Assembly (NCBI GenBank): GCA_009784815.1
Contig: WQXN01000001.1
Coordinates: 65,857 to 129,856, forward strand
Direction: 5' to 3'
Length of the DNA stretch: 64,000 nt
Source of the DNA: Alphaproteobacteria bacterium
GTDB lineage: Bacteria > Pseudomonadota > Alphaproteobacteria > Rs-D84
Shown: piece by piece, positions 1-64,000 of the stretch
Layout of the letters: every line of letters begins with the position of its first letter
Numbering within the stretch: position 1 is the stretch's first letter
Translations under genes and position numbers: made by a program
Notes under the pieces: model-generated
Told to the model about the DNA's origin: nothing
The model's database searches: none
The model's input: only the letters and a program-made list of their open reading frames with translations

Positions 1-163
1 CAGTAATCGCGCCGTAACCGTAGTGCCGGCCACTTTGCCGGGCGGTAACCAGACTTTCCGTCTGCGCGTTTCCGGATTTTCCACCGGGGGAGATGCCAAC
101 GCTTTCTGTCAGCGCGCCAAGACGCGCGGCATAAACTGTTATGCCGTTCCGACCGGTAAATAG
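1..163 (+). CDS. 3' end of a gene with a SPOR-like (peptidoglycan-binding) C-terminal domain; 5' end lies outside the window
   Basis: Frame 2 reads ...TFRLRVSGFSTGGDANAFCQRAKTRGINCYAVPTGK*, with TAG at 161-163. The pattern resembles SPOR domain ends. A terminator hairpin follows. Confidence 0.45.
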   Translation, partial: SNRAVTVVPATLPGGNQTFRLRVSGFSTGGDANAFCQRAKTRGINCYAVPTGK

Positions 164-183
164 TAAAATTTTGATAGATATTG

Positions 184-212
184 CGCCGCCCCTAAAGGGG
201 CGGTTTTTTATT
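184..212 (+). terminator. Rho-independent terminator
   Basis: GCCGCCCC-TAAA-GGGGCGG stem-loop followed by TTTTTTATTT. Confidence 0.7.
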
Positions 213-227
213 TGTATAGAAAAATAT

Positions 228-257
228 TTGACAAAATGCGCAGGGGGGGGGTAGACT
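228..257 (+). promoter_or_regulatory. Sigma70-like promoter with a G9 tract filling the 3' half of the spacer
   Basis: TTGACA 228-233, 18-bp spacer ending in G9 (243-251), TAGACT 252-257. AAGGA RBS at 269-273, ATG at 280. Confidence 0.55.
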
Positions 258-279
258 TAGGAAGCAAAAAGGATTTATT

Positions 280-717
280 ATGCTTAACACAAGGCAATGC
301 GTTAAATATGCTCCGCATATAAAAGGGCAGACTTACAACGGTGTAAAGGTGGAATATATCGGCCCAAGCCTTCTTCCGGTGTTAAGAAAAAAATGGCCCA
401 CCAAGGCGGGTATGCTTCTTAATGTCTACGCCTATGCGATAGATCCCAAATACTTGGACTTCGATTACGAGGCGCGGTCCGAAACTACCGGAATGCAAGG
501 CGTGCGCGTCACTATTCCGGAATACTATTGCAGGGGAGATGCGGTTATATGTTTTGTGGAAACCGAATACGGTTATACCGATCCCGTATATTACGGAGCT
601 TATGGCGATGAGGTTAAGGCTTTGGCGAGAGGCATTTACGACTGCGTGAATAGAATGGCCAATTACGAATATATGAGAAAGCATCTTATAGAGTCCGCAT
701 TGAGGCTGGTGCATTAA
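280..717 (+). CDS. Hypothetical protein (145 aa), no family recognised
   Basis: ORF with an AAGGA RBS 6 nt upstream and its own promoter. The antisense ORF 382-714 is taken as a shadow ORF. Confidence 0.6.
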   Translation: MLNTRQCVKYAPHIKGQTYNGVKVEYIGPSLLPVLRKKWPTKAGMLLNVYAYAIDPKYLDFDYEARSETTGMQGVRVTIPEYYCRGDAVICFVETEYGYTDPVYYGAYGDEVKALARGIYDCVNRMANYEYMRKHLIESALRLVH

Positions 718-738
718 TAGCCTTAGCGGCGGATTCCC

Positions 739-767
739 TTGTTTTAATCGGTGGTTTTTGGTATAAT
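739..767 (+). promoter_or_regulatory. Candidate extended -10 promoter for tatA
   Basis: TTGTTT 739-744, 17-bp spacer, TGgTATAAT with TATAAT at 762-767. AAGGAG RBS precedes the ATG at 793. Confidence 0.45.
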
Positions 768-792
768 GCTATTGTAAATAAAGGAGTTTGCA

Positions 793-1059
793 ATGCGTCC
801 GGGAATTTGGGAAATTATATTAATCGTTGCGCTTGTCGTCATTCTGTTCGGATCGGCTAAGATCCCGGGTATGATGAAAAATATCGCCAATGGAATAAAT
901 ATCTTCAAAAAAGAAGTTGGTGGAAAAGGAGAAAAGCCCGGCCCGGAATCGCGCCGTAGCGCAAGCGAAGGCGGAAAAAAGGCCAATCCCATGAAGGCCG
1001 ACGGCAAGCCGACAAAGGCTAAGTCCGTTAAGGGAAAGAAGAAAAGAAAAAAGAAGTAA
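793..1059 (+). CDS. tatA: Twin-arginine translocase subunit TatA/E
   Basis: N-terminus MRPGIWEIILIVALVVILFGSAKIPGMMKNIANGI is the typical TatA TM helix plus FG hinge plus amphipathic helix. The tail is Lys-rich. Confidence 0.9.
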   Translation: MRPGIWEIILIVALVVILFGSAKIPGMMKNIANGINIFKKEVGGKGEKPGPESRRSASEGGKKANPMKADGKPTKAKSVKGKKKRKKK

Positions 1060-1065
1060 GGCTTG

Positions 1066-1106
1066 GCCGATTTGCGAAGCTAACCCAAAAAGCGAAGCAA
1101 ATCGGC
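1066..1106 (+). repeat. Hairpin element copy 1 (10-bp perfect stem, conserved 21-nt loop)
   Basis: GCCGATTTGC / GCAAATCGGC arms around loop GAAGCTAACCCAAAAAGCGAA. The loop is near-identical at 47996-48034 and related at 19388-19424. Confidence 0.65.
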
Positions 1107-1143
1107 TAATCATGCCCTCCACCAAAACACCTGCGGTGCTTTG

Positions 1144-1168
1144 ACTCCTCCGCAAGGGAGGAGTTTGT
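1144..1168 (+). terminator. Second hairpin between tatA and ftsK (possible terminator or attenuator)
   Basis: ACTCCTCC-GCAAG-GGAGGAGT stem-loop followed by TTTGT. Confidence 0.4.
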
Positions 1169-1185
1169 CATAGGATGCGCGGAAG

Positions 1186-3342
1186 ATGAATTTTTTGCCA
1201 CAAGCTTTGAGTGATGTTTTGAAAAAGGCGGCGTCGGCTGCCCTGGGTTTCGCGCTTGTAGTTTTAGCATTTATAGTCGTGATAAGCCTGCTGGTTTACG
1301 ATATGGCCGACACAAGCCTTGTGGCAAGCATCGCCGAATTTTTTCAAAACTCGATCGGGATTTTGGCGTCCTTAATCCTTGCGGTCTATTCTGTTCGTGC
1401 CGGTTATTTCCTGCTTTTTGAAAACCGCCCGGTCGCGCATTATCAAGTGCCTCTGCTGCTTGGAGTCTTGTCCGTTCTGCTATTCGCGTTTGGTATGGGC
1501 TTGGCGTTTGGCGGCGCGGGCGGAGGAATTTTGGGTGTGGTGGCAAGCTATGACTTTGCCAAAATTATGCCTGGTTTAGGATTGTATTTAGGCTTGGTAT
1601 TTCTGGCCGCGGCCGCCGTTATATTCGTTAAGATCACGGGCCTGCGGTACGGGCATCTTAAGAGTGTGGCCGGGTGGTTTGCAAGTCGGAAAAATGATAA
1701 TGCTTTTTGCCCGGATGCTAGGACCCCGTCCGAGTATGACATTGAAAATATAAAGCCCAAGCGTCGTTTATTCTCATCGTCCAAGACTGCGCCGAAAAAA
1801 GTTGCGGTTAAAAAATTACCGGCTAAAACTGTTAAAAAGCCGGGTGGGCAGTATAAATTTCCTCCGCTGGATATACTTGAAAAAGGTATCGCGACCCGTC
1901 AGTCGATCGGCCCGGTTCAGCGTCAAAGCGCCGTGCACCTGCGCGATCACTTGGCCGAGTTCGGGGTCGAGGGAGACGTGGTCGGGATCAAGCCGGGTCC
2001 GGTCGTGACACTTTATGAATTCGAGCCCGGACGCGGAGTCAAAACTTCCAAAATCATCGAGACCGTGAAAGACATAACCCGCGTTATGGCGTCCGAAAAT
2101 ATCCGCATGGCCCATATCCCGGGAACCAATGTGATCGGGATCGAATTGCCGAACTTGTCCCGTCAGGACGTGCGTTTTCAGGGACTGATGGCGAACCCTG
2201 TGTTCCAAAATTCCGAGATGGGTATTCCGATCGCTTTGGGCGTTAATATCGGAGGCGAGGCGCGCTACGTCGATCTTGCCCGCATGCCTCACCTTATGAT
2301 CGCGGGACGCACCGGTACCGGAAAATCCGTCTTTATCCAGTCCATAATCCTATCCATTCTTTACAAGTTCCGGCCGGATGAATGCAAGTTGATATTGATC
2401 GATCCAAAGGGCGTGGATTTCACTCTGTGGGACGGCATACCGCATCTGCTTACTCCGGTCGTGACCGATCCCATGAAGTCGGTGAAAACCCTTAAATGGA
2501 CCGTGGCAGAAATGGAAAAACGCTATGCGCGCCTTAAAAAGCACGGTGTCCAAAACCTTGAAGGTTATAACGAAAAAATGTCCGAATTGCGGGATTCCAA
2601 CGCTGTGCTGACCGAGGCTGTCGCGACCGGCACGGACCCTGAAACCGGAAGCATTATATACGAAACCCGGCCGATGGATCTGACCGATATGCCGTACCTT
2701 GTCCTGATCATAGACGAAATGGCCGACCTTATGATGACGGGCGGTAAAGAGGTCGAAGCCTGCCTGCAGCGTCTTGCCCAAAAGGCCCGCGCCGCCGGTA
2801 TTCACGTCGTTATTGCTACGCAGCGACCATCGGTCGAGACTATCACCGGAGTTATCAAGGCCAACTTCCCGACCCGTATTTCATTTCAGACTTTGTCCGC
2901 CGTCGACAGTATAACGATACTTGCCGCCAAGGGAGCCGAGCAGCTGCTGCCCCGCGGAGACATGCTTTACCTTGAGGGAGGTCGCGCGCCCGTCCGTATT
3001 CACGCCGCCTATATCAGCGGGCCCGAGGCCCATGCGGTAGCCAAACACTTGCGAGCAGAGGCCGAGCCGGACTATATAGAAGGCGTCGGCGAGGACGAGG
3101 ATGGAGGCGCGCAGAATCTGTCCGCGCTTATTCCGGGATTAAAACCGTCCAAGGACGACAAGGACGACGAACTTTATAGGCAGGCGGTCGAGGTGGTTAT
3201 TCGCGACAAAAAACCGACCGTCAGTTATGTCCAGCGGGCTTTGAGGGTGGGCTATAACAAAGCCGCCATATTTATCGAGCGCATGGAGAAGGACGGCATC
3301 ATAACTCCGCCCGACGCGAACAACAAGCGCCGCATAAGATAG
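1186..3342 (+). CDS. ftsK: DNA translocase FtsK
   Basis: N-terminal TM segments and a linker. Motor domain has Walker A GRTGTGKS and Walker B LVLIIDEMADL. C-terminal gamma winged helix ...SYVQRALRVGYNKAAIFIERME. Confidence 0.95.
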   Translation: MNFLPQALSDVLKKAASAALGFALVVLAFIVVISLLVYDMADTSLVASIAEFFQNSIGILASLILAVYSVRAGYFLLFENRPVAHYQVPLLLGVLSVLLFAFGMGLAFGGAGGGILGVVASYDFAKIMPGLGLYLGLVFLAAAAVIFVKITGLRYGHLKSVAGWFASRKNDNAFCPDARTPSEYDIENIKPKRRLFSSSKTAPKKVAVKKLPAKTVKKPGGQYKFPPLDILEKGIATRQSIGPVQRQSAVHLRDHLAEFGVEGDVVGIKPGPVVTLYEFEPGRGVKTSKIIETVKDITRVMASENIRMAHIPGTNVIGIELPNLSRQDVRFQGLMANPVFQNSEMGIPIALGVNIGGEARYVDLARMPHLMIAGRTGTGKSVFIQSIILSILYKFRPDECKLILIDPKGVDFTLWDGIPHLLTPVVTDPMKSVKTLKWTVAEMEKRYARLKKHGVQNLEGYNEKMSELRDSNAVLTEAVATGTDPETGSIIYETRPMDLTDMPYLVLIIDEMADLMMTGGKEVEACLQRLAQKARAAGIHVVIATQRPSVETITGVIKANFPTRISFQTLSAVDSITILAAKGAEQLLPRGDMLYLEGGRAPVRIHAAYISGPEAHAVAKHLRAEAEPDYIEGVGEDEDGGAQNLSALIPGLKPSKDDKDDELYRQAVEVVIRDKKPTVSYVQRALRVGYNKAAIFIERMEKDGIITPPDANNKRRIR

Positions 3343-3348
3343 CGCGAA

Positions 3349-3822
3349 TTACGCCTTGAGGAATTTTTGTATGTTTGCAAAGGCTTCGGATATCTGTTTG
3401 AATTTTTCGGTGTCTTTCGATTCGGCGGAATCCGGGTGGTGTTTTTTGGCGAGTATTAGATAAGCCTTTTTAATAAGTTTTTCATCGCGCGCAGGGGCTA
3501 TGCCAAGCGTTTCAAAAGCCTTGCATATATCTTTGGGAAAATTAGGATTGGGCCGGTAATCTACCGTCTTGCCAGATAGTATGTCGTTTATTATATCTTT
3601 ATAGTTGCGCTTGGCTCCTTCCTCAAGCTCGCAGCCGAAGGTGCGCTGTTGCCAGTCTTTTTCTATTTCCGCCGCCGTCATGCCTTCGTAAAAATTCCAG
3701 TTCTGATTATATTCGGCCGCGTGCTTTTTGCAAAAATTCCAATAGCTTTTCAGCGTGCGGCTTTTTGGTGCTTTATGGGTTGCCGCTTCCTTGCAGTTCT
3801 TGGCTTCGCAGATTTTGGTCAT
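3349..3822 (-). CDS. J-domain protein (C-terminal DnaJ domain)
   Basis: C-terminal KKAYLILAKKHHPDSAESKDTEKFKQISEAFANI carries the HPD motif. ATGA overlap with xerD-like upstream. Confidence 0.8.
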   Translation of the reverse strand: MTKICEAKNCKEAATHKAPKSRTLKSYWNFCKKHAAEYNQNWNFYEGMTAAEIEKDWQQRTFGCELEEGAKRNYKDIINDILSGKTVDYRPNPNFPKDICKAFETLGIAPARDEKLIKKAYLILAKKHHPDSAESKDTEKFKQISEAFANIQKFLKA

Positions 3823-4706
3823 ACCGATTTCCTTTTGGCCAAAGGATGGTGTTTCGCCACCGCCGACTTTAATTTTTCGGGCAGGACATGGGTGTATATC
3901 TGCGTCGTCGATATGTCTTCATGTCCAAGCATGGTCTGTATGGCGCGCAAATTCGCGCCGCCGGCCAAAAGATGAGATGCGAACGAATGGCGCAGCACGT
4001 GCGGGCTGACCAAGCTTGGGGAAATGCCGGCCAATACCGCGCATTTTTTAAGTATCTTAAAAAATCCGAACCGTGTCAGATGTCCGGCTTTGCCGCTTCC
4101 GGGAAACAGGAATGGCGAAGCTTTTCGGTTTTTTGGTATAAAGGCCGGGCGCACTTCCATATATTCCGCGATAGCGTCCAGCGCGTCCTGGTGTATTGGC
4201 ACCATGCGCTCTTTCGATCCTTTGCCGTGGACCAAAAGGCGGTCGCGTAGCACGGCCGACATAGGCAGTGCCACAAGCTCGGAAACTCGAAGCCCCGATG
4301 CGTATAATATTTCGATCATGGCGCGGAGCCTTTTCGCATGGCGCACGTCGTCCGACGAGCTGATCAACGCTTCGATATCGTCTTCCGATAAATATTTTGG
4401 CAGGGTTTTATTTCGTTTTGGAAGCTCGACTTCGGTCATGGGATTTGTTGTTATTACCTTTTCCATATTCATGAATTTATAAAACTGCCTAAGCGCGGAT
4501 GCTTTGCGCGCCATGCTGCTTGGGCGGATCCCCTCGCGGGATAGGTTGGCGAAATAATCCTGAAGCGCGCCGCCGGCAAGTTGCGCCAGGTCTCCGCATC
4601 TGGCTTGGGCGTCGGTCAGATCTTGCTGGTACGAGCTTATGGTGTTCCGCGCCCGGCCTTTTTCGGCACAAAGCATTTCTAAAAAAAGCTCGACGTGATC
4701 AGCCAT
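3819..4706 (-). CDS. xerD: Tyrosine recombinase XerC/XerD family (probably XerD)
   Basis: ASGLRVSELV (Arg), HVLRHSFASHLL (HxxR), LGHEDISTTQIYTHV (His/Tyr). 295 aa. Confidence 0.85.
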   Translation of the reverse strand: MADHVELFLEMLCAEKGRARNTISSYQQDLTDAQARCGDLAQLAGGALQDYFANLSREGIRPSSMARKASALRQFYKFMNMEKVITTNPMTEVELPKRNKTLPKYLSEDDIEALISSSDDVRHAKRLRAMIEILYASGLRVSELVALPMSAVLRDRLLVHGKGSKERMVPIHQDALDAIAEYMEVRPAFIPKNRKASPFLFPGSGKAGHLTRFGFFKILKKCAVLAGISPSLVSPHVLRHSFASHLLAGGANLRAIQTMLGHEDISTTQIYTHVLPEKLKSAVAKHHPLAKRKSV

Positions 4707-4837
4707 TATGGAAAAAGGACTATTTCAGTGATATGTTCTGGTGCCGAAAAGCTGATAATCATAAGCATGACAAGCACGGCGATTACTGCTGCGATGATTA
4801 TGTGGCGCCTCCAGGCGTTTTTCTTTTTTAGTGGCAT
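4706..4837 (-). CDS. Possible small membrane protein (43 aa), below the ORF-track cutoff
   Basis: Minus-strand ATG at 4837 is preceded by AAGGA (revcomp of 4846-4850). MPLKKKNAWRRHIIIAAVIAVLVMLMIISFSAPEHITEIVLFP*. The TAA overlaps the xerD ATG (TAATG). Confidence 0.35.
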   Translation of the reverse strand: MPLKKKNAWRRHIIIAAVIAVLVMLMIISFSAPEHITEIVLFP

Positions 4838-4850
4838 TTTGTATATCCTT

Positions 4851-5918
4851 TTAATTGCGGTTGAACGATACTATGAATGTAAGGGATAAAAACGCGATCG
4901 CAAGCGGAGGCATAGCCACCGCGACCCATGCCGGGATCAGGCCGGCGCTGCCTATATTCGCGAAAAGATTCAGGGTGAAGTATAGGATGAAGCTTGCCAG
5001 AACTCCCATGCTGATTTTTAGGCCGAACGAATGAAAGCGCCGGGATTTCGTCTGAGAAAAGGCCATGCCAAGCGCCACCATGGACATCAGGGTCAAAGGC
5101 ATAAACACCAGGCCAAGCAGCTGCACTATGTGGGGTCGATTGTTCATGCCCATACGGTCCAGGCTTTGGATAAATTCGGGTAAATCCCAGAACGATATTT
5201 CTGACGCTTTCAAGTATCTTTCTTCGAGGTTCCTAATGGTGACTTTCGAGGGAATATTCCAGTTGCGGGTCTCCTTTGGCACTCCGTCCTTGTTAAAAAG
5301 CGTGGCGCGCGTTGCGGATAGTCCGCCTTCCCTAAGAGTCAAAACAGGGGTTTCTACCCTTAGCAGTTCGCGCCCGTCCATGCTTTGTACAAGAACCGTC
5401 GCGTTTGCGAAATAAGCCGCTTCATTGTTTATATCCATGCGGTCGCTGCGGATTATGGTTTTGGAATCTTCCGCATTCTCGACCAGCCATATGCGGCCGT
5501 CAACCATGTTCGTGCGTCCGGCTATCCCGTGTATGTGCCGGTTGAAATTTATCGAAAGCGGGTTTAAAACCGCGGTCGCAAGTATGCCGATGACCATGGC
5601 CGATAGCGCGATGGGCCGAAGGATCCTAAGCGGCGATAATCCCGCGCTTTGCAGGATTATCATCTCGGACGATCTTATCAGCTGATATGTCATAAGCAGC
5701 ACCGCCATAAAGACGGTCAATGGTAAAAACAGCGGTATCCATTCCAAAAGCTTTGATAAGGACGACGCAAGTGCGTCATTTACTTCTACCCGGGCCAGCT
5801 CTTCTACAAAGGTGATCGAAAATATGACGCTGCATACCAAAAACAGCACCAGCGCAAGGCTTTTTAAAAATTTGCGCGATAGGAATCTTGAAATTATTGT
5901 GCGGCGCATCAAGCTCAT
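4851..5918 (-). CDS. lptG: LPS export permease, LptF/LptG (YjgP/YjgQ) family
   Basis: 355 aa. Three N-terminal and three C-terminal TM segments flank a periplasmic domain, which is typical family architecture. LptF versus LptG was not resolved. Confidence 0.75.
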   Translation of the reverse strand: MSLMRRTIISRFLSRKFLKSLALVLFLVCSVIFSITFVEELARVEVNDALASSLSKLLEWIPLFLPLTVFMAVLLMTYQLIRSSEMIILQSAGLSPLRILRPIALSAMVIGILATAVLNPLSINFNRHIHGIAGRTNMVDGRIWLVENAEDSKTIIRSDRMDINNEAAYFANATVLVQSMDGRELLRVETPVLTLREGGLSATRATLFNKDGVPKETRNWNIPSKVTIRNLEERYLKASEISFWDLPEFIQSLDRMGMNNRPHIVQLLGLVFMPLTLMSMVALGMAFSQTKSRRFHSFGLKISMGVLASFILYFTLNLFANIGSAGLIPAWVAVAMPPLAIAFLSLTFIVSFNRN

Positions 5919-6607
5919 CAGTATTTCTCGAAGTGAAGGTTTTCGTTCGTTGTAAAGCCAAGCGCCGTGAATTTATCCACCAGCGCGTCTATCATATCCG
6001 GGCCGCCGCACATAACTATGTTCAAACCCGTAGACGGGTCCAACGCAGGCAGAAGTTTAGATAGGTCTGGATCTTCGAACGCCAGTGTTATCCGGCCCTG
6101 CTTGCCTTTGTATTCTTCGCGCGAGGCCAGTTGTATCGCCGTGAAATTTTCGTTATTTATATTGTCGAATTCGTCGCGGTATCCCAAATCTGCGGCGAAT
6201 CTTGCCCCGCTGACCAGCACGACTTTGCGGTCCCTGTGCGCACCGGCCTGTATCATGGACCGCATCATGGCTATACCGGTGCCGGTTGCAAGCATCAAAA
6301 TAGGCGAATCCTTTGGAATCTTTTCAATAGTTATATGGCCGAATGCCTTGGGCGTGACGGCAAGCCTGTCGCCGACGCCAAGCTTCCAAAGCTGGGTTGT
6401 CAGAGCGCCGCCGGGCACCAATACTATGATGAATTCCAGATAATCCGGGTTAGGGGCGCTTGCTATCGTATAAGCCCTTTTTACCCCGCCCATTTCGAAT
6501 ACCGCGAACTGACCCGCGATGAATTCGAACGGCTGGTCGGTCTTTATGCGGAATATTCTTATATCCGGCGTCTGCTGGGTTATTGATATTATGGTAGAAT
6601 TTTGCAT
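5918..6607 (-). CDS. fpr: Ferredoxin-NADP+ reductase
   Basis: FAD motif KRAYTIAS and NADP motif MLATGTGIAMMRS. Start moved to the ATG at 6607 (MQNSTII...), which has an AAGGAAA RBS. Confidence 0.8.
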   Translation of the reverse strand: MQNSTIISITQQTPDIRIFRIKTDQPFEFIAGQFAVFEMGGVKRAYTIASAPNPDYLEFIIVLVPGGALTTQLWKLGVGDRLAVTPKAFGHITIEKIPKDSPILMLATGTGIAMMRSMIQAGAHRDRKVVLVSGARFAADLGYRDEFDNINNENFTAIQLASREEYKGKQGRITLAFEDPDLSKLLPALDPSTGLNIVMCGGPDMIDALVDKFTALGFTTNENLHFEKY

Positions 6608-6678
6608 TAATTTTCCTTTGCATTGACTTACAAACCTCATTCTATTATATTAATTCTGAAAATTCAAGGATTAGACCC

Positions 6679-7146
6679 ATGTTAAAGCCTATATCGAAAG
6701 AGGGTATGGATACCCTGCTTTCCGAGCTTGTTAAATTAAGGGACTATGATCGCCCTCCGCTTATGCTGGCAGTCCAGGCCGCGCGCGAGCTTGGCGATCT
6801 TAAGGAAAACTCGGAATATCAGATGGCCCGCGAGAAGCAGAGGCTTATAGACCACAGAATTAGGGGCCTAGAGCATATTATAAAGGAATCCCAGGTAATT
6901 CACATATCCGACCTTTCGGGCGATGTCATAACTTTTGGCGCGACGGTCGAATTAGAGGACGAGGAAGGAAAAACCGCGACATACCAGCTGCTTGGCGATA
7001 CAGAAAGCGATATCGAAAAAGGCAAAATTTCCATCACCAGCCCCATAGGAAGCGCCCTGAAAGGAAAGAAAAAGGGCGATTTCGTGTCTATCAGGGCGCC
7101 AGGCGGTGTAAAGGAATTCGAGGTCCTATCCGTAAGGTTTGTCTGA
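6679..7146 (+). CDS. greA: Transcription elongation factor GreA
   Basis: N-terminal coiled coil with ...AARELGDLKENSEYQMAREKQ. C-terminal ISITSPIGSALKGKKKGD. Confidence 0.95.
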   Translation: MLKPISKEGMDTLLSELVKLRDYDRPPLMLAVQAARELGDLKENSEYQMAREKQRLIDHRIRGLEHIIKESQVIHISDLSGDVITFGATVELEDEEGKTATYQLLGDTESDIEKGKISITSPIGSALKGKKKGDFVSIRAPGGVKEFEVLSVRFV

Positions 7147-8825
7147 TGGCTATAAGAATACTGGCCGATTCTTTGATAAACCAGATAGCGGCGGGCGAGG
7201 TGGTAGAACGGCCCGCTTCGGTGGTTAAAGAATTGATAGAAAATGCGCTGGACGCAGGCGCGGACCATATAATCGTCGATGTGATTGACGGCGGAAGAAC
7301 TACTATTTCCGTTATGGACAACGGGCGCGGTATGCCCCGCAAGGATCTTGTTAAATGCGTCATGCGGCACGCCACCAGCAAACTTGCCGACGATGATCTT
7401 CTTAACATCTCTACTATGGGATTCCGAGGCGAGGCTATGCCGAGCATCGCATCCGTATCCGACATGACCGTGTCGAGTTTTTATGAAGGCGAAGGTCTGA
7501 AGCTTGACTGTTCGACGCTTGCCGTGACTCCAAATTCGGTTACTGCCGGAACGATCGTTCGCGTCGATAATCTTTTTATGAAAACCCCCGCCAGGTTGAA
7601 ATTTTTAAGGTCCGACCGGTTTGAACTGGCAGCGGCGCGCGAAGTCTTGCATAGGCTTGCCCTGGCGCGCCCTGATGTCGGATTTTTATTCAACCAGAAT
7701 GATCGTTTTCCAAAAGGTCAGGATATCTTAGAGCGTGTGTTAAGCGTAACGGGAAGCGACTGCGAAGGGCGCCTCCGTGAGGTTGATATGCACGACGGCG
7801 AAGTTGGGATTAATGGTTTCGTTTCCGATCCGGGCTTGCGGCGCGCATCCGCCGCGGATCAGTTTTTATTCGTGAACGGCCGGCCCGTCAAGGACAAGCT
7901 TTTGGTGGGCGCTCTGCGCGCGGCGTTTTTCGACGTCATGCATGCGCGCGAATTTCCTGTGGCTGTTCTTTACATTAATCTGCCCAACCGCGACGTCGAC
8001 GTCAATGTTCATCCCGCCAAGACTGAAGTGCATTTTCTGGAGCCGTCCCGTATCCGCAGTTTGATGGTCCGCGCCGTGCGAAAGGCCATAGCCGATCCGC
8101 TGAACAAAATCCCCGGGGTTTCCAAGACTGCAGGCGTTTGCGCCGCGCAGTTTTTGGGAAACTCTTTTCCCGGCTTTTTGGATAAAAATTGCGTAAAAAT
8201 GCCGGATGATAACGGGCCGATTCCTTCATTATTTTCAGAGGAATCCAAGGATTTTACGACTATGCCTTTGGGTAGGGCTATAGGTCAGATTTTTAACAAA
8301 TACATTCTGGCCGAAAATAGCAAAGGCCTGGTTCTTGTCGACCAGCACGCGGCGCATGAAAGGATTGCTTACGAAAAGCTGCGTAGTCGCAAAATGCCGG
8401 CTCAACCACTTTTGGTTCCCAAAGTCATAAGCATGAGGCCAAGCGAAGCCGCGGCCGTTCTGGAGGCAGCCAATGATTTGGCCGAATCCGGGTTAGTCCT
8501 GGAAGACTTCGGAAACGGGTCCCTTGTCGTGCGCGAGGTTCCTGTCTGCATGGACGCCGAAGTTGAAAATCTGTTAAAGGTCATAGCGACCGAGGTTCGG
8601 GATAAGGGATCGTCAATCGCTCTGAACGAGCGGCTTCATTCCAAGCTTGCCAATTTCGCCTGTCACAGGTCGGTCCGCGCGGGGCGGAAACTAAGCCTTA
8701 TGGAAATGGACGCGCTGCTTCGCGACATAGAAAATACCGATCGCGGCGGCGTCTGCAATCACGGGCGCCCCGTTTATAAAGAAATTTCTATTGCCGAGCT
8801 TGACGCGATGTTTGAAAGAAGCTAA
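7146..8825 (+). CDS. mutL: DNA mismatch repair protein MutL
   Basis: GHKL ATPase motifs IAAGEVVERPASVVKELIENALDAGA and DNGRGM. C-terminal dimerisation domain with QHAAHERI. Confidence 0.95.
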   Translation: MAIRILADSLINQIAAGEVVERPASVVKELIENALDAGADHIIVDVIDGGRTTISVMDNGRGMPRKDLVKCVMRHATSKLADDDLLNISTMGFRGEAMPSIASVSDMTVSSFYEGEGLKLDCSTLAVTPNSVTAGTIVRVDNLFMKTPARLKFLRSDRFELAAAREVLHRLALARPDVGFLFNQNDRFPKGQDILERVLSVTGSDCEGRLREVDMHDGEVGINGFVSDPGLRRASAADQFLFVNGRPVKDKLLVGALRAAFFDVMHAREFPVAVLYINLPNRDVDVNVHPAKTEVHFLEPSRIRSLMVRAVRKAIADPLNKIPGVSKTAGVCAAQFLGNSFPGFLDKNCVKMPDDNGPIPSLFSEESKDFTTMPLGRAIGQIFNKYILAENSKGLVLVDQHAAHERIAYEKLRSRKMPAQPLLVPKVISMRPSEAAAVLEAANDLAESGLVLEDFGNGSLVVREVPVCMDAEVENLLKVIATEVRDKGSSIALNERLHSKLANFACHRSVRAGRKLSLMEMDALLRDIENTDRGGVCNHGRPVYKEISIAELDAMFERS

Positions 8826-8854
8826 AATAATCCTGATAAAAAAAGAAGTCGGAC

Positions 8855-10609
8855 GTGGAAGAAAAATCATTGCTTGGCAAGGTTTGGTCCTGCGCGCATA
8901 TAGACCGCGCCGAGGCCGAGGCGATTTCGCGGCGCCATGGCCTGTCGCTTGACGCGGCGTCCCTGCTGGTCGCGCGCGGTGTTACGGATGTCGAAGTTTT
9001 CTTAAAGCCAAGCCTGGCCGCCTCCATGCCGGATCCTTTTGTAATAAAAGATATGGATAAGGCCGTCGAGGTAGTCGCCGCTTCCGTGCTTGCCGGTGAA
9101 AAAATCGCGATATTCGGAGACTATGACGTGGATGGCATAACTTCCGCCGCAGTCATTATCAAATATTTCAGGGCCGTCGATTATGGCGAGAACATAATAT
9201 GGCATCTGCCAAGCCGCGATGCCGAAGGGTACGGGCTTAACAACGCTTCGATCGATGAATTTGACAAGGCCGGCGCGAAGCTTGTCATAACCGTCGACTG
9301 CGGAATCTCGGCCCATAGGGAAGCCGAATATGCGGCATCAAAGGGAATCAAGCTTGTCATTACCGATCACCACAACCAGGATGGCGATACTGTGCCGGTG
9401 GCGGCCGCGGTCGTCAATCCTAAACGCGCGGAAGATAATTCGGGACTGGATATGTTGGCGGGAGTGGGCGTAGTGTTCATGTTTTTGATAGCGCTTAACC
9501 GCCGCCTTAGACAGGTCGGATATTTCGGCGACGCGCGCCCCGAACCCGACATGAAAAGCTTTTTGGACCTTGTGGCCATAGGCACAGTTTGCGACACTAT
9601 GCCTTTGGTGGGATTGAACCGCGGCATAGTAGCGGCGGGTCTTCGAATCGCGAACAATTGGCAAAACCTGGGCCTGAAAGTTTTGGCTGGCGTCGCTGGC
9701 TGCAAGACTATCGACGTTTATTCCGCGGGCTTCATGCTTGGTCCTAGGCTTAATGCTTCGGGGCGTCTTGCCTCGGCCGACGACAGCTTGCGTCTTTTGC
9801 TGACGGACAACTTTAATGACGCGCTTGCCTATTCCCAAAGACTGGACGAGCTGAATGAAAAACGCAAAAACATAGAGCAGGGCATATTGATGCTTGCGGA
9901 CGAGATGATAGAGTCGAATTTGGATGCGAATAAAAACTGCGTTCTTGTCTGCGGTGAAAACTGGCACGGCGGAGTCATGGGGATAATCGCGGGACGCCTA
10001 AAGGAAAAATATTACCGGCCCGTATGCGTCGCGACCATCCGCGAGGATGGCGTGGCTTCGGGATCGGGCCGGTCCGTTCCCGAAATCGATTTGGGCGGAA
10101 TAATCGAATCCGCGAAGGCGAAGGAAATTTTAATATCGGGCGGAGGTCACGCCGTCGCGGCGGGATTCAGTTTAAAGGCTGAAAATATCCCCGCCTTCCG
10201 CGAACATCTTGATCGATGTGTAGCCGAACAAATGAACGGCCGCGAATTCCTGCCCGTAATAAAAGCCGATCTGATTCTTGACTCGGCCTCGGCGACTTTG
10301 GACCTGGTTCGCGAGTTTCAAAATTTCGCTCCGTTCGGCCAAAACAACCCCGAGCCTTCCTTTATAATAACCGGTGGTATTCTCGACTGGGCCGAACCGG
10401 TCGGGAACGGACACCTTAAGCTTGCTTTTTTAACCCCGGTCGGCAGGCTGTCCGCGATAGGGTTCGGATTGCTTAGAACCCGGATAGGAGAGTTCTTTAT
10501 GAATGACGTCAACCGCGGCCGACCCGTTAAACTGTTTGGAAAACTGAAAGAAAACACTTACAATGGAAACACAAGCGTGCAGCTTGTTCTGGAGGATGTT
10601 CATGTTTAA
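8855..10609 (+). CDS. recJ: Single-stranded-DNA-specific exonuclease RecJ
   Basis: DHH motifs IFGDYDVDGITS, ITVDCG and VITDHH. DHHA1 motif GGGHAVAAG. GTG start. Confidence 0.95.
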   Translation: MEEKSLLGKVWSCAHIDRAEAEAISRRHGLSLDAASLLVARGVTDVEVFLKPSLAASMPDPFVIKDMDKAVEVVAASVLAGEKIAIFGDYDVDGITSAAVIIKYFRAVDYGENIIWHLPSRDAEGYGLNNASIDEFDKAGAKLVITVDCGISAHREAEYAASKGIKLVITDHHNQDGDTVPVAAAVVNPKRAEDNSGLDMLAGVGVVFMFLIALNRRLRQVGYFGDARPEPDMKSFLDLVAIGTVCDTMPLVGLNRGIVAAGLRIANNWQNLGLKVLAGVAGCKTIDVYSAGFMLGPRLNASGRLASADDSLRLLLTDNFNDALAYSQRLDELNEKRKNIEQGILMLADEMIESNLDANKNCVLVCGENWHGGVMGIIAGRLKEKYYRPVCVATIREDGVASGSGRSVPEIDLGGIIESAKAKEILISGGGHAVAAGFSLKAENIPAFREHLDRCVAEQMNGREFLPVIKADLILDSASATLDLVREFQNFAPFGQNNPEPSFIITGGILDWAEPVGNGHLKLAFLTPVGRLSAIGFGLLRTRIGEFFMNDVNRGRPVKLFGKLKENTYNGNTSVQLVLEDVHV

Positions 10610-11222
10610 GACCTTTATTGCGGCTTTGGCTATTATGCTGGCGCCCGGCTTGGCCTTTGGTCAAATAGACGGCAATCTGATCAAAAAGGCCGAGAATTAT
10701 CTTAATGCCCTAACCGGGCTGGAAGGTGATTTTTCGCAGACTGTAAACCGCGGACGACCCGAATCCGGCAAATTCTATATGCTGCGCCCCGGTCGCTTGC
10801 GCCTGGATTACGACAAAATGCCGGTCCAACTGATATCCGACGGAAGCAACTTGTTCTTTTACGACAAATCTTTGGATCAGATTACGACCATACCGGCTTC
10901 CGCCACCCCGGCAAGCATCTTGACGCGTGATAAAATCGATCTTGTCAGGGCCGACATTTTAGTCGTGGAAACGAATCAATATTCAAAGGGCTTTTCGCTT
11001 AAGTTGATCCTGAAGGATAATCCCGGCTTGGGGCAGATGAGGGTAATATTCGCCGATGAACCGGCGCGTCTTTCCGGCTGGGAATTGATTGACGCGACCG
11101 GCAGTGCGACCGTGGTAGATTTAAAGTCGCTTAAAACGCGTACGGATTTTCCTCGCGGCTTCTTCAACGTTCAGCGCCGCAGAACCGAAGGCGTTCGGAC
11201 CGGGGACGCGTTCTATGAATAA
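10602..11222 (+). CDS. lolA: Outer-membrane lipoprotein carrier LolA
   Basis: Signal peptide MFKTFIAALAIMLAPGLAFG and LolA-like LEGDFSQTV...GKFYMLRPGRLRLDY. GGAGG RBS lies 6 nt before the ATG at 10602. Overlaps the recJ stop. Confidence 0.8.
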   Translation: MFKTFIAALAIMLAPGLAFGQIDGNLIKKAENYLNALTGLEGDFSQTVNRGRPESGKFYMLRPGRLRLDYDKMPVQLISDGSNLFFYDKSLDQITTIPASATPASILTRDKIDLVRADILVVETNQYSKGFSLKLILKDNPGLGQMRVIFADEPARLSGWELIDATGSATVVDLKSLKTRTDFPRGFFNVQRRRTEGVRTGDAFYE

Positions 11223-11233
11223 AAGGATGTTAA

Positions 11234-11524
11234 GTGTTTGGCATTAGCGCGGCTGAATTTTTATTGATCGGTATAGTCGCTTTGCTGGTGATTCCGGCAA
11301 GACGTTGGCCCGAAGTTTTTAGGGCGGCCGCAAAACTGTTCAACTTTGTTCGCGACATGACTTGGCGCGTGAGAGACAAGATAGACGAAATTTCCGAAGA
11401 GGTTTCGAAATACGATCCGACCGAAGCCTTGTCCAAAAAAACCATGGAGGACATGATGGCGACTTTCGCAAGTCCGGTCAAAGGTAAAAGGAAAAAGGTA
11501 AAAGAAAAAAGGTCGGCGAAATGA
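11234..11524 (+). CDS. tatB: Twin-arginine translocase subunit TatB
   Basis: MFGISAAEFLLIGIVALLVIPARRWPE followed by a long helical tail. GTG start with an AAGGA RBS. ATGA overlap with tatC. Confidence 0.8.
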   Translation: MFGISAAEFLLIGIVALLVIPARRWPEVFRAAAKLFNFVRDMTWRVRDKIDEISEEVSKYDPTEALSKKTMEDMMATFASPVKGKRKKVKEKRSAK

Positions 11525-12279
11525 GCGGCTTGAAAATGAGACTGGTCGAGCATATAGCCGAGCTGCGCCGCCGGATTTTCTGGTGCGCTCTGTTCTTTGC
11601 GGCGGCCTTTGTCATAGGATGGCAGTCGGCCCCCGATGCGCTGGACGCTCTTACCGCTCCGCTGGCCGAGGCTTGGTCGGGCGGGGTATTGATGTATAAT
11701 TCCCTGACTGCGCCGCTTATGATTCGGCTGAATTTGTCGCTTATGATCGCGTTGGCGCTGTCTATGCCGTTCTTCGTGTTTCAAACCTTTCGCTTTGCGC
11801 GGCCGGCTTTAAAAAAGGGCGAGGCAGGGATCATGCTGGGCGTTATGCTGGCTTCCCCGGCATTCTTCGTTCTTGGCGCGGCCTTCGTGTACTTCGCGCT
11901 TATGCCTCTGATGTTCCAATTTTTCGTAAGTTTTGCCGATGAGGGGTCTTTTGCTTCGATCCTGCTTCCTGATATGTCGGGCTATATAGCTTTATGCGTA
12001 AGCCTTATGAAGACTTTCGGTTTGGCGTTTCAGTTTCCGATTATCCTTGTGGTTCTGAACCGGCTTGGGGTTTTATCTCGCAGCTGGGCTGTAAAATCGC
12101 GCCGCTATGTCTGGGTTGGGATGTTCGTGCTTGCGTCCGTGTTGACTCCACCCGATGTGGTTTCCGCGGTAGCCTTGGCTTTTCCGCTGATATTTCTGTT
12201 TGAAGGAAGTTTGCTGTTTATGAAAAATGAAAAACCGATTTTAGGGGATAATCAAAAAGGCCCAAGAAAATCTGTTTAG
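11521..12279 (+). CDS. tatC: Twin-arginine translocase subunit TatC
   Basis: LVEHIAELRRRIF..., six TM segments, ...LTPPDVVS motif. Confidence 0.95.
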   Translation: MSGLKMRLVEHIAELRRRIFWCALFFAAAFVIGWQSAPDALDALTAPLAEAWSGGVLMYNSLTAPLMIRLNLSLMIALALSMPFFVFQTFRFARPALKKGEAGIMLGVMLASPAFFVLGAAFVYFALMPLMFQFFVSFADEGSFASILLPDMSGYIALCVSLMKTFGLAFQFPIILVVLNRLGVLSRSWAVKSRRYVWVGMFVLASVLTPPDVVSAVALAFPLIFLFEGSLLFMKNEKPILGDNQKGPRKSV

Positions 12280-12284
12280 CTTAT

Positions 12285-13292
12285 TTATATATCTATCCGA
12301 TCCAATATACGGTTCATTTGGCCGCGGATATTGCCGTCTTGTCTTTTTAACTGGCTGCGGAGAGTTTTATGTATATCGGTGATTTTTAAGTCGTTTATCC
12401 CGGCGCGATCCAATACCCTTTGCCAGGCGCGCTTGGGGTCCACAAGATGCCCCGCTCCCGCTCCTGTGCTTGGAAATACGAATTTAGATTTCTGCGGGAG
12501 GGATTCAAGCAGCACTACCGCTTGGTCCGCAAGGGGTTTTCCGTTCCAAGTGTTAAGATTCAGGTCCAAATCGTCCCAGCGCATTGCTAAAACTTTGCTT
12601 TTGTTCGCAAAGCCGTAGGCCAGCATTTTAAGGGCCGCCCTCATGTTAGGGTTTTTTTCCATATCTATCGCGCGGCCGATCAGCGAAAATTCCCCCGCGC
12701 TGATATGGCGCGATCCTTTTCGTTCGAAAAATTTTTCAAGATCTTTTGTAGGATTGTCCGATGCGTATCCTTCTTCAATCGCGGCGTTGAATATAGCCGA
12801 CATGGTTTCCCGCATACGGTTAGCGGTGGACTGGCCGTTTTCCTGGGCGATTTTTGAATGCAGTAGCGACAACTGCGCCGGCGTTATGTCGGAAAGCTTC
12901 AGGGGCAGGACTTCGGTCCAAAGACGCCCTATGTTGCGTTCCAGTTTTTTCTTGGATGCCGCTTCACGCCGGACTCTGTGTTTCAAAAACAATTCCGTCA
13001 TTTTGCCCAAAGTCATTTTGCCGGTCCTGATCGGCAGCGGAGTTTTCATTTTAATTATCGCTGTACCGGCCAGCTCGCGCGCGTCGTCTATGTCTATGTC
13101 GGGATAGTTGCCCAGTATCTTGCGGGTGTCTTTTCCGCGAGCTCGTTTTCTGACGAAAAATGTTTTCGCTCCGTTTGCCGTAATATAAAGCTGAAGGTCG
13201 GGATGATACGAATCACGCACCACTTCAAAGCCGGTTTTCGGCGGTATCAGGCTGTCCAGGACGGCGGAAGTGAAGGGAAAGCGAAGCGACAT
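12285..13292 (-). CDS. Degenerate P4-type (Arm/DUF4102 N-terminus) phage integrase, probably catalytically dead
   Basis: The N-terminus ...FEVVRDSYHPDLQLYITANGAKTFFVRKR... is the typical integrase arm-binding domain. The ORF is only 335 aa. The LAMRWDDLDL and IHKTLR relics are present. I cannot find the C-terminal His/Trp...Tyr segment, and the first catalytic Arg position reads N/K. Confidence 0.6.
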   Translation of the reverse strand: MSLRFPFTSAVLDSLIPPKTGFEVVRDSYHPDLQLYITANGAKTFFVRKRARGKDTRKILGNYPDIDIDDARELAGTAIIKMKTPLPIRTGKMTLGKMTELFLKHRVRREAASKKKLERNIGRLWTEVLPLKLSDITPAQLSLLHSKIAQENGQSTANRMRETMSAIFNAAIEEGYASDNPTKDLEKFFERKGSRHISAGEFSLIGRAIDMEKNPNMRAALKMLAYGFANKSKVLAMRWDDLDLNLNTWNGKPLADQAVVLLESLPQKSKFVFPSTGAGAGHLVDPKRAWQRVLDRAGINDLKITDIHKTLRSQLKRQDGNIRGQMNRILDRIDI

Positions 13293-13372
13293 GGTAAAAT
13301 CTCTCTGTTTTGACCGGGTTCGTATTGCCGATTATATAGGAGTATCTGCAATTGGTCAAGAGGAAATCATGC

Positions 13373-13403
13373 TTGACATTTGGCCGCGGGGGGGGGGTAG
13401 CAT
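13373..13403 (+). promoter_or_regulatory. Sigma70-like promoter with a G10 tract in the spacer (pyrE-pyrF)
   Basis: TTGACA 13373-13378, 19-bp spacer ending in G10 (13388-13397), TAGCAT 13398-13403. pyrE ATG at 13455. Confidence 0.5.
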
Positions 13404-13454
13404 TCGGATCAGAGGGCGAGAGAGGCAACGAAACTATAACCTAAAGGAAATGTT

Positions 13455-14171
13455 ATGTCTGACTTTACGCCCGATCAAGTGACCGGCATGAAGGCCGAGC
13501 TTGTACAAGGTTTTATGGATAAAAATATCCTGAGAATTGCAGCCGCCGAAGAAGAGCTTGCGCCGGAAAACGGCCCCGGCTGGTTCAGATTAAAAAATAA
13601 ATCCCTCTCGCCTTTGTTTTGGAGCATTCAGACCCTTCATTCTTATCCGAGATTATTCGAGCTTATGATTATTCTTATGTCCGAAAAAATCAACGAGGCC
13701 GGAATCCGATACGACCATATCATGGGCGTGCCCGAAGGCGGAAAATGCCTTGCGGCGGCGCTGGGTTTCTATCGCGACGAAAGCATTATTTATATGCGTA
13801 AAGAACCGAAAGATCACGGCCAGGGAGGCTTGTTGATCGGAGATTACAAGGAAGGCGACAAGGTGCTTGCGGTTGAAGACGTTATAACAAGCGGCGGTTC
13901 CGTGGATCGCGACGCGTCCGACAAGCTTATACAGGGTACCAGCGGCCAGCTTGAAGTGACAAGCGCCATAGTCGGGCTTGATCGCCAGCAGAAGGGCGCG
14001 GGCGAAGATCCGACTCAGAACGGCGCGGCCTACCTTGCTTCCAAGGGTATCGAATTGCTTTCCGTCTTCACTCAGGCCGAAGCGATAAAATACTGGGAGC
14101 CGAAAACCGATCATCATAAAGCCATGAAGCCGATCATCGAGGCTTATTTGGCGAAAACCATCGTATCGTAA
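13455..14171 (+). CDS. pyrE: Orotate phosphoribosyltransferase-like (type I PRTase)
   Basis: PRPP-binding motif KVLAVEDVITSGGS, upstream MGVPEGGKCLAAAL, and KEPKDHGQGG flexible loop. Adjacent to pyrF. Confidence 0.75.
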   Translation: MSDFTPDQVTGMKAELVQGFMDKNILRIAAAEEELAPENGPGWFRLKNKSLSPLFWSIQTLHSYPRLFELMIILMSEKINEAGIRYDHIMGVPEGGKCLAAALGFYRDESIIYMRKEPKDHGQGGLLIGDYKEGDKVLAVEDVITSGGSVDRDASDKLIQGTSGQLEVTSAIVGLDRQQKGAGEDPTQNGAAYLASKGIELLSVFTQAEAIKYWEPKTDHHKAMKPIIEAYLAKTIVS

Positions 14172-14183
14172 AAGGAGTTTATA

Positions 14184-15023
14184 ATGGCTAATGATAAGAT
14201 AATAGTTGCTTTGGATTATCCGAACGAAGGCGCCGCGCTTGAACTTGTGCGCAAATGCGACGGCCGTCCGGTAAAATTCAAAATAGGCAAAGAGCTGTTC
14301 ACCAACGCGGGGCCCGACATCGTGTCCAAGATCATAGATCTTGGCGGATATGTCTTTCTTGACTTGAAATACAACGATATATCGAACACTGTTAAGGGTG
14401 CTGCGAAAGCCGCCGCGAATCTTGGTGTGGACCTGTTCAATATGCATGCAAGCGCCGGATTTGAAAAAATGAAGGCGGCGAAAGAAGGCGTGACGGAAGT
14501 CGCCTCCAAGGAGCCGTTCAGAGAACCGAGAGTTATAGCCGTCACTTGTCTTACCGATATGGACGAGCATGATCTGAAATTGATCGGAGTAAACGAGACT
14601 CCGGCCGAATACGCCGCGCGCCTTGCGAACTTGGCCAAGCATGCCGGAATGGACGGCGTGGTCTGCTCTCCGAAAGAGCTGCCGATCATGCGTTATATTC
14701 TGGGTGACGACGCTACTTTGGTGACTCCGGGCATACGTCCCAGATGGTCCGAGGCCAACGAACAGAAACGCATTACCACTCCGGCGGACGCGATTGCTAA
14801 CGGAGCCACCATGCTGGTCATAGGCCGCCCGATTACGGGGCACGAGGATCCGGCCAAGGCGATAGATCTTATCGCGGACGAAATTTTGGCCGCCATGCCG
14901 CGATATAATTCGAACGTTTTGAATCAGGACGACAGGACAAAGCTGGATGACTATCTAAAGCAGCGCAACATGGAGCTTGCGGCTTATATGAAGCTTCGAG
15001 GCCGCCAGCAGAGCTGTTCGTAA
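14184..15023 (+). CDS. pyrF: Orotidine-5'-phosphate decarboxylase, with a roughly 40-aa C-terminal extension
   Basis: IIVALDYP..., FKIGKELF, FLDLKYNDISNTV (DxKxxD), LVIGRPIT. Confidence 0.9.
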   Translation: MANDKIIVALDYPNEGAALELVRKCDGRPVKFKIGKELFTNAGPDIVSKIIDLGGYVFLDLKYNDISNTVKGAAKAAANLGVDLFNMHASAGFEKMKAAKEGVTEVASKEPFREPRVIAVTCLTDMDEHDLKLIGVNETPAEYAARLANLAKHAGMDGVVCSPKELPIMRYILGDDATLVTPGIRPRWSEANEQKRITTPADAIANGATMLVIGRPITGHEDPAKAIDLIADEILAAMPRYNSNVLNQDDRTKLDDYLKQRNMELAAYMKLRGRQQSCS

Positions 15024-15030
15024 ATGTAAA

Positions 15031-15060
15031 AAACAAAGGGCCTTCCGGCCCTTTGTTTTT
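15031..15060. terminator. Bidirectional intrinsic terminator between convergent pyrF and the radical-SAM gene
   Basis: AAACAAAGGGCC-TTCC-GGCCCTTTGTTT perfect 12-bp stem, flanked by an A-run and a T-run. Confidence 0.8.
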
Positions 15061-15982
15061 ATCGCATCTTTTCTGATATTTTTTGTGCGGCAAGGTCAAG
15101 AAGTTCGTCGCGAAGCTGGCCTGCCGGGATGAACCGGCCTTTCTTATTCCTATAATTTACCGCTATGCTGTTGTCCATGCCTAAGGTGAGGGCAAGCTTG
15201 CCGTTGCTTGTGAAGTTGTATCCAAGAAAGCGCGACTCGCCTTTTTCTTCTATGTGATCCAGTTCGTCCTTCCAGTCCAAGTCGTGCTTGTGCGGCCAAT
15301 CCAGTTTTTTGGCGCGTCCTATGTTGATCAAATGTCCGCTCCATCTGTCCAAGCGCGTCCGGCCCACATATTCCGAAATTTTCAGTTTCTTTTCGTAAGG
15401 CAGGCCTGTGGCAAGAATCCGATCCATATTTTCGTTAAACCAGGCTGTTTGAATCATAACTTCCGAGCTTATGTTTCTAAGCTTCGGATTTGTGTAAAGC
15501 TCGGTCATGATCTGAATATTCTCGGAAAAATTGTCGTGCCATTGATCCATCGAAAGATGAAGCTTGAAAAGATCGGATGATTTGGTTGCCAGCAGCTCTA
15601 GGTCAGCTATGAAGCGGTCGTAATATTTTGCGCCGGCTTTGGCTATCCAGCCGTTGGTTTTAAGGATCATTAAAGAATTGCGCTTGATCCCGGCAAGGCA
15701 TATATCACTTAGGTAATTAGGGTCTATGTCGTAGGCAAGTGTGGCTTCGCCGCCGCTTATCAGAAACCCTCCGCATTTGAAGCGGGGGTTATGGCGCAGC
15801 TCGTCCATGTAGAATATTACGTCTTCTTTGGGTATAAGTTTGTTTTTTACGCCTGGCCCCGAATTCTCGCCGCAGTGCGCGCATGCAAGATTGCACGACC
15901 GGGTTATTGAAAACTTTGTCGTGTAGTCGACAGTCGCGCTTGCCAGTAGTTCGCGGATTTCCGAATATGATTTGTCTGGCAT
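15059..15982 (-). CDS. Radical SAM protein, function unknown (308 aa)
   Basis: CxxxCxxC cluster motif SCNLACAHCGEN and GGE motif FLISGGEATL. Start placed at the ATG at 15982 (MPDKSY...) behind an AGGAGGG RBS. The track start at 16054 is the TTG of a TTGACA -35 box and reads through the C9 tract. Confidence 0.8.
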   Translation of the reverse strand: MPDKSYSEIRELLASATVDYTTKFSITRSCNLACAHCGENSGPGVKNKLIPKEDVIFYMDELRHNPRFKCGGFLISGGEATLAYDIDPNYLSDICLAGIKRNSLMILKTNGWIAKAGAKYYDRFIADLELLATKSSDLFKLHLSMDQWHDNFSENIQIMTELYTNPKLRNISSEVMIQTAWFNENMDRILATGLPYEKKLKISEYVGRTRLDRWSGHLINIGRAKKLDWPHKHDLDWKDELDHIEEKGESRFLGYNFTSNGKLALTLGMDNSIAVNYRNKKGRFIPAGQLRDELLDLAAQKISEKMR

Positions 15983-16010
15983 TTTAACCCTCCTATAGGT
16001 ATGCAGACCT

Positions 16011-16038
16011 ATTTTAAGGGGGGGGGTAAATTTGTCAA
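16011..16038 (-). promoter_or_regulatory. Sigma70-like promoter with a C9 tract (coding-strand sense) in the spacer
   Basis: Minus strand reads TTGACA (16038-16033) AATTTA C9 (16026-16018) TTAAAAT (16017-11). The spacer is 15-16 bp. A second TTGACA lies at 16054-16049. Confidence 0.5.
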
Positions 16039-16182
16039 GTAAATAATTTGTCAAATATTAGTCGGGATATACAGACAGATGGCAAAAATAAAATAAGTTC
16101 GGGGCAAGCGACCGATGCCTGCGGCTGGGTTGGCTAGGCCAAACCAAGATCGCTGGGAAAGGGATGCTGGGCAGCCATGGGG

Positions 16183-18162
16183 CTATACGAATAGGTCTTT
16201 CACAAATTTGGCGTTTTCAGTGATGAACTTAAACCGGAACTCGGGCTTTTTGCCCATAAGATTGGCGACCAAGACTTTTGTTTTTTCCGCGTCTTCGTGG
16301 CCCTCCTCGGTTTTCGGGGGAAGTTCGACCCGTATAAGTCTGCGCGTTTTCGGATTCATTGTGGTGTCTTTCAGCTGGTGCGCCATCATTTCTCCAAGAC
16401 CCTTAAAACGCGAAATTTCGATCTTTTTGCCTTTGAATTTTCCGTTCTTCAGCTCGTCCAGTTCGTCATCGTTGGCCACATAGATCGTGTCTACTCCGAC
16501 CGACAGCTTGTAAAGCGGGGGGCATGAAAGATAAAGATGTCCGCCTTCAATCATTTGAGGCATGAACTGGTAAAAAAACGTCATCAGCAGGCTTGCTATG
16601 TGCGATCCGTCAACGTCTGCGTCCGTCATGATTATTATCTTTTCATAACGCAGTTTTTCTTCGTCATAATTGCCTCGGGTTCCGCAGCCCAAAGTTTCTA
16701 TCAGGTCGTTCAGTTCCTTATTGCCTTCGAACTTTTCGTCCGATCCGGCGACCACGTTCAATATCTTTCCTTTTAGCGGAAGTATCGCCTGGGTCTCGCG
16801 CGATCTGGCCTGTTTCGCCGTGCCGCCGGCGGATTCGCCTTCGACTATGAACAGCTCGGTCCCTTTGATGTGATGCTTGGAGCAGTCCGCAAGTTTCGAT
16901 GGCAGGCGTAGTTTTCTGGACGGGGTTTTGCGCGCTATGTCCTTCGCCTTCTTCACTTTTATCCGCGCTTCGGCCAAAGTTTTGGCGAATTCCAATAATG
17001 CGTTCGCAGTCTTTGGGTCCGATCCAAGGAACAGGTCGAACGGGTCGCGCGCCGCGTTTTCTATATATTTTACTATTTCCGGATTCGATAGCCTTTCTTT
17101 GGTCTGGCCTAAAAACTGCGGCGCTTTATAGAATAGCGACACTATGCCGCAGGCGCTGTCGAACACGTCTTCGGCGGTTATGTTTGCGGCCGATTTGTCG
17201 CCGATCCGTTCCGCGTAATTTTTAAGCCCCTTGGTGATCGCCGACTTGAAGCCGCTTTCGTGGGTGCCTCCGTCCGTCGTGGCGATGGTGTTGCAGTATG
17301 AATTCAAAAATCCGTCGTCGCTTGCCGCCCCGTTTTCATCCGTAAGCCATGTGATGGCGAATTCGACTTTGCCAGTTTCGTCCGGAAACGGCACCGATCC
17401 CGAAAATATTTTCGGGGTTAGTTTAACTTTGTCTTTTACGGTCTGTTCAAGAAAATCCGATATGCCGTTAGGAAAATAAAAATCCTCACTGGCCGGAATG
17501 CCCATGTCTTCGGTGATAAGTTCTGGATTGCATTTCCAGCTAAGACGCACGCCTTTCGACAGGAACGCCTTGGCGCGCGCGCGGCGGTACAGCCATACGG
17601 GTTTGAATGCCGCGGCGTCCCCAAATATCTGCGTGTCGATCGTGAATCTGACCGATGTGCCGTGCGCCGTCGTAGCCTCGCCTCTTTCAAGCGGCGCCGC
17701 CACTTTGCCGCGGGACAGTTTCAGTTTCCAGAAATAACCGTCGCGCGCGACTTGTATCACCGTTTCGGATGAAAGCGCGTTTACTATCGCGGCGCCGACT
17801 CCGTGCAGGCCGCCGGAAGTTTTATAGTTGCTGTTGTCGAACTTGCCGCCCGAGTGAAGGGTGGTGAATATGATTTCAAGCGCGGACTGGTCTGGGTATT
17901 TCGGGTGACGGTCGACCGGTATTCCTCGGCCGTTGTCCTTAATTTCTATAGTTTTGGAATCTATTAGGTTGAATTCTATCTTTGTGGCGAATCCGGCTAT
18001 TGCCTCGTCTATCGAATTGTCCAAAATTTCCGTCGGCAGGTGGTGCAGGGCCTTTTCGTCCTTGCCGCCTATATACATTCCCGGGCGCAGCCTGACCGGT
18101 TCAAGCCCTTCTAAGACCTGAATGTCGGCCGCATTGTAAGATTTGATTTTGTCGTTCGCCAT
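16183..18162 (-). CDS. parE: DNA topoisomerase IV subunit B (type IIA topoisomerase B subunit)
   Basis: GHKL ATPase (LEGLEPVRLRPGMYIGG, ILDNSIDEA, DNGRGIPV), TOPRIM ELFIVEGESAGG, and PLKGKILNV. A length near 659 aa without the long GyrB insertion favours ParE over GyrB. Start at the ATG at 18162 (MANDKIKSY). Confidence 0.8.
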   Translation of the reverse strand: MANDKIKSYNAADIQVLEGLEPVRLRPGMYIGGKDEKALHHLPTEILDNSIDEAIAGFATKIEFNLIDSKTIEIKDNGRGIPVDRHPKYPDQSALEIIFTTLHSGGKFDNSNYKTSGGLHGVGAAIVNALSSETVIQVARDGYFWKLKLSRGKVAAPLERGEATTAHGTSVRFTIDTQIFGDAAAFKPVWLYRRARAKAFLSKGVRLSWKCNPELITEDMGIPASEDFYFPNGISDFLEQTVKDKVKLTPKIFSGSVPFPDETGKVEFAITWLTDENGAASDDGFLNSYCNTIATTDGGTHESGFKSAITKGLKNYAERIGDKSAANITAEDVFDSACGIVSLFYKAPQFLGQTKERLSNPEIVKYIENAARDPFDLFLGSDPKTANALLEFAKTLAEARIKVKKAKDIARKTPSRKLRLPSKLADCSKHHIKGTELFIVEGESAGGTAKQARSRETQAILPLKGKILNVVAGSDEKFEGNKELNDLIETLGCGTRGNYDEEKLRYEKIIIMTDADVDGSHIASLLMTFFYQFMPQMIEGGHLYLSCPPLYKLSVGVDTIYVANDDELDELKNGKFKGKKIEISRFKGLGEMMAHQLKDTTMNPKTRRLIRVELPPKTEEGHEDAEKTKVLVANLMGKKPEFRFKFITENAKFVKDLFV

Positions 18163-18251
18163 GTCCGGGATAATAATGTTTTTTCCTCTTGCGCGCAAGG
18201 GGTATTTTTTTGTAAAGTATAGGAAAACTTATATTAACGGAGCATATTATC

Positions 18252-19367
18252 ATGGAATTTTCAGTATTTCGCCAGGTTTTGGTAAAGTCTATCGCGCACA
18301 TGCAGTCGATCGTGGAGCGCCGCGCGCCCCTGCCTATCATGATGAACGTCAAAATCGAAGCCAAGGACGACTTGATTATAACCGCCGCGAACGTGGACCT
18401 TGAACTTGTCGAGCGCGTTAAGGCGGATATTACTTTGCCGGGCAAGATCACGGTGCCGGTGCATCTTCTTTACGATATCCTCCGCAAGCTTCCCGAAGAG
18501 GCAGAGATCAAGATAAGACAGGCCAACGAACAGCAGCTGATCGTATCTTCGGGCAAGGCCAAGTTTACCCTGCTTACCCTTTCCGCCGACAGTTTTCCGA
18601 CTATGTCCGCCGCCAATATGTCCGCCAAATTTTCTATGACCACCGGCGGTTTGGCGCACATGATCGACAAGACGAAATTCGCGATCCCGGGCGACGACAC
18701 GCGCTATAACCTGGCCGGAATTTATCTGCACCTTACGGCCGAGGGGAAAACCCTGACCGCTGTCGCGACCGATTCTTTGCGTATGGCCGTATGCTCGGCC
18801 CCGGCTCCTGCGGGCTCTTCTAATATGCCGTCGGTTATTCTTCCGCGCCGCAGCATCGGCGAATTGTCCAAGCTTTTGGCGGACGCTGATGTTGACGACG
18901 TCATGGTGGAATTGTCCGAAACTAAGGCGCGCTTTACGATAGGCGACGCGGTTTTGACTACCAAGCTTATCGACGCTCAGTTCCCGAACTATACTATTGC
19001 GATTCCGAAATCCAACGACAAGCTTGCGGTGTTTCCCAAGGCTCAGTTCGTCGAGATGATAGACCGCGTGTCCGTCGCTTCGACCGAACGCACGAAATCG
19101 GTTGTGCTTAATTTCTCGGCAGGCAAGCTGGTGGCCAACACTTCCACCCCCGAAGCCGGAGCCGCGGTCGAGGAAATGGATGTCGAATACAATAACGACG
19201 AGCAGTTCCAGATCGTGTTCAACGTGCGCTTCCTGCTTGATATAGCGACCCAGATAGATGCGGACAAAATGCAGATTTCCATGATGGATTCTCTTTCCCC
19301 GACCATATTGCAGGGCAAAGAGAAAGAAAACGACTGCTTCTTTATACTTATGCCGCAGAAGGTCTGA
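18252..19367 (+). CDS. dnaN: DNA polymerase III beta sliding clamp
   Basis: 371 aa, three-domain pattern: ...VERRAPLPIMMNVKIEA..., LIDAQFPNY, ...FILMPQKV C-terminus. Confidence 0.95.
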   Translation: MEFSVFRQVLVKSIAHMQSIVERRAPLPIMMNVKIEAKDDLIITAANVDLELVERVKADITLPGKITVPVHLLYDILRKLPEEAEIKIRQANEQQLIVSSGKAKFTLLTLSADSFPTMSAANMSAKFSMTTGGLAHMIDKTKFAIPGDDTRYNLAGIYLHLTAEGKTLTAVATDSLRMAVCSAPAPAGSSNMPSVILPRRSIGELSKLLADADVDDVMVELSETKARFTIGDAVLTTKLIDAQFPNYTIAIPKSNDKLAVFPKAQFVEMIDRVSVASTERTKSVVLNFSAGKLVANTSTPEAGAAVEEMDVEYNNDEQFQIVFNVRFLLDIATQIDADKMQISMMDSLSPTILQGKEKENDCFFILMPQKV

Positions 19368-19387
19368 GAAACCCTGTTATTTTAAAC

Positions 19388-19432
19388 CAACCCGCTAAGC
19401 TAAAATAAAAAGCGAGGCGGGTTGAATTTTTT
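19388..19432 (+). repeat. Hairpin element copy 3; also the dnaN intrinsic terminator
   Basis: CAACCCGC / GCGGGTTG 8-bp perfect stem around the 21-nt loop TAAGCTAAAATAAAAAGCGAG, followed by AATTTTTT. 16-17 of 21 loop positions match copies 1 and 2. Confidence 0.65.
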
Positions 19433-19469
19433 AATCATACCATTATATTGCTATTAAAAAGGAATAGTC

Positions 19470-20606
19470 ATGGCGGATCGCGATCTGTATGAAATTTTAG
19501 GCGTGGCGAAAGGCGCAAGCGATGCGGACATAAAAAAGGCCTATCACAAGCTTGTCATGAAGCATCACCCGGATAAAAATCCCGGCGACAAAACTAGCGA
19601 AACAAAATTCAAGGAAATCAGCAACGCTTACGATATCCTTCGCGATAAGCAAAAGCGCGCGGCTTATGATCAGTTCGGCGATAAGGCTTTCAAGGCCGGC
19701 GGCGCGGGTGGCAATCCTTTCGGACAGGGATTCGGCGGCGGCGCCGGTTTCGAAGGTTTTGATTTCGGCGGCGCGGGCTTTGGAGATATGTTCGAGGATA
19801 TTATGGCGAACATGGGATTCGGAGGCCGAGGCGCGGGTCAGGGCGGCCGCCGCGCGCGTCAGGCCAACACAAGCGGCCGCGATCTTCTTCACGAAGTCCG
19901 CGTAAGCTTAAAGGATGCTTTTCGCGGCAAGACTGTCGAGGTTAAATTCAATACCAACGTAAAATGCGAAAAATGCGCCGGACACGGAACCGCGAATTCC
20001 AAGGCGGCGGACGAATGTCCTTCTTGCCATGGATCGGGGTCTGTGCGCAAGTCCAACGGGTTCTTCGCGTTCGAATCCGAATGTCCAGATTGCAGCGGCA
20101 TGGGCAAAAAGATTGATAAAAAATGTACCGATTGCCAGGGCGATGGCACCAAGCGCGGCAGCCGCACTATCCAAGTTAAAATTCCGGCCGGCGTTTCGAC
20201 CGGAGCGCGCCTGCGCGTCGCAGGCCAGGGCGAGGCCGGAAGCGTAGGCGGCGCTTCGGGCGATCTTTACGTCGACGTGATAGTCGACCGCGATCCGCAT
20301 TTCTCGCGCGATGGAAACGATTTGCTTGTAAATCTTTCCGTGTCTTTTGCGACTCTTGCTCTGGGCGGGTCCGTTTCGGTCAAAGGCATAGACGGGGAAG
20401 ATTTGGATGTCAAAATTCCAAGCGGTACACAGGTCGGCTCTAAGCTTCGCCTTAAGGGCAAGGGTATGCCCGAAATTGGGCGCGCCAATATTCGCGGTGA
20501 TCTATACCTTAATATAAAAACCGAAATTCCAACCAAATTGTCCGCCAAGCAGAAAGAGTTGCTGGAGAAGTTCGCTAAGGAAAAATCGGCCAAAGGATTC
20601 TTCTAA
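19470..20606 (+). CDS. dnaJ: Chaperone DnaJ
   Basis: J domain with HHPDKNP, a G/F-rich region, and four CxxCxGxG repeats ([32 protein letters not shown]). Confidence 0.95.
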
Positions 20607-20612
20607 TTATGC

Positions 20613-20641
20613 TTGCAAATTGACTAAAAATATGAGATAAT
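20613..20641 (+). promoter_or_regulatory. Candidate extended -10 promoter
   Basis: TTGCAA 20613-18, 17-bp spacer, TGaGATAAT with GATAAT at 20636-41. Confidence 0.35.
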
Positions 20642-20682
20642 ATTCATATATGTCAACTAATCAGTCAAAAAGGAAAGGCATT

Positions 20683-21066
20683 ATGAATAACAAAATACTA
20701 TTCGCTTCTGTTGCAATATTGGCCGCGGTTTCCGCAAGCGCGAACCAGTTGAAATTCTTTCGCGCTCTTAGTTGGGAAAAAGCCCATACCGCGCCCTTCG
20801 TATTTTCCGAAGACGTGCGTCCTGCCGCGCGCAACCAGATGGTGCGTTTCGATTCGATCCTATCGCGCTGCGGACTCAAGCTTGTCTATGTTCGCGCGAA
20901 CGACGGACGCAATGTCGAAATGAACGGAATAGCTTCATTTAAATTGGATGATACTTTCTGGAACGGCAAGGTGGCGATACACGCCTCAAGCCAGACCAGG
21001 ACCCTTTGTCCGAACGGCATTAATATAACCATCGGCGACGAGGAAGCCTCGGTGCGCTGGAAATAA
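20683..21066 (+). CDS. Small secreted protein, unknown function (127 aa)
   Basis: Signal peptide MNNKILFASVAILAAVSASA. AAAGGAAAGG RBS before the ATG at 20683. Confidence 0.65.
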   Translation: MNNKILFASVAILAAVSASANQLKFFRALSWEKAHTAPFVFSEDVRPAARNQMVRFDSILSRCGLKLVYVRANDGRNVEMNGIASFKLDDTFWNGKVAIHASSQTRTLCPNGINITIGDEEASVRWK

Positions 21067-21085
21067 TTTGAGACTTGTGAGTTTT

Positions 21086-21118
21086 AAACCCGCCGGCTAT
21101 TGCCTTGGCGGGTTTTTT
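21086..21118 (+). terminator. Rho-independent terminator
   Basis: AAACCCGCC-(12-nt loop)-GGCGGGTTT followed by TTTT. Confidence 0.75.
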
Positions 21119-21146
21119 AATTTATAATTCCAAAAAAGGATTAACA

Positions 21147-21713
21147 ATGGGCGATTGGGGTTCCGCTGTTTATGTGACCAGTCAGATTTTGCAAGGCTTG
21201 GCGTATCTGCTTCTGATGTTCACCTTTTTTATAATAAGCAGAAAATTGCAACTTGCGGCCGTTATTATCGCAAGCGTGTTTATGGGCGCGGGGTTTTTAT
21301 TGCTAGGGGGGGGCATGGGCGCCGCTGTGCTTGGCGTCGCTGTATGCCGCGATGTTACAAGTTATTATCTTAACGGCGCAAGGAAACCAGAAGACAGAAG
21401 CAAGATTACGAAATCGGATTGGTGGCTTTTGGCTTTATGGGCGACTTTGGCGTCCGCTCTCTCGCTGTTCGCTTATCACGGGTTGCCAAGCCTGTTCGCC
21501 TATTTCGGCATGATGTCTTTTACCGTCGCCATATGGCAGAAAAATCAGGCGATATATCGTATTCTTGGCGTTCTTGCCGCGGTCTTTTGGATTATCTATA
21601 ACGTGGTTCTGGATTCTTTTGTGGGCACGGTGTTGGAGGGCGTATTCCTGTTATCCGCCGTCATGGGCTTGATATTGTATTTGAAAAATTACAGTTCTTT
21701 CAGAAAAGTATAA
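21147..21713 (+). CDS. Integral membrane protein (weak resemblance to the YgjV family)
   Basis: About six hydrophobic helices. AAGGA RBS before the ATG at 21147. Contains an in-frame G8 tract at 21306-21313. Confidence 0.6.
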   Translation: MGDWGSAVYVTSQILQGLAYLLLMFTFFIISRKLQLAAVIIASVFMGAGFLLLGGGMGAAVLGVAVCRDVTSYYLNGARKPEDRSKITKSDWWLLALWATLASALSLFAYHGLPSLFAYFGMMSFTVAIWQKNQAIYRILGVLAAVFWIIYNVVLDSFVGTVLEGVFLLSAVMGLILYLKNYSSFRKV

Positions 21714-22291
21714 AAATTTTTCGTCGGATCGCAAGTTTTGTTTGTGGATTTTTTGCGGAATATTTCCCGGCATCCGTTCTTGATATAAAAATCCACTCCG
21801 CATGAATCGTCCGTGTCTATACGCAGATTACGGGCGTTGTGTTTCTTTGATATGTCGCACAATTTATTGAATAGCGCGTTCCCGAATCCCTTGCGGCGCG
21901 CGCCTTGGCTTATTATAATTATTGTTTCGTCCGAGTCGAATTGCCCTTCGAATTTTTTGGGAAGATAGTCGTACGCGGCATAGTACCGTTTGATTAATTT
22001 CCGAATTTTTCGCGGCTGGATCGCAACTATTATGTTAAACATTATTTTTGATATGAATCTTTGTATGGGTGCGCGGCGCGATCCGTAGATTTCTACTCCG
22101 GCGAATCCGACGGTTTTTCCGTTTTCTCTGATTTTTATGAATTCATTTGTGCGCATGATGATTTCGAACGCGTATAGATAGTCGCACGTTCCGGATTTGC
22201 CGGTGGCTTTCTTTCCTAAATCCCATTGCCGGCCTATCATTTTTGCAAGCTTGGCTACGTTAAAAATGGATGCTTTTTGAATCTTGATCAT
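21689..22291 (-). CDS. GNAT-family N-acetyltransferase
   Basis: Acetyl-CoA motif ISQGARRKGFGNALFNKL (Q/R-x-x-G-x-G/A). Confidence 0.75.
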   Translation of the reverse strand: MIKIQKASIFNVAKLAKMIGRQWDLGKKATGKSGTCDYLYAFEIIMRTNEFIKIRENGKTVGFAGVEIYGSRRAPIQRFISKIMFNIIVAIQPRKIRKLIKRYYAAYDYLPKKFEGQFDSDETIIIISQGARRKGFGNALFNKLCDISKKHNARNLRIDTDDSCGVDFYIKNGCREIFRKKSTNKTCDPTKNFYTFLKEL

Positions 22292-22339
22292 AAGGCTATT
22301 TTAATATAAAAACCGCGCCTCTACAATTCTTTTTTGTTC

Positions 22340-22368
22340 TTGTGCCGATTCGTTCGATTTGCTATAAT
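22340..22368 (+). promoter_or_regulatory. Candidate extended -10 promoter for the pilus-like cluster
   Basis: TTGTGC 22340-45, 17-bp spacer, TGcTATAAT with TATAAT at 22363-68. GGAAAGGAAA RBS before the ATG at 22404. Confidence 0.5.
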
Positions 22369-22403
22369 TACGATAATAGTCAGGGGAAGGAAAGGAAATA
22401 GAC

Positions 22404-23222
22404 ATGTTTCAAAGAATTATAGCGGGAATCTTCGCGTTATTGGCCTTCGCGCCTATGGCCGCGCATTCCTGGTCGGATCGAAGCCAACTGGTTTGGGAAG
22501 GTCCCGAAGATGTATCGCCCGAGAATACTGCGGCGTCTGCATCGTCGGCGCCGGCGGCGGCCGCTCGGCCGTCCAGGCAGGCAAGACCTTTTGCTCCGCA
22601 GGAATCGAATTTTCGGGCGTCTGGTCTTCGCGTCAGCAATCAGATTATAACCAATAATTTCGGCGATCAGTATTCTTTCTCGGGCGGGCCGGACCTTATG
22701 CACGGCAACAACGCTCCGGCTGGATTCAACGATAATTCGCAGGCCGCTATGCCGCTTTTGACTCAAGGCATGGTCGAGGATGACGGCGGAGCGGCGCTTG
22801 CCGTGACCCAGAGCGACCGCCGCGCGCCGGCCGCAAACCGCGATGTTATGGTGTCTGACGCCGTCGTTGACGGCGGAACCCGCGTTATGAGCGCCGACGA
22901 TATGGCCGAGGATTTTGACGCTGCGGCCGACGCCGGTTCCGGCGCGGACGTTGTTAAAAGCTGGGTAGTGATGTCGGGCAAAACCCTGCGCGAAGTTTTG
23001 GGCGAATGGGCCGAGAACGCCGGTTGGGATCTTGTATGGAATACGTCCCGCGAATATCCGATTTCCGCAAGCGCCGTTTTCGAAGGTCGGTTCATGGACG
23101 TGTCGTCGGCTTTGGTGCGTAACTTTGCGCGCGCGACGCCGGTTCCGCACGCAAGATTTTATAAGGGGAACAAAGTGCTTGTCATAAGCACTTTGGAAGA
23201 TGGAGACAGCAATGCTTATTAA
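22404..23222 (+). CDS. Periplasmic protein with a C-terminal TcpQ/PilL-like domain (type IVb pilus accessory)
   Basis: Signal peptide MFQRIIAGIFALLAFAPMAAHS and an Ala/Pro/Asp-rich linker. The C-terminus SWVVMSGKTLREVLGEWAENAGWDLVWNTSREYPISASAVFEGRFMDVSSALVRNF...FYKGNKVLVI matches the TcpQ/PilL signature as I remember it. Confidence 0.65.
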   Translation: MFQRIIAGIFALLAFAPMAAHSWSDRSQLVWEGPEDVSPENTAASASSAPAAAARPSRQARPFAPQESNFRASGLRVSNQIITNNFGDQYSFSGGPDLMHGNNAPAGFNDNSQAAMPLLTQGMVEDDGGAALAVTQSDRRAPAANRDVMVSDAVVDGGTRVMSADDMAEDFDAAADAGSGADVVKSWVVMSGKTLREVLGEWAENAGWDLVWNTSREYPISASAVFEGRFMDVSSALVRNFARATPVPHARFYKGNKVLVISTLEDGDSNAY

Positions 23223-24777
23223 AAAATATTTTGTCATAGCTTTGGCGGCGGTCGCTTTGGCGGCTTGCAACAAAAAGCATTCGACGCAGGTGGCAGGCGA
23301 AGTCGACGACGGCTTCATAAACGCGTTCCGCGCTATGGAGCAGTCCCGTATGCCGCAAAACCGCATGACGGTCGACAGCGTGTCCGCAAGCGAGGGCGTA
23401 TGGCTTGGGGCGCGTTCCACCACCATCCGGCACAGGAACGATCTGCCGCGCAGATTCGAGGGAGAAAACGGAGTGACCATAGTTCTGGACGAGCCTGCGA
23501 CGCTTAACAGTTTGGCCGGTACCATTCACGAAGTAACCGGAATTCACGTAACGATCGACGGGCAGATTTCATCCGAAAAACTGGCCCGGACTTTTCAAAT
23601 TTCGCACAGCGGAAAGCTGTCCGATCTTTTGACCCGCGTCGCAAACGAGGCGGATGTCATGTGGTATTACGACAAGGAGAGCATAGTCTTCTTCGAGACC
23701 GAGACCAGAACCTTTAACCTATTCGCGCTTGGCACCGACATAAGCTTTTCGTCCCGCATTCAGACCGACGATTCAAATCAGGTGTCCTTGGAGTCCAACC
23801 TGCGCGAGTGGGATGAGATCGAGCGTTCGATCACAGGAATCTTGGACGGCGCGTCAAGCGCGCGCTTTACCGTGTCAAGGTCGCTTGGTACTATAACCGT
23901 CACCGCTTCCCCGTCCGCAATGAAGCGCGTCGGAGATTATATCGCGCGTCAAAACCGCCGTTTGTCCCAGCAGATTTCAATCGATGTCAAAGTCTTGCAG
24001 GTGTCCATTCAGAATGCGAACGCCGTGGGCCTGAACCTTACCGCCGCCATTCAGTCGGTGGGCGGTTTGCGTCTTGCCTCGAACCCGTCCAACAATCTTT
24101 CGGCCGACACTATAGGCGCTATATCGGGCTTGTCGGTCGCCGTGCTGGACAACGCCACGACTTTGGGCTCGGCGGCGGGCACTACCGCTTTGGTTCAGGC
24201 TTTGGCCAGCCAGGGCAAGGTATCCTTAATGACCAACGCTTCGGTCACGACGCGCAACAACCGCGTGGCCCCGGTCAGCAACGTTCGTAACACCGGATAT
24301 ATCCGCCGCATAGAATCCCGAACTTTCACGACCGTCGAATCCTCGAGCGTCGAGCAGGACACGGTCGAAACCGGATTTTCGATGCAGTTGCTGCCGAACA
24401 TTATCGAGAACGGCCGCGTATTGTTGCTGTTCAAGATGTCATTGCGCGAATTGATCCGCATGAATACCGCTCAAATTGGCGGAGGTGGCGGAAGTCCGGG
24501 CATCACAATACAGATGCCTGACGTCGAAGAGCGCGCGTTTATGCAAGAGGTAATTTTGGAATCGGGGCAGACTTTGGTCATATCGGGATTCGAGAGGCAG
24601 ACGAACGACGATTCAAGATTCGGTATCGGAGAGGCGGACTTTATGGCGCTGGGCGGATCGCGCGAGACTTCAAGCGCGCGCGACGTTCTGGTCGTAATCT
24701 TGACGCCGCAGGTTCACATATCCCCCATGGATAGCGAACGCGCCGCTATGCGTGAATTCGGTGCGCCGCTTAATTAA
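23212..24777 (+). CDS. Lipoprotein secretin (R64 PilN / BfpB / TcpC type)
   Basis: Lipobox LAAC after MLIKKYFVIALAAVA. Secretin C-domain: ISIDVKVLQVS..., GKVSLMTNASVTTRNNRVAP, GFSMQLLPNIIENGRVLL, QTLVISGFERQ. GGAGA RBS before the ATG at 23212. Confidence 0.85.
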   Translation: MLIKKYFVIALAAVALAACNKKHSTQVAGEVDDGFINAFRAMEQSRMPQNRMTVDSVSASEGVWLGARSTTIRHRNDLPRRFEGENGVTIVLDEPATLNSLAGTIHEVTGIHVTIDGQISSEKLARTFQISHSGKLSDLLTRVANEADVMWYYDKESIVFFETETRTFNLFALGTDISFSSRIQTDDSNQVSLESNLREWDEIERSITGILDGASSARFTVSRSLGTITVTASPSAMKRVGDYIARQNRRLSQQISIDVKVLQVSIQNANAVGLNLTAAIQSVGGLRLASNPSNNLSADTIGAISGLSVAVLDNATTLGSAAGTTALVQALASQGKVSLMTNASVTTRNNRVAPVSNVRNTGYIRRIESRTFTTVESSSVEQDTVETGFSMQLLPNIIENGRVLLLFKMSLRELIRMNTAQIGGGGGSPGITIQMPDVEERAFMQEVILESGQTLVISGFERQTNDDSRFGIGEADFMALGGSRETSSARDVLVVILTPQVHISPMDSERAAMREFGAPLN

Positions 24778-24807
24778 GAATTGTCGCGGGGAAAATTTTG
24801 GAGAGAG

Positions 24808-26076
24808 ATGGCAGGGCAGGTAATATCTATTGGTCGGAAAAAATACGCGACCGGGCTTTTTTGGCAGCCGGTCGGATCCGCTCGCTCGGCCAAGGATGTC
24901 GCCGTTAAAATATCAGAATCTAGTCCCAAGGCGAAATTCAGATATTACGCGGAATATCGCAATCAGGTTGGGCTTGGATCCTTCGCGCTGAAGCATGCCG
25001 CCGGAATGACTCCTTTGGCTGCCGAAGTCGCCGAGAGTTTCGGAGATTCTACGTCGTTCGCCGCCGCCTTCAAAGTGGGGTCGGGCTATTATACTTTGGC
25101 CGTAAGGAACGGCGTTATACTATCTGATTCGGACCGCCTTTTTAATGATGAGAATGCTGCGCGCGCCGCTTATGCTTCGTTGCTGGAACTGCCGGATTGG
25201 TCTCTTCGCGTCGCTCCGGAATCATGGGGAATCCAAGGCGCCGAGGCGCGAACTTTGGAAGACTTGGTGACCGGCCGTGTCAAAAGCGCGCTGCGTCCGA
25301 TACATACTACATTCGGTTCGGTATTCAATATCGCGCTTGTTCTTGCCGCGATATTGGGAGTTCTGTATTTCTTTAGTGCCGACATAAATCACATGATTGC
25401 GCGCCGCCCAGCCGCGTCGGCCATGACCGAAGAATCGGCCCGCCGCTTCCACGAGGAAATGGCCGCGCGGAATATTCGGCCCGAGGCGCCAGCGCCAAAG
25501 CCCGAAGCGTTAGTTATGCCTTGGGATGACATCCCGGACCATTCGGAAGTGTCCGCCCGATGCGTGCGCGCGATAGCCTTCGTCATGCAGCCCGTGTACG
25601 GCTGGAACGTCGTGTCCGCCGAATGCCAGAACGGATCAATCCGCGCGCTTATGCGCCGCGACTACGGCACGGTCGAAGACCTTTATGCCGTGGTCAACAC
25701 CATTATGCCGGGAATCGGTATACGCATAACCGGAACCGCCGGGTCCGACGCCGAACTTACCGGAGTTTTCGCAAAAACGCCGGGAGAATCCGCCGCGCCG
25801 GAATGGTCCCTGTCCGAGATCGAGCGGCGCGTCCGATCGGTCTTCCAGCAGGTCAATATGCAGGTCGATATTTCCCGCGGCCGCGAGATAGTTTCAAGCG
25901 AAGACGGGTCGGTGCGGAAAACCGCCGAGTTCGTGCGCCTTCGCGCGGATTCAAAAATCATGCCGGTAGAATTCGCTAAATTCTTGGAAGGAATTCCGTC
26001 CGTCGAGCTTGTGTCGATAAGATGGGACAATGTCCGAAACATTTGGAGTTACGAGGAGAAGATATATGCAAAATAA
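24808..26076 (+). CDS. Bitopic membrane protein in the PilO position of R64-type clusters
   Basis: One TM segment (VFNIALVLAAILGVLYFF). The assignment rests on gene order between the secretin and the PilP-like gene. GGAGAGAG RBS before the ATG at 24808. Confidence 0.5.
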   Translation: MAGQVISIGRKKYATGLFWQPVGSARSAKDVAVKISESSPKAKFRYYAEYRNQVGLGSFALKHAAGMTPLAAEVAESFGDSTSFAAAFKVGSGYYTLAVRNGVILSDSDRLFNDENAARAAYASLLELPDWSLRVAPESWGIQGAEARTLEDLVTGRVKSALRPIHTTFGSVFNIALVLAAILGVLYFFSADINHMIARRPAASAMTEESARRFHEEMAARNIRPEAPAPKPEALVMPWDDIPDHSEVSARCVRAIAFVMQPVYGWNVVSAECQNGSIRALMRRDYGTVEDLYAVVNTIMPGIGIRITGTAGSDAELTGVFAKTPGESAAPEWSLSEIERRVRSVFQQVNMQVDISRGREIVSSEDGSVRKTAEFVRLRADSKIMPVEFAKFLEGIPSVELVSIRWDNVRNIWSYEEKIYAK

Positions 26077-26788
26077 AAAACTTATTATATTCGCCGCATT
26101 GCTGGGCTTTGCCACGCCCGCTTACCCGACCGAAATAGATCTGGACGCGTTCGATACCGATGGGTCTGTGTTCCTTCGCATAACCGAGCTTGAACAGGAA
26201 AAAGTCCTGATGAGGCTTGAAAAAGAGCGCGCCCAGCTTGAACTGGACCTTAAGCGAATCGAGGTGGAAAGGCAACGCATCGCGGGCACCGTCCAAACCG
26301 CCTCGGCCGGTTCTGTCGCAGAACAGGTCGCGGCCGGAATCGAAGCCGAGCGTAAAAAGCTTGCGGCCGAGATGGACAAGATCAGAAAGCAGATGGAGGA
26401 TATGAGAAAAGCCGAAGCCGCGCCCGAGCGCGTTCAGGCTAGAACTGCCGCCCAGCCCGCGCCCGTCGAAGAAGACGAGCTGGATATATCTGATCTGTTT
26501 CGCATAATAAGCATTACCGGCAGCGATGGAAACCTTACCGCAAATATTGAAAACATTACCACCGGACAGCGCCGCAGATTGGGCGCCGGACGGTCGATAG
26601 ATGGGTTTAAAATAGTTTCCGTATCGGCCGACGACGGGGTGGTGTTCGAACTGGACGGCGAGCAGTTTCCTCTTGGGCTGATACAAAACGCTAGGCCCGT
26701 TTTGGCTGCCCCCGCCGTGTCAAGGCCCGCGCCAACTGCCGCCGCGGCGCCCGCCGCAACCGGACCTGCCGCCAGACAGGAAAGATAA
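26066..26788 (+). CDS. PilP-like periplasmic protein (signal peptide, coiled coil, C-terminal beta domain)
   Basis: MQNKKLIIFAALLGFATPAYP, then a charged coiled coil, then ITGSDGNLTANIENITTGQRRRLGAGRSIDGFKIVSVSADDGVVFE, which resembles the PilP/GspC HR-type domain. Confidence 0.55.
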   Translation: MQNKKLIIFAALLGFATPAYPTEIDLDAFDTDGSVFLRITELEQEKVLMRLEKERAQLELDLKRIEVERQRIAGTVQTASAGSVAEQVAAGIEAERKKLAAEMDKIRKQMEDMRKAEAAPERVQARTAAQPAPVEEDELDISDLFRIISITGSDGNLTANIENITTGQRRRLGAGRSIDGFKIVSVSADDGVVFELDGEQFPLGLIQNARPVLAAPAVSRPAPTAAAAPAATGPAARQER

Positions 26789-28417
26789 ATGGCGCAGAAC
26801 ATCGGAAATTTTTCAAAAGATTCGCAAAATTCCGTTCCGGGTAACGTTGGAAACATGGATTCCAAAAAAATAGTGGATTTCCTGTTCGCAGAAAACAACC
26901 AGCTTTTGACCGGATTCAAAGGACGGCTGGAACTTCCCAAAGACACTCAGAATCTGGTCGCGTATTTCCTGGGCGGAGAATTGGTTATATCCCGCACCCA
27001 CAAGTTCGACGGCCGGGTGCTGGCTTTCGTTTCCCTTATTCAGCGCGAAAATCTTCCGCTTAAAGAGCCTTTCTACAGCGATCTTGGATTGTTGTCTGCG
27101 ATTTACAAGTATGGCGATGAAAAACTTGGCACAGAGGTGGCGAAATCCCGCCTTGATTACGACAACCAGATGCAGAAGGATTTCGTCGACATAGTCGCGC
27201 GTGCGTCTGCCATTAAAGTTTCTGACATACATATCGAAGTTGCGAACCACACCACGATTTATTTCCGCCGTGACGGAGGAATGCAAACCGTCCTTGAATA
27301 CAGCGCCGCATGGGGAGAGAGTTTTATCCGTGCCGCCTTCGCTTCCGCCGATATTTCAAGCAGCAACTACGCCAAAAACGAATATCAGTCCGCGCAGAAG
27401 GACGGCCGCACTCCGCTTCGCGGCACGAAAGACCTTTACCTTCCCGCGGGCGTTCTTGGTATCCGTATGCAGTTCAGTCCGATCGCCTTCGGATCGCGCT
27501 ATGTCGTCATGCGCCTGTTGTACGAAAACCCTACCGATGGAATCAGAATCGAACAGGAGTTCACAGAATACGAACAAAGAATCCTGGCGCGCCTAAGGTC
27601 TTTCCCGACGGGCCTTGTGGTTGTGGCGGGACCTACCAGCAGCGGAAAATCCACCACGCTTTTTCAGAACATGACATTGATGCTACGCGAGCGGGATTAC
27701 GAAATAAACCTGATAACCGTCGAAGATCCGGCCGAACGCAAAATCTTCGGCGCCCGCCAGATGCCGGTTGTGAACGCCGGTACCGAAGAGGCGCGCGACG
27801 AAAAATTTACCGAAGCTTTGGCTTCGGCCCTTCGTTCCGATCCGGACGTTCTTATGGTCGGAGAAATCAGGACCCTGTCGGTCGCGGCTCTGACGCTTAA
27901 GGGCGCGCTGTCCGGTCATTTGGTTTGGACTACATTGCACGCCAATTCCGCGCTTGGTTCGCTGACCCGTCTTATCGATATGGGCATCGAGGCCTTTAAA
28001 TTGAAAGACGAAACTATGATGAGGGGGCTGATGTCCATGAGGCTTTTCAAGACGCTTTGCCCCCACTGTCGCGAGCCGATTGCGCGCCATCCGGACACAA
28101 AGATCTATTCGCGCGTTTTGGACTATTTCGGCGAGATCGGCTTGGCGCAGATCTTTATCAAAGGCCGGGGCTGCGAGCAGTGCGGCGGAAAAGGCACCGT
28201 AGGCCGGGTCAAAGCCGGCGAGATAGTGCTGACCGACGCCAAACTTCTTGAGATGATGACGAATGGCGACAAGGCGGCCGCGTTCGCGTATTGGCTTGAA
28301 AAGCAGGGCGGGCGCACTTTGAAGGAAGCCGCGTCCGAATTGATGTTAAGGGGGCGCGTCGGGGCCGACGAACTGGAACGATGGGTCGGCCTGATCGACC
28401 AGCCGACCGTTTATTAG
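26789..28417 (+). CDS. GspE/PilB-family assembly ATPase (R64 PilQ type)
   Basis: Walker A GPTSSGKST, Asp box ITVEDPAE, Walker B DPDVLMVGEIR, His box GHLVWTTLHAN, tetracysteine CPHC...CEQCGGKG. Confidence 0.9.
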   Translation: MAQNIGNFSKDSQNSVPGNVGNMDSKKIVDFLFAENNQLLTGFKGRLELPKDTQNLVAYFLGGELVISRTHKFDGRVLAFVSLIQRENLPLKEPFYSDLGLLSAIYKYGDEKLGTEVAKSRLDYDNQMQKDFVDIVARASAIKVSDIHIEVANHTTIYFRRDGGMQTVLEYSAAWGESFIRAAFASADISSSNYAKNEYQSAQKDGRTPLRGTKDLYLPAGVLGIRMQFSPIAFGSRYVVMRLLYENPTDGIRIEQEFTEYEQRILARLRSFPTGLVVVAGPTSSGKSTTLFQNMTLMLRERDYEINLITVEDPAERKIFGARQMPVVNAGTEEARDEKFTEALASALRSDPDVLMVGEIRTLSVAALTLKGALSGHLVWTTLHANSALGSLTRLIDMGIEAFKLKDETMMRGLMSMRLFKTLCPHCREPIARHPDTKIYSRVLDYFGEIGLAQIFIKGRGCEQCGGKGTVGRVKAGEIVLTDAKLLEMMTNGDKAAAFAYWLEKQGGRTLKEAASELMLRGRVGADELERWVGLIDQPTVY

Positions 28418-28426
28418 AGGTGAATT

Positions 28427-29500
28427 GTGGCGACTAAACTGGATATTATTTATTCAAAATTCATGTTCAAGCTGGACACCGACAAAAGGCTTGGGTCCTA
28501 TAGAAAATTATCCAGCCTGCTGCGGAACGACTTCACTTTGACCGAAGCTTTGATCCGGCTGGAAGCTATAGAAAGCCGGGACGGAAAAAAACCGAACGAG
28601 CCTTTTGCTATAGCGTTCCGCGAATGGCAGGCCAAACTTGAGCGAGGATATACTTTTTCCGAAGCCATATCCGGCTGGGCAAGCGAGGTGGAAATTTTAA
28701 TGCTTTCGTCTTCCGATATATCCAAGCTTTGGATCGCTCTGGACAACACCGTCCGCATAGTGGAGGGAAGCAGAAAAATCCGAAACGCTTTGGTGTCCGC
28801 TATTACTTATCCCATGTTCCTGCTTGCCGCTACTTTCGCGATCATAATAATGGTCGGAGTCTATTTGCTTCCGCCTATGCTCGAGGCCGCGGGTCGCGAC
28901 GTCGTATGGCGCGGCACCGCGCGAAGCTTGGTGGCAACATCGCGGTTCTTTGGTGATAATTGGATCATAATGCTTGCGGCATTCGTTTTTGCTTCGGTTA
29001 TTATCGGTTATTCCATGCCTTTGTTCCGCGGGCGGATTCGCGCTTTGTTCGACAATGTTCCGCCTTGGTCGCTTTACAAAGTGTCCGCAAGCGCCGGATG
29101 GTTGGTAAGTCTTGCGTCCCTGATCAAGGCGGGCGCAAGTTTGCCCGAAGCGCTTAAAATGATGTCTGGAAATTCCAACAAATACTTGGCTGACGTGTCG
29201 GACCGCGCGCTTGAAGGCGTGATAGCGGGGCAAAATCTGGGCGATGCGCTGGACGTGGCGGGCCTGCATTTCCCGAACGACGAGATTATCGGAGATCTTA
29301 AAATCTATGCCGAAATGGACGAGTTCGACAAAAACCTTATGAATGTCGCGACCGAATATATGGACGGATCGGTAACGCGGATCGAGTCGGCCGCAAGCGT
29401 TCTAAACTCGGTCGGCATACTGCTGATCTCGGTCGTGATAGCCTGGGTCGTATTCGGAACTTTCGAAATGCAGGACCAGGTGGCCGCCGCTATTTCCTGA
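28427..29500 (+). CDS. GspF/PilC-family inner-membrane platform protein (R64 PilR type)
   Basis: 357 aa, GTG start, three TM segments and two cytoplasmic helical repeats (...EALIRLEA..., ...LPEALKMMSG...). Confidence 0.8.
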   Translation: MATKLDIIYSKFMFKLDTDKRLGSYRKLSSLLRNDFTLTEALIRLEAIESRDGKKPNEPFAIAFREWQAKLERGYTFSEAISGWASEVEILMLSSSDISKLWIALDNTVRIVEGSRKIRNALVSAITYPMFLLAATFAIIIMVGVYLLPPMLEAAGRDVVWRGTARSLVATSRFFGDNWIIMLAAFVFASVIIGYSMPLFRGRIRALFDNVPPWSLYKVSASAGWLVSLASLIKAGASLPEALKMMSGNSNKYLADVSDRALEGVIAGQNLGDALDVAGLHFPNDEIIGDLKIYAEMDEFDKNLMNVATEYMDGSVTRIESAASVLNSVGILLISVVIAWVVFGTFEMQDQVAAAIS

Positions 29501-29792
29501 TTTTTAATAAATAGACTCCCGAGGAATAGGTAAAGGATTTTATTAAATGCGCGATCGATGGATGCTCAAGCCATAGGGGAAATTCTCTGCGGATTACTCC
29601 GGTGCCGCGTTTCGGGTCGCCGACTCCGGTGATGAACTTGATTGCGCCGCAGCCGTCGGATGATGAGGATTTTATTAAAGCGATCACCGTATTGAATGCG
29701 TCCATAGAAGTTTTTCCGTGCAGGTCGATCGTTTTGTCCGCGCGCAATTTTCGAATATCGGGAGCGGCCAAGCGGCGCTTCATTTTCGTCAT
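29490..29792 (-). CDS. Smr-domain protein
   Basis: DLHGKTSMDAF...IKFITGVGDP...GVIRREFPLWLEH. ATGA-type overlap with the asmA-like gene upstream. Confidence 0.8.
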   Translation of the reverse strand: MTKMKRRLAAPDIRKLRADKTIDLHGKTSMDAFNTVIALIKSSSSDGCGAIKFITGVGDPKRGTGVIRREFPLWLEHPSIAHLIKSFTYSSGVYLLKIRK

Positions 29793-32302
29793 CGGTTTAG
29801 CATCGCGCGGATATAGTCGGGATTGATTGAACGAGAGGCCGAATCCAGATCAAAGGTTGGTCCGGTCTTTGTCAGTATAACATCCAGCGGCGCCGGATTT
29901 ACGGTCGCGTTTCGGAATAAAACCGAAATCGAAGTGTCCTCCGTCCCGATCCACCCGCTTATGGACGCATTGTCCGATCTTAGCTGAAACGGGGCGGCGG
30001 AAGTAATTTCGGAACCGTTAATCCTTACCGGAATATTCATGATCCTGATCGGCATTTGGGCGTTAGGCGCGAATGCGGCGTTCACAAAATCGACTAGATT
30101 TCCACGCGATATGGACGGATTGAATATTGCGCGCGTGTCTATGCCGCGGACTGTTCCGCCTTCGAAATTAAGGTCCGCCGTACCCTCCATATTGTTCCAT
30201 ATATCATGCGCGATCAGCCCAAATGTGGTAATCAAGGCCTCTCCAGAAAGCTGTGTATTTCCTATATCTATTCCGGCAAATCTATTCAAAAAGCCGGGTA
30301 TTTGGAAGCGCGATGCTTTGACCGAAATCGTGTAATCCGCTCCTCCGCGGCGTTGTATTTCGATCAGCAATTGACCGTTTGATCCGTCTGTTACGGATAT
30401 TCTCTGTACATTGCCGGTTTTGGAATAGATCATGTTTCCATACTCGCGGCCTTTGAATGTCACCCGGTCTGCCGTTATGGAAAAGTCCTTATCTATTCTG
30501 AAAAGCGCGGCTATGGGATCGTTGTGAAGAAACTGCAGTCGTTCATAATCCGTCCGCCATGCCGGGCTTATAATCTTGTCCAGATCAAGGTTCGCAGTGC
30601 GAAGATCGTTCGCCGGGCCGGTTATTGTTTGATCTCCTATATCGAATTGCATATTGATGCTGTTCCTGATACGTGTCGCCGCGAAGGGCAAGTCCTGCAT
30701 TATGAAGCCTGAATCGAATCCGCCCCATATCAAAGGAATGGCTCTGGCTAGATTTCTGCCTTGAAAATGGAAATGTTCGGTGGCCAATTGCAGATAAAGG
30801 CCTTCGTCTTTTCTGCCTATTTGAAGTTTTTCCGGAATGACTTCCGCGACTTTGCCTTCAGAATATACCGGTTCGGAAATAAAGGCTAAGGTGTGGCCGC
30901 GAAGTCGTTCGCGCAGCGCGGAGGGGATCTTGTCTATGATCGGCATAGAAAACGGAATGTCGCGTATCCTTGCGTTCTCGGAACTGAATCTTTTTTGATC
31001 GCCCGTGCGTTCGAATATTGTCGGATTTTCACCGGGGAATATTATGAACAATCGGGTGCCCGGCTTTATATTGGCGTTTCCGCCAAGCGATTTTATTATC
31101 CCGGATTTATCCGATCCGGAATAATCTTTTATCGAAATCAAAAGGTCGTCCGGGCTGTGGTCCCGCCCGCCCAAAAACACGGCGTTGCCCGATATTCGCC
31201 AAGCCTGGGTCGTTATCGACAGATCGTCGCATTTCCAGTTATCCGAACGGAACTTGCCGGTAAGGGTGCAGCGGAACGACGCGGGTTCGGCTATCCCGAT
31301 TATGTCTTGCGCGTTTACCTTATGAAGGGATATTAAAAGTCCGTGCGGCACGCCGTCTATTATATGTCCGCGGGCGCGCAGCTGGAACCCGTCGCCTATA
31401 AATTCGGCGCGGGTTATTTCGTCTTGATTGGTTTCAATAAGTACCCGCCTTACATCCCGTCCGCGGAACTTAAATTTGCCTTCTCCCTCGACCCGCAGTA
31501 TTTTTTTTGCCAGATCGGTGCTGTAAAGTTCGTCAAGATTGCCTTCTGTGACCATGATGTTAATCTTGTCCGCTCCGTGATGAGGGACCGACATACTGCC
31601 GGTTAAAATGGCGTCGCTTGCGAATAACGACATCGAATTAAATTCCAGTCCGGCCATACCACATACGAAATCCGTAGATATTGCCCAGGGCCGCGCCGCG
31701 CTTTCCCCAAAACTGAAACCGAAACCGTTTATCCATTCTTCTAGGTTCGGAAACGATCCGTTGAATTGGCCCTTAGCCTCGATAGAATTTCCTATGATCC
31801 TATATTCCGCTTTGGTTTTTAGCGAAAGGCTGGGAGCTTCGATTATGGCGATGCCGTCTTTTATATTTGCAATGTATCTTCGCCCTTGATGCTGGAAGCT
31901 GCCTCGGAATGCTTTGCCGTTAAGACTTGCTCGGCCGTTGATTGAAGCAAAGGTTTGTCCGCGTATGCTGGCTGTTCCTTCTCGTACTGATACTGCGTCT
32001 GGAACCGAGATCATGTTGGGCTGAAACAGGTACCTTAGCCTTATGGGGAATTGTACGCTGTCCGCTTTCGCCTTGATCATGTCGGATCTGATTTCCAAGT
32101 CGTGCGCGCGAAGAACCGGCCTTGGCGCCAGGATTATTTTAACCGGACCCGAGATTTTAGCATTGTTTCCTATTCTTGCCTCGATCCCCGGCTTTAGGTA
32201 CGAAAAATCCGTTAATGCCGGGAAAATAATTATCCCGACGGCGGCTATTGCGGCGACCAGCGTCGTAAACCAGATGATTCGGGCCTTAAATTTACGTTTC
32301 AT
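29789..32302 (-). CDS. AsmA-family outer-membrane biogenesis protein (837 aa)
   Basis: N-terminal anchor IIWFTTLVAAIAAVGIIIF followed by ...LTDFSYLKPGIEARIG...ISGPVKIILAPRPVLRAHDLEI. The rest is a long beta-rich body. Confidence 0.7.
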   Translation of the reverse strand: MKRKFKARIIWFTTLVAAIAAVGIIIFPALTDFSYLKPGIEARIGNNAKISGPVKIILAPRPVLRAHDLEIRSDMIKAKADSVQFPIRLRYLFQPNMISVPDAVSVREGTASIRGQTFASINGRASLNGKAFRGSFQHQGRRYIANIKDGIAIIEAPSLSLKTKAEYRIIGNSIEAKGQFNGSFPNLEEWINGFGFSFGESAARPWAISTDFVCGMAGLEFNSMSLFASDAILTGSMSVPHHGADKINIMVTEGNLDELYSTDLAKKILRVEGEGKFKFRGRDVRRVLIETNQDEITRAEFIGDGFQLRARGHIIDGVPHGLLISLHKVNAQDIIGIAEPASFRCTLTGKFRSDNWKCDDLSITTQAWRISGNAVFLGGRDHSPDDLLISIKDYSGSDKSGIIKSLGGNANIKPGTRLFIIFPGENPTIFERTGDQKRFSSENARIRDIPFSMPIIDKIPSALRERLRGHTLAFISEPVYSEGKVAEVIPEKLQIGRKDEGLYLQLATEHFHFQGRNLARAIPLIWGGFDSGFIMQDLPFAATRIRNSINMQFDIGDQTITGPANDLRTANLDLDKIISPAWRTDYERLQFLHNDPIAALFRIDKDFSITADRVTFKGREYGNMIYSKTGNVQRISVTDGSNGQLLIEIQRRGGADYTISVKASRFQIPGFLNRFAGIDIGNTQLSGEALITTFGLIAHDIWNNMEGTADLNFEGGTVRGIDTRAIFNPSISRGNLVDFVNAAFAPNAQMPIRIMNIPVRINGSEITSAAPFQLRSDNASISGWIGTEDTSISVLFRNATVNPAPLDVILTKTGPTFDLDSASRSINPDYIRAMLNR

Positions 32303-32431
32303 TTTCTTTCTTTTCTATTTGGGGCCCCCATGCCGAGCAAGCGTAGCGCAGTGCAGGTATGGGGAGTTTTCCTCTCTCTCACTTGATTAATCATTATAAC
32401 ACATTACTATATGTAGGAAAAAGGAATAACT

Positions 32432-34405
32432 ATGTTTAAACTGGAATCTAATTTCAAGCCCATGGGGGATCAGCCCGCTGCTATCAGGGAACTTAACGAA
32501 GGCCTTGCGCGCGGCAGGCGCGACCAGACCCTTCTTGGAGTCACGGGATCGGGCAAAACCTTCACTATGGCGAATGTGATCGCTAACACGGGCAGGCCGA
32601 CCCTTATCATGGCTCCGAACAAGATTTTGGCCGCCCAGCTTTTTACCGAGATGAAGTCGTTCTTCCCAAAAAACCACGTCGAGTATTTTGTGTCCTATTA
32701 CGACTATTACCAGCCCGAGGCTTATGTGCCGACAACCGACACTTACATAGACAAGGACGCCGCCATAAACGACCAGCTGGAGCGTATGCGCCATTCGGCC
32801 ACCAGGTCCCTTCTTGAATACCGGGATACGATAGTCGTGTCTTCGGTGTCTTCTATTTACGGCCTTGGGGACCCGGCTGAATATAAGGCCATGTGCCGCA
32901 CGTTCAGGGTGGGTCAAAATATCCCCATGATGACCATGCTGCTGGAACTTGTGGCTCTGCATTACAAGCGCAACGATATAGGATTTTCGCGCGGGGACTT
33001 TCAAGTTTCGGGCGACAGTATACAAATTTTCCCGCCCCATTCCGAGGATAGGGTAATCAGGCTATCCTTCTTCGGGGATGAGATAGAATCAATATCCGAG
33101 ATCGACAGTTTAACCGGCAAAATAATTCAAAAAGCCGGACACATATCCCTTTATCCCAACAGCCATTACGCGACTGAAACTTCGATCATTACCAACGCCA
33201 TAAAAGGCATAAGGCTGGAACTGGCCGACCGCCTGGCTTGGTTTGCGGATAATAAAAAACTGCTGGAAGAGCAGAGATTGAGAGAGCGCACCACCTTCGA
33301 TCTTGAGATGATGTCGGCGACCGGAACCTGCAAGGGGATCGAAAACTATTCGCGGTATCTGTCCGGCCGCGCTCCGGGGGAACCGCCTCCGACCCTGTTC
33401 GAATATCTGCCGAAAGACGCCCTGTTGTTTATAGACGAATCCCACGTGACCGTCCCTCAGATCGGAGCGATGTACAAGGGTGACAGGTCCCGTAAACAGA
33501 CCCTGGTCGATTACGGATTCCGCCTGCCAAGCGCGATGGATAACCGTCCGCTTAAATTCGAAGAATGGGACGTCATCCGGCCCGATACTATTTACGTGTC
33601 CGCGACCCCGAACGACTATGAGATAGGCCTGTCGAACGGAGTCGTGGCCGAGCAGGTGATCCGTCCTACCGGGCTTCTTGATCCCGAATGCGAAGTTCGT
33701 CCGACCGCTTCCCAGGTGGACGATCTTTTGGGCGAGATCAAAAAAATCAAGGGCAGGGTGCTGGTCACGACCCTTACCAAAAAAATGGCCGAACAGCTTA
33801 CCGAATATCTTTCCGAAAATGGCATCCGCGCGCGCTACCTTCATTCGGACGTCGAAACTTTAGAGCGTATCGAATTGATCAGGCAGCTTCGCGCCGGAGA
33901 GTATGATGTGCTGGTCGGAATCAACTTGCTTCGCGAGGGATTGGATATTCCCGAATGCGAACTGGTCGCGATAATGGACGCCGACAAGGAAGGATTTTTA
34001 AGATCGGCCAGATCTCTTATACAGACCATAGGACGCGCCGCGCGAAACGCCAAGGGCCGGGTGATACTTTATGCCGACAAGGTGACGAAAAGCATGGACG
34101 AGGCGTTAAGCGAAACCTCGCGTCGCCGCGCAAAGCAGGAGGCTTATAATAAAGAGCATAACATCAAACCGAAAACCATATCGAAAAACATCTTCGACAA
34201 GATCGGCGATGATATTAAGGACAAGAAGAAGACTGCGTACATCTATACTAAGAAGGGCGCGCTTAGCTCGGCCGACATAAGGAAAGAGATTGCCGCGCTT
34301 AATAAGCAGATGAAAAAACTGGCCGAGGATTTGGAGTTCGAGCGCGCCGGGGAAATACGCGACAGAATAAAATCTTTACAAGAAGATCTGTTGTATTTAG
34401 AATAG
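32432..34405 (+). CDS. uvrB: Excinuclease ABC subunit B
   Basis: [18 protein letters not shown], beta-hairpin [11 protein letters not shown]-terminal UVR motif [11 protein letters not shown]. Confidence 0.97.
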
Positions 34406-34427
34406 TGTGCGGACAAAAGGATAAATT

Positions 34428-34622
34428 ATGCAGATGACAGCTGATTACTTCATCCAAATATTGGCGCCTTTGGCCAATATTCTTAATAGTTTGGAAGATC
34501 TTGTCGCTGATGCGGCGGCGCTGAATTCGCAGTTGGATCGTCGCGAAGAGCAATGGGCTGCCTGGTCGCTTTCTATCGATCAAAAAATAGCGGCCATAGA
34601 GCAACGAATGGCTACTTTATAA
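34428..34622 (+). CDS. Possible small helical protein (64 aa)
   Basis: AAAGGA RBS 7 nt upstream. Predicted coiled coil. Its 3' end overlaps the convergent M23 gene by 11 nt. No family recognised. Confidence 0.35.
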   Translation: MQMTADYFIQILAPLANILNSLEDLVADAAALNSQLDRREEQWAAWSLSIDQKIAAIEQRMATL

Positions 34623-35400
34623 AAAAGGCCGGGTCAAGGGCGATCTGATGCCAGTAGATGCCAAGGTGCAGATGCGGTCCGGATGAGCGTCCAGTATTCC
34701 CTACCGTGCCCAAAACCGTGTTGTATAAGACTTCATTCCCAACTTCAACTTTAATCTCATCCATATGGAAATAGGCCGAAATTATGCGATTTCCATGGTC
34801 TACGAAAACGGTTTTTCCAGTCAGATAAAAATCCCCGACCAGCACCACCGTGCCGGGTGCTATGGTGGTGAATTTAGTGCCGATTTCGCCCGCGAAATCA
34901 ATGCCGTTATGAGGTCGTCTTGGCTGGCCGTTGAATACGCGCCTTGCTCCGTATACGCTTGTAATTCTATGAGCTTCCAGCGGTAAGGGCGGCCGCGCTT
35001 CCATGAAAAACACTCCGTCGCTAAGCACGTCCCGCGCCGCGCGTATCGCGTCGTTTTCCTGGGCTATTCGTTTCGCTATATCGTCGGGCCAGGTTACGAA
35101 TCTTTCCGGTACTGTTACGTGCTGTTCCGGGTATTTTCTTAGGCCCACCGAGTATTCAAAGGTTTGACACGCTCCGAATATTCCTTTTTTGCAGAATTTT
35201 ATCGATACCTTTTCAGGCGCGTCCATGGCCAAGCCTATGGTGAACACCCCGTTGTTCGATACTCGTTTATTGTTGAAGTAAACGTTGTGCGTGTCCGATT
35301 CCCCGAACAGAATTCCGCCCTGTTCGGCTACCCCGCAAAGTTTGGGCGCGGCGGCTTGGATTCCCGCGATCATGCAAAGCGACAGGCTATATATCCTCAT
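34612..35400 (-). CDS. M23-family metallopeptidase
   Basis: Signal-like N-terminus. HxxxD motif in PHNGIDFAG and HxH motif in GPHLHLGIY. Confidence 0.85.
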   Translation of the reverse strand: MRIYSLSLCMIAGIQAAAPKLCGVAEQGGILFGESDTHNVYFNNKRVSNNGVFTIGLAMDAPEKVSIKFCKKGIFGACQTFEYSVGLRKYPEQHVTVPERFVTWPDDIAKRIAQENDAIRAARDVLSDGVFFMEARPPLPLEAHRITSVYGARRVFNGQPRRPHNGIDFAGEIGTKFTTIAPGTVVLVGDFYLTGKTVFVDHGNRIISAYFHMDEIKVEVGNEVLYNTVLGTVGNTGRSSGPHLHLGIYWHQIALDPAFFIK

Positions 35401-36100
35401 GAATCTCGGCCTTATAGTTTTTCATAAATTCCGGGCGCACTATCAGTCTTAGGCTTTTCATTCGTTCCGGCATCATTTTCTGCGTTAGTCTTAATATGTC
35501 TTCAAGCGGCTTGATGGCGCCCGCGGCCGCGCAGACCTCGATCCCCCAATTCCCCCATACCTGGTAATTTTGAAGGCTGTCCAAAAAGTTATAGTAATTC
35601 TGGTCCAGCGTTTTGATATTCTTTGCGATCAGCATGATATTGTCCGCGCGCACTTCGTTCAAGTGGTTGAACGCGTCCGTCCAGCCGTTGTAGGGTACGC
35701 CGTCCATGCCAAGCGCGACCGAGAGTTTTTTTCCGAAAAATATTTCGTCCTTTATGGCCGACAAATTATTGGACAAAGCTTCAAGGTCTTGAAATTTAAC
35801 GTATAGCTGGACTTCGTTCGCTCCGCGTTTTAATGGCGCCGCCATATCCCGTACCAAGTCCTGGAAGCTTGATTTATCGGAATTCCACGCAAGCAGCGCC
35901 GATACGGAAACGTCCGATTTTTCAAGCCAGCTCCAGACCGCTGGCACCGACGAGGCCGCCACGGAAATTCGCGGAATTTTGAACTGCGCCGCCAAGGCCG
36001 CGGCTTGAATCAGTTCTGACGCGTCCTCGGGGTTCCAGCAGCAAAGATCCAGATGCGCCCTAAGATCGGTCAAAGTTTGCGAGAAGTCCATTTGTTTCAT
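35387..36100 (-). CDS. Hypothetical protein (237 aa); faint DeoC/aldolase-like pattern
   Basis: ORF overlaps the downstream M23 gene by 14 nt. No convincing motif. Confidence 0.5.
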   Translation of the reverse strand: MKQMDFSQTLTDLRAHLDLCCWNPEDASELIQAAALAAQFKIPRISVAASSVPAVWSWLEKSDVSVSALLAWNSDKSSFQDLVRDMAAPLKRGANEVQLYVKFQDLEALSNNLSAIKDEIFFGKKLSVALGMDGVPYNGWTDAFNHLNEVRADNIMLIAKNIKTLDQNYYNFLDSLQNYQVWGNWGIEVCAAAGAIKPLEDILRLTQKMMPERMKSLRLIVRPEFMKNYKAEIHEDI

Positions 36101-36130
36101 TCATATATTATAGCAAATAGTTTTCTAATA

Positions 36131-36139
36131 TGCTATAAT
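36131..36139 (+). promoter_or_regulatory. Extended -10 element (TGcTATAAT) 7 nt upstream of the ATG at 36147
   Basis: TG at 36131-32, TATAAT at 36134-39. No SD in between, which implies a leaderless or near-leaderless mRNA. Confidence 0.4.
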
Positions 36140-36146
36140 ATCGTTG

Positions 36147-37196
36147 ATGAAAAAGACTTTTCAGAAATTTTTAGAGTTCGCGTTTCTGCAGACTGTAGGG
36201 GTCATGGGATTTTCCGCCTATGTCAATTTGGCCTTCGGGTTTAATGTCTTCTCGATTTCACATTGGAAATTTTTTGCCGATATGCAGCTGGACGGGGGAA
36301 AAATATCAACGGCCTTTTACGCGGCGATTTTGTGTTTTGTCTTATATTCCGTTCTTGTCGTATGGTTTGTTCTGGTGCGGCCCCGCCGCAGGATATTTAG
36401 AAATAACAAAGTCGCTTTGATCCCGCCGTCCGGGCCGGGAGGATCGTCCGCCGAAGAAACGGTCGGCCTCGTGCCCTTGGGATTGACGCGTCCAAAAAGA
36501 ATGTCGCCAAGTTTTAATTCCGTCGCGCGGCCCGTTGAAACTACGCCGGCCTATCCGGTTTATACCGAACCGCCCGCAATATCAGCGCCCGTGCCTTCTG
36601 TTTCGGTTCCGCAGGTGGCGCCTTCTACTGTGGCGCCCGCACCGAAAGCGCCCAAGCAAAAGGAAGTCGAAATCGAATCTTCTTCAAAGCCCGATGTCTT
36701 AAGGATTATGGAATCCGCCGGATTCGGGGTCGCAAAAAACGCTCCTTTGATAAATGACGTGGCTTTGGATGTCTGGGCGACCAACGGAGATGAATTATAT
36801 ATAGGCCTGGTTTGCGGAGCTCATGGCAGGATCACGGCCAAAGAAGGCGGATCGTCAGTATGGTCTTCCGATATAGACGGAGAATTCAAATCTCCCGTTT
36901 CCGGAATCTATTCCGCGGCCGAATCAATTCGCAAGCTTATTTCGGAAACCCTTGACGAAGGGACCATAGTAAAAGTCACCGCCTTTGTGGTTATGGCGGA
37001 CGGCAATATAGAAAACTATGACAAGCTGTCCGGGATATTCGAAGCCTTCGGAGTCAGCGTATTCGGCCATGGCGTTCCCGAATTCGAAGCTTGGGCAAGA
37101 AAAATCGAGATGCTGCCCAAGAATGAATCATTTATCGAATACATGGACGCTATTGTGTCGTACTATGCGGTTGATGCCGAGGAAGGTGCGTCATGA
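36147..37196 (+). CDS. Membrane-anchored protein with a Pro-rich linker and a NERD-like C-terminal domain lacking the E-x-K signature
   Basis: Two N-terminal TM helices and a P/A/S/V-rich linker. The C-terminus DVALDVWATNGDELYIGLVCGAHGRITAKEGGSSVWSS...FKSPVSGIYSAAESIRKLI resembles the NERD layout, but reads GLV where NERD has ETK. Confidence 0.6.
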   Translation: MKKTFQKFLEFAFLQTVGVMGFSAYVNLAFGFNVFSISHWKFFADMQLDGGKISTAFYAAILCFVLYSVLVVWFVLVRPRRRIFRNNKVALIPPSGPGGSSAEETVGLVPLGLTRPKRMSPSFNSVARPVETTPAYPVYTEPPAISAPVPSVSVPQVAPSTVAPAPKAPKQKEVEIESSSKPDVLRIMESAGFGVAKNAPLINDVALDVWATNGDELYIGLVCGAHGRITAKEGGSSVWSSDIDGEFKSPVSGIYSAAESIRKLISETLDEGTIVKVTAFVVMADGNIENYDKLSGIFEAFGVSVFGHGVPEFEAWARKIEMLPKNESFIEYMDAIVSYYAVDAEEGAS

Positions 37197-37711
37197 TCCT
37201 ATTATTGAAAGACGCCGAACGGAGACAGGGCGATCTTGGCCTTGACGATCTGCCGCTGGTCGAGGTTGCGGCGGCTGTAAGGCCTTTGCCCAAGGGCTGG
37301 TTCGAAGAATTCAGACGCGAGCGCCGACGGCTTTTGACCGAGCTGGTAAGAAAAGACAAGGAAGAGCTTATGATGATGGGGCTTCCGATTGACGACATAG
37401 TCGCAATGCTGGGCGGCAAGAAAATTCCCGCAGGAGTTTCCGTAAAGTTCCGCGTGCCCCCAATTTACGGCGGCGATATTTCCGCCGAAAATATGTTTAT
37501 CTGCCGCGCGGCTTCCGAAGGCCGGGCGATAGATATATTTATAGCAGGGCAGGCAGGGGCGGAAAACTTTTTCGCGCCAAATCCGTCTAAAAGCGTTTAT
37601 GTCACTTCCATGAAATCCATGAATTCGCCCGGAGGAAATTCGACTTCCGACCGCATGTCGGATGTTTTGGCAACCGATGTGATGGGCTTGATCGGCGGAG
37701 GGAGGGCCTGA
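37193..37711 (+). CDS. Hypothetical protein with an HNH-like core lacking the catalytic His residues
   Basis: VKFRVPPIYGGDISAENMFICRAASEG aligns by eye to HNH xHHIxPxxxGGxxxxxNLxxLCxxCH, with FR in place of HH. ATGA overlap with the upstream gene. Confidence 0.55.
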   Translation: MILLLKDAERRQGDLGLDDLPLVEVAAAVRPLPKGWFEEFRRERRRLLTELVRKDKEELMMMGLPIDDIVAMLGGKKIPAGVSVKFRVPPIYGGDISAENMFICRAASEGRAIDIFIAGQAGAENFFAPNPSKSVYVTSMKSMNSPGGNSTSDRMSDVLATDVMGLIGGGRA

Positions 37712-37712
37712 T

Positions 37713-38141
37713 ATGAATTTCGATGAATTAAAATCCGAACTTGTAAAATACGGCGCCAAGGCCGCCCGCCCGGCCCCCGATGAATTGGTGCGAACTCAGG
37801 CCGCTTTGCAGGGTATGGGGAAACTTATGATGCCGGCCGGTCTTGTAGAATTTTTTCAAAACTTCGGCGCTGTGGTTCTTGGGGACGCCGAAATATTCGC
37901 CCCCATGCCGGCGGCTATAGGCAAGATGAGGACTCGCACCATAATCGAAGTCAACGGCGATATGTCGGCATCCACGCCGATCGGCGGCAAAACCGTGTTC
38001 GGAAGGAATCAGCTTTTTTGGCTTGTCGTGGGCGACGACTTTAAATTCCATCTTCTTGATCTTTACACGATGCGCCCCGCCAAGGCTTACGACGACGTTA
38101 ATCTTGCGGTAAGGGATTGTCTTCTTGTAGGGGCCTTATGA
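37713..38141 (+). CDS. Hypothetical protein, SUKH/SMI1-KNR4-like (weak)
   Basis: N-terminal ...APDELVRTQAALQGMGKLMMPAGLVEFFQNFGAVVLGDAEIF resembles the SUKH 'lP.dy..Fl...nG' opening. Starts 1 nt after the upstream stop. Confidence 0.5.
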   Translation: MNFDELKSELVKYGAKAARPAPDELVRTQAALQGMGKLMMPAGLVEFFQNFGAVVLGDAEIFAPMPAAIGKMRTRTIIEVNGDMSASTPIGGKTVFGRNQLFWLVVGDDFKFHLLDLYTMRPAKAYDDVNLAVRDCLLVGAL

Positions 38142-38341
38142 TCAAGCGTTCCGTTTCCATAAAAGGACATCCTACTTCCCTGGCCTTGGAGCCCGAATTT
38201 TGGGAAGCCTTGAAGGTCGCCGCGTCGCGACGTAAAATTTCCGTCCCGGCCTTGATCGGGCGAATAGACGAGGCGAGGGGGGCTTCTAATCTTTCTTCGG
38301 CCTTGCGCGTATTCTTATTAAACGAAGCGCAAGCGCAATAA
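38138..38341 (+). CDS. Ribbon-helix-helix protein (RHH_4-like)
   Basis: MIKRSVSIKGHPTSLALEPEFWEALKVAASRRKISVPALIGRIDEARGASNLSSALRVFLL matches the alphaproteobacterial RHH_4 pattern. ATGA overlap with the upstream gene. Confidence 0.75.
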   Translation: MIKRSVSIKGHPTSLALEPEFWEALKVAASRRKISVPALIGRIDEARGASNLSSALRVFLLNEAQAQ

Positions 38342-40079
38342 TCAGAATATTTATAATTGCTCTGTTGGGCGTTGGTACTCCGGTCGCCATCTTGAACGGT
38401 ATCTTTGTATCTATAATTCCTCGTACGCCCAGGTCAAGCTTGTGCGTGACGCGTCCAAGCGGATCTATGATCGCTGATATTCCCGAATAGCTTGCGCGGA
38501 TTACTGGCAGGCCCGACTCGATCGCGCGTAGCCGCGCCATCATCAAATGCTGGTGAGGGCCGATCGAATCTCCGAACCAGCCGTCGTTCGTTATGTTGAT
38601 TATGAATTGCGCTGATGCCGCGCCGGCGGTGTCCGGGAATATGATTTCATAGCATATCGACGGGGCGAATTTAACCCCCGCGATTTTCATCGCGCCTTGG
38701 TCGCGCCGCCCGAATCCGAATTCGCCCGGGACGGGCACAAGCTTTCCAAAAGGACTGAATTCGCCGAACGGAACCAGATGTCGTTTGTCATAAAGTTGGG
38801 TGATTTCTCCGCCTTGGAATACGAACATGCTGTTGAAGAATATGCCGGCTTCACGGCGCAGTCCTCCGAAGACCAAAGGCGCGGGCAGATCGATCGAAAA
38901 ATCCGGCGTGACCAAATACGGATACGCGCTTTCCGGCCATACTATAAAATCGAATTCGCCGGGCCTGTTCGACAGTTCCATAACTATTTCAAAATTGTTT
39001 TGGGCCTGCCTGCGGTCGGATTTATATGCCTGCGGTATGGCGGGTTGAACTATGCGGACGGTCGGGTTCAAATCCAGATTATTGTGGTAATTGGCGACCC
39101 GCCATGTAGAAGCGACTCCTGTCGCGATAAGCGCCGCCGAAAAGAATAGTATGGGGATTAGCTTTTTCGATAATATGGCGGCACAAATCCCGGCGATTAA
39201 AAAGCTTGTCGTTATAATTCCTATGACGCCTGCCATATTCGAAATTACCGGCGTTTCGATGAAAATGCCGGCCAAAGGGTTCCATGGAAAACCGGTCAAA
39301 AACCAACCGCGCAGCCATAAAACAAAGGCCCATGCGGCCGCGAAATAGAACGGCCTTCTCCAGGTATTGTCCCGGGTCAAACCGGTAAGCCAAAAGGGCA
39401 GGCCGAACAATAATCCTCCGCCTGCGGCGATTCCGATCAATGCGAACGGTGCCAGGTATCCGAAAGTTTGCGCCGCCGTAGGGTCCACAAAAAACGAGTT
39501 CACCATCCATGACAGGCCAAGTATCGCATAGCCGGCTCCGAACCAAAAGCCGTCCTTATAGCCGCGTGCGAATCTGTATGCCAGGCCCAGGGCGGCGATA
39601 GTTGCCGGCCATAGATAATAGGGAGCGAAGCCGAAACTTGCCGCCGCGCCCAAGGCAAAGAACATCAATCCACGCCATTTTTCCCGTCTAATTTTTAACA
39701 GGATCTTGGCTTCGGTCGCTTCCATTTTTTTTGCGTCCGCGTCTTTGATATGGTCCATTCCTGCAAGGTGTAGCGCTCCGTGAATCAGCATACGGGCGGC
39801 GTGTGTTTTGAATGTTCGGGACGAAGACTCGGCCAGGATAGTGTCGTAAGATAAAACTATGTCGCCCATTATTTCAGGATCCCCGGTTTCAAATGACAGG
39901 ACATTCGTAGGTTTGTCTTTGCCGCGCCATTGTTTGTTCAACTTTTGCATACCGGCGTCGTTGGTCAGAAGAACCGATACTTCCGCGTCCTTGTCGCCCA
40001 GCGCGGCGGTTATTATCTTTTTGTAATTCAGTTTTATCTTCTTCCAACGGTCATCTTGGATTGTTATCAGAACCTTCAT
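38286..40079 (-). CDS. In-frame fusion of endoribonuclease YbeY (N-terminal) and apolipoprotein N-acyltransferase Lnt (C-terminal)
   Basis: Residues 1 to about 140 are YbeY-like (NVLSFE..., HGALHLAGMDH). The rest is multi-TM plus a CN-hydrolase domain with the E/K/C triad contexts WPESAYPY, YDKRHLVPFGEF and PSICYEIIF. Confidence 0.8.
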   Translation of the reverse strand: MKVLITIQDDRWKKIKLNYKKIITAALGDKDAEVSVLLTNDAGMQKLNKQWRGKDKPTNVLSFETGDPEIMGDIVLSYDTILAESSSRTFKTHAARMLIHGALHLAGMDHIKDADAKKMEATEAKILLKIRREKWRGLMFFALGAAASFGFAPYYLWPATIAALGLAYRFARGYKDGFWFGAGYAILGLSWMVNSFFVDPTAAQTFGYLAPFALIGIAAGGGLLFGLPFWLTGLTRDNTWRRPFYFAAAWAFVLWLRGWFLTGFPWNPLAGIFIETPVISNMAGVIGIITTSFLIAGICAAILSKKLIPILFFSAALIATGVASTWRVANYHNNLDLNPTVRIVQPAIPQAYKSDRRQAQNNFEIVMELSNRPGEFDFIVWPESAYPYLVTPDFSIDLPAPLVFGGLRREAGIFFNSMFVFQGGEITQLYDKRHLVPFGEFSPFGKLVPVPGEFGFGRRDQGAMKIAGVKFAPSICYEIIFPDTAGAASAQFIINITNDGWFGDSIGPHQHLMMARLRAIESGLPVIRASYSGISAIIDPLGRVTHKLDLGVRGIIDTKIPFKMATGVPTPNRAIINILIIALALRLIRIRARPKKD

Positions 40080-41341
40080 TTTATGACTCCTCTGAGCGAA
40101 CTTTTGTTGCCGCTTGTGATTTCTATATCAACTATTTTTCCCATAAGGTGCTCCGCGTCGTCCAGTACTACTTGCTGCATATACGGAGTGCGCGCTATGG
40201 CCTGGCCTTGTTTTTTTCCGGCCTCGTCTATCAGGCATGCAAGGGTCTTCCCGATTGCGTTCAGGTTGAATGCGCGGGTGTTCTCGTTAAGCAAGTCGTC
40301 CAGTTCTCGCAGGCGCTGCCGTTTTACGTTCTCGGGAATTTGGTTTGGCATTTTGGCGGCCGCTGTATAAGGGCGCGGCGAATATTTGTAAGTATAGGAA
40401 TTTACAAAACCTATCCTCTGCGCTATATCCAAAGTCTGTTCGAAATCGCGGTCGGTCTCGCCTGGAAATCCTACTATAAAATCGCTTAGGATCTGTATGT
40501 CGGGGCGGACGGATCGAAACTTTTCTATTATGCTTATATACTGATCCAGGTCGTAAGGGCGGTTCATGCGGCGCAAAATTTCTGGCGATCCGGACTGAAG
40601 CGGCATATTGATTACCGGAAGAAGTTTGGGTTCCATACCGTGAAGCGCGATTATATCGTCGGTCATTTCGGTGGGATAACTGGACATGTATCTTATGCGT
40701 TTAACCGCTTCTATTTTTGCGGTTGCCTTTATAATATCGGCTAGGCTGGGTCTATAGCCGTTGACATTCTGTCCTAGAAAACATATTTCGACCGCGCCGT
40801 TAGAAGCTGCGGCCGTAACTTCCGCCATGACTGATTCCGGTGCGCGCGACACTTCGCGGCCGCGGGTATGCGGCACTATGCAATAAGTGCAGACATGGTC
40901 GCAGCCTTCCTGCACCGGTACATATGCGGTCGCGGTGTGTCTTGTATTGGCGGGCAGGGCGTCGAACTTTTCAAGCCCGGATAGGTCTATGTTCATATAT
41001 TTGGACTGTTCCAATACTTCGGGAAGTTTATGGTAAGACTGCGGGCCCAGCACGAAGTTTAAGTCCCGGCATCGTTTGAATGCGTTGGCTCCCTCTTCGC
41101 GGGCCACGCATCCGACTATGCCAAGCAGCGCGTCCGGTTTTTTCGCCTTGGAAATACGCCCCAGCATCGAGAAAATTTTTTCCGACGCCTTTTCACGTAC
41201 TGCGCAGGTGTTTAGAATTATCAGGTCGCTGTCCGGGATATCGTCGGTTTGTATCCATCCGGTTTTTAACAAAAGACTTGCGATTCGCTGTCCGTCATAG
41301 ACATTCATTTGGCAGCCTAAAGTCTTTATGTAAAACTTCAT
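40076..41341 (-). CDS. miaB: tRNA-i6A37 methylthiotransferase MiaB
   Basis: FYIKTLGCQMNVYD, radical-SAM motif EGCDHVCTYCIVP, C-terminal TRAM domain. Start at the ATG at 41341 (ATGA overlap with the gatB stop). Confidence 0.9.
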   Translation of the reverse strand: MKFYIKTLGCQMNVYDGQRIASLLLKTGWIQTDDIPDSDLIILNTCAVREKASEKIFSMLGRISKAKKPDALLGIVGCVAREEGANAFKRCRDLNFVLGPQSYHKLPEVLEQSKYMNIDLSGLEKFDALPANTRHTATAYVPVQEGCDHVCTYCIVPHTRGREVSRAPESVMAEVTAAASNGAVEICFLGQNVNGYRPSLADIIKATAKIEAVKRIRYMSSYPTEMTDDIIALHGMEPKLLPVINMPLQSGSPEILRRMNRPYDLDQYISIIEKFRSVRPDIQILSDFIVGFPGETDRDFEQTLDIAQRIGFVNSYTYKYSPRPYTAAAKMPNQIPENVKRQRLRELDDLLNENTRAFNLNAIGKTLACLIDEAGKKQGQAIARTPYMQQVVLDDAEHLMGKIVDIEITSGNKSSLRGVIK

Positions 41342-42753
41342 GCAAGTTTTTTCGCCATAGTCTGATTGACTATTCCGGGGTTGGTGCGTCCGCCTGACTG
41401 TTTCATCACCTGGCCTACCAGCCATCCGATCACTCCGGTCTTGCCGGCCTTGTACTGGGCTACTTGATCCGGGTTTGCGGCTATGACTTCGTCTATTATC
41501 GCTTCGATCGCGCCCATATCGGTAGTTTGTTTAAGGTTATGCTTTTCGACTATTTCCAAGGGGGTTCCTTCGCCTGCAAGCATTCTTGCGAACACATCCT
41601 TTGCGATCTTTCCGTTTATCGTATTGTCCGCGATCATATCGACCAATTCGCCAAGATCGGCTGGCTTGATATTATGATCGGGATGCGCGAATAATTCTGA
41701 AATCATCCAATTAGCGACAGGTTTCGTGCGGCTGGATTTTCCAGCTACGGCCTCTTCGAACCAGTTCGATATTTCCGGCTTTTCGATCAATAATGCCGAG
41801 TCGGATTCCCTAAGACCGTATTCTTTTATAAACCTGGCTTTACGGGCCGAGGGCAGTTCGGGCAGGCTGGCGCGGATCGCTTGGATCTGTTCGTCGGTCA
41901 CTATCAAAGGCAACAAGTCCGGGTCCGGAAATAGCGGCGCGGATTCTTTGGGGCGAAGGGATGATGTCTCTCCGGTGGCGGATGAATAACGGCGGGTTTC
42001 CTGTATAACCTCCTCGCCGGATTCGTACGCTTTGATCTGGCGCCGGGCTTCATATTCTATTGCGGCTTGGATGAATTTAAAGCTTGTCATGTTCTTGATC
42101 TCGCACCGGGTGCCAAAGCTGGAAGATCCGATTTTCCGCACCGACACGTTTATGTCGGCGCGCATGCTTCCTTCTTCCATATTGCCGTTCGAAGCCCCGA
42201 CCGTCCGGGCTATCGCCTGAAGTTCGCGTAGATAATTTGCGGCCTCGGCCGGAGACCTTATGTCGGGCTTGGACACTATTTCCATCAATTCGACCCCAAG
42301 CCGGTTCAGGTCTACGAATGACTTGATCGGGTTCTTGTCGTGAAGAAGTTTGCCGGCGTCCTGTTCGATATGTATCTGCTGTATGCCAACGCGTTTCATA
42401 TTGCCATGGTCGTCATGTATGTCCAAATAACCTTCGCCTACTAGGGGAATAGTTTGTGATATCTGGTATCCCGAAGGGTTGTCCGGGTAAAAATAAAGCT
42501 TTCGCGCGAATATGGATTCATTGTTTATTTTGGCGTTTATCCCAAGGCCCATCCTTATTGCTTGCTGGACGCAGAACCAGTTCGGAGTGGGTAATGTGCC
42601 CGGCAACGCCGCGTCGAAAAACGATACTTGCGAGTTCGGACGCGTGCCGGGTTTATAGTCCGCCGACGCCCCCGAAAATAATTTCGATTGTGATAATACT
42701 TCCATATGGGTTTCGATCCCGATCACCACTTCCCAGCCGTTTATTTCGTACAT
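41338..42753 (-). CDS. gatB: Asp/Glu-tRNA amidotransferase subunit B
   Basis: WEVVIGIETHMEV, NSQVSFFDAALPGTLP, C-terminal YqeY-like tail. 471 aa. Confidence 0.95.
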   Translation of the reverse strand: MYEINGWEVVIGIETHMEVLSQSKLFSGASADYKPGTRPNSQVSFFDAALPGTLPTPNWFCVQQAIRMGLGINAKINNESIFARKLYFYPDNPSGYQISQTIPLVGEGYLDIHDDHGNMKRVGIQQIHIEQDAGKLLHDKNPIKSFVDLNRLGVELMEIVSKPDIRSPAEAANYLRELQAIARTVGASNGNMEEGSMRADINVSVRKIGSSSFGTRCEIKNMTSFKFIQAAIEYEARRQIKAYESGEEVIQETRRYSSATGETSSLRPKESAPLFPDPDLLPLIVTDEQIQAIRASLPELPSARKARFIKEYGLRESDSALLIEKPEISNWFEEAVAGKSSRTKPVANWMISELFAHPDHNIKPADLGELVDMIADNTINGKIAKDVFARMLAGEGTPLEIVEKHNLKQTTDMGAIEAIIDEVIAANPDQVAQYKAGKTGVIGWLVGQVMKQSGGRTNPGIVNQTMAKKLA

Positions 42754-43691
42754 TATTTATTCTCCAATATTTTGCCCGCCAGCGATAGGCATCTTAAGTC
42801 GTCAAATCTTTTTCCCGCTATATGTATGTTTCCGATTGAAGTTACGGGATGGCCGATCAAATCGGGCAAGACTGATCCTAGGCGCTCGGTTATTATAAAA
42901 TCATATTTTAAAAGCAAGGAATCTAGCTTGTTCGTAAGTAATTGGCGCGCTTTCAATGCCTGATCAAGAAGAGCTTGGTCCGACATTATCGCCGCGCCTT
43001 TAATTATTAGTTCTTTTGTTTCTTTTGTGAACCCTTGGGCGCGGGTCTTATAAAACATATCCACCGCGTCTTTTGTTCCTTCCGCGCGGAATCCGTATCT
43101 TACTCCGTCGTATTTTGCCAGGTTCGAGAAGGCTTCTACCGCCTGTATGGCCCGGTGAATGCAGCCTCTTTGAATTATATCCGGTTCGTTTAACTCGTCT
43201 TTTGATATTTTGGCGCCGCTTAAAGAATCAAGTTTGTCAATTCCTATAAGGCCGATTTTAAGGCCGGTAGTATCAAGCGGCGCATCAATCAATTTTGTAT
43301 CTGCGCTGGTGGCGTCTTTTGGGTCAAATCCGGCGATAGTATTTAGAATTAGTTTTGCTTCATTGATATTTTTAGATGCTATGCAAGTGCCGTCCATCGA
43401 GCTGTTTCGCGATATAACCCCGAATCTTGACACCAATCCGTAGGTGGGCTTATGTTCTACGCAAGTTCTGTTTGTAATTTCATCAAGTGTTGCGGAAGAT
43501 ACGAGCGGCCCGCAAAATTCCTTGAACGGAGTAATTTTTTCAAATTTCGCCCCGGCTGCCGAAAGCTTTTCGTTGACGGTAGATTCGTACGGCGGTATAA
43601 AATTTTCAAGCATTCTGCTGCCGGCTGTGGTTTTTATTCCCTTTGTGCAGAACAGGTCGCTTATGAATAGGTTAAGGTCGCTTATGTTCAT
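42753..43691 (-). CDS. gatA: Degenerate GatA-like subunit lacking the amidase signature (312 aa)
   Basis: Retains TKGIKTTAGSRMLENFIPPYESTV and HKPTYGLVSRFGVISRNSSMD. The GGSSGGSAAAVA / GSDTGGSIRxPA block is absent, and the KDN lysine position reads S. Sits between gatC and gatB. Confidence 0.7.
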   Translation of the reverse strand: MNISDLNLFISDLFCTKGIKTTAGSRMLENFIPPYESTVNEKLSAAGAKFEKITPFKEFCGPLVSSATLDEITNRTCVEHKPTYGLVSRFGVISRNSSMDGTCIASKNINEAKLILNTIAGFDPKDATSADTKLIDAPLDTTGLKIGLIGIDKLDSLSGAKISKDELNEPDIIQRGCIHRAIQAVEAFSNLAKYDGVRYGFRAEGTKDAVDMFYKTRAQGFTKETKELIIKGAAIMSDQALLDQALKARQLLTNKLDSLLLKYDFIITERLGSVLPDLIGHPVTSIGNIHIAGKRFDDLRCLSLAGKILENK

Positions 43692-43982
43692 TTATTCTTC
43701 CTCGATCATTTTTGGTACTGCAAAATATGCGTTGTTTCCTACGTCCGGGGCATTCGACATAAGAGCTTCCAAGCAGTCGCCTTCGGTAACTGTATCTTCG
43801 CGAAAACGTTGAGGAATGACTGCCGGCGATATCATGGGCTTGACATTCGCGGTATCTATTTTGTTAATGCTTTTTGCTATCGCTTCTAAGTCGTCCATAT
43901 TTAGCTTCTCTAATTCTTCTTCGGTTAGGGCTATGCGCGACAGTTCCGCGAATTTTTTCAGACTTGCTTTTGAAAATGACAT
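43692..43982 (-). CDS. gatC: Asp/Glu-tRNA amidotransferase subunit C
   Basis: 96 aa. ...FAELSRIALTEEELEKL... and ...DTANVKPM... are typical GatC. Confidence 0.9.
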   Translation of the reverse strand: MSFSKASLKKFAELSRIALTEEELEKLNMDDLEAIAKSINKIDTANVKPMISPAVIPQRFREDTVTEGDCLEALMSNAPDVGNNAYFAVPKMIEEE

Positions 43983-44017
43983 GATTTATCCTTGTAAATA
44001 ATAAAGGAAATATAACA

Positions 44018-44440
44018 TTGATATTTTTGGATTTCAAGAAATTTATCGATATTTTGCCCCTGACGGGCCGCATTATGGCTATCGACTGGGGAAGCAAGCG
44101 CACCGGCGTCGCAGTCACGGATTCCGGTCGCGAATTTGTTTTTCCGCGCCCGGCGGTACTGCCGGGAGATATTGCGGTCGAAGACGATTTCATGGGCATT
44201 TTGATAGGTCTGCCGGCACCCGGAAAAACTGCGGATAGAATAATGGAATTTGCTGAAGGATTGACGGCCAGGACGGATATTCCGATACTTATGTATAACG
44301 AGGCTTTGACAAGCAGCGCCGCCGAAGGTCGTCTGCATGATGCGGGAATCAATTCAAAAAATCAGAAGGGCAGGCTGGATTCAGTGGCCGCGCTTGTTAT
44401 GTTGGAGGAATTTTTAGGGAGATTAAAAAATGAGCAATAA
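44018..44440 (+). CDS. ruvX: Holliday-junction resolvase-like / pre-16S rRNA nuclease RuvX (YqgF)
   Basis: AIDWGSKRTGVAVTD motif. TTG start assumed; the alternative ATG at 44075 gives a shorter product. Confidence 0.75.
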   Translation: MIFLDFKKFIDILPLTGRIMAIDWGSKRTGVAVTDSGREFVFPRPAVLPGDIAVEDDFMGILIGLPAPGKTADRIMEFAEGLTARTDIPILMYNEALTSSAAEGRLHDAGINSKNQKGRLDSVAALVMLEEFLGRLKNEQ

Positions 44441-45086
44441 CATAATTTATCTAAGACGCGACTTGAATAACGACGAGGCGGAAAAATTAATGAGCGAACC
44501 CGTGCTTGCCGTAGATACCGAGCTTAGCGGAATCGACGTCGAAAAAGACCGCCTGTGGCTGGTGCAGATCAAGGGCGCCGGACCGGAAATATTTCTTGTT
44601 CAGATCCGCGACGAACTGCAGTATCCGAACCTTAAACGTGTTTTGCAAAATCCCAAATCGGTCAAGATATTCCACTATGCCCGCATGGACGTTCTTATGA
44701 TTTACAAATACCTTGGCGTTTGGGCCATGCCCGTATTCTGCACCAAGATTGCGACTTTACTGGATCGTCCGAATAAGGGCCATGCGCTTCACAATGTCTT
44801 GAAGGAAATTTTTAAAATCCAAATGGAGAAGCAGGAATGCCTTTCGGATTGGAGTCTTGACCTGAATAAAGACCAGCAGGAATACGCCGCGCAGGACGTG
44901 CTTCACCTGCATGATCTGAAACGGGTCTTGGAAGACGGGTTGCGGGACAAGAACCGCTTGGGGCTGGCTTTGGACTGCTTTGCCTTTTTAAAAACGCGCA
45001 TCCTGCTTGATCTGGATTGGGGGCTGCGCGATATTTTCGCCTATAACCCAAAGCATGGGGACGGATTTTCCATACGGGGTACCTAG
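44430..45086 (+). CDS. RNase D-like DEDD 3'-5' exonuclease (short form)
   Basis: Exo motifs LAVDTELSG, KIFHYARMDV and YAAQDVLHLHDL. Confidence 0.8.
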   Translation: MSNNIIYLRRDLNNDEAEKLMSEPVLAVDTELSGIDVEKDRLWLVQIKGAGPEIFLVQIRDELQYPNLKRVLQNPKSVKIFHYARMDVLMIYKYLGVWAMPVFCTKIATLLDRPNKGHALHNVLKEIFKIQMEKQECLSDWSLDLNKDQQEYAAQDVLHLHDLKRVLEDGLRDKNRLGLALDCFAFLKTRILLDLDWGLRDIFAYNPKHGDGFSIRGT

Positions 45087-45095
45087 AATTTGTTC

Positions 45096-45124
45096 TTGAC
45101 AAAATTATTAATTGATGCATATTA
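45096..45124 (+). promoter_or_regulatory. Candidate promoter
   Basis: TTGACA 45096-45101, 17-bp spacer, TGcATATTA with the hexamer at 45119-24. GAGGTG RBS before the ATG at 45145. Confidence 0.4.
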
Positions 45125-45144
45125 ACGGCATCGAGGTGACAATC

Positions 45145-45918
45145 ATGTATACCGAGCCGCGTATAGTTAACATTATTGATTGGCAGAATAGAAGCCGCGA
45201 CGCCGATACTTGCGTCAAGTGGCTTTTGCTTGATAAGTTCCCTTTGGCAGGAAATGACGTTCTGTTTGTGGGTGGCGGCAAAGGATGTTATTCTTCATTT
45301 TTTCGCGATCACGAGGTTATGGCTCCGCTTAATATTACCAATATAGATCTGCATATCGACGAAATTTTAGCGGCGCGTAATCCGTCCATAACAAGCATTC
45401 AGGCGGATTTTACTGATTACGACGGTTTCGGGCTTGGGCAATTCGACGAGATAGAGGCCGTATTTTCACTTCCCGTCTATGCGGTGCATTGCGCTCAGGT
45501 AGAACTTTTTATTTTAAAATCCATGCTGTGTCTAAGGCCGGGCGGCAAGCTGCGCGTCAGCGGACCGAATAGTTTCAGAAGTAATTGCAATATACGACAG
45601 AATCCCAAATTTGGTAGAAATTTCCCGGCATTCAGCCGTATATGGTCGAAATACGAGGAAATGATAAACTACGTTATGTCTTGCGGTATGGCGTCCGAAC
45701 ATTACCTGGTGGGCTGCGGTTGCAATAGTCACCACCGTCTTGAAACAAGGCTTGATGTGATAACCAAATCCGACCGGAATACGGATTTTTTAAACCGGCG
45801 GTTCAAGGATAGGATAGATTACATTATAGATAGGTCGCTTGTGCCATCCTACGAAGTCGAGTTTAAGGATAAATTCGGAAATCTGGTGACTTTGTCCTAT
45901 GGCGGGGAGAGCAGATAG
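45145..45918 (+). CDS. Class I SAM-methyltransferase-like protein, paralog 1
   Basis: VLFVGGGKGCY (motif I-like) and LCLRPGGKLRV. Paralogous to the next gene. Confidence 0.6.
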   Translation: MYTEPRIVNIIDWQNRSRDADTCVKWLLLDKFPLAGNDVLFVGGGKGCYSSFFRDHEVMAPLNITNIDLHIDEILAARNPSITSIQADFTDYDGFGLGQFDEIEAVFSLPVYAVHCAQVELFILKSMLCLRPGGKLRVSGPNSFRSNCNIRQNPKFGRNFPAFSRIWSKYEEMINYVMSCGMASEHYLVGCGCNSHHRLETRLDVITKSDRNTDFLNRRFKDRIDYIIDRSLVPSYEVEFKDKFGNLVTLSYGGESR

Positions 45919-45920
45919 TC

Positions 45921-46673
45921 ATGCCCTCGGCTAACAAGATAATAGTGAACAATGTGTTGTCCCAGTACAGGAAGCGCGACGCGGACATTTACAACAAGCG
46001 GCTGTTCGTTCATGAATTTTCGTCGTTCGGAAAAGACATACTTCTTGTCGGCGGAGGAGTTGGCTGTTACCAAAATAGTTTTTTAATCTACTTTGAAGGG
46101 TTGAAGTTTACCAATATAGACCTTCATATCGATCCTATGATGCATCAGAAATTTGCGCAGATTAAAAGCATTCAGGCCGATTTTACCACCTATGATAATT
46201 TTGTTCCCAATATGTTCGACGAAGTTTGGGCTTTATATTCCCTTCCTCTGTACGCCATGTCGCCCGAGGCGTCGAAATTGTTCGTCCTAAGGTCAATGCT
46301 GTGCCTTAGGCCAGGCGGATGGCTTCGGGTCGGAGAGCCGGTAGAAGTCAATGTATGCGACAGGGTTCGTTATATGTATGGAGAGAATTTTCCGGAATTC
46401 GGTCCGATAATGGAAGGGTATGAACGAGCGGTGAAATTTGTAAAGGATATGGGCGCGACTTACAAAGAACTGGTGTATAATTCGAATCATACGACGGAAA
46501 AAACGGACTTGTTAAGAAAGCCTTATCGCGATTCCCATGAATTCGACCTGGCGGTTAAAAACGAAATAGATTTTATTTCGGCCGCAGCATCGATCCCGGC
46601 TTTCGACACCGATGCGTACAAGTGCGTAAACAACAAGGCGGTCAGAATATCTTACGGCGAAACGGTCAGATAG
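45921..46673 (+). CDS. Class I SAM-methyltransferase-like protein, paralog 2
   Basis: ILLVGGGVGCY, SIQADFTTYD and MLCLRPGGWLRV. Collinear similarity to 45145-45918. Confidence 0.6.
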   Translation: MPSANKIIVNNVLSQYRKRDADIYNKRLFVHEFSSFGKDILLVGGGVGCYQNSFLIYFEGLKFTNIDLHIDPMMHQKFAQIKSIQADFTTYDNFVPNMFDEVWALYSLPLYAMSPEASKLFVLRSMLCLRPGGWLRVGEPVEVNVCDRVRYMYGENFPEFGPIMEGYERAVKFVKDMGATYKELVYNSNHTTEKTDLLRKPYRDSHEFDLAVKNEIDFISAAASIPAFDTDAYKCVNNKAVRISYGETVR

Positions 46674-46920
46674 GCTGTATCGTTTCGACGCATTCGACTG
46701 CATAGTCGTTCACAGAATATATTCCGAATTTCACGACTTCCGGAGCGGTTATGTCCGCTTCCAATTCGCACTCCAAACCGGCCATGGCCAAAGCCTGTGC
46801 TTCCAGTATGCAGGTGTCTTTCAGCGAGTACATGGTTTCCGGGCATACATAGTCGTTCGCGCGCGCGGCGGCGGTAGCAGCGATAGTCGTCAGCGCGGCA
46901 AGCAATAGATATTTTCTCAT
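46666..46920 (-). CDS. Small secreted Cys-containing protein (84 aa)
   Basis: Signal peptide MRKYLLLAALTTIAATAAARA. AAGGAG RBS. Confidence 0.6.
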   Translation of the reverse strand: MRKYLLLAALTTIAATAAARANDYVCPETMYSLKDTCILEAQALAMAGLECELEADITAPEVVKFGIYSVNDYAVECVETIQPI

Positions 46921-46986
46921 TCTATCTCCTTTTTGTCGGAAGCATTATAGAAAATATATTTGCGCCGTTATATAGGTATGAATTCG

Positions 46987-47955
46987 TTAAAACTCGAATC
47001 TTAGGCCGGCAAGGATCGATCCGTAGAGCGAGTAGGCTCCGCGCGTTTCGACAAGCGCCTGCTCCATCCCAAGCGGGTTGCTAAGCTTGAATTGCGTCTT
47101 TGGGGCCAAGGTTACTTTCGCGCCAAGCTCGAGAAATGCGAATCGGTTAAGCCCGTAAGAGAATCCCGCCGCAGCGGCCGCCGCGAATCCGTTGGACTGG
47201 GTTTCCGATAAGAAAAACGCGCCGGTGGCGGTGTCTTCGAAAGCAAGACCCAGGACGGTGCCGTCCAATACACCGGAATAATCGAACGCCGATACGATCG
47301 CATCGGTCGATGCGTATCCGATGCCAAGGCCGATATAGGGCATCAGCTGTCCGGGTCCGCGCGCGCCTTCAAAAAAATCAAAATAAATCATGGCCATATA
47401 TATATCGGTGGAAAGCTTGCTGGACATCGATATAACATCCAGGTCCGGAAGCAGCATCGAAGCGGGCGCCCCGACCGTCACTACGTCCCCGCCCAAAAGC
47501 GGAGTCGAATTGTACGAGCTTTCGGATATCCTGTCCCATGACGCCTCGATCCTTATGTTGTTTGCGTTAGGCAGCACGCCGCCTATCGCAAAATTCGTTG
47601 TCCAGGTTCTGATCTCTAAATCCTTTTGCGGCTTTAAGTCTCCGAAATTTATAACGCCTATGGGCGCCCAACCTTCGGTAGGCGTGGGCGAGCCCATCTG
47701 TATCCATAATTCTTCGTTTACTACATATCCGGTCGAAAGTCCGGTTGATGGATCAAATTCAGCGTAAAATGGAATTGACGTCATGCCGCCAAGCGAGTTG
47801 TTAAGCCTGCCGCCGAAATTCATGGCCAAGCCTCCGCGGGCGGCTATATAGAATCTTCCGCCGTCGTCGCGGTCCGTTAGGGCCGTCCAGTTCGCGTTCG
47901 CACCAAGTGGCGCCAAGCCTATTGCGGCAAGCATTAAAAATTTTGTTAATTTCAT
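46987..47955 (-). CDS. Outer-membrane beta-barrel protein (porin-like)
   Basis: Signal peptide MKLTKFLMLAAIGLAPLGANA, alternating beta-strand pattern, C-terminal ...GLRFEF with a terminal Phe. Confidence 0.75.
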   Translation of the reverse strand: MKLTKFLMLAAIGLAPLGANANWTALTDRDDGGRFYIAARGGLAMNFGGRLNNSLGGMTSIPFYAEFDPSTGLSTGYVVNEELWIQMGSPTPTEGWAPIGVINFGDLKPQKDLEIRTWTTNFAIGGVLPNANNIRIEASWDRISESSYNSTPLLGGDVVTVGAPASMLLPDLDVISMSSKLSTDIYMAMIYFDFFEGARGPGQLMPYIGLGIGYASTDAIVSAFDYSGVLDGTVLGLAFEDTATGAFFLSETQSNGFAAAAAAGFSYGLNRFAFLELGAKVTLAPKTQFKLSNPLGMEQALVETRGAYSLYGSILAGLRFEF

Positions 47956-47982
47956 ATAAACACCCTCTACATTACACAGTAT

Positions 47983-47991
47983 ATTATATCA
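47983..47991 (-). promoter_or_regulatory. Extended -10 element (TGaTATAAT) for the porin-like gene
   Basis: Minus strand reads TTTGTGATATAAT, immediately after hairpin copy 2. Confidence 0.4.
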
Positions 47992-47995
47992 CAAA

Positions 47996-48034
47996 ATGCG
48001 CCGCGAAGCTAACCTAAAAAGCGAAGCGGCGCAT
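47996..48034. repeat. Hairpin element copy 2 (9-bp perfect stem, conserved 21-nt loop), downstream of ruvA
   Basis: ATGCGCCGC / GCGGCGCAT arms around loop GAAGCTAACCTAAAAAGCGAA, which matches copy 1 at 20 of 21 positions. Confidence 0.65.
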
Positions 48035-48037
48035 ACG

Positions 48038-48601
48038 TTATAGAACTTTTAAGGATTGGGTTATGATCTGATCAAGCGGCGCGTCGGGATTCTTATCAAG
48101 TATTTCGCGCACCGCCGGGACGATCGCTATGCGCTTGTACCCAAGCCCTTCCAAAGCCGCCACCGCGTCCGTCATAATATTTGACTCGATCTCGGGGGTC
48201 GCGCCAGCCGCCAAGTTCTTTATCTTTGATTTCAGTTCGGTCACTATCCGCTCGGCCACTTTTGGACCGACTCCGGGGGCGGCCGTGAAACTGGTCTTGT
48301 CCTGTGCGGCCAAAGCTTTGATTATGTTTGATGTGGAAAGAGTCGTCATTATCGAAAGCGCGGCCTTTGGGCCGACTCCCTGCACCGAGGTCAGCAGGTT
48401 GAATATCCCTTTATCGTCGTTGCTCAAAAATCCGAACAGGCGGATTTCATCCTCGCGCACATGGGTTTCTATCCATAGCGTTGCCGGGTTGCCAGGGGAC
48501 AGCCTTGCCGGAGTCCATACCAAATATCCGACGCCGCCTACCATTATTATCGCTTGGTTGTCTTGAACCGTATCAATAATTCCTTGAATTTTTCCAATCA
48601 T
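48038..48601 (-). CDS. ruvA: Holliday junction helicase subunit RuvA
   Basis: MIGKIQGII...GVGYLV. HhH motifs VQGVGPKAALSI and APGVGPKVAERI. Confidence 0.9.
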   Translation of the reverse strand: MIGKIQGIIDTVQDNQAIIMVGGVGYLVWTPARLSPGNPATLWIETHVREDEIRLFGFLSNDDKGIFNLLTSVQGVGPKAALSIMTTLSTSNIIKALAAQDKTSFTAAPGVGPKVAERIVTELKSKIKNLAAGATPEIESNIMTDAVAALEGLGYKRIAIVPAVREILDKNPDAPLDQIITQSLKVL

Positions 48602-48650
48602 TTTATTATCCTCTTAGGGTTATTATAACTTAAAACGACGGGGTAGTAAA

Positions 48651-49364
48651 GTGGCGGGACATTCTAAATGGGCTAACATACAGCATCGCAAGGGAGCCCA
48701 GGACAAGGCGCGCGCAGGGCAGTTCACAAAACTTGCGCGCGAAATCACCATGGCGACAAAGTTGGGGGACGCGAATCCTGACAACAATCCTCGCTTGCGT
48801 CTTGCCATTTATCAGGCGCGGAAACTCAATATGCCGAATGACAATATAAAACGCGCGATGGACAAGGCCACCGCCGCGGGCGGAGAAAATTACGAGCAGG
48901 TAAGATACGAGGGATACGGCCCGGGATCGGTCCCGATCATAGTCGAGGCTATGACGGACAATCCGCGCCGCACTGTTCCCGAAGTTCGAAGCGTCTTCAC
49001 TAAAAACGGCGGCAATATGGGAGAATCCGGCAGCGTCGCGTTTATGTTCAACCGTATCGGTATGATAGTTTATCCGAAATCGGTCGCGTCCGAAGATGCC
49101 ATGTTCGAAGCCGTGATCAACGCGGGAGGCGAGGATTTGGATACATCCGACGAGGGTCTGTACATAGTGACCGCGGCCACGGATAATTTTATGCAGGTCC
49201 TGGGCGCGTTGCAGGCAATATTCGGCGAAGCTTCAAGCGCCGAGCTTACGTGGATTCCGACCGCTCCGGCCGAGCCTTCCGAAGAGGATATGGTCAAAGT
49301 CGAAAAACTGATCGCAGCTTTGGAAGACTTGGACGATGTTCAGAAGGTGTTTGCGGGACTGTAA
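48651..49364 (+). CDS. yebC: YebC/PmpR-family transcriptional regulator
   Basis: MAGHSKWANIQHRKGAQDKARA... with a GTG start. Confidence 0.9.
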   Translation: MAGHSKWANIQHRKGAQDKARAGQFTKLAREITMATKLGDANPDNNPRLRLAIYQARKLNMPNDNIKRAMDKATAAGGENYEQVRYEGYGPGSVPIIVEAMTDNPRRTVPEVRSVFTKNGGNMGESGSVAFMFNRIGMIVYPKSVASEDAMFEAVINAGGEDLDTSDEGLYIVTAATDNFMQVLGALQAIFGEASSAELTWIPTAPAEPSEEDMVKVEKLIAALEDLDDVQKVFAGL

Positions 49365-51084
49365 TTATCTTTTTGAAAACTTTGCCCAAATATTCTTAAA
49401 ATGGCCGTTGGATTTTTGCAATTCGGAAAAAGTTCCGCGTTGCACTATTTTTCCTTTGTTGAACACGTATATTTCGTCGAAAGAATCCAGAAGATTCAGT
49501 TTATGAACCGAGAAGATCAAAATCTTGTCTTTAAATTTTTTTGATATTTGATCCATAATCGTCCGTTCGGTCAAACCATCGACCGAGCTGGTGCATTCGT
49601 CGAACAACATTATCCCGCTGTCTTTTCCGGCAAGCAATCCGCGTGCAAGCGCAAGGCGCTGCTTTTCTCCGCCGGATAAATTCACTCCCTTTTCGAACAG
49701 GTGGGTGGCAAGCCCTTTAGGCAGACGTTCCATGACCGAATCGAATTTGGAAATTTTTACCGCTTCTTCTACGTCTTTATGGGAATATTTTGCGCCTACC
49801 GATATGTTATATTCGATCGTGTTTTCGAAAAATTCCGGGTCTTGCGGTATATAGATCGAATGGCCGTCCAAGTGCGATATATGTTTCGCGCCGACGTTGG
49901 GTCTTAGGATTCCGCGTATAAGCATCATAAAAGTGGATTTACCCGAGCCGCTTGCGCCCACCAATGCGATTTTCTTGCCGCGTTTGGCGGTGAATTCAAA
50001 ATCGTTTATTTCAACTGCGGGAGATTTCGCGTCACCGTATCTGAAGCTTAGGCTCCTGATGTTAAACGAGTTCGGCGCGCCGCGGGATTTTTTGGATGAT
50101 ATGTCCTGGTGCGGTTCCTTGAATATAACGTCCGCCTGTCTTATTGTTATTCCATTTTCAACCATTTCGTCGTATGTTTCGGCGAAATCGAAAAAATTGT
50201 CGGCGGCGCGGCTTAGATAAAGTTTAAGCGCCACCAGCACTCCGATATTTATGACGTTTCCGGACCGGTACGAGTCGTACGCGTGCCAAAGGATCATTGC
50301 ATACCCCAGCACTATTATGCTGATCACCATAAACGACCACTTGCGCTGGTTTACCATAGTGCTTTTATTAAAATCTGGGTATATAGCTTCGTTGGTCGCT
50401 TCTATATTCGCTTGGGTTTTTAGTCCAAGCCTTAGGCTTAGGATCGTTCTCATGTTTGATACGTAGTCTTGGAACACGCTGCTAAGCTTTTGGCTTTTCA
50501 CATGAAGGTTCGCCCACAGGACTGAAAGTTTGCCGTTCATGAAATGCACGAACGCCACCAGGATCATAAGCCATATCGAATAGACCGCGGCCATTTTCCA
50601 GTTCAGTAAATATAAATACACTATTGCGAAAGTCAGACTAAATACTATGTTTATGTATGCGTCGATTTTCGATATGAATGTCGATATGGCGCCTTTGGCG
50701 GCGTTTATTATATGGATCGATTTTCCCGAATGGTTGCTGTTGTGCCATGATTGGCCCAGCTTTCGCATATGCTTGTAAGCGCTTAGCGTAAAGCGTTTTT
50801 TAACGCGGAATAATTCGCGATCCCTTGCTATTCGGCTTGCCTGGCGCACAAGAACATGCCCCGTATGCGTCGCGCACATGGCAAGCATGAATATTACGAA
50901 AGTCTTAAATTGAAGGTGTAGGGGGGGGGGTGGAAAGATCGAGGCTGGATATGGCGCGGCCAAAAAGCATTGGCCCGGCAAGCGCAAGCCCCGTCGAAAT
51001 CATAAAGCCCGCCGTAAACAAAGCCACGCGCCATTTATTTGCGTATTTGAAAGATGTTTTGGCAAGGATTAAAAGATTTATCAT
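49365..51084 (-). pseudogene. ABC exporter (fused TMD-NBD) interrupted by a frameshift at a C10 tract; phase-variable, pseudogene or homopolymer sequencing error
   Basis: The NBD is intact (GASGSGKST, LSGGEKQRLALAR, IMLFDECTSSVD). TM1 (MINLLILAKTSFKYANKWRVALFTAGFMISTGLALAGPMLFGRAISSLDLS) is read from the ATG at 51084 in a different frame and ends at a TAA just after the tract at 50921-50930. C9 would join the two frames. Confidence 0.75.
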
Positions 51085-51133
51085 ACTGGGATTATTTCAA
51101 AAATCAGGAATAAATTCAATGAATAATTGCCGA

Positions 51134-51162
51134 TTTATAGGATCTAATAATTAGCTTGACAA
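51134..51162 (-). promoter_or_regulatory. Candidate promoter for the ABC exporter, with its -35 overlapping the divergent promoter's -35
   Basis: Minus strand reads TTGTCA (51162-57), 17-bp spacer, TATAAA (51139-34). TTGTCAA is the reverse complement of the plus-strand TTGACAA. Confidence 0.4.
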
Positions 51163-51182
51163 AATACGGGGGGGGGTAGAAT
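51156..51182 (+). promoter_or_regulatory. Sigma70-like promoter with a G9 tract in the spacer
   Basis: TTGACA 51156-61, 15-bp spacer ending in G9 (51168-76), TAGAAT 51177-82. AGGAGG RBS, ATG at 51225. Confidence 0.55.
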
Positions 51183-51224
51183 ACGGCGTTAGATTAAACG
51201 AATCGCAAAAAATAGGAGGCGAAA

Positions 51225-52235
51225 ATGAAGTTAATGACCAAAGAGCAGTTTGAAAAGAAGCATGGGCGCGTTTATCACAATGGGATCCATATTGATCATG
51301 CGCCTAACGACGATTTGAAAGCAGAGTTGCTTGCCGAATATCAGCCCGAGCACAGGTGGATGATAGCCAAACATTTTCCTGGTAGTCATTTTTGCTCGCT
51401 GGGCCTGCATGATCTGAAAATCATTTTTGATAATCTTAAAGAAGAAACCAACGCGAATGTAATTCATTATTATTTGAGATATTTGGATCACAGATATTTC
51501 AGCTGTGGCTGGGGATGGTTTTCGCGCGGGGGACAGGGGCTTTCCACGCATAATAGGTCTGTTTCGGATATCGATAAGAACGAAAGGGCCGAGGGTGTAA
51601 AAGTTATAAAACTGTTCAAAGAAAAATTCCAAGAATTCGGATATTATCCAAAATATGGAAAAATGCAGTATATGAACGACTTGATAGTTATATATGGCGG
51701 AAAAGTGGATAATGCGCGCGAGGATTCGGAAGCAAGAAAAAGGCTTAGGGATAGAGAGATCGCAAGCGACAACGATGAACTGATCGATCAAAAAGTTAGA
51801 TCCATGTGCGACCAAGGCGAAAACACCTGTGATAAAAACGATAAATACGGCCATGACGTGTTCGATCGCCAAAAAAATATAGAAACAAAGGAAGACTTAA
51901 AAAACTGGCTATTTGAAGTGTCGGCCGTCATAGGTCTCATAGCGACGCCCACCAAAACTTATCCCGATATGATGACTATGAAAACATTCCGGAAGGTTCT
52001 TGAGATGTTTAATATAGACTTGTCGGATATCATGACGGACGACCGCGGAGAATTGGTTCCGTTCGAATCATACGAAGAAGACGACAAGATACATGAAATT
52101 GTAAGCTTCTTCCGTCAAGCGAGCCGCCGTGTGGACTGCCTATTGTTTGCCAATATGAGGGATATTAAAAAACCCGGCGTGGTTCAGAGTATCAAAAATG
52201 CGGTATCAAAATCTGTCCTGTCACCAAGTCATTGA
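51225..52235 (+). CDS. Hypothetical protein (336 aa), orphan, visibly AT-richer than its neighbours
   Basis: Strong RBS (ATAGGAGGCGAAAATG). Charged, Lys/Asp/Glu-rich, with no signal peptide. No family recognised. Confidence 0.65.
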   Translation: MKLMTKEQFEKKHGRVYHNGIHIDHAPNDDLKAELLAEYQPEHRWMIAKHFPGSHFCSLGLHDLKIIFDNLKEETNANVIHYYLRYLDHRYFSCGWGWFSRGGQGLSTHNRSVSDIDKNERAEGVKVIKLFKEKFQEFGYYPKYGKMQYMNDLIVIYGGKVDNAREDSEARKRLRDREIASDNDELIDQKVRSMCDQGENTCDKNDKYGHDVFDRQKNIETKEDLKNWLFEVSAVIGLIATPTKTYPDMMTMKTFRKVLEMFNIDLSDIMTDDRGELVPFESYEEDDKIHEIVSFFRQASRRVDCLLFANMRDIKKPGVVQSIKNAVSKSVLSPSH

Positions 52236-53630
52236 ACGGGTGGTGGTTTGAGAACGGCGATCACCGAACTGATCCCGTTCCGTCTGTCTTAAAATTTGAA
52301 ACTGGTCGGTCGATATTATTCTTAAGACGAAGGTGCCGTCGGTCCGCTCGGACAATACTGGTATAATCCGACTCTCGTGCACTCCGCTGTCAATCAATAC
52401 TTGGTTGATTATGGCAAGTCGCCGCGCGGCAAGCCGTTTCGCGTCGGTGTTTCGCACTGCGTCTTCCGACACGGAAATCTGTATCGCGCGCTTGGGGTTG
52501 TTGGCAACCATAGCCGCGTATTCGCTTAAGATATTGAAGTTGTCCTGAGTCAGCGCGCTGTCGTTGTTGGCAAAGCTCATCCTGATTTCAAGCGTGCGGG
52601 GCTGCGCAGCGCTTGCGTTGATTGATTGGTTGCCGACGAATCCTTCCCTGACCGTAACTTCCCAATTATCCGACGCCATATCGAAGTCATCCATCGGCGA
52701 GAAAGTCGACAAATGTCGGTTTTCCGATATATAAGCCTTTTGGAACGCCTGCTTTAACGCGCGCGGGCTAAGCTGGTTTATATTCTGCGGTTCGGGATTT
52801 TTCAGTGCGAATTCTTCGCGCGGAGCTACGCGCACCACGGGTTTTGTTTCCAATACGCGCTGGCGCTGGTCTTGCGAAGGTTCCGCGGTTCTGGCCGTCA
52901 AAGTCGCGCCGACATTTGGGGTGGGGGCGGCCGATATTACTTGTTCGCGCACAGGCTGCGGTCGCGGTGCCGCAACTCGCGCGGCTGCGCGCTCGTTATT
53001 TTTATTCTCGATCATTTTGGCTATAGCGTTGTCCAACTGGGCCTGGCGGTTATGCGCGGGCCGCACGGCCGGCCTTTGCGCTACGCGCGTAGGCTGCTGA
53101 ACCTGCGCTTGTCTTATTATAGGAACCGGAAGCGGATCGGGCGGGAGAACTTCGGGCATAGTCGCAGCGCGCGCTATGCGCGGGGCGGGGGTGCCAAGCA
53201 AGCTTTCTTCCGGCAGTTCGAAATCGTCGTGAAGCCGCACGAATTCGTGAGCTTGCGGCATGCGTATAGCGGTCGGCGCCGCGGCGGGTCTGGTTGGAGG
53301 AAGCTGTTGCGGCGGTCTGGATTCAAAGTCGCCTTGCTGCCTTTGACCGCTGACCCACAATTCCGAATTGGGGCGGCGCGGCAGCAGCACGTCGGCGGAT
53401 TGATTATTCTGCGGCTGTTGAATCGGGCGCGGGGCGGGGCGGCTTGTCACCGATCGGGCCGATGCAGTCGCCGGAGTTTCTTTGGACATAATGGTTTTTA
53501 CGCCGAACAGTTCTTTTGCCGAAACCGGACCGCGTTCAAGTGACACCGACGGCAGACGCGCGGCGGCCACGGCTTGGAACGAAGCAAGCGCCGCAACTAT
53601 CGCAAAGATGCCGATTTTATTCCCCTTCAT
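52221..53630 (-). CDS. Secreted Pro/Gln/Ala-rich protein with an OmpA/MotB-like C-terminal domain
   Basis: Signal peptide MKGNKIGIFAIVAALASFQAVAAA (start at the ATG at 53630). C-terminus ...FANNDSALTQDNFNILSEYAAMV...TDAKRLAARRLAIINQVLIDSGVHESRI resembles OmpA_C. Confidence 0.65.
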   Translation of the reverse strand: MKGNKIGIFAIVAALASFQAVAAARLPSVSLERGPVSAKELFGVKTIMSKETPATASARSVTSRPAPRPIQQPQNNQSADVLLPRRPNSELWVSGQRQQGDFESRPPQQLPPTRPAAAPTAIRMPQAHEFVRLHDDFELPEESLLGTPAPRIARAATMPEVLPPDPLPVPIIRQAQVQQPTRVAQRPAVRPAHNRQAQLDNAIAKMIENKNNERAAARVAAPRPQPVREQVISAAPTPNVGATLTARTAEPSQDQRQRVLETKPVVRVAPREEFALKNPEPQNINQLSPRALKQAFQKAYISENRHLSTFSPMDDFDMASDNWEVTVREGFVGNQSINASAAQPRTLEIRMSFANNDSALTQDNFNILSEYAAMVANNPKRAIQISVSEDAVRNTDAKRLAARRLAIINQVLIDSGVHESRIIPVLSERTDGTFVLRIISTDQFQILRQTERDQFGDRRSQTTTRSMTW

Positions 53631-53713
53631 GCCATAATTGTACCTTAAATCGGCATAGCTGGTCAATGGCAAAATATCTTGCGCGCGATGCGCCCGTGGT
53701 GTATTATTGCACA

Positions 53714-54445
53714 ATGAAGAAATTTAGAATTCAAAAAAGATTATCCGCTTATCAGATGGATCCGACCGGAAGCCTGCGTCCCTTGATGCTTATGAACGAG
53801 CTGCAGGCCGCGGCAGATATTCATGCCGAGGAAATAGGCTTAGGCGTGTCATTTTGCCGCGAAAACAGCCTTGCCTGGGTCGCTTTATTCTTCCATGTGG
53901 ATATTCCGAAAATGCCGAACGCCTCGAACGACATAGTGATCGAAACCTGGCCCAGTTCTCGCGAGGGGGGGCTTCGCGCAATCCGCGATTTTTTGATCAC
54001 GGACGCACAAACGGGCGAAGTCTTGGTTCGCGCCACAAGCCAGTGGGTGATGATAGACATGATGACGCGCAGGCCGGTGGCTTTCGCTGAAAGGATTCCA
54101 AACCTGGTCGAGATTAACGAGCGCGCGCTTGATTTGCCTTTTGAAAAATTTCCCGATTTTGATCCGAATTCCTCGCAGATTGTCGCTCGGCGTTATGACG
54201 ACTATGACTTGAACCAGCACGTCAACAACGCCGTCTACGCGGTCTGGGCCACCGAAGCTCTTGGCGTGGAATTCCGCGGAAAACACAGGCTGCGCGGCAT
54301 TTCGCTGAACTTCAAGCGCGAAATTTCATTCGATGTTAAGGAGTTGAATATCGAAACGGCTTATAAGGATAAAAAGTCCGCCCACCGCATATCTTCGGAA
54401 GGCGTAATTCACGCTTATGTCGTCTGCGATTGGGTCCCAAGATAA
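53714..54445 (+). CDS. Acyl-ACP thioesterase family protein
   Basis: YQMDPTGSLRPLMLMNELQAAADIHAEEIGLG...LAWVALFFHVDIPKMP...IETWPSS. The second hotdog half carries YDDYDLNQHVNNAVY. Start at the ATG at 53714. Confidence 0.75.
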   Translation: MKKFRIQKRLSAYQMDPTGSLRPLMLMNELQAAADIHAEEIGLGVSFCRENSLAWVALFFHVDIPKMPNASNDIVIETWPSSREGGLRAIRDFLITDAQTGEVLVRATSQWVMIDMMTRRPVAFAERIPNLVEINERALDLPFEKFPDFDPNSSQIVARRYDDYDLNQHVNNAVYAVWATEALGVEFRGKHRLRGISLNFKREISFDVKELNIETAYKDKKSAHRISSEGVIHAYVVCDWVPR

Positions 54446-55722
54446 ATTCTTTCAAGTTTGTCATATTGGTATTTCGCCGAAGCGCGCGCGGCGCGGCTTG
54501 GCGCGATGCGGCTGTAAATTTTCCATAGGAATTTCCTTGTCCGCGGAAAATTCGCCAGCTGGATAAGGTTTATGAAATCCGCCGCCTCGACTATGTGATT
54601 GTTTTTTTGATCGCGCAGGTCCTGATACCACGGAGCGTGCGAATACATATCCATATATTTTTTCAGAAACTTCCTTGCGTATTTTTGGGGCCGGAACTTC
54701 ATGCCGAGATCCCGCATATTATTGTCCTTCAAAAACTTCCGGAAATATTCCGTCATGCCGACTATGAACGGGCCGTTCGGATGCGATACGGCAAGGAAAT
54801 TATGGTACGCTTTTATAACCGCGCATTCCGCGCCCGCCGCCTGGTTCAGCATGAACTGTATGTTAAAGGCTTCGGTGCGGTTCAGCATTATGATTTTTTT
54901 TGGTTTTAGCCCCGCTCCGAACACTATGTTGTGAAGCGCCGATCCGTTTATGCCCGCTATTTCCTCGGCTCCGATCGTTATGGCTATCTGTTCGCGCATA
55001 GGCAGCGTTTCCGGGCAATATGTTATGAATCCGTTTTTATTGAATATTTTTTCGACGTCATCCTCGCCCAAGGTTTCGGCTTTTTTCTTGGTAAGTTTTT
55101 TTCGCGACATATAGATCTTTTTATGCGCCCCGGGCGTCACATTCGCGGCGGCGGCTTTGAACGGGACAAGAAAATCTTCCGTAAAATCGGTGTTTGGCAG
55201 ACTTGACAGGCTTGGTACGGCAAGCTTTCGCACTTTCAAAACCTGGTTCGTGATCTTTATCTTTTCTATCGGTATGCCGCATAGTTCCAAAAAATCCAGC
55301 ATATAGTCCGGGATCGGAAACTTCCAAAGCCATACGAATATTATGCCGTCGAATTTATCCGCGTTCTGCAGGTAATAGTAAATGCGCGCGGTGCTTTGCG
55401 ATAAAAAATGGCCGTAGTGGTTTATCAGCTCTCCGCCCCAGACAAGCGCGGTGTCGGCGAAAGGCGGATTTTCGGGAAGCTGGCTTGTCATTTCCATATG
55501 CGGTTCCCACATATTGGATCCCATGACGTAACTGCCGTCTTCGCGGAAAATTCCCGCGTCCTGTCTTGGAAAATCCGGTCTGTCTTTTGGTTTTACTACC
55601 GGCTCGATTATTCCGTTGTTAAGTATTTCCGCCGTGTTTTTTCGGTCCGATTTGTAATCGCGGTTCCAGTGGTCCAGATTCCACTGCACTTGTTGCGGGC
55701 AATAGGATGTGACTTTCGGCAT
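54415..55722 (-). CDS. Glycosyltransferase family 61 / DUF563-like protein
   Basis: GGELINHYGHFLSQSTARIYYY matches the DUF563 'nyyHfl.e.l.rl' signature. 9-nt gap after tolB. Confidence 0.6.
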   Translation of the reverse strand: MPKVTSYCPQQVQWNLDHWNRDYKSDRKNTAEILNNGIIEPVVKPKDRPDFPRQDAGIFREDGSYVMGSNMWEPHMEMTSQLPENPPFADTALVWGGELINHYGHFLSQSTARIYYYLQNADKFDGIIFVWLWKFPIPDYMLDFLELCGIPIEKIKITNQVLKVRKLAVPSLSSLPNTDFTEDFLVPFKAAAANVTPGAHKKIYMSRKKLTKKKAETLGEDDVEKIFNKNGFITYCPETLPMREQIAITIGAEEIAGINGSALHNIVFGAGLKPKKIIMLNRTEAFNIQFMLNQAAGAECAVIKAYHNFLAVSHPNGPFIVGMTEYFRKFLKDNNMRDLGMKFRPQKYARKFLKKYMDMYSHAPWYQDLRDQKNNHIVEAADFINLIQLANFPRTRKFLWKIYSRIAPSRAARASAKYQYDKLERIYLGTQSQTT

Positions 55723-55731
55723 GGCGCGGCC

Positions 55732-57033
55732 TTAAGGTAGCAGGGGCGACCAGGACGGCGCGACCGCATTGCCTGGGGTCGGTATCTGATACATATTCCT
55801 TCCCATTATATCGACCGACATTATACGGCTTGTTCTATTATCGTCGCGGTCTGTGGTCGTGAACACAAGCCGCCTGCCGTTCGGCGCCCAGTTCGGAGCT
55901 TCCATAAACCAGCCGCTGGCCAGCGTTCGCTCGCTCCTTCCCTGAGGCGTCATGATCCCGATCGAGAACACGTCGCGATGCATTCTTGTAAAGGCTATGA
56001 AATCTCCGCGCGGTGACCAAGCGGGAGTCGCGTATCTGCCCGTGCCGAAAGATATGCGCTTTTCGGACAAGTCTTTTAGATTCATAATATGTATCTGTTG
56101 CGCGCCCGATCTGTCAGAATTAAAAGCCAAAAATTTTCCGCAGGGCGAGTATGAAGGAGAAGTGTCTATGATCTCGCCGAATGTCAGCTGGCGCAGGGAT
56201 TTTTCTTTAATATCGTATTCGTAAAGATTGACGCTCATGTCGTTCACAAGGCTTAGCGCGATTTTATTTCCGCAGGGCGAAAACCGCGGCGCGAAATTCA
56301 TGCCGCCGAAATTGCCTAGGCGTCTTTGCTCGCCCGTTGTTAAATCAAGCGTCCAGACCGAAGGCTCGTCATTTCTATAGGACAGGAATATCAGCGTGTG
56401 CATATTGGGCGAGAAATAGGGCGAGCCTACCATAACGTCCGAACCGGAAAGGTATCTTTGATTATGTCCGTCGTGGTCCATAAGCGCAAGCCGTCGCCTG
56501 CGGTTCGTCTGCGGGCCTTCTTCCGCTATGAATGCTATCTGCGTGTCGAAATAGCCGCCTTCTCCGGTAAGTCTTTTATATACTTCGTCGCCCATTATGT
56601 GCGACAGACGCCTCTTTGATTTGTCGGTCGCCACCAGGCTTTGCGCCTCTATCTGCTCTTGGCTGTCTATGTCCCAAATGAAGAACTGAAGTCTAAGCCT
56701 GCCTGTTCCGGCGCGGCTGATTTTCGTCTGAATAAGAGCCTGGGTTCGTATCAGCAGCCAGTCGTCAAAGCTTGGCAATTCTCCGAATTTTAACTTTTCC
56801 GGAAAGCTTTCGGGATCCAGCATACGGAACAAACCTGTCGATTCCAGATTTTTGCGCAAGACTTCGTTCAAATACTTGGCGTTTTCTGATAAGGCCTTGT
56901 TGTCCGGCTCGAACGGGACTATGGCGATGGGTATTTGCGGCGCGTTGCCCGCCACTATATCTACCACCAACTGAGCGTGTGCCGTGTAAAAAATAGCCAT
57001 AAACAAAGCAAAACAGAATATTTTCTTTATCAT
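55732..57033 (-). CDS. tolB: Tol-Pal system periplasmic protein TolB
   Basis: Signal peptide, N-terminal TolB domain (LVVDIVAGNAPQIPIAIVPF), and repeated propeller blades with P.FSP.G / PAWSPRGD / PNWAPNG. Confidence 0.9.
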   Translation of the reverse strand: MIKKIFCFALFMAIFYTAHAQLVVDIVAGNAPQIPIAIVPFEPDNKALSENAKYLNEVLRKNLESTGLFRMLDPESFPEKLKFGELPSFDDWLLIRTQALIQTKISRAGTGRLRLQFFIWDIDSQEQIEAQSLVATDKSKRRLSHIMGDEVYKRLTGEGGYFDTQIAFIAEEGPQTNRRRRLALMDHDGHNQRYLSGSDVMVGSPYFSPNMHTLIFLSYRNDEPSVWTLDLTTGEQRRLGNFGGMNFAPRFSPCGNKIALSLVNDMSVNLYEYDIKEKSLRQLTFGEIIDTSPSYSPCGKFLAFNSDRSGAQQIHIMNLKDLSEKRISFGTGRYATPAWSPRGDFIAFTRMHRDVFSIGIMTPQGRSERTLASGWFMEAPNWAPNGRRLVFTTTDRDDNRTSRIMSVDIMGRNMYQIPTPGNAVAPSWSPLLP

Positions 57034-57050
57034 TCGGGCATTTTAATACT

Positions 57051-57079
57051 TTGACAATAAAAAAGCAAACGATTATAAT
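57051..57079 (+). promoter_or_regulatory. Consensus sigma70 promoter TTGACA-N17-TATAAT, 8 nt upstream of the rluC-like ATG
   Basis: TTGACA 57051-56, exactly 17-bp spacer, TATAAT 57074-79. ATG at 57088, no SD. Confidence 0.6.
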
Positions 57080-57087
57080 AGAGCGAT

Positions 57088-57990
57088 ATGTCTGGAAAGA
57101 TTGTGCCGCTTAAAGTTCCCGCCACCATGGACGGAGTGAAACTGGATCGGTTCCTTTTAAGGAACTTTCCGGCTATGCCGCGCGCCGTGTTTCATAAAAT
57201 CTGCCGCTCGGGCGAGCTGCGCGTAAATTCCAAAAGGGCAAACGGCAGCGAACGCCTTGCGGCGGGCGATTTGGTTCGCGTGCCTCCTATGATGAACGAA
57301 TTCGTGAAAATACAAAAGTCCGAGGACGGATCGGGATTTTCCATGTCCGATCTTGAAGAGTTGCGGCGCGCGATCGTATATAACGATAAGGACATGGTCT
57401 TGTTCAACAAGCCTGCGGGACTGGCTTGCCAAGGCGGCACCGGGATCAAAAAATCCATGGACAAAATGGTGACCGCTTTGTTTCCGCACGACACGGTTAT
57501 GCCCGTGCATCGCTTGGACCGCGAGACAAGCGGGCTTATAGTCTTCGCCAAAAATCTTTCGGCCGCGCAAAACCTGTCCCAGCAGCTTCAGGAAAGATCC
57601 GCGTCGAAAGTTTATATTGCGGTTCTGGCCGGCGACGTCAAACCGAAAAATGGCGTGATCGAGACCGACTATGAAAAGCCGGCGGTGACCGAGTATAAAG
57701 TCTTGGGAAATATTCCAGGCAAAATGACTTTGGTGGAATTCAGACCTTTGACCGGGCGCACTCATCAGCTTAGACAGCACGCGGCGAAAGAATTGAAAGC
57801 CGCCATATTCGGCGACGATCTTTACGGCTTTAAGGGCGACTTGGCCAAGTATAAATTCGGAAAGATCGGCGGGCTTCATTTATTGGCGAAGAAATTATCC
57901 CTAAAGCATCCCGCTACGAATGAAGTCATGGAATTTTCCGCAACATTGCCCGAATTTATGATAGAATCGGTTAAAGCGCTGGAGTTATGA
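57088..57990 (+). CDS. RluA-family 23S rRNA pseudouridine synthase (RluC/D-like)
   Basis: S4-like N-terminus and catalytic motif HRLDRETSGLIVFAK. GRTHQLR. Confidence 0.85.
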   Translation: MSGKIVPLKVPATMDGVKLDRFLLRNFPAMPRAVFHKICRSGELRVNSKRANGSERLAAGDLVRVPPMMNEFVKIQKSEDGSGFSMSDLEELRRAIVYNDKDMVLFNKPAGLACQGGTGIKKSMDKMVTALFPHDTVMPVHRLDRETSGLIVFAKNLSAAQNLSQQLQERSASKVYIAVLAGDVKPKNGVIETDYEKPAVTEYKVLGNIPGKMTLVEFRPLTGRTHQLRQHAAKELKAAIFGDDLYGFKGDLAKYKFGKIGGLHLLAKKLSLKHPATNEVMEFSATLPEFMIESVKALEL

Positions 57991-60083
57991 GGAAAAACAA
58001 ACCCAATATATTTTTTAGAATATTCCGCCGTTTTGCGATAAGCTTTAGGCTGCTGATCCTGACGCTTATGGCCGCGGTCGCAAGTCTTGGCATCTATATT
58101 TACACCACCGATCCGAACCTATACAAGGACCGAATCATTTCGGAAATTCATAAGTCTTCCGGAGTGTCCGTCGACAAATGGGGCCACGTGTCCTGGGATA
58201 TTTCTCCGCGTCCCGTAATATCGTTCGAGGATGTTTACGTATCCTTCGAAGGCAATGCCGCGTCGCTTAAAAGAATGTCGGTCCGCATAAACCTTATATC
58301 GCTCTTACGCGAGCGCGTGTCCATCGAGCAAATAGCGATAAATAATCTTAAGCTTGAAATTTCCGAAGACATGAAGCCCGGGTCGCGCGGGCCCGTCATA
58401 GAGGGCGGCGGCGAAAGGCTTATACAAAATATCCCTGCGCGCGAATTGATTTTGCGCAACCCCGTCATAAAATTCGGCGGCGAAACTTACGCCCCCCAGC
58501 TGCTGCGATTGGTGATAGATCGCAAGTCCAGCTCGGACAGTTTGCAACTTAGGATAATATCCGGCGGCGATGTTTACGATATTCGCGCCACCGTCGCTCC
58601 GCTTAACGCCGAGCGTCGGGTCTATCCGATTCGCGCCACCGCTTTGGGCCGCGGTCTTGACCTTACCGCCGATCTTGCGCTTGAACGGACAAGCCTTGTG
58701 CCGATCGACTTCAAATTGCGCGGCACGGTCGTGGACACTTCGAATATTCTTGGAAAACTTGGATTGGAAATTCCCAAAATCATGCCGGTGAATATCATAG
58801 CGAACGGAGGGTTCGGGCATCACGACGTCACTTTCCGGCGCCTTGAAATCAAGTCGGCCCTGCCGCGCGGAGGCAGCGGTTTAACCGCCGTCGGAGAACT
58901 GAACTGGGGTCGCGCGCGGCCTTACGCCAAGCTGGATTTGAAATCCGATAGACTTGTTCTGGGTGAAATTTTTCCAACTCTGTATAACAAGCCCGTTCCA
59001 TGGCAAAGGCCCACGGATCGTCCGCTTAACGTATTCAAGGATTCGCCTATGCCGGTCGGAATATTGCAGGCTTGGGACGGTTGGTTCAAGTTGGATGTCA
59101 AATCCTTGGTCGTATACCGCGAGCTGAACATATCGGGCATCAAAGCCGAGGGCCTTCTGAAAAACCACGAATTCGCCGTGCTGGGATCGACTACGACTTG
59201 GGGCGGAAAATCCGAAACAAGTTTGCACGGCATTATAGAGGACGGAAAAATCTATGCCGCGGCCGAGGGGCGCGGGGAACGAGTTCAGGTGGCTCAGCTG
59301 CTTGCCGAGCTTAGGAATCCCGATCTGATCTCGCGGCTTCCGGCGAATTTCCAATTCGTGGCTCGCGCCGAAGGCGGCGACCTTACCGGTCTTATGAGCA
59401 CCGCGACCGGCCGTTTGCAAGCCAGGTCTTCGGGCAGGGGATTCGCCCACAAGGATCTGGTGTCCCATATATACGGCAAGGACTTTTTAACCAGTCTTGG
59501 CGGCGACGTGCGCGATTTGTTCCGGTCCAACCGAGACGAGGATCAAGTCAAAATCGACTGCGCCGCCGTCAACCTGAAAGTTCGTAACGGCCTAGCCGAA
59601 ACCCGCCACGGCATAGCGGTCGAAACCAGCGTATTCAACATAAACGTCGCGGGCGACATAGATCTTGGCCGCGAGACCTTGCGCGTGAATATGACTTCGC
59701 GCCCCGTCTCGGGCCTGCGCCTTAGCGTTACCGGAGACTTGATCAGCCTAATGGAATTTTCCGGCAACCTGGCCGAGCCTTCGATTACTCTTAACAGTTC
59801 CGGCGTGTTGAAAAAGACCGCTCACATGGGGGTCGGAGCGGTGGCGGGCCTTGCGCTTGCGCCTTTCACCGGCGGGGCAAGCCTTGCTATCGGAGCGGCC
59901 GGCGGCTGGATCGGGGGCAATTTGATTTCAAGCTGGCTGGCCGACAACAATCCATGCCGCACGGCTTTCGACGCCTCCAGCGCCCCGGTCAAGCGAAACG
60001 ATCCGCGCTTTATGAGAATCCCGTTGGCCGACGCAATGCAGGAGATCAGGGACGAGGCGAACAAGCGGCTTGCCGGAAACTGA
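57987..60083 (+). CDS. AsmA-family protein (698 aa)
   Basis: N-terminal anchor LLILTLMAAVASLGIYIY followed by ...DPNLYKDRIISEIHKSSGVSV...ISPRPVISFEDVYV. ATGA overlap with the upstream gene. Confidence 0.7.
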   Translation: MRKNKPNIFFRIFRRFAISFRLLILTLMAAVASLGIYIYTTDPNLYKDRIISEIHKSSGVSVDKWGHVSWDISPRPVISFEDVYVSFEGNAASLKRMSVRINLISLLRERVSIEQIAINNLKLEISEDMKPGSRGPVIEGGGERLIQNIPARELILRNPVIKFGGETYAPQLLRLVIDRKSSSDSLQLRIISGGDVYDIRATVAPLNAERRVYPIRATALGRGLDLTADLALERTSLVPIDFKLRGTVVDTSNILGKLGLEIPKIMPVNIIANGGFGHHDVTFRRLEIKSALPRGGSGLTAVGELNWGRARPYAKLDLKSDRLVLGEIFPTLYNKPVPWQRPTDRPLNVFKDSPMPVGILQAWDGWFKLDVKSLVVYRELNISGIKAEGLLKNHEFAVLGSTTTWGGKSETSLHGIIEDGKIYAAAEGRGERVQVAQLLAELRNPDLISRLPANFQFVARAEGGDLTGLMSTATGRLQARSSGRGFAHKDLVSHIYGKDFLTSLGGDVRDLFRSNRDEDQVKIDCAAVNLKVRNGLAETRHGIAVETSVFNINVAGDIDLGRETLRVNMTSRPVSGLRLSVTGDLISLMEFSGNLAEPSITLNSSGVLKKTAHMGVGAVAGLALAPFTGGASLAIGAAGGWIGGNLISSWLADNNPCRTAFDASSAPVKRNDPRFMRIPLADAMQEIRDEANKRLAGN

Positions 60084-60129
60084 TTTTTATGATATAATTC
60101 ATTAAATCTAGTAGGATAGGGAGTGTCTT

Positions 60130-62016
60130 ATGAGGAAAATTATATTAGGAGTTTTCGGACTTGTCATAGCCGTAACATCAAGCGACGCCGCCGTGTTGCG
60201 CGGACAGGCCATGGTCGCGGGAAGGGCTAATCAGCCGGGCTTGGTGAATATTGTGCGCGCGGCTGGTACGCCCGACGCCGCAAGGTCTGCGGTCGACGTC
60301 GCGACGATGGATGCTATGGTTCAGGTTGTGAATCCCAATACCGGAAACGTCATGTTGGAAAGCTTTTTACCGGACGGCACCACTCTTTATACAGACCCTA
60401 TGACCAACGAAAAATTTGTGATGGTTGACGGAGCTTTGGTGGCTTATATAGATGAAGACGACCGCATGATTCCGCATCTTAACGTGACGGTCCGCGAAGC
60501 GCGCGAAGTTTGTACCAATGTCAACGCTCATGGCTTCGAGGGCGAGTTCAACGAATTGACTTTCGAATGCATGGTGCCGATCGTAGCCTTGGGTCAGAAC
60601 GGAAAAGTCATATCCAGCGGTGACGGAGATGCGGTCGCGTTCTATCCGTTCGGTTCGGTCGTGCAGTGCAACGCCAACACATTTGACAGCATCCGCGTCA
60701 TGAGGCGCACTTCGCAATATGTGATCCCGGCCTTGATAGTCGGCGGCGCGGGTGTCGGCGCTGCGGTCGGGCATTTCTGGCCGCGTGGAAATTGTCCGGA
60801 AGGATTTGTAAGCGCGAATAATCGTTGCGTGCAATGTCCGGAAAATTATGTGCCGGTCCCGGATCAAAATATTTGCATTAATCATCAAACCGAAAGAATA
60901 GCCGTTATGAAAGAATCCAAAGGCGGAACCGTAACTGATCTTAGACCGACGCGCGCCGAAGACCTGCAGCGTTTGGCTAATCAGAATGCCGCCTCTGCGA
61001 CTTCTGTTTCGGCACCAAGGTCCGGTACGTCCGGCGAAAAATTTACAGAGTTTCAAAAGGAGCTGGACGAGTTGGACGAACGGTTTAAAAAGGAAGATAT
61101 ACAATTTTGGTGCGACGCCGCTCCGCGGAATTTAAGGCACGAAATAGGTAGCATATTTACTTCAAGCAAGACATGGAATTGTTTGGCTCAGAGCGAATTT
61201 GCTTCGATTTATAGGGCTGACGGCGCTTCGCCTCAAGTCTTTTTGACATCATTGTCGAACAGTGTGAATAATGCTAGGATGTTATTGCAGAATTTTAACA
61301 AGCTTAATGACGTTGAAGAATGTCGTAAGGCGGCAGAGTTTGGAAATTTTGTAAATAATAATGTCAGATTTAACTATGTGGCTAATGGTACATGCGGCAG
61401 CATAACTGGCCCCATGATTACGATTAGTTACAATATCAACGGTCAGTGGACGTACTTCGGAGAGACTAGGACGAGTGTTCCTCAGGGCGAGGCGGCTAAA
61501 AACAGGTTTATGGCAGACCTTAACAAGTTTGGAATTCCCCAAGGAGGCGGAATATTTGCCGCCACTCATATGTCGCGCTTGGATTCTAGGGTTACGAAAC
61601 TATCGCAACTTGCGAATGAGATCAATGATAGTCTAAGTAACGCGGAGATTTCCGTGCAAGAAAGAAACGAATTGCTTTCCAGAATTCTAAGGCTTGAACA
61701 GGAAATTGAAACTGTCACGGAAATGGAAACAATTCCGGGAGTGACGGCGGAAGAAAAGAAGGGATGGATGTCAAGGGTTTGGGGAAATAGGGTTGCGCGC
61801 GGAGCCATAATAGGCGCGGGCGCCGGAGCTGCAATCGGTATCGCTTACTGGTTCTATGAAGGCAGCCGCACCAAGTGCGACGTCGGTGGATTCCAGACCG
61901 TAGACCTTGGCAAGACTTATCGCCTGCCGACCTTCCGCGAGCATATACAAAGGAACCCTCCAATGATGACTCCGGTTCAACCGGTTCCGATGCCGACCCC
62001 GACTCCGGTTAATTAA
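60130..62016 (+). CDS. Large secreted/membrane Cys-containing orphan protein (628 aa)
   Basis: Signal peptide MRKIILGVFGLVIAVTSSDAA. Two Gly/Ala-rich TM segments (IPALIVGGAGVGAAVGHFW and GAIIGAGAGAAIGIAYWFY). Pro-rich tail. GGGAG RBS. Confidence 0.65.
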   Translation: MRKIILGVFGLVIAVTSSDAAVLRGQAMVAGRANQPGLVNIVRAAGTPDAARSAVDVATMDAMVQVVNPNTGNVMLESFLPDGTTLYTDPMTNEKFVMVDGALVAYIDEDDRMIPHLNVTVREAREVCTNVNAHGFEGEFNELTFECMVPIVALGQNGKVISSGDGDAVAFYPFGSVVQCNANTFDSIRVMRRTSQYVIPALIVGGAGVGAAVGHFWPRGNCPEGFVSANNRCVQCPENYVPVPDQNICINHQTERIAVMKESKGGTVTDLRPTRAEDLQRLANQNAASATSVSAPRSGTSGEKFTEFQKELDELDERFKKEDIQFWCDAAPRNLRHEIGSIFTSSKTWNCLAQSEFASIYRADGASPQVFLTSLSNSVNNARMLLQNFNKLNDVEECRKAAEFGNFVNNNVRFNYVANGTCGSITGPMITISYNINGQWTYFGETRTSVPQGEAAKNRFMADLNKFGIPQGGGIFAATHMSRLDSRVTKLSQLANEINDSLSNAEISVQERNELLSRILRLEQEIETVTEMETIPGVTAEEKKGWMSRVWGNRVARGAIIGAGAGAAIGIAYWFYEGSRTKCDVGGFQTVDLGKTYRLPTFREHIQRNPPMMTPVQPVPMPTPTPVN

Positions 62017-62058
62017 TATATCCAATGTCATTGTCAGGCTTGACCTGACGACCCAGGT

Positions 62059-62206
62059 AAAAAAAGCGGCGCCCCTTTTGGGGGCGCCCGCACACTATAT
62101 ATTTGTCAATACTATAAAATAATACCCTGCACTTCGTAAACTTTACATGGGCATAATTAACTATATTCAGATACTTATTTAACGTTTCACGTGAAGCGTC
62201 CGTATC
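62059..62206 (-). ncRNA. Candidate small RNA (about 147 nt) defined by promoter and terminator
   Basis: Begins about 6-7 nt downstream of a minus-strand TATAAT. Has a 5' imperfect palindromic hairpin. Its 3' end is GCGGGCGCCCC-CAAAA-GGGGCGCCGC plus U7. The only ORF is ATG CCC ATG TAA. Confidence 0.5.
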
Positions 62207-62211
62207 TTTCT

Positions 62212-62240
62212 ATTATATTAAAATTCAGGTGTTTTGTAAA
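62212..62240 (-). promoter_or_regulatory. Near-consensus promoter TTTACA-N17-TATAAT on the minus strand
   Basis: Minus strand reads TTTACA (62240-35), 17-bp spacer, TATAAT (62217-12). Back-to-back with the fabD promoter. Confidence 0.5.
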
Positions 62241-62257
62241 TAAGATAAAGTTCCTTA

Positions 62258-62285
62258 TTGAATTTAAGTTTTTTTATGCTAAAAT
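62258..62285 (+). promoter_or_regulatory. Candidate extended -10 promoter for fabD-fabG
   Basis: TTGAAT 62258-63, 16-bp spacer, TGcTAAAAT with TAAAAT at 62280-85. Confidence 0.45.
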
Positions 62286-62311
62286 CTCAAGGCACAAAAA
62301 GGAATAAATAA

Positions 62312-63259
62312 ATGTCTAAGATGTTGGTGTTGCCGGGGCAGGGTTCTCAATTCGTCGGAATGGGAAAAGATTTGGCCGAAAATTTTGATATAGCAAAAAA
62401 TATATTCGCGGAACTGGACCATGCGCTTTCCCAAAACCTTTCAAAAATCATGTTCGAAGGGCCCGCCGAAGAGCTGAACCTTACCACAAATTCCCAGCCC
62501 GCGATCATGGCTGTGTCTATCGCCGCTTTGCGCGTTTGGCAGGATTTATCAGGACTGACCGTCAAAGATGCTTTCACTTATATTGCCGGACATTCGTTGG
62601 GAGAATATTCCGCGCTTTGCGCCGCAGGGTCTCTCTCGCTGCATGACACCGCAAAGCTTCTTCGCGTTCGCGGCGACGCCATGCAGCGCGCGGTGCCGGT
62701 AGGCGAAGGCGCGATGGCCGTAATTTTAGGTTTGGATATAGATGCCGTAAATAAAGTCTGCGGCGAAGCGTCCGCTGTCGGAGTTTGCGAATTGGCCAAT
62801 GATAATGCCCCTGGTCAGATAGTTATATCGGGAGTCAAGGCCGCGATCGAAAAAGCCGCCGAGCTGGCCGTCGCCGCCGGCGCAAAGCGCGCGATGATGT
62901 TGCCCGTATCTACCGCTCCGCATTCTTCTTTGATGGGTCCGGCCAGGGCCGAGATCGAGATCGCGTTGCGGGATATGACTTTGGTTCAGCCGGTTATTCC
63001 CATTATTTCCAACCGCACCGCAGCGCCCGTTCAGGCTTCCGAAGAAATCAAAAACCTTCTTATCGAGCAGATGACCCGCGGCGTTCGCTGGAGGGAATCT
63101 ATTCTTGCCGCAGAATCATTAGGCGTCGACGAAGTAGTTGAATTTGGTCCGGGAAAAGTCTTGTCGGGCCTGACGGGACGCATATCGGCGAATCTGGCCG
63201 CCGTGTCCGTCGGTACTCCCGAAGAAATAAAAAAATTCATAGGAGATTATCATGTTTGA
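62312..63259 (+). CDS. fabD: Malonyl-CoA:ACP transacylase
   Basis: GQGSQFVGMG and GHSLGEYSAL. 315 aa. Confidence 0.95.
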   Translation: MSKMLVLPGQGSQFVGMGKDLAENFDIAKNIFAELDHALSQNLSKIMFEGPAEELNLTTNSQPAIMAVSIAALRVWQDLSGLTVKDAFTYIAGHSLGEYSALCAAGSLSLHDTAKLLRVRGDAMQRAVPVGEGAMAVILGLDIDAVNKVCGEASAVGVCELANDNAPGQIVISGVKAAIEKAAELAVAAGAKRAMMLPVSTAPHSSLMGPARAEIEIALRDMTLVQPVIPIISNRTAAPVQASEEIKNLLIEQMTRGVRWRESILAAESLGVDEVVEFGPGKVLSGLTGRISANLAAVSVGTPEEIKKFIGDYHV

Positions 63260-63989
63260 TTTATCCGGAAAAGTAGCGTTAATAACCGGAGCTACCGGAG
63301 GGATAGGAGAAGGCATCGCCCGCGCCATGCACTTGGCCGGAGCGACCGTAATCCTAACCGGACGCAATCTTGAAAAACTTGAAACGCTTAAGGCCGAGTT
63401 TAAGGATCGCGCTTTTGCCATTTCCGCCGATCTCTCGGACGAGGCTGCCGCCGAGAAGCTTGTAGGCGACGCTGTTGCCGCAGCCGGGCGCTTGGACATA
63501 CTTGTGAACAACGCAGGTCAGACCAAGGACGGTCTGTTCATGCGCATGAACGATCAGGATTTTATGTCCATCATAAATATAAATCTTATGTCCGCGTTTC
63601 GCCTTAGCCGTGCCGCTGTTATGCCTATGATGAAAAATAGATTCGGCCGCATTATAAACATTACTTCGGTCATCGGAACTATGGGAAATCCGGGGCAGGC
63701 TAATTACGCCGCGTCCAAGGGCGCGATCACCGCTATGACCAAGTCTATGGCCGTCGAAGTCGCAAGCCGCGGTATTACCGCCAACTGCATCGCTCCGGGT
63801 TTTATCAAAACTGCCATGACCGATGTTCTGTCGGATGATATAAAGGATGCGGTTCTTAAGCAGATTCCGGCCGGACGCTTCGGCGAACCCGCGGACATAG
63901 CCGCCGCCGCCGTATTCCTTGCAAGCTCTGAGGCGGCCTATGTAACCGGACAGACCATTCACGTCAACGGCGGAATGTTAAGAGTTTAA
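63252..63989 (+). CDS. fabG: 3-oxoacyl-ACP reductase
   Basis: TGATGGIG, NNAG, NITSVIG, YAASKGA (YxxxK). Overlaps the fabD stop. Confidence 0.95.
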   Translation: MFDLSGKVALITGATGGIGEGIARAMHLAGATVILTGRNLEKLETLKAEFKDRAFAISADLSDEAAAEKLVGDAVAAAGRLDILVNNAGQTKDGLFMRMNDQDFMSIININLMSAFRLSRAAVMPMMKNRFGRIINITSVIGTMGNPGQANYAASKGAITAMTKSMAVEVASRGITANCIAPGFIKTAMTDVLSDDIKDAVLKQIPAGRFGEPADIAAAAVFLASSEAAYVTGQTIHVNGGMLRV

Positions 63990-64000
63990 AAAATAAGGCG

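Follow-up and report, generated by a model that had tools for sequence, protein, structure and literature searches.

Four translationally coupled genes, g1-g2-g3-g4, occupy positions 36144-38341 on the forward strand of the window, the 64,000-nucleotide stretch of an Rs-D84 alphaproteobacterial genome analyzed here. This operon is a core, vertically inherited set of the order Rs-D84. We give roughly even odds (a probability of about 0.5) that it has been exapted as a module without catalytic activity that serves VirD4, the coupling protein of type IV secretion, as an accessory or a client. Domestication of a toxin and its immunity protein into non-toxic machinery is rarely documented. A search of the literature on SUKH proteins with VirD4, Rs-D84 type IV secretion, inactive HNH domains and PF13467 found no published description of the operon.

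The gene limits were taken from the list of open reading frames and from reading the sequence. g1 (36144-37196) encodes 350 amino acids from a TTG start, or 349 from the ATG at 36147. It is followed by g2 (37193-37711; 172 amino acids), g3 (37713-38141; 142 amino acids) and g4 (38138-38341; 67 amino acids from ATG). The preliminary description had reported a coupled operon with ATGA, TGAnATG and ATGA junctions, and all three can be read directly off the sequence: ATGA at 37193-37196 (g1/g2), TGAtATG at 37709-37715 (g2/g3) and ATGA at 38138-38141 (g3/g4). Upstream, a 43-bp intergenic region (36101-36143) separates g1 from the divergent orf237 and contains TGcTATAAT, with TATAAT at 36134-36139. 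Judged by this motif, the region is a putative operon promoter, and the mRNA is possibly leaderless. A consensus scan for promoters and terminators gave a result no better than shuffled sequences and did not call TGcTATAAT because a -35 match is absent. Membership of orf237 in the system was rejected, as it is missing from the virD4-linked loci described below. The type IVb pilus genes that precede the operon in the window were rejected as well; they lie 7 kb away, and the linkage is not conserved.

The g2 product is a catalytically disarmed HNH (His-Me finger) protein whose ancestors are the colicin/pyocin-type DNase domains of polymorphic toxins. The g2 A1 profile, searched against 1.84e9 proteins, retrieved canonical HH...N...H toxin domains with E values of 1e-8 to 1e-11. 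These distant relatives carry PT-HINT or PT-TG pre-toxin domains and pass the Pfam cut-offs for HNH or Col-Pyo_DNase. Alignment of the same profile with the canonical toxins in hhalign gave 99.5% (E=1.1e-22, 134 columns). In the window copy, none of the four HNH-centre histidines remains; HH is replaced by KF (K85, F86) and the other two by G and D. The histidines are missing from all 20 Rs-D84 orthologues as well, where the structural GG and Asn100 are retained. With the four histidines gone, Rs-D84 g2 should be unable to bind metal or cut DNA. In the AF2 model (pLDDT 84.1), the beta-beta-alpha core is formed by strands 82-86 and 101-105 followed by a helix at 106-118. The top Foldseek matches of this model are HNH domains, with weak E values of at least 0.5. 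The profile search, the hhalign result and the motif table agree with the preliminary description of a 172-amino-acid protein that has an HNH-shaped core without its histidines.

In the disordered C-terminal tail of g2, a helix comes after a GGNxTxDR motif. In the form GG(N/T)x(S/T)xDR plus helix, this tail is common to the Rs-D84 proteins and to the g2 of virD4-linked operons, and it is missing from canonical toxins; it is a shared derived feature of the first two groups. The g2 tree has a 98% branch that splits the canonical toxins from the virD4-linked and Rs-D84 sequences together. Within the latter, Rs-D84 forms one clade whose subclades track taxonomic families.

The g3 product is likely a SUKH (SMI1/KNR4) superfamily protein and the former immunity partner of g2. 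Among 20 g3 orthologues, SMI1_KNR4 was matched by seven, SUKH_6 by three and SUKH_5 by one. One orthologue exceeds the curated cut-off (25.8 versus 25.4 bits), and the SUKH/SMI1 likeness proposed earlier for g3 gains support from these profile matches, with the membership of the window copy resting on orthology. In all loci examined, virD4-linked operons included, g3 directly follows g2. Zhang, Iyer and Aravind (2011/2012) reportedly laid out the framework for polymorphic toxins with SUKH immunity proteins. The g2-g3 pair resembles polymorphic HNH toxin/SUKH pairs in the homology of g2, its beta-beta-alpha core, the GG and Asn residues and the SUKH gene directly downstream. It differs from them in that g2 lacks the four histidines and a pre-toxin domain, is a fixed, vertically inherited copy and has a new C-terminal tail. 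In addition, the Rs-D84 operon contains a membrane protein with a probable restriction endonuclease (REase) fold and an RHH_4 protein.

The resemblance to toxin-immunity or defence modules that was first remarked on thus stands as a statement about ancestry, given the homology to HNH toxins and SUKH proteins, but not as one about a present-day conflict module. The set is core, single-copy and vertically inherited, both nuclease folds are inactivated, and PADLOC returned nothing. Polymorphic toxins are recognized by an active domain, an N-terminal delivery or pre-toxin module and cassette diversity. g2 has lost its catalytic residues, stands alone at 172 amino acids without an N-terminal trafficking or pre-toxin domain, and is present as one conserved copy per genome. 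A continuing role of g2 as an effector or toxin that the type IV secretion system (T4SS) delivers into neighbouring or partner cells, where it would act through binding or a new activity, is distinctly unlikely. In that case g3 would be its immunity protein or its chaperone for secretion, and accessory parts would fall to g1 and g4. Such a role would suit the descent of g2 from bona fide toxins with PT-HINT or PT-TG domains, the conserved toxin-then-SUKH gene order and the conserved disordered tail, which could be a translocation signal. Dependence on partner cells has also been suggested for Rs-D84 bacteria (PMC12306168). However, besides the missing histidines, the copy is invariant, cassette diversity and orphan immunity genes are absent, and g2 is about as diverged as the housekeeping genes next to it (identity within the genus 59-66%, versus 55-65% for ybeY-lnt).

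As part of a VirD4 accessory or client module, g1 would anchor its cytoplasmic domain to the inner membrane. Sequence and model together suggest an inner-membrane protein with a cytoplasmic, inactivated PD-(D/E)xK or NERD-like domain. Two hydrophobic segments, at residues ~10-33 (nt ~36171-36242) and ~57-78 (nt ~36312-36377), both have K/R-rich flanks. Alignment A3 contains a conserved loop, FGFN.F...HW, between the two transmembrane helices. By the positive-inside rule, this loop is predicted to be periplasmic and the C-terminal domain cytoplasmic. A disordered Pro/Ala/Ser-rich linker (residues ~95-178; nt ~36426-36677) leads into the conserved C-terminal domain (residues 179-350; nt 36678-37193). 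The AF2 model of this domain has a pLDDT of 94.8 and a pTM of 0.89. Foldseek ranks the R2 endonuclease domain, NucS/EndoMS (prob 0.91), Hjc, EcoT38I and MspJI highest for it, all as weak matches (E of at least 0.026). The Foldseek results for both models, g1 and g2, are taken as a check on consistency and not as proof. Pfam NERD (PF08378) is weakly matched by 3 of 20 g1 orthologues (best E 1.4e-3). The catalytic D...(D/E)xK was not found in the C-terminal domain in alignments A3 and A4, and most orthologues have L-x-I-G-x on the corresponding strand. The earlier picture of two transmembrane segments, a Pro-rich linker and a NERD-like domain without E-x-K accords with these results. The C-terminal domain appears to share the strand-helix layout of NERD/PD-(D/E)xK nucleases but lacks D...ExK, and two transmembrane helices and a long disordered linker attach it to the membrane. 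A weak paralogue of g1 is found on another contig of this genome; the operon itself has a single g1.

Homologues of these proteins are found with family profiles. Searched as single sequences, g1, g2 and g3 of the window had no match in Pfam and no real match in NCBIfam or PADLOC; the sole NCBIfam match, SemD (E=0.2), was rejected as low-complexity noise. A word-index search found homologues in the same genus only, and a related-locus search with a single-protein query found none. Related loci were retrieved with a six-sequence family alignment. Profile searches of the g1 C-terminal domain, g2 and g3 against PDB sequences gave nothing meaningful.

Rs-D84 (Candidatus Enterousia and kin) is a gut order with reduced genomes of less than 1.1 Mb. 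In 17 hand-dissected Rs-D84 loci, all four genes are present in the same order and on one strand, with stops and starts overlapping or abutting. An 18th, L034, has g1-g2-g3 only. A profile screen of this family covered another 80 loci and found the operon single-copy and collinear in every one. Co-conservation of the four genes across genomes had been set beforehand as a check that could refute the proposal, and the test was passed on these 80/80 loci. Four more Rs-D84 families carry the operon, with four genes in f2, f3 and f5 and g1-g2-g3 only in f6. A single copy of g2 is present in 39 of 41 relatives and in 28/28 high-quality genomes. The flanks are conserved housekeeping genes (uvrB, an M23 peptidase gene, ybeY-lnt, miaB and gatB), the GC content of the operon equals that of the genome, and no tRNA was found near it. 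These features argue against a mobile island. With amino-acid identity at 50-65%, synonymous sites are saturated and unsuited to dN/dS.

The same pattern bears on anti-phage defence or abortive infection, in which the inactive nuclease folds would act as sensors. NERD-like, HNH, SUKH and RHH domains are common in conflict systems. However, none of the four proteins matched PADLOC at E<=1, an active effector domain is absent, and the operon sits at a fixed locus with host-like GC in essentially every Rs-D84 genome, whereas defence systems are patchy and island-borne. We consider a defence function very improbable.

The proposed connection to VirD4 comes from relatives outside the order. In 19/19 loci from other (non-Rs-D84) Alphaproteobacteria, the gene order is g1(-g1')-virD4-g2-g3, with a VirD4 orthologue (Pfam T4SS-DNA_transf, 2.4e-58) encoded between g1 and g2-g3. 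The g1, g2 and g3 of these operons are orthologous to the Rs-D84 set (profile E 1e-15 to 1e-37). Since the relatives' orthologues share an operon with virD4, the set most likely serves type IV secretion. This operon of uncultured gut Alphaproteobacteria has in common with that of Rs-D84 the gene order, the coupling, the g2 tail and the loss of the general-base histidine. The virD4-linked g2 has lost only that histidine and possesses a Pro/Gln-rich N-terminal extension. Rs-D84 g2, in contrast, is without the extension and the three metal-binding histidines; g1 is single, RHH_4 is appended, and virD4 lies elsewhere. The active HH...N...H toxins, the virD4-linked g2 (general base lost) and the Rs-D84 g2 (four histidines lost) form a stepwise series.

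No virD4 was found within 6 kb of the operon in the window or in any of 20 Rs-D84 loci. Because the gene is not linked to the operon in this order, the case for a secretion role there rests on orthology and co-occurrence. Rs-D84 VirD4 is encoded elsewhere in the genome as a single copy in 41/41 genomes (45-55% identical), and these relatives also carry the channel genes VirB4 (38/41) and VirB10 (39/41). Among 401 genomes of the class, an orthologous VirD4 is present in 26, and 25 of these 26 have a domesticated g2; in the 26th, virD4 is at a contig end. The remaining ~375 genomes have neither, a co-occurrence that is confounded by the shared ancestry of the clades.

We propose that the operon derives from an older alphaproteobacterial g1(-g1')-virD4-g2-g3 operon, in which an HNH DNase and its SUKH immunity protein would already have been domesticated beside VirD4 and a membrane-tethered, inactive REase-fold protein. 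In Rs-D84, virD4 would then have relocated elsewhere in the chromosome, and g2 would have shed its Pro/Gln-rich extension together with all four HNH histidines. g2 and g3 may form a stable heterodimer through the old toxin-immunity interface. Joined by g1, they would assist the VirD4 of a scattered chromosomal T4SS as an accessory or adaptor sub-complex, or else be its dedicated client.

The lost extension is a possible VirD4-recognition part, and its loss could mean that the function changed once the linkage broke. The module might have a T4SS-independent housekeeping role, as an inert membrane-tethered complex that, for example, tethers, senses or organizes DNA or the envelope, and the virD4 linkage would be history. 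The unlinked virD4 in all 20 dissected loci, the loss of the extension and metal site in Rs-D84 only, the gain of a DNA-binding RHH_4 protein and the translation and envelope genes that neighbour the operon are in keeping with such a role. Yet the module-bearing genomes keep the orthologous VirD4 and the channel genes at the frequencies given above, the three non-RHH genes stay together as in the virD4 operon, and nothing positive points to any particular process. A housekeeping role is, on this evidence, unlikely.

An accessory or client module of VirD4 would have parallels in known systems. Type IV coupling complexes can have dedicated adaptors, as in the Legionella DotL-DotM-DotN-IcmS/IcmW-LvgA complex, and RHH accessory proteins dock on coupling proteins in the TrwA-TrwB, TraM-TraD and VirC2 cases. 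By functional analogy, VirD4 and g1-g4 would supply the same set of parts: a coupling ATPase with its partner in the membrane, two small adaptors that pair as a heterodimer, and an RHH protein. The likeness of those adaptors to g1-g4 would be one of function, not of sequence or fold homology. The rvh system of Rickettsiales is a scattered chromosomal T4SS of similar type: in both cases, Alphaproteobacteria with reduced genomes keep a core VirB/VirD4 set that is dispersed over the chromosome. To our knowledge, rvh systems have not been described with a g1/g2/g3-like module.

A broader and more doubtful proposal is that the toxin and its immunity protein were exapted as obligatory inert subunits of an undescribed type IV coupling complex. 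Besides VirD4, it would comprise a SUKH protein and two dead nuclease-fold proteins, one of the PD-(D/E)xK kind and tethered to the membrane, the other HNH, and it would be lifestyle-defining for partner-dependent gut Alphaproteobacteria. Rs-D84 would be its end state, with the metal site lost, virD4 uncoupled and an RHH protein recruited, and thus the complex may handle a DNA or nucleoprotein substrate at the secretion channel. Few lineage-specific genes have been kept in these genomes, which are smaller than 1 Mb and have given up most biosynthesis. The module is one of the exceptions and so probably matters for the dependence on partners that is presumed for these uncultured gut bacteria. 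Should it belong to a T4SS coupling complex, it would represent a new type of substrate-recruitment apparatus and offer a handle on what these organisms secrete.

The last gene, g4, was called an RHH_4-type DNA-binding protein at the outset, and the Pfam match leaves this assignment in place (RHH_4, PF13467: 84.7 bits against a cut-off of 25, E=4.5e-24, profile positions 2-66 of 67). g4 may regulate the operon or be an adaptor that binds DNA. It directly follows g3 in 80/80 loci of the family and also in f2, f3 and f5, and is not found there in f6. RHH proteins are often antitoxins and the genes are translationally coupled, as would be expected if the operon were a type II toxin-antitoxin system with g4 as antitoxin and repressor. 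However, RHH_4 is class-wide and mostly stand-alone (158/201 alphaproteobacterial genomes), the operon is without it in f6 and in 17 of the 19 virD4-linked loci, and an active toxin fold is absent, so that a toxin-antitoxin function is hardly credible. As an addition to the VirD4-associated module, a class-wide RHH_4 gene would have become translationally coupled at the 3' end of the operon, and it may have been drawn in by genome compaction only. g4 is the sole RHH_4 gene of this genome, and its 3' end overlaps the convergent ybeY-lnt by 56 bp.

The operon g1-g4 is a core, vertically inherited operon of the order Rs-D84. It lies on the forward strand, where, in the ORF list and the raw sequence, g1 (36144-37196) encodes 350 aa from a TTG, with an ATG one codon downstream, and is followed by g2 (37193-37711; 172 aa), g3 (37713-38141; 142 aa) and g4 (38138-38341; 67 aa). 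The genes are joined by ATGA at 37193-96, TGAtATG at 37709-15 and ATGA at 38138-41; the raw sequence places these junctions exactly where the preliminary description had put them. Both flanks are housekeeping genes, with uvrB, an M23 peptidase gene and a divergent ORF without a family (orf237) upstream, and a convergent ybeY-lnt fusion, miaB and gatB downstream. The GC content of g1-g4 (0.49-0.53) is that of the genome, and no tRNA was found nearby.

GTDB order Rs-D84 is described as a group of reduced-genome, probably partner-dependent bacteria (PMC12306168). Related loci of the order are recorded under Candidatus Enterousia and as uncultured Alphaproteobacteria of gut, rumen and termite origin. 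The genome of the window measures 0.83 Mb in 12 contigs, and all 40 relatives sampled from the order have genomes of 0.5-1.1 Mb. A single copy of g2 is present in 39/41 relatives and in 28/28 high-quality genomes, with all six sampled families represented. At the family level, 19 loci were dissected and two more (L028 and L120) were compared by profiles. The genes stand in the collinear order g1-g2-g3-g4, with tight coupling, in families f1 (that of the window), f2, f3 and f5; family f6 has g1-g2-g3 only. All four genes also occur in order on a single strand in 80/80 further species-level loci of the window's family. Synteny in f1 extends to the flanking genes orf237 and ybeY-lnt. The preliminary description had proposed a conflict system and co-conservation as a check; the genes are co-conserved in related genomes, and their distribution is that of a core operon rather than a mobile conflict island. 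Phage defence, for which PADLOC returned no match, is highly improbable given this core distribution. In one of the loci L037-L116, an insert of ~3 kb separates g3 from g4, which abut in all others. In families f2 and f3, g1 is preceded by an extra, translationally coupled gene (L024:3508-4833, L025:3556-5076, L026:2778-4931, L030:7859-10258 and others) whose low-complexity product measures 420-800 aa and is dominated by E, K and N. This gene has no Pfam match and is absent from the window's family.

The strongest evidence for the origin of the operon comes from g2. The window protein had no match in family-profile searches. A profile of 20 orthologues gave 391 matches among 1.84 billion representatives, and the distant ones are C-terminal domains of long proteins with PT-HINT or PT-TG pre-toxin domains, in which Pfam HNH is at or below threshold; short distant matches pass the HNH or Col-Pyo_DNase cut-offs. 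In a profile-profile comparison, the Rs-D84 g2 alignment matched 14 canonical toxin domains with 99.5% probability (E=1.1e-22, 134 columns). The canonical VHHK...N...P.H..(I/V)H has become V-K-F-R...N...G...D in the window protein, so that all four His are gone and GG and Asn100 are kept, as in 20/20 orthologues. The beta-beta-alpha core persists in the AF2 model (pLDDT 84.1), and HNH domains head a weak Foldseek list. The evidence for ancestry of g2 in HNH toxins is strong, and the g2/g3 pair is of toxin-immunity ancestry. Colicin/pyocin-type HNH toxins with SUKH immunity proteins (polymorphic toxin systems) are the closest known family, to which g2/g3 are homologous. However, g2/g3 have neither the catalytic residues nor the delivery domains and cassette diversity of these systems, and they are therefore not classed as a toxin system. 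Tandem arrays of canonical HH-type g2 relatives occur at three loci of other Alphaproteobacteria (L142, L143, L144). In some the domain is repeated inside a single ORF, and in some SUKH genes come next; they look like ordinary polymorphic-toxin cassettes.

As a system, the closest relative is a g1-virD4-g2-g3 operon of other gut Alphaproteobacteria, for which literature searches found no publication. Among 401 Alphaproteobacteria searched, strong g2-profile matches were present in ~20 non-Rs-D84 genomes of 0.9-2.5 Mb. A g3 homologue directly follows g2, and the same strand carries a g1 homologue, or two of them, 2.2-3.4 kb upstream. The gene between them encodes a VirD4/TraG coupling protein (T4SS-DNA_transf, 2.4e-58, with TraG-D_C and TrwB_AAD_bind), found in this position in 19/19 non-Rs-D84 loci versus 0/20 Rs-D84 loci. 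The virD4-linked g2 proteins have a Pro/Gln-rich N-terminal extension starting MW(D/E)W, and their motif, VH[LVIRMQ][KR]...HP[YF]H..[IL]H, has lost the general-base His alone and kept the metal ligands. A GG(N/T)x(S/T)xDR tail and a helix at the C-terminus are shared by virD4-linked and Rs-D84 proteins but not by canonical toxins. In the ML tree, canonical toxins split from both groups at 98% SH-aLRT, and Rs-D84 g2 forms one clade (91%) whose subclades track taxonomic families, a pattern indicating that domestication happened once and that descent has been vertical since. Loss was stepwise, with catalytic residues going first and metal-binding residues later. With virD4 detached, the metal site and N-terminal extension lost and an RHH_4 gene added, the Rs-D84 operon is a further-derived variant. 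The divergent orf237 (35387-36100, reverse strand) is conserved beside g1 across family f1, and its same-genus copies are 50-63% identical; it matches no Pfam family and was not found at virD4-linked loci.

The remaining products also resemble known folds. The g1 protein has two hydrophobic helices with flanking K/R clusters, which place both termini probably in the cytoplasm, then a Pro-rich linker and a conserved C-terminal domain. The confident AF2 model of this domain (pLDDT 94.8) best matched PD-(D/E)xK nucleases in Foldseek with weak statistics (all E>=0.026), including the R2 endonuclease domain, NucS/EndoMS (probability 0.91), Hjc, EcoT38I and MspJI. Pfam NERD was weakly matched by 3/20 orthologues, and a D...ExK motif is not conserved in their alignments; g1 is probably an inactive membrane-tethered REase-fold protein. 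By itself the window g3 matched no profile, and its orthologues matched SMI1_KNR4 (7/20), SUKH_6 (3/20) and SUKH_5 (1/20), one above the curated cut-off. The g4 protein is RHH_4 (PF13467; 84.7 bits against a cut-off of 25). These matches bear out what had been read by eye: a two-TM protein with a Pro-rich linker and a NERD layout lacking E-x-K, a His-less HNH-shaped core, a SUKH/SMI1-like protein and an RHH_4-type protein. RHH_4 occurs in 158/201 sampled Alphaproteobacteria, usually in 1-2 copies, and lies upstream of g1 in only 2/19 virD4-linked loci; its coupling to g3 therefore either arose as a novelty of Rs-D84 or came about as a side effect of genome compaction. No literature on the function of these small proteins was found. 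An RHH-type toxin-antitoxin module, which g4 might bring to mind, is the least credible reading of the operon. The 3' end of g4 overlaps that of convergent ybeY-lnt by 56 bp (38286-38341), and same-genus genomes repeat this overlap or a near-overlap. In four genera of the window's family (L018, L019, L020, L023), the g1 C-domain is ~35 residues shorter and lacks the G.I.A.E...W.S...F.SPV hairpin region, with ORFs intact in the same operon.

The coupling protein offers a candidate role. VirD4 is present in one copy in 41/41 Rs-D84 genomes (45-55% identical), alongside VirB4 (38/41) and VirB10 (39/41), as parts of a scattered T4SS. In the class sample, 25 of the 26 genomes with orthologous VirD4 have domesticated g2, and in the 26th virD4 sits at a contig end; the remaining ~375 genomes have neither. 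The association is clear, but common ancestry of the genomes confounds it. With a probability of about 0.5, g2 and g3 would still bind each other through their old interface and form a stable pair, g1 would hold a cytoplasmic platform to the inner membrane, the set would provide VirD4 with adaptor subunits or be its dedicated client, and g4 would be a regulator or DNA-binding adaptor. The virD4 of the window's genome lies on a different contig among housekeeping genes. A housekeeping function independent of the T4SS, gained once virD4 had separated, is unlikely. Continued secretion of g2 as a non-nuclease effector, with g3 as its chaperone or immunity protein, would fit the ancestry of the pair and is slightly less likely still. 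Genomes with g1-virD4-g2-g3 usually carry a second VirD4 paralogue elsewhere, 33-43% identical (G058, G369, G238, G117, G146, G423 and others), and Rs-D84 has only one. A weak g1 paralogue of 327 aa (profile E=3e-7) lies outside the window on contig C6 of the same genome (26919-27902, reverse strand), between glycosyltransferase-like genes. Its N-terminus, like that of g1, has two TM segments and an F.F(N/D)...HW motif in the loop; the linker is long, charged and of low complexity, and the C-domain is shortened. This paralogue may be the counterpart of the second g1 upstream of virD4 in other Alphaproteobacteria.

Follow-up and report, generated by a model that had tools for sequence, protein, structure and literature searches.

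A cytosine tract of differing length in an ABC exporter gene of an uncultured alphaproteobacterium: a probable ON/OFF repeat or a length miscall

Results

An ABC exporter gene divided between two frames

The window, a stretch of 64,000 nucleotides, is part of a MAG assembled by JGI (NCBI 'Alphaproteobacteria bacterium', locus prefix FWD33_). On its minus strand lies a gene for an ABC exporter that is interrupted by a run of ten cytosines, with these features:

49365–51084, minus strand: whole ABC gene (ABCB-type, type I exporter half-transporter), 572 aa with nine cytosines (C9), frameshifted with ten (C10)
50921–50930, minus strand: C10 tract (G10 on the plus strand), codons 52–55 of the ABC exporter gene
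50905–51084, minus strand: 59-aa peptide of the OFF state, comprising the N-terminus, TM1 and four out-of-frame residues, with TAA at 50905–50907
49365–50888, minus strand: 507-aa TM1-less remainder from an internal ATG at 50888, MCL2629190.1 at NCBI
51091–51119, minus strand: putative promoter of the ABC gene, TTGAAT-17-AATAAT with TG just before it, a consensus match only

The reading of the gene made in an earlier note on this DNA is borne out in each of its structural points. The tract is C10 on the gene strand; the frame that opens at the ATG at 51084 and encodes TM1 (MINLL...SSLDLSTPPPTPSI) runs into the TAA soon after the tract; and the 540-aa ORF at 49365–50987, which crosses the tract in another frame (...IFPPPPLHLQFKTF...), encodes TM2 onward and an intact NBD with all ATPase motifs present. 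Removal of one C, which the note had expected to give a single frame of about 572 aa, gives exactly 572 aa when the length is substituted in silico (...LSTPPLHLQFKTF...). By the same substitution C12 encodes 573 aa, and C8, C10 and C11 truncate the product after 59 to 63 aa. The in-frame junction peptide reads ...SSLDLSTPPLHLQFK and the OFF peptide ends in ...STPPPTPSI; the internal ATG of the 507-aa ORF lies 16 nt past the OFF-state stop.

In the restored protein, Pfam places ABC_membrane (PF00664) at residues 22–290 and ABC_tran (PF00005) at 360–499, and its best matches among solved structures are ABCB1, Ste6 and ABCB4. By sequence, then, the restored product is an ABC type I exporter, an ABCB-like half-transporter. 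Assignment to a subfamily was judged by the NCBIfam equivalog cut-offs, and the scores fall below them for both the NdvA/ChvA cyclic-glucan exporter (NF010178, 203 bits against 733) and the MsbA lipid A flippase (TIGR02203, 180 bits against 602). Because hydropathy puts TM1 at about residues 20–40 and TM2 at about 61–79, the tract, at codons 52–55 of 572, falls in the TM1–TM2 loop; it is near the 5' end of the gene, and the OFF product contains TM1 only. The putative promoter ends 6 nt upstream of the ATG and a Shine-Dalgarno sequence is absent, from which the mRNA may be leaderless. An antisense promoter at the tract was considered and rejected, as the plus strand reads TGGAAA after the tract and has no TAnnnT box there.

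Homology extends to both frames of the gene

Residues 1–51, read in the upstream frame, match the N-terminal ends of the four closest homologues, P0002–P0005 (44–50% identical, with Y14, F27 and P38 invariant), and the downstream frame aligns with the same four from TM2 to the C-terminus, where Walker A, the Q-loop, LSGGEKQR, Walker B and the H-loop are all invariant. In the comparison of orthologues suggested in the earlier note, these four homologues are single-frame. The run lies within a five-residue insertion (TPPLH) in the TM1–TM2 loop that appears as a gap in P0002–P0005, and a scan of the homologue contigs for G/C runs of at least 7 nt returned none. A search with the restored protein for a close orthologue with the tract, among GTDB species genomes and JGI metagenome contigs, recovered only distant ABC ATPases (23–30% identity).

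The nearest orthologue of the ABC gene is no more than 50% identical, whereas relatives in ParE reach 80–85%, which marks the gene as accessory and perhaps dispensable. Of the two relatives at that level of ParE identity, one carries just one tract, an in-frame C9 within a fused pyrF-pyrE gene, and the other showed none across 22 kb. In both, the position orthologous to the pyrE/pyrF promoter tract described below is without a promoter tract, so that the tracts are evolutionarily young.

Assemblies of the same organism differ at the tract

We compared the window with contig k141_6361525 of an independent ENA MEGAHIT assembly of the same organism over 60,738 positions on either side of a gap at window 25024–28285. 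The two sequences differ at three places only. Two are G-runs that are G10 in the window and G9 in the ENA contig, namely the ABC tract and the run at 13388–13397 in the pyrE/pyrF promoter, which is the sole other indel between the assemblies. The third is a substitution:

32315: sole substitution between the JGI and ENA assemblies, C in the window and T in ENA, intergenic

Owing to this substitution, the two consensus sequences differ in more than homopolymer length. That two of three differences should fall inside the 47 nt of long G-runs has a chance of about 2e-6.

The in-frame product (P0121) is encoded on the ENA contig and also on a Logan contig, where the allele was deduced from the exact in-frame product and the contig sequence was examined from window 53252 onward. 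Conversely, the 59-aa OFF peptide and the 507-aa product were found only on the JGI contig. The C10 of JGI and the C9 of ENA and Logan thus occur in an organism that is otherwise identical bar two compared positions. Exact look-ups of the products expected from C7, C8, C11 and C13 gave no match.

Among about 115 runs of at least 6 nt, just two differ in length. The in-window G9 tracts (n = 3) and G8 tract (n = 1) are equally long in JGI and non-JGI assemblies, and so is the C9 tract in the relative's genome, which argues that JGI is no habitual overcaller of such runs.

Long G-runs are enriched and mostly sit in promoters

The earlier note had also seen the same class of tract in four promoters of the window, which it took to favour a biological mechanism, and all four are present (the first four lines), together with an intact tract in a coding sequence:

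228–257, plus strand: promoter TTGACA-N9-G9(243–251)-TAGACT, upstream of an orphan 145-aa gene at 280–717
13373–13403, plus strand: promoter TTGACA-N9-G10(13388–13397)-TAGCAT, upstream of pyrE-like and pyrF genes
16011–16038, minus strand: promoter TTGACA-N6-C9(16018–16026)-T-TAAAAT, upstream of a radical-SAM-like gene at 15059–15982
51156–51182, plus strand: promoter TTGACA-N6-G9(51168–51176)-TAGAAT with a 15-nt spacer, upstream of an orphan 336-aa gene at 51225–52235
21306–21313, plus strand: G8 tract, in-frame Gly-Gly-Gly, in a membrane-protein gene (Imp-YgjV family)

Under a first-order Markov model of the window, with the expectation computed analytically, runs of at least nine G exceed expectation about 20-fold (5 observed, 0.25 expected), and runs of at least ten number 2 against 0.06 expected. 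G-runs of 6–7 are depleted in the window (3 observed, about 13 expected), as are A/T runs of at least 8 (3 observed, about 10 expected). In every run of at least nine in the window the G is on the plus strand. Four window tracts and one just beyond the window end fit exactly between the TTGACA and TAnnnT boxes. The 10 kb past the window end contain three tracts in all. With the six of the window (243, 13388, 16018, 21306, 50921 and 51168), nine tracts were counted over about 84 kb, a density of one per 9 kb. The spacer at 13388–13397 is 19 nt in the window and 18 nt with the G9 of ENA. The promoter at 51156–51182 is the divergent neighbour of the ABC gene, and its G9 is identical in both assemblies.

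These tracts could conceivably form a dense, strand-polarised system of G9–G10 runs that tunes expression stochastically across the genome of this Rickettsiales-like alphaproteobacterium, a reading that we regard as tentative. If the density holds, a genome would have more than 100 tracts, several-fold above Campylobacter or Neisseria. The G would always be on the G-rich (leading-like) strand, and most tracts would be promoter spacers that abut TAG-type −10 boxes, even that of the housekeeping pyrE-like/pyrF genes. Such a system would mean genome-wide stochastic tuning in a lineage with no described phase variation.

Discussion

A slipped-strand switch as the favoured reading

The C-run is an on/off repeat that is unstable in a familiar way, or the site of a length miscall at such a repeat; a dead gene is very unlikely. 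Between the first two, C10 in JGI only fits assembly error and a mixed, phase-varying population equally. Taking the evidence together, we consider it probable that the C-run is a slipped-strand ON/OFF contingency tract of which both states have been captured. The run would then be a genuine homopolymer, specific to the lineage and prone to slippage, in the 5' portion of an ABCB-type exporter gene that stands alone. With nine cytosines the ribosome would read Ser-Thr-Pro-Pro-Leu and complete the 572-aa transporter, with six TM helices and an ATPase domain, which would work as a homodimer. Slipped-strand mispairing at replication would add one C and shift the frame past TM1; the shifted frame would stop four codons past the tract and leave the 59-aa peptide and, at best, a non-working TM1-less protein. 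Loss of the extra C would restore the gene. The sequenced population would have held both lengths, the OFF allele being fixed in the JGI record and the ON allele in ENA and Logan. In the promoter-spacer tracts of the same type, one G more or less would alter the distance from −35 to −10. We infer that C10 is present in living cells of a mixed population, rather than in one consensus sequence alone, and that switching is probably fast, reversible and useful to the organism.

The early position of the tract in a tolerant loop is the usual setting for contingency repeats, which are commonly near the 5' end and in tolerant sites (PMC3315296, PMC2831843). In Campylobacter jejuni, G/C runs of such length have switching rates of 1e-4 to 1.6e-3 per division (PMC8355987); in Bordetella they are polymorphic within single cultures (PMC1891110). 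MutL is encoded at window 7146–8825, and mismatch repair may accordingly damp slippage. Also against a switch, the scans of GTDB species genomes and JGI metagenome contigs gave no close orthologue with the tract in which its length could be seen to vary over evolution. The tract before pyrE-like/pyrF would place a housekeeping function under such control, which is atypical of contingency loci and speaks against a switch.

Alternative explanations

The strongest alternative, to which we give appreciably less credence, is technical: the true length is C9, the gene is always ON in the sample, and at two G9 runs the JGI consensus is one base too long, whether from noise in homopolymer sequencing, PCR slippage in the library, error-correction of the reads or the assembler's resolution of bubbles. 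Such a tract could in principle still slip, yet no OFF cells would be required. Several observations favour this explanation and weigh against a switch. C10 and its two products are confined to the JGI-derived contig, with C9 in two of three assemblies; both indels run one way, JGI +1, and each gives the less functional state (a frameshift, and a spacer of 19 nt, not 18); and no long tract in ENA exceeds G9, which fits a JGI overcall at 2 of 5 G9 tracts. The near-equal contigs (237,851 and 238,032) also suggest one read set passed through different pipelines. However, homopolymer noise cannot produce the substitution at 32315, which points to different haplotypes or read sets, and the window's other four G8–G9 tracts, like the relative's C9, agree between JGI and the others. 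No other homopolymer indel or broken gene occurs in about 61 kb that contain 109 A/T runs of at least 6. De Bruijn assemblers, moreover, keep the majority path, so that a minority error allele is not expected to win twice.

We think it improbable that C10 is the real genomic state and yet yields full-length protein, whether because tRNA-Pro slips by +1 on CCC-C at the ribosome or because RNA polymerase slips on the C/G run; the frameshift would then be a set-point for low expression and not an OFF state. At CCC-C, tRNA-Pro is known to be prone to +1 shifts, and transcription is known to slip on long homopolymers; a +1 shift anywhere in ACC-CCC-CCC-CCT yields the exact C9 protein sequence, and the OFF allele probably leaks to some extent in one of these ways. 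Basal +1 slippage, however, is normally about 1%, there is no conserved signal, as the four closest homologues are without tract or frameshift, and the same organism has an in-frame C9 allele.

Least credible is the young pseudogene that the earlier note had listed as an option, decaying after a one-base insertion: the gene is broken in the window record, sits where GC is low (0.435 against about 0.50) and has no orthologue above 50% identity, but the C9 allele of the ENA and Logan assemblies makes a fixed pseudogene very unlikely, and the frameshift is the sole lesion, at a reversible hot spot, with 507 aa uninterrupted and the catalytic motifs all intact.

Implications

Slippage is already well known as a mechanism. 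If both lengths coexist in cells, the exporter, and probably several promoters, would switch at random; bet-hedging known mainly from a few host-adapted pathogens would then operate here, a clue that the organism is associated with a host or is exposed to phage or immune-like pressure. The 507-aa TM1-less 'ABC transporter' annotated at NCBI is an artefact of the tract state, and users of MAGs should regard G/C runs of at least 9 nt as positions whose length is not fixed by the consensus.

Comparison with known systems

Homopolymer errors in short-read metagenomes resemble our observations in the single-base disagreement at runs of at least 10 nt and in the apparent frameshift. Unlike such errors, the disagreement here touches 2 of about 115 runs of at least 6 nt and is accompanied by a substitution, and the runs are enriched and functionally placed.

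A phase-variable ABC transporter operon has been described in Mycoplasma fermentans, where p78 is switched by a poly-A frameshift (Theiss & Wise 1997, as cited in PMC3711429). As cited there, p78 resembles the present gene in being an ABC transporter component turned on and off by a frameshift in a homopolymer; it is a surface lipoprotein (substrate-binding) of an importer-type operon with a poly-A tract, whereas here the tract is poly-C and the target is the fused permease-ATPase of an exporter.

For the promoters the models are fetA of N. gonorrhoeae and N. meningitidis, with poly-C between −10 and −35, porA, and B. pertussis fimX (PMC5320596, PMC1891110). This comparison concerns other genes of the window, not the ABC gene, and one of the promoters controls housekeeping pyrE-like/pyrF. 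As in those systems, the four window promoters have G9–10 exactly between TTGACA and TAnnnT, and one spacer, at 13388–13397, differs by 1 nt between assemblies (19 to 18). Unlike them, the G-run in the window always abuts a TAG-type −10 box, with G always on the same DNA strand.

The closest parallel for the ABC tract is the translational phase variation by poly-G/C of Campylobacter, Helicobacter, Neisseria, Haemophilus and Bordetella (PMC8355987, PMC5320596, PMC1891110, PMC2823697). The bearer here is an uncultured Rickettsiales-like alphaproteobacterial MAG, unlike the classical mucosal pathogens, and its target is an inner-membrane ABC exporter rather than a surface antigen, glycosyltransferase or restriction-modification gene; MutL is present, and switching is deduced from assembly disagreement. 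In common with those loci, the gene has a G/C run of 9–10 nt early in the ORF, one nucleotide more or less toggles between full length and early termination, and long tracts in the window are far above chance frequency; the consensus length of the tract also differs, C10 or C9, between assemblies of one organism.

The tract and the reading frames of the ABC exporter gene

The homopolymer in the ABC exporter gene is probably a slipped-strand contingency tract, which switches the exporter ON at C9 (or C12) and OFF at C10.

50921–50930, minus-strand gene: homopolymeric tract, G10 on the plus strand and C10 on the gene strand

Translation of the minus strand from the ATG at 51084 gives MINLL...GRAISSLDLSTPPPTPSI and then reaches a TAA at 50905–50907, for a product of 59 aa, and a 540-aa ORF (49365–50987) spans the tract in a frame other than that of this ATG. 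The earlier note had proposed that C10 splits the TM1 frame from the 540-aa ORF and that C9 rescues about 572 aa, as in silico editing of the tract confirms: C9 produces one ORF of 572 aa and C12 one of 573 aa, and C8, C10, and C11 each stop in 59–63 codons. The tract occupies codons 52–55, in the first loop (TM1 ~20–40 and TM2 ~61–79, by hydropathy), and the gene carries no second lesion besides this frameshift. In the OFF state translation would halt after TM1; the next in-frame ATG is at 50888, 16 nt past the OFF-state stop, and from it at most a 507-aa protein would be made, lacking TM1 and with the wrong topology. The NCBI record for the locus, MCL2629190.1 (49365–50888; locus tags FWD33_), is such a 507-aa protein, starting at an internal Met and without TM1. 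It is publicly labeled ‘ABC transporter ATP-binding protein/permease’ and carries no frameshift flag.

The four closest homologues (P0002–P0005; 44–50% identical) match the upstream frame at their N-termini: residues 1–51 align, beginning with the first residues, and Y14, F27, and P38 do not vary. Against the downstream frame they align from TM2 to the C-terminus, with Walker A, Q-loop, LSGGEKQR, Walker B, and H-loop invariant throughout. These alignments show that the two halves are one gene. The tract falls within a 5-residue insertion (TPPLH) that is absent from the four homologues, and thus represents a lineage-specific addition in a length-tolerant loop. The restored protein comprises an ABC_membrane domain (residues 22–290) and an ABC ATPase domain (360–499), ABCB1, Ste6, and ABCB4 are its closest relatives of solved structure, and it belongs to the generic half-transporters of the ABCB type. 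Among NCBIfam models, NdvA/ChvA-like (203 bits, cut-off 733) and MsbA (180 bits, cut-off 602) scored best; with scores so far under the cut-offs, neither assignment was accepted.

Tract lengths in independent assemblies and in relatives

MCL2629190.1 sits on a 237,851 bp contig of the JGI assembly, the source of the window. The sole other member of its 90%-identity cluster, P0121 (545 aa), comes from two further assemblies of this organism, ENA and Logan, and reads ...SSLDLSTPPLHLQFKTF..., the C9 in-frame allele. The ENA gene call begins at Met28; homology favors Met1 at 51084. Five overlapping pieces of the ENA contig (ERZ27264051, MEGAHIT k141_6361525, 238,032 bp) were compared with window positions 1–25023 and 28286–64000, and exactly three differences were found in these 60,738 nt:

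50921–50930, ABC exporter gene: G10 in the window (JGI), G9 in ENA
13388–13397, promoter of pyrE-like/pyrF: G10 in the window (JGI), G9 in ENA
32315, intergenic, between an AsmA-like gene and uvrB: C in the window (JGI), T in ENA

Only the two longest tracts disagree in length; if three differences were placed at random, two of them would fall in the 47 nt of G-runs of at least 9 with a probability of ~2e-6. The SNP at 32315 points to a minimum of two haplotypes or read sets. The exact in-frame product is also present on Logan contig SRR10512954_25462 (81,947 bp). Records of the 59-aa OFF peptide come from the JGI contig only, and the products predicted for C7, C8, C11, and C13 have none. The tally is thus one assembly with C10 and two with C9, so that the earlier description of the gene as currently OFF holds only for the present record, and not necessarily for the population.

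The nearest relatives by ParE (80–85% identity) are MAGs labeled Rickettsiales. Samples of 22 kb from their genomes contain no tract in one relative and a lone in-frame C9 tract in the other, where the JGI and Logan assemblies of that relative show the tract unchanged.

The main alternative, possible but less likely, is that the true length is C9 and that two G9 runs were overcalled in the JGI consensus. Both length differences are indeed +1 in JGI and give the less functional state there, the long tracts of ENA are all G9 or shorter, and C9 is supported by two assemblers; yet a true SNP also separates the assemblies, the pipelines agree at four other G8–G9 tracts of the window and at the relative's C9 tract, no further homopolymer among 109 A/T runs of at least 6 differs or disrupts a gene, and assemblers normally keep the majority path. 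A genuine C10 allele that is recoded is very improbable; membership in a programmed-frameshift family was rejected because the site is not conserved among the homologues. We give almost no credence to a decaying pseudogene: the presence of C9 in two assemblies makes a fixed pseudogene very unlikely, and the lack of a second lesion speaks against the young pseudogene once considered.

A class of G-tracts in the window

The window contains six G-runs of at least 8, none of which (0/6) is C on the plus strand. Runs of G of at least 9 number 5 against 0.25 expected (~20-fold), and of at least 10, 2 against 0.06, whereas G-runs of 6–7 (3 observed, ~13 expected) and A/T runs of at least 8 (3 observed, ~10 expected) are depleted. 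The run-length distribution is accordingly bimodal, with homopolymers in general avoided and G9–10 enriched. Such a spike at 9–10, set against overall avoidance of slippery runs, is characteristic of hypermutable tracts under selection. The same tract class had been noted in four promoters, and four of the six runs do lie between perfect TTGACA boxes and −10 boxes; a fifth, listed last, is read within a coding sequence:

228–257, plus strand: promoter-spacer tract, G-run 243–251, spacer 18, TAGACT
13373–13403, plus strand: promoter-spacer tract, G-run 13388–13397, spacer 19 (18 in ENA), TAGCAT
16038–16011, minus strand: promoter-spacer tract, run 16018–16026, spacer 16, TAAAAT
51156–51182, plus strand: promoter-spacer tract, G-run 51168–51176, spacer 15, TAGAAT
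21306–21313: G8, in-frame Gly-Gly-Gly, in a membrane-protein gene

The 10 kb past the window end hold three more tracts (12381–12388, 14176–14184, and 14491–14499 of sequence L024), one of them TTGACA-N9-G9-TAGACT. All nine G/C runs of at least 8 nt have G on the plus strand, independent of gene orientation (two-sided chance ~0.004). This strand is G-rich (leading-like) throughout the window, where cumulative GC skew climbs monotonically, which suggests that tracts originate or persist in a replication-direction-dependent manner.

The spacer at 13373–13403 precedes a pyrE-like phosphoribosyltransferase gene (13455–14171) and pyrF (14184–15023), housekeeping pyrimidine-synthesis genes that are unusual targets for contingency tracts. 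Directly upstream of this promoter, and divergent from it, lies a phage-type integrase gene (12285–13292; Arm-DNA-bind_3, Phage_int_M). A relative's locus (L021) has a fused pyrF-pyrE gene (12258–13754) with an in-frame G9 in its coding sequence, and there too an integrase adjoins the pyr genes.

Surroundings of the ABC gene

The ABC gene is solitary, convergent with yebC and divergent from an orphan 336-aa gene (51225–52235) that has no match among Pfam or NCBIfam families.

51085–51119, minus strand: best promoter match of the ABC gene, TTGAAT-17-AATAAT after TG (consensus match)

This match stops 6 nt short of the ATG at 51084, which no Shine-Dalgarno sequence precedes, in contrast to the clear AGGAGG-type sites of adjacent genes; the ABC mRNA may be leaderless. 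Local GC dips at ~50000–52000 (0.435 vs ~0.50), a stretch that takes in the orphan gene and the 5′ part of the ABC gene. Homologues of the ABC gene do not exceed 50% identity, although ParE relatives reach 80–85%. The region may be an acquired islet, whose two genes each have G/C tracts.

Comparison with known phase-variable systems

The mechanism of such a contingency tract is textbook homopolymer phase variation. The analysis covered five of seven listed defining features: four are found here, and the fifth, polymorphism within the lineage, shows as a difference between assemblies only. Long tracts are also over-represented, as in phase variation. We infer that both alleles are present in cells and that switching is fast, reversible, and adaptive. 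Some leakage in the OFF state is plausible, whether tRNA-Pro slips by +1 on CCC-C or RNA polymerase slips.

The novelty lies in the host, an uncultured Rickettsiales-like alphaproteobacterium, in the target, a fused ABC exporter, and in the apparent density and strand polarity of its tracts. Only tentatively would we extend this to a genome-wide, strand-polarized system of G9–G10 promoter and ORF tracts that reaches housekeeping genes.

The contingency reading draws support from published studies of other bacteria. Repeat enrichment close to N-termini marks phase-variable genomes (PMC3315296, PMC2831843), and M. fermentans p78, as cited in PMC3711429, is a precedent for a homopolymer switch of an ABC transporter operon. 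Among promoter tracts, Neisseria fetA is controlled by a poly-C that separates the −10 and −35 boxes (PMC5320596), and in B. pertussis, where G/C runs are polymorphic inside single cultures, transcript level shifts 3.8-fold when the fimX promoter tract changes by 1 nt (PMC1891110). In Campylobacter jejuni, G/C runs of such length have switching rates of 1e-4 to 1.6e-3 per division (PMC8355987). The window encodes a full-length MutL (7146–8825; HATPase_c, DNA_mis_repair, and MutL_C domains), and MutS was not seen within it; mismatch repair is thus at least partly present. In encoding a MutL-type mismatch repair component, this organism differs from C. jejuni.

Follow-up and report, generated by a model that had tools for sequence, protein, structure and literature searches.

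Background

Intergenic palindromic repeats of the REP/BIME type, known from E. coli and Pseudomonas, act as terminators or mRNA stabilisers. In the parS centromere of plasmid P1 an IHF site, for which the consensus is WATCAANNNNTTR, lies between the ParB boxes. The chromosomal ParB site of ParABS systems, also named parS (the site of B. subtilis Spo0J and Caulobacter ParB), is near-universal and has the consensus TGTTNCACGTGAAACA (PMC7022226).

The locus at positions 62059-62240 had been put forward, in a sequence-only reading, as the gene of an independent novel small RNA. It is probably a mosaic peculiar to this species, in which two lineage-specific intergenic DNA repeats together mimic an sRNA gene, and its palindromic site may be compared with a chromosomal parS of weak or secondary rank that neighbours a REP-type terminator hairpin.

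With chromosomal parS the locus shares the palindrome core, including one intact GTTTCAC half-site, and its homologs in genomes of the same genus include sites that immediately precede parA; the sites are likewise few per genome and all intergenic. It differs in that the 16-mer matches at only 13/16 positions, that the sites of this lineage carry a conserved flank on one side at a fixed distance, that the copies in the host genome are dispersed before fabD, gap and other genes and not clustered at parAB, and that the ParB gene is missing from the host assembly. A one-sided flank in fixed register is not known from canonical parS sites. The loose likeness to P1 parS would be that another protein-type motif adjoins a centromere site; the setting here is chromosomal and the ParB box is of a different type.

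The hairpin repeat of the locus, like REP/BIME elements, is short, dispersed and intergenic, shows compensatory stem changes and conserved flanks, is often paired with a second hairpin, and in one orientation reads as a hairpin plus T-tract. It differs from them in sequence (TGTCAT-stem-CTTGA-stem-ACCCAGGTAA, with no GTAG-type head) and in having one copy only in the host genome. Finally, the layout is that of a sigma-70 sRNA gene such as the SRP RNA gene of the same genome (C2:21186-21265), as both start from a near-consensus promoter, have a short body free of ORFs and close with a GC hairpin and U-tract, but the unit described here has no family match, conservation or structural signal.

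Genomic setting

The host genome (G000) is a 0.83-Mb MAG in 12 contigs, 87% complete. The window, by which we mean the whole 64,000-nt stretch of DNA analysed, is C1:65857-129856; positions are those of the window unless a contig is named. The locus lies in a 295 bp spacer between a lineage-specific envelope gene, which matched no Pfam family, and fabD-fabG. Genes were called approximately for the genome-wide counts, as greedy longest ORFs, giving 92% coding DNA. An ENA metagenome contig carries the spacer base for base, but this is possibly the source assembly and not an independent observation. From left to right the spacer is composed of a REP-like module, an AT-rich linker, a copy of a parS cassette and the conserved fabD promoter. 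The features are as follows.

60130-62016, plus strand: lineage-specific envelope gene (the orphan gene), 628 aa
62026-62060, plus strand: REP-like element, TGTCAT-TGTCAGG-CTTGA-CCTGACG-ACCCAGGTAA, directly after the stop of the orphan gene
62059-62065, minus strand: T7 tract (A7 on the plus strand)
62066-62091, minus strand: GC-rich hairpin GCGGGCGCCCC-CAAAA-GGGGCGCCGC, 10 pairs with one bulge, -20.9 kcal/mol, z = -2.7
62136-62227, minus strand: block common to the in-genome paralog at C2:149989-150085, 76% identity over 97 aligned positions
62152-62183, minus strand: one-sided flank GTTAAATAAGTATCTGAATATAGTTAATTATG, homologous to the parS flanks of relatives, with the fixed-register TAA kept
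62184-62197: parS-like palindrome core, GCTTCACGTGAAAC on the minus strand and GTTTCACGTGAAGC on the plus strand
62212-62217, minus strand: -10 hexamer TATAAT, 17 nt from the -35
62235-62240, minus strand: -35-like hexamer TTTACA, outside the block common to the paralog
62258-62285, plus strand: fabD promoter TTGAAT-16-TAAAAT, the -10 preceded by TG; G001 and G002 conserve this promoter
from 62312, plus strand: fabD-fabG

Minus-strand promoter, terminator and candidate transcript

The elements from which an sRNA gene had been proposed are all in the DNA. On the minus strand TTTACA (62240-62235), a 17 bp spacer and TATAAT (62217-62212) match the consensus at 11/12 positions, and this candidate promoter stands back-to-back with the plus-strand promoter of fabD. 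The body holds no ORF of at least 30 aa on the minus strand between 62211 and 62059, the only reading frame being ATG CCC ATG TAA, and a transcript from the presumed start near 62205 would be about 146 nt long. It would end in the 10-pair hairpin with one bulge (62091-62066), followed by T7 (62065-62059). A GC-rich hairpin directly followed by a U-tract, as in an intrinsic terminator, exists on the minus strand only; read on the plus strand, the hairpin follows A7 and leads into ACACTATATATT, with no T-tract.

The candidate was set against all such signals in the genome. Promoter matches of at least 11/12 number 50 in intergenic DNA and 23 within genes. Since 43 of the intergenic matches face gene starts, as against seven facing gene ends, strong intergenic matches would appear to be mostly real promoters, and about half of the seven could be chance. 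Intergenic hairpin-plus-T terminators lie behind a same-strand gene in 53 cases and elsewhere in 16. When a promoter of at least 11/12 had to be followed at 30-400 nt by a terminator on the same strand, without an intervening ORF, only two loci in the 0.83-Mb genome qualified, 62059-62240 and C2:21153-21265. The latter is SRP RNA (RF00169, 34.5 bits, E-value=4e-6, just below the gathering score; RNA at C2:21186-21265). Because ORF-free promoter-terminator pairs are this rare and the sole other instance is SRP RNA, a short minus-strand transcript at 62059-62240 is plausible, and we rate its existence no higher and no lower than its absence. The pairing is the strongest argument for transcription here.

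Such a transcript might come from a genuine, evolutionarily young and species-specific sRNA gene, with the promoter at 62240-62212 firing, the hairpin and U7 ending the RNA, and the product acting in trans or on a neighbouring gene; parS-derived sequence would then have been the raw material of its origin. The 11/12 promoter with its ideal spacing, the very strong terminator oriented for the minus strand only, the retention of the -10 hexamer in the C2 paralog, the scarcity of ORF-free pairs and the 43 to 7 distribution of strong intergenic promoter matches all speak for this explanation. We nevertheless think it improbable, in view of the comparisons that follow.

In G001 and G002 a TTGACA hexamer lies 17-28 nt from the fabD -35; TTTACA is one candidate counterpart of this TTGACA in the host genome, and the TTGACA at 62107-62102 is the other. 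Tiny plus-strand ORFs in the C1 and C2 copies of the block (MGIINYIQILI and MVYIQIVI, respectively) differ mostly by silent changes; with 8-11 codons and no ribosome-binding site they were judged to be non-coding.

Conservation and RNA structure

No Rfam family was matched at gathering thresholds anywhere in the window, and a search of 61900-62400 gave only chance-level matches with E-values of about 1 (mt-tmRNA, and an L20 leader to which only the terminator contributed). The whole-transcript fold (152 nt) has z = -1.8, with 12 of 200 shuffles folding as well, and the fold z-scores range from -1.8 to +0.8. No conserved RNA structure was found with the paralogs, the alignment fold having -1.45 kcal/mol and no compensatory pair. 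A tblastn search for Hfq found no match in the host genome, of which the assembly is incomplete.

Neither the genus nor the family conserves the unit. G001 and G002, which belong to the same genus (FabD 72-73% identical), keep the order of orphan gene and fabD and a fabD promoter (TTGCAA-16-TAATAT or TATTAT), but their spacers are only 126 and 180 bp long and hold nothing resembling the body. No homolog of the unit was detected in 299 family genomes. A search with the body in 41 relatives and the 299 family genomes returned only the in-genome paralog and AT-rich chance matches, and exact-pattern scans of public metagenome and genome contigs returned unrelated parS sites only (e.g., Gardnerella, Psychrobacter), with no extended match.

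Among the grounds on which it would fall, the sequence-only reading had named a lack of conservation joined with a promoter match attributable to AT-rich background. The first half is what G001, G002 and the 299 family genomes show, whereas the second is not clearly the case. What survives of the proposal is the same-strand promoter and terminator, and with them a plausible transcript; a dedicated gene finds no support from Rfam, conservation or structure. That the transcript is a dedicated regulator is unlikely. Three further observations stand against a young sRNA gene: the copies of the cassette on C2 and C8 have no terminator behind them, so that the layout is not a property of the repeat, Hfq was not found, and the conserved block has an explanation as DNA, set out below.

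The parS-like palindrome and its flank

An imperfect palindrome close to the presumed transcription start had been taken for a 5' RNA hairpin. The palindromic sequence is present, but as RNA it folds weakly (-7.4 kcal/mol, z = -1.45, with many shuffles equal). On sequence comparison it is a parS-type DNA feature: 62184-62197 has one mismatch to the core GTTTCACGTGAAAC (13/14) and matches 13/16 of TGTTTCACGTGAAACA. The GATAC/GTATC arms of the supposed hairpin seem better explained as an off-centre remnant of a longer DNA palindrome which is intact in G003. In the C2 paralog these arms (GAUAC/GUAUC) are partly compensated, but they are off-centre.

At up to one mismatch the core GTTTCACGTGAAAC occurs at three sites in the host genome, as against none for the reversed control. 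In a scan of 31 related genomes the reversed control gave matches in only four, and the true sites cluster beside parB. Taken as a 16-mer, the window site has three mismatches and is not rarer than chance would have it, with 2.45 such sites expected from shuffled sequence. The host genome also has one perfect bare parS, at C10:5307-5322.

The relationship to parS is carried further by the DNA next to the palindrome. The 32-nt flank of the window site matches the flanks of parS sites in G247, G003 (upstream of parA), G208 and G002 at 17-18/32 positions, and that of the C2 paralog matches relatives' parS flanks at 19-20/32. Overall the flank matches range from 15 to 20/32 (G003 upstream of parA and lysS, G002, G247, G208, G016 and G017), against a background of 8.2 +/- 2.6 with a 99.9th percentile of 17. 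The best outside match by blastn is the mreB-parA spacer of G001 (C1, 78% over 41 nt, E-value=1e-6; C2, 83% over 35 nt). An alignment of nine copies from the genus has a common block of about 45 nt, TTTCACRTGAAAY-N3-AAATAAGTGTTTGATTTTAGCYGA.

A profile of the parS cassette was built from seven copies of G001-G003 only and searched against the whole host genome. It matches the window locus at C1:128015-128053 (62159-62197 of the window; E-value=4e-4, or 4.2e-4 unrounded), and also C8:15789-15826 (E-value=2e-4), C2:150016-150050 (3.5e-4) and C2:149873-149904 (0.022). More widely, a composite of palindrome half, N13 and the box TTGATTTTAGC is present in 78 of 299 family genomes as against four control matches. 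Among 60 clean composite sites, one position of the otherwise unconstrained spacer is A in 60/60 and the preceding position is T in 53/60. The palindrome and flank are thus homologous to the parS cassettes of relatives, and their sequence very probably derives from the cassette of this lineage.

A different function for the CACGTG-centred palindrome, that of an operator through which a metabolic regulator controls fabD-fabG (and gap), is suggested by its placement, the centre preceding the presumed fabD start by about 100 bp and, in the paralog, the gap start by about 108 bp, with both copies in the same orientation relative to the housekeeping gene. Against this, relatives have the same palindrome and flank before parA, lysS and unrelated genes, on C8 they precede a lineage-specific gene, the fabD spacers of G001 and G002 lack the palindrome and still have a conserved fabD promoter, and the sequence is that of the near-universal ParB site. 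Such an operator is very unlikely, and a fab-specific one was rejected because the same cassette precedes unrelated genes.

Copies of the cassette in the host genome

The reading that we prefer, a mosaic of two DNA repeats, also draws on the other copies within the host genome. The block common to the window and C2 begins a little before TATAAT and runs on for about 85 nt past it, and its most conserved part is CTTCACGTGAAACGTYAAATAA..TGAAT.TAG. On C2 a single spacer, bounded by gap and a 332-aa gene, holds both the paralog, which precedes gap, and a partial tandem copy (C2:149873-149904). In all, the cassette stands before fabD (window), before gap (C2) and before a lineage-specific gene (C8), in addition to the partial tandem copy on C2. 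The distance from TATAAT to the palindrome is 14 nt and is the same in the C2 paralog; the copy on C8 has TAGAAT. Since neither the C2 nor the C8 copy has a terminator behind it, the sRNA-like layout would be peculiar to the window locus and accidental.

In the window copy the flank box TTGATTTTAGC is degraded to CTGAATATAGT, and because of these four mismatches the copy may be a decaying relic. In its full form this explanation holds that a cassette copy and a REP-like module arrived by duplication or recombination and are decaying, with no useful ParB binding and a promoter that is silent or makes noise. The mismatch in the palindrome together with the four in the flank box, the identity of only 76% to the paralog, the absence of parAB genes from the assembly, and the fact that G001 and G002 manage without any of the insert are in keeping with decay. 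The divergence of the C1 and C2 copies is uneven, however, the palindrome plus flank (about 40 nt) being about 90% identical and the neighbouring 15 nt about 50%; the same derived CTTCA half-site is found in all three full copies; and a genome that is 92% coding seldom keeps 200 bp of junk. We regard a wholly dead relic as improbable.

An 87-nt MITE-like repeat interrupts the C2 paralog; a relation of the locus to this repeat was rejected, as the window does not align to it. A target-site duplication flanking the insert of roughly 170 bp (TTTGTCAATA/TTTGTAAATA) was likewise rejected, about six such 9/10 repeats being expected by chance in a 300-nt AT-rich region.

The terminator hairpin and the REP-like repeat

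The element at 62026-62060 is the only true copy in the host genome. Matches to its pattern with up to two mismatches number 21 in G001, 8 in G002, 11 in G005, 8 in G015 and 7 in G012. Of the 11 predicted stem pairs, 4 show compensatory changes and none is disrupted; with multiple dispersed intergenic copies in relatives and a conserved hairpin, the element is thus of the REP-like kind.

The two right-hand positions of the element, 62059-62060, are the final AA of its GGTAA end, and the remainder of the T7 run sits at the place in the tail that reads TAAA in most relatives. The conserved 3' tail is A-rich, GGTAATAAA; here it is GGTAAAAAAA, supplying part of the minus-strand T7. Behind several of the G001 copies stands a second short GC hairpin, at the place corresponding to the hairpin at 62066-62091, and read in reverse these two-hairpin modules give a hairpin plus (A/G)TTTATTACCTGG, which is terminator-like. 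In the parA leader of G001 the parS cassette is followed by one such module, an order that the window shares. Judged by these comparisons, the terminator hairpin and part of the T-tract belong to a dispersed REP-like two-hairpin repeat (62026-62091).

The modules are found in mixed orientation relative to neighbouring genes; the minus-strand orientation at 62059-62091 need not be designed. In G001 and G002 the hairpin behind the orthologous orphan gene has a plus-strand T-tract. The fabD spacers of both genomes are without the cassette and the linker.

Partition genes and a model of the locus

ParB (PF02195) is absent from the 87%-complete host assembly, as are parA and mreB, the neighbours of parB in G001 and G002. 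The most likely cause for the loss of all three from view is a single unassembled region. ParB is present in 27 of the 31 related genomes searched, and this, together with the perfect parS on C10, is the basis on which ParB binding is predicted. Given a ParB in the host, there would be about an even chance that it still binds the window site usefully.

We propose the following model. The first part of the mosaic, at about 62136-62227, is very probably a diverged copy of the parS cassette of the genus, comprising a ParB-binding palindrome and its one-sided flank at a fixed distance. This cassette, which lies upstream of parA in relatives, has spread to other promoter-bearing spacers. The second part (62026-62091) is the REP-like two-hairpin module, of which the GC hairpin and A/T tail, read on the minus strand, form a textbook intrinsic terminator. 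TATAAT belongs to the AT-rich edge of the cassette and TTTACA to flanking DNA, a combination from which RNA polymerase is probably able to start near 62205. It would then be halted at 62059-62065, yielding an RNA of about 146 nt that would be a by-product, and termination at this point would shield the convergent envelope gene from antisense transcription. If ParB were bound, some 8-21 nt beyond the presumed start, one would expect it to impede transcription.

The case calls for caution: where a genome is small and bears repeats, two unrelated intergenic repeats can by chance place a perfect terminator 146 nt from a near-consensus promoter. A novel sRNA should therefore be called only after its conservation and its paralogs have been analysed.

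A possible bipartite centromere site

What began as a by-product of this analysis is possibly worth more than the sRNA question itself, namely a one-sided parS flank in fixed register in 78 of 299 genomes and, in one genus, a cassette that has reached several promoter regions. Binding of a second factor to the flank, or regulation of adjacent genes by ParB, would, if true, extend the known roles of chromosomal parS.

A broader and rather improbable scheme may be drawn by analogy with P1. The centromere site of the family would be bipartite, with the ParB palindrome and the TTGATTTTAGC box at a fixed 13 nt, an invariant TA in the spacer, and an IHF-like bending factor on the box as in P1 parS. 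In the genus of the host the cassette would have multiplied into the promoter regions of parA, lysS, fabD and gap, ParB might double as one of few remaining transcription regulators, and the short transcript at the fabD site could be a read-out or control of ParB occupancy.

In the window copy the IHF consensus is not matched, its reverse complement being ATTCAGATACTTA with two mismatches. The reverse complement of the flank in many relatives is AATCAA-N4-TTA, which resembles the consensus WATCAANNNNTTR, and the full consensus is fitted by only 37 of 60 family sites.

Flanked parS sites

Across the family, parS sites carry a one-sided flank in fixed register, GAAAC-N6-TA(A/T)-N4-TTGATTTTAGC. 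The composite of parS and flank was present in 78 of the 299 family genomes as against 4 control matches, its spacer A being found at 60/60 sites. Read as the reverse complement, the flank is similar to an IHF consensus at 37 of the 60 sites. Flanked copies number four in the same-genus relative G001, two in its congener G003 and 3-4 in the source genome, G000. Examples among the extracted loci (local coordinates), together with the fourth G000 copy, are:

L106 2895-2940, flanked parS
L107 783-830, flanked parS
L114 ~2130-2170, flanked parS
L045 1531-1565, flanked parS
G000 C8:15723-15829, fourth cassette copy, GCTTCATGTGAAAC plus flank

About 40 nt separate the cassette on contig C8 from a downstream promoter, TTGACA-N18(G9)-TAAAAT, which precedes a 192-aa lineage-specific gene. 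In G001 a GC-rich hairpin, ATGTGAAATGCCCCC-TGAAA-GGGGGCATTTCACAT, splits or extends the palindrome (L114 ~2140-2200; L116). The palindrome core is ATTTCACATGAAAT in all four G001 copies, which suggests that ParB specificity has shifted in that species.

Genes missing from the source assembly

No parA, parB or mreB, which are neighbours in G001 and in a further congener, G002, was found in the whole G000 assembly (an 87%-complete MAG), nor was a tmRNA detected there with ARAGORN. These absences likely reflect one or more unassembled regions. A perfect parS is kept at C10:5307-5322, inside a 62-bp convergent spacer, where it is adjoined by a bidirectional terminator.

The fabD spacer and small ORFs

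The spacer between the orphan envelope gene and fabD, and the second G000 cassette, on contig C2, contain the following:

Window 62258-62285, plus strand, fabD promoter, TTGAAT-16-TAAAAT with TG upstream
Window 62142-62177, plus strand, tiny ORF in the window cassette, MGIINYIQILI*
C2 ~150002-150028, plus strand, tiny ORF in the C2 cassette, MVYIQIVI*

The promoter is kept in G001 and G002, as is TGTCAA (minus-strand TTGACA; window 62102-62107), which in all three species lies a short way downstream of the hairpin of the orphan gene. Differences between the two tiny ORFs are mostly silent or conservative, stop-to-stop included; neither has a ribosome-binding site, and both are probably due to chance.

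Dispersed repeats

Two repeat families were recognized:

G000 C2:149903-149990 (L008 ~1415-1502) and C1:237291-237365, MITE-like repeat of 87 nt, CAACGAATCCACCnAATCnAAGATTCGGGGATTCTGCTCGGACGGGAAAACATGAC...GTCATGTTTTC..TTCCGTCCTCAC
L069-L081, further loci of the MITE-like repeat
Window 62026-62060, plus strand, REP-like repeat, TGTCAT-[7-8 bp stem]-CTTGA-[stem]-ACCCAGGTAAWAAA
L002, L003, L004, L005, L007, L009, L010 and L012, ~position 1500, further REP-like loci

The MITE-like repeat has 11 copies in G001 and 8 in G002, some at contig ends, and one copy splits the C2 cassette, sitting between two tandem half-copies. Matches to the REP-like pattern (≤2 mismatches) number 21 in G001, 11 in G005 and 8 each in G002 and G015; G000 itself has a single true copy. 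Comparison of copies revealed compensatory changes in the stem, and a second GC hairpin often follows; the repeat may serve as a terminator or mRNA stabiliser.

SRP RNA

One further RNA gene was located:

G000 C2:21153-21265 (L082 254-366), SRP (4.5S) RNA gene, RF00169

It possesses a promoter (TTGACT-17-TATAAT) and its own terminator. Its RNA matches RF00169 at 34.5 bits; the gathering score for that family is 40, and the gene would therefore escape standard annotation.
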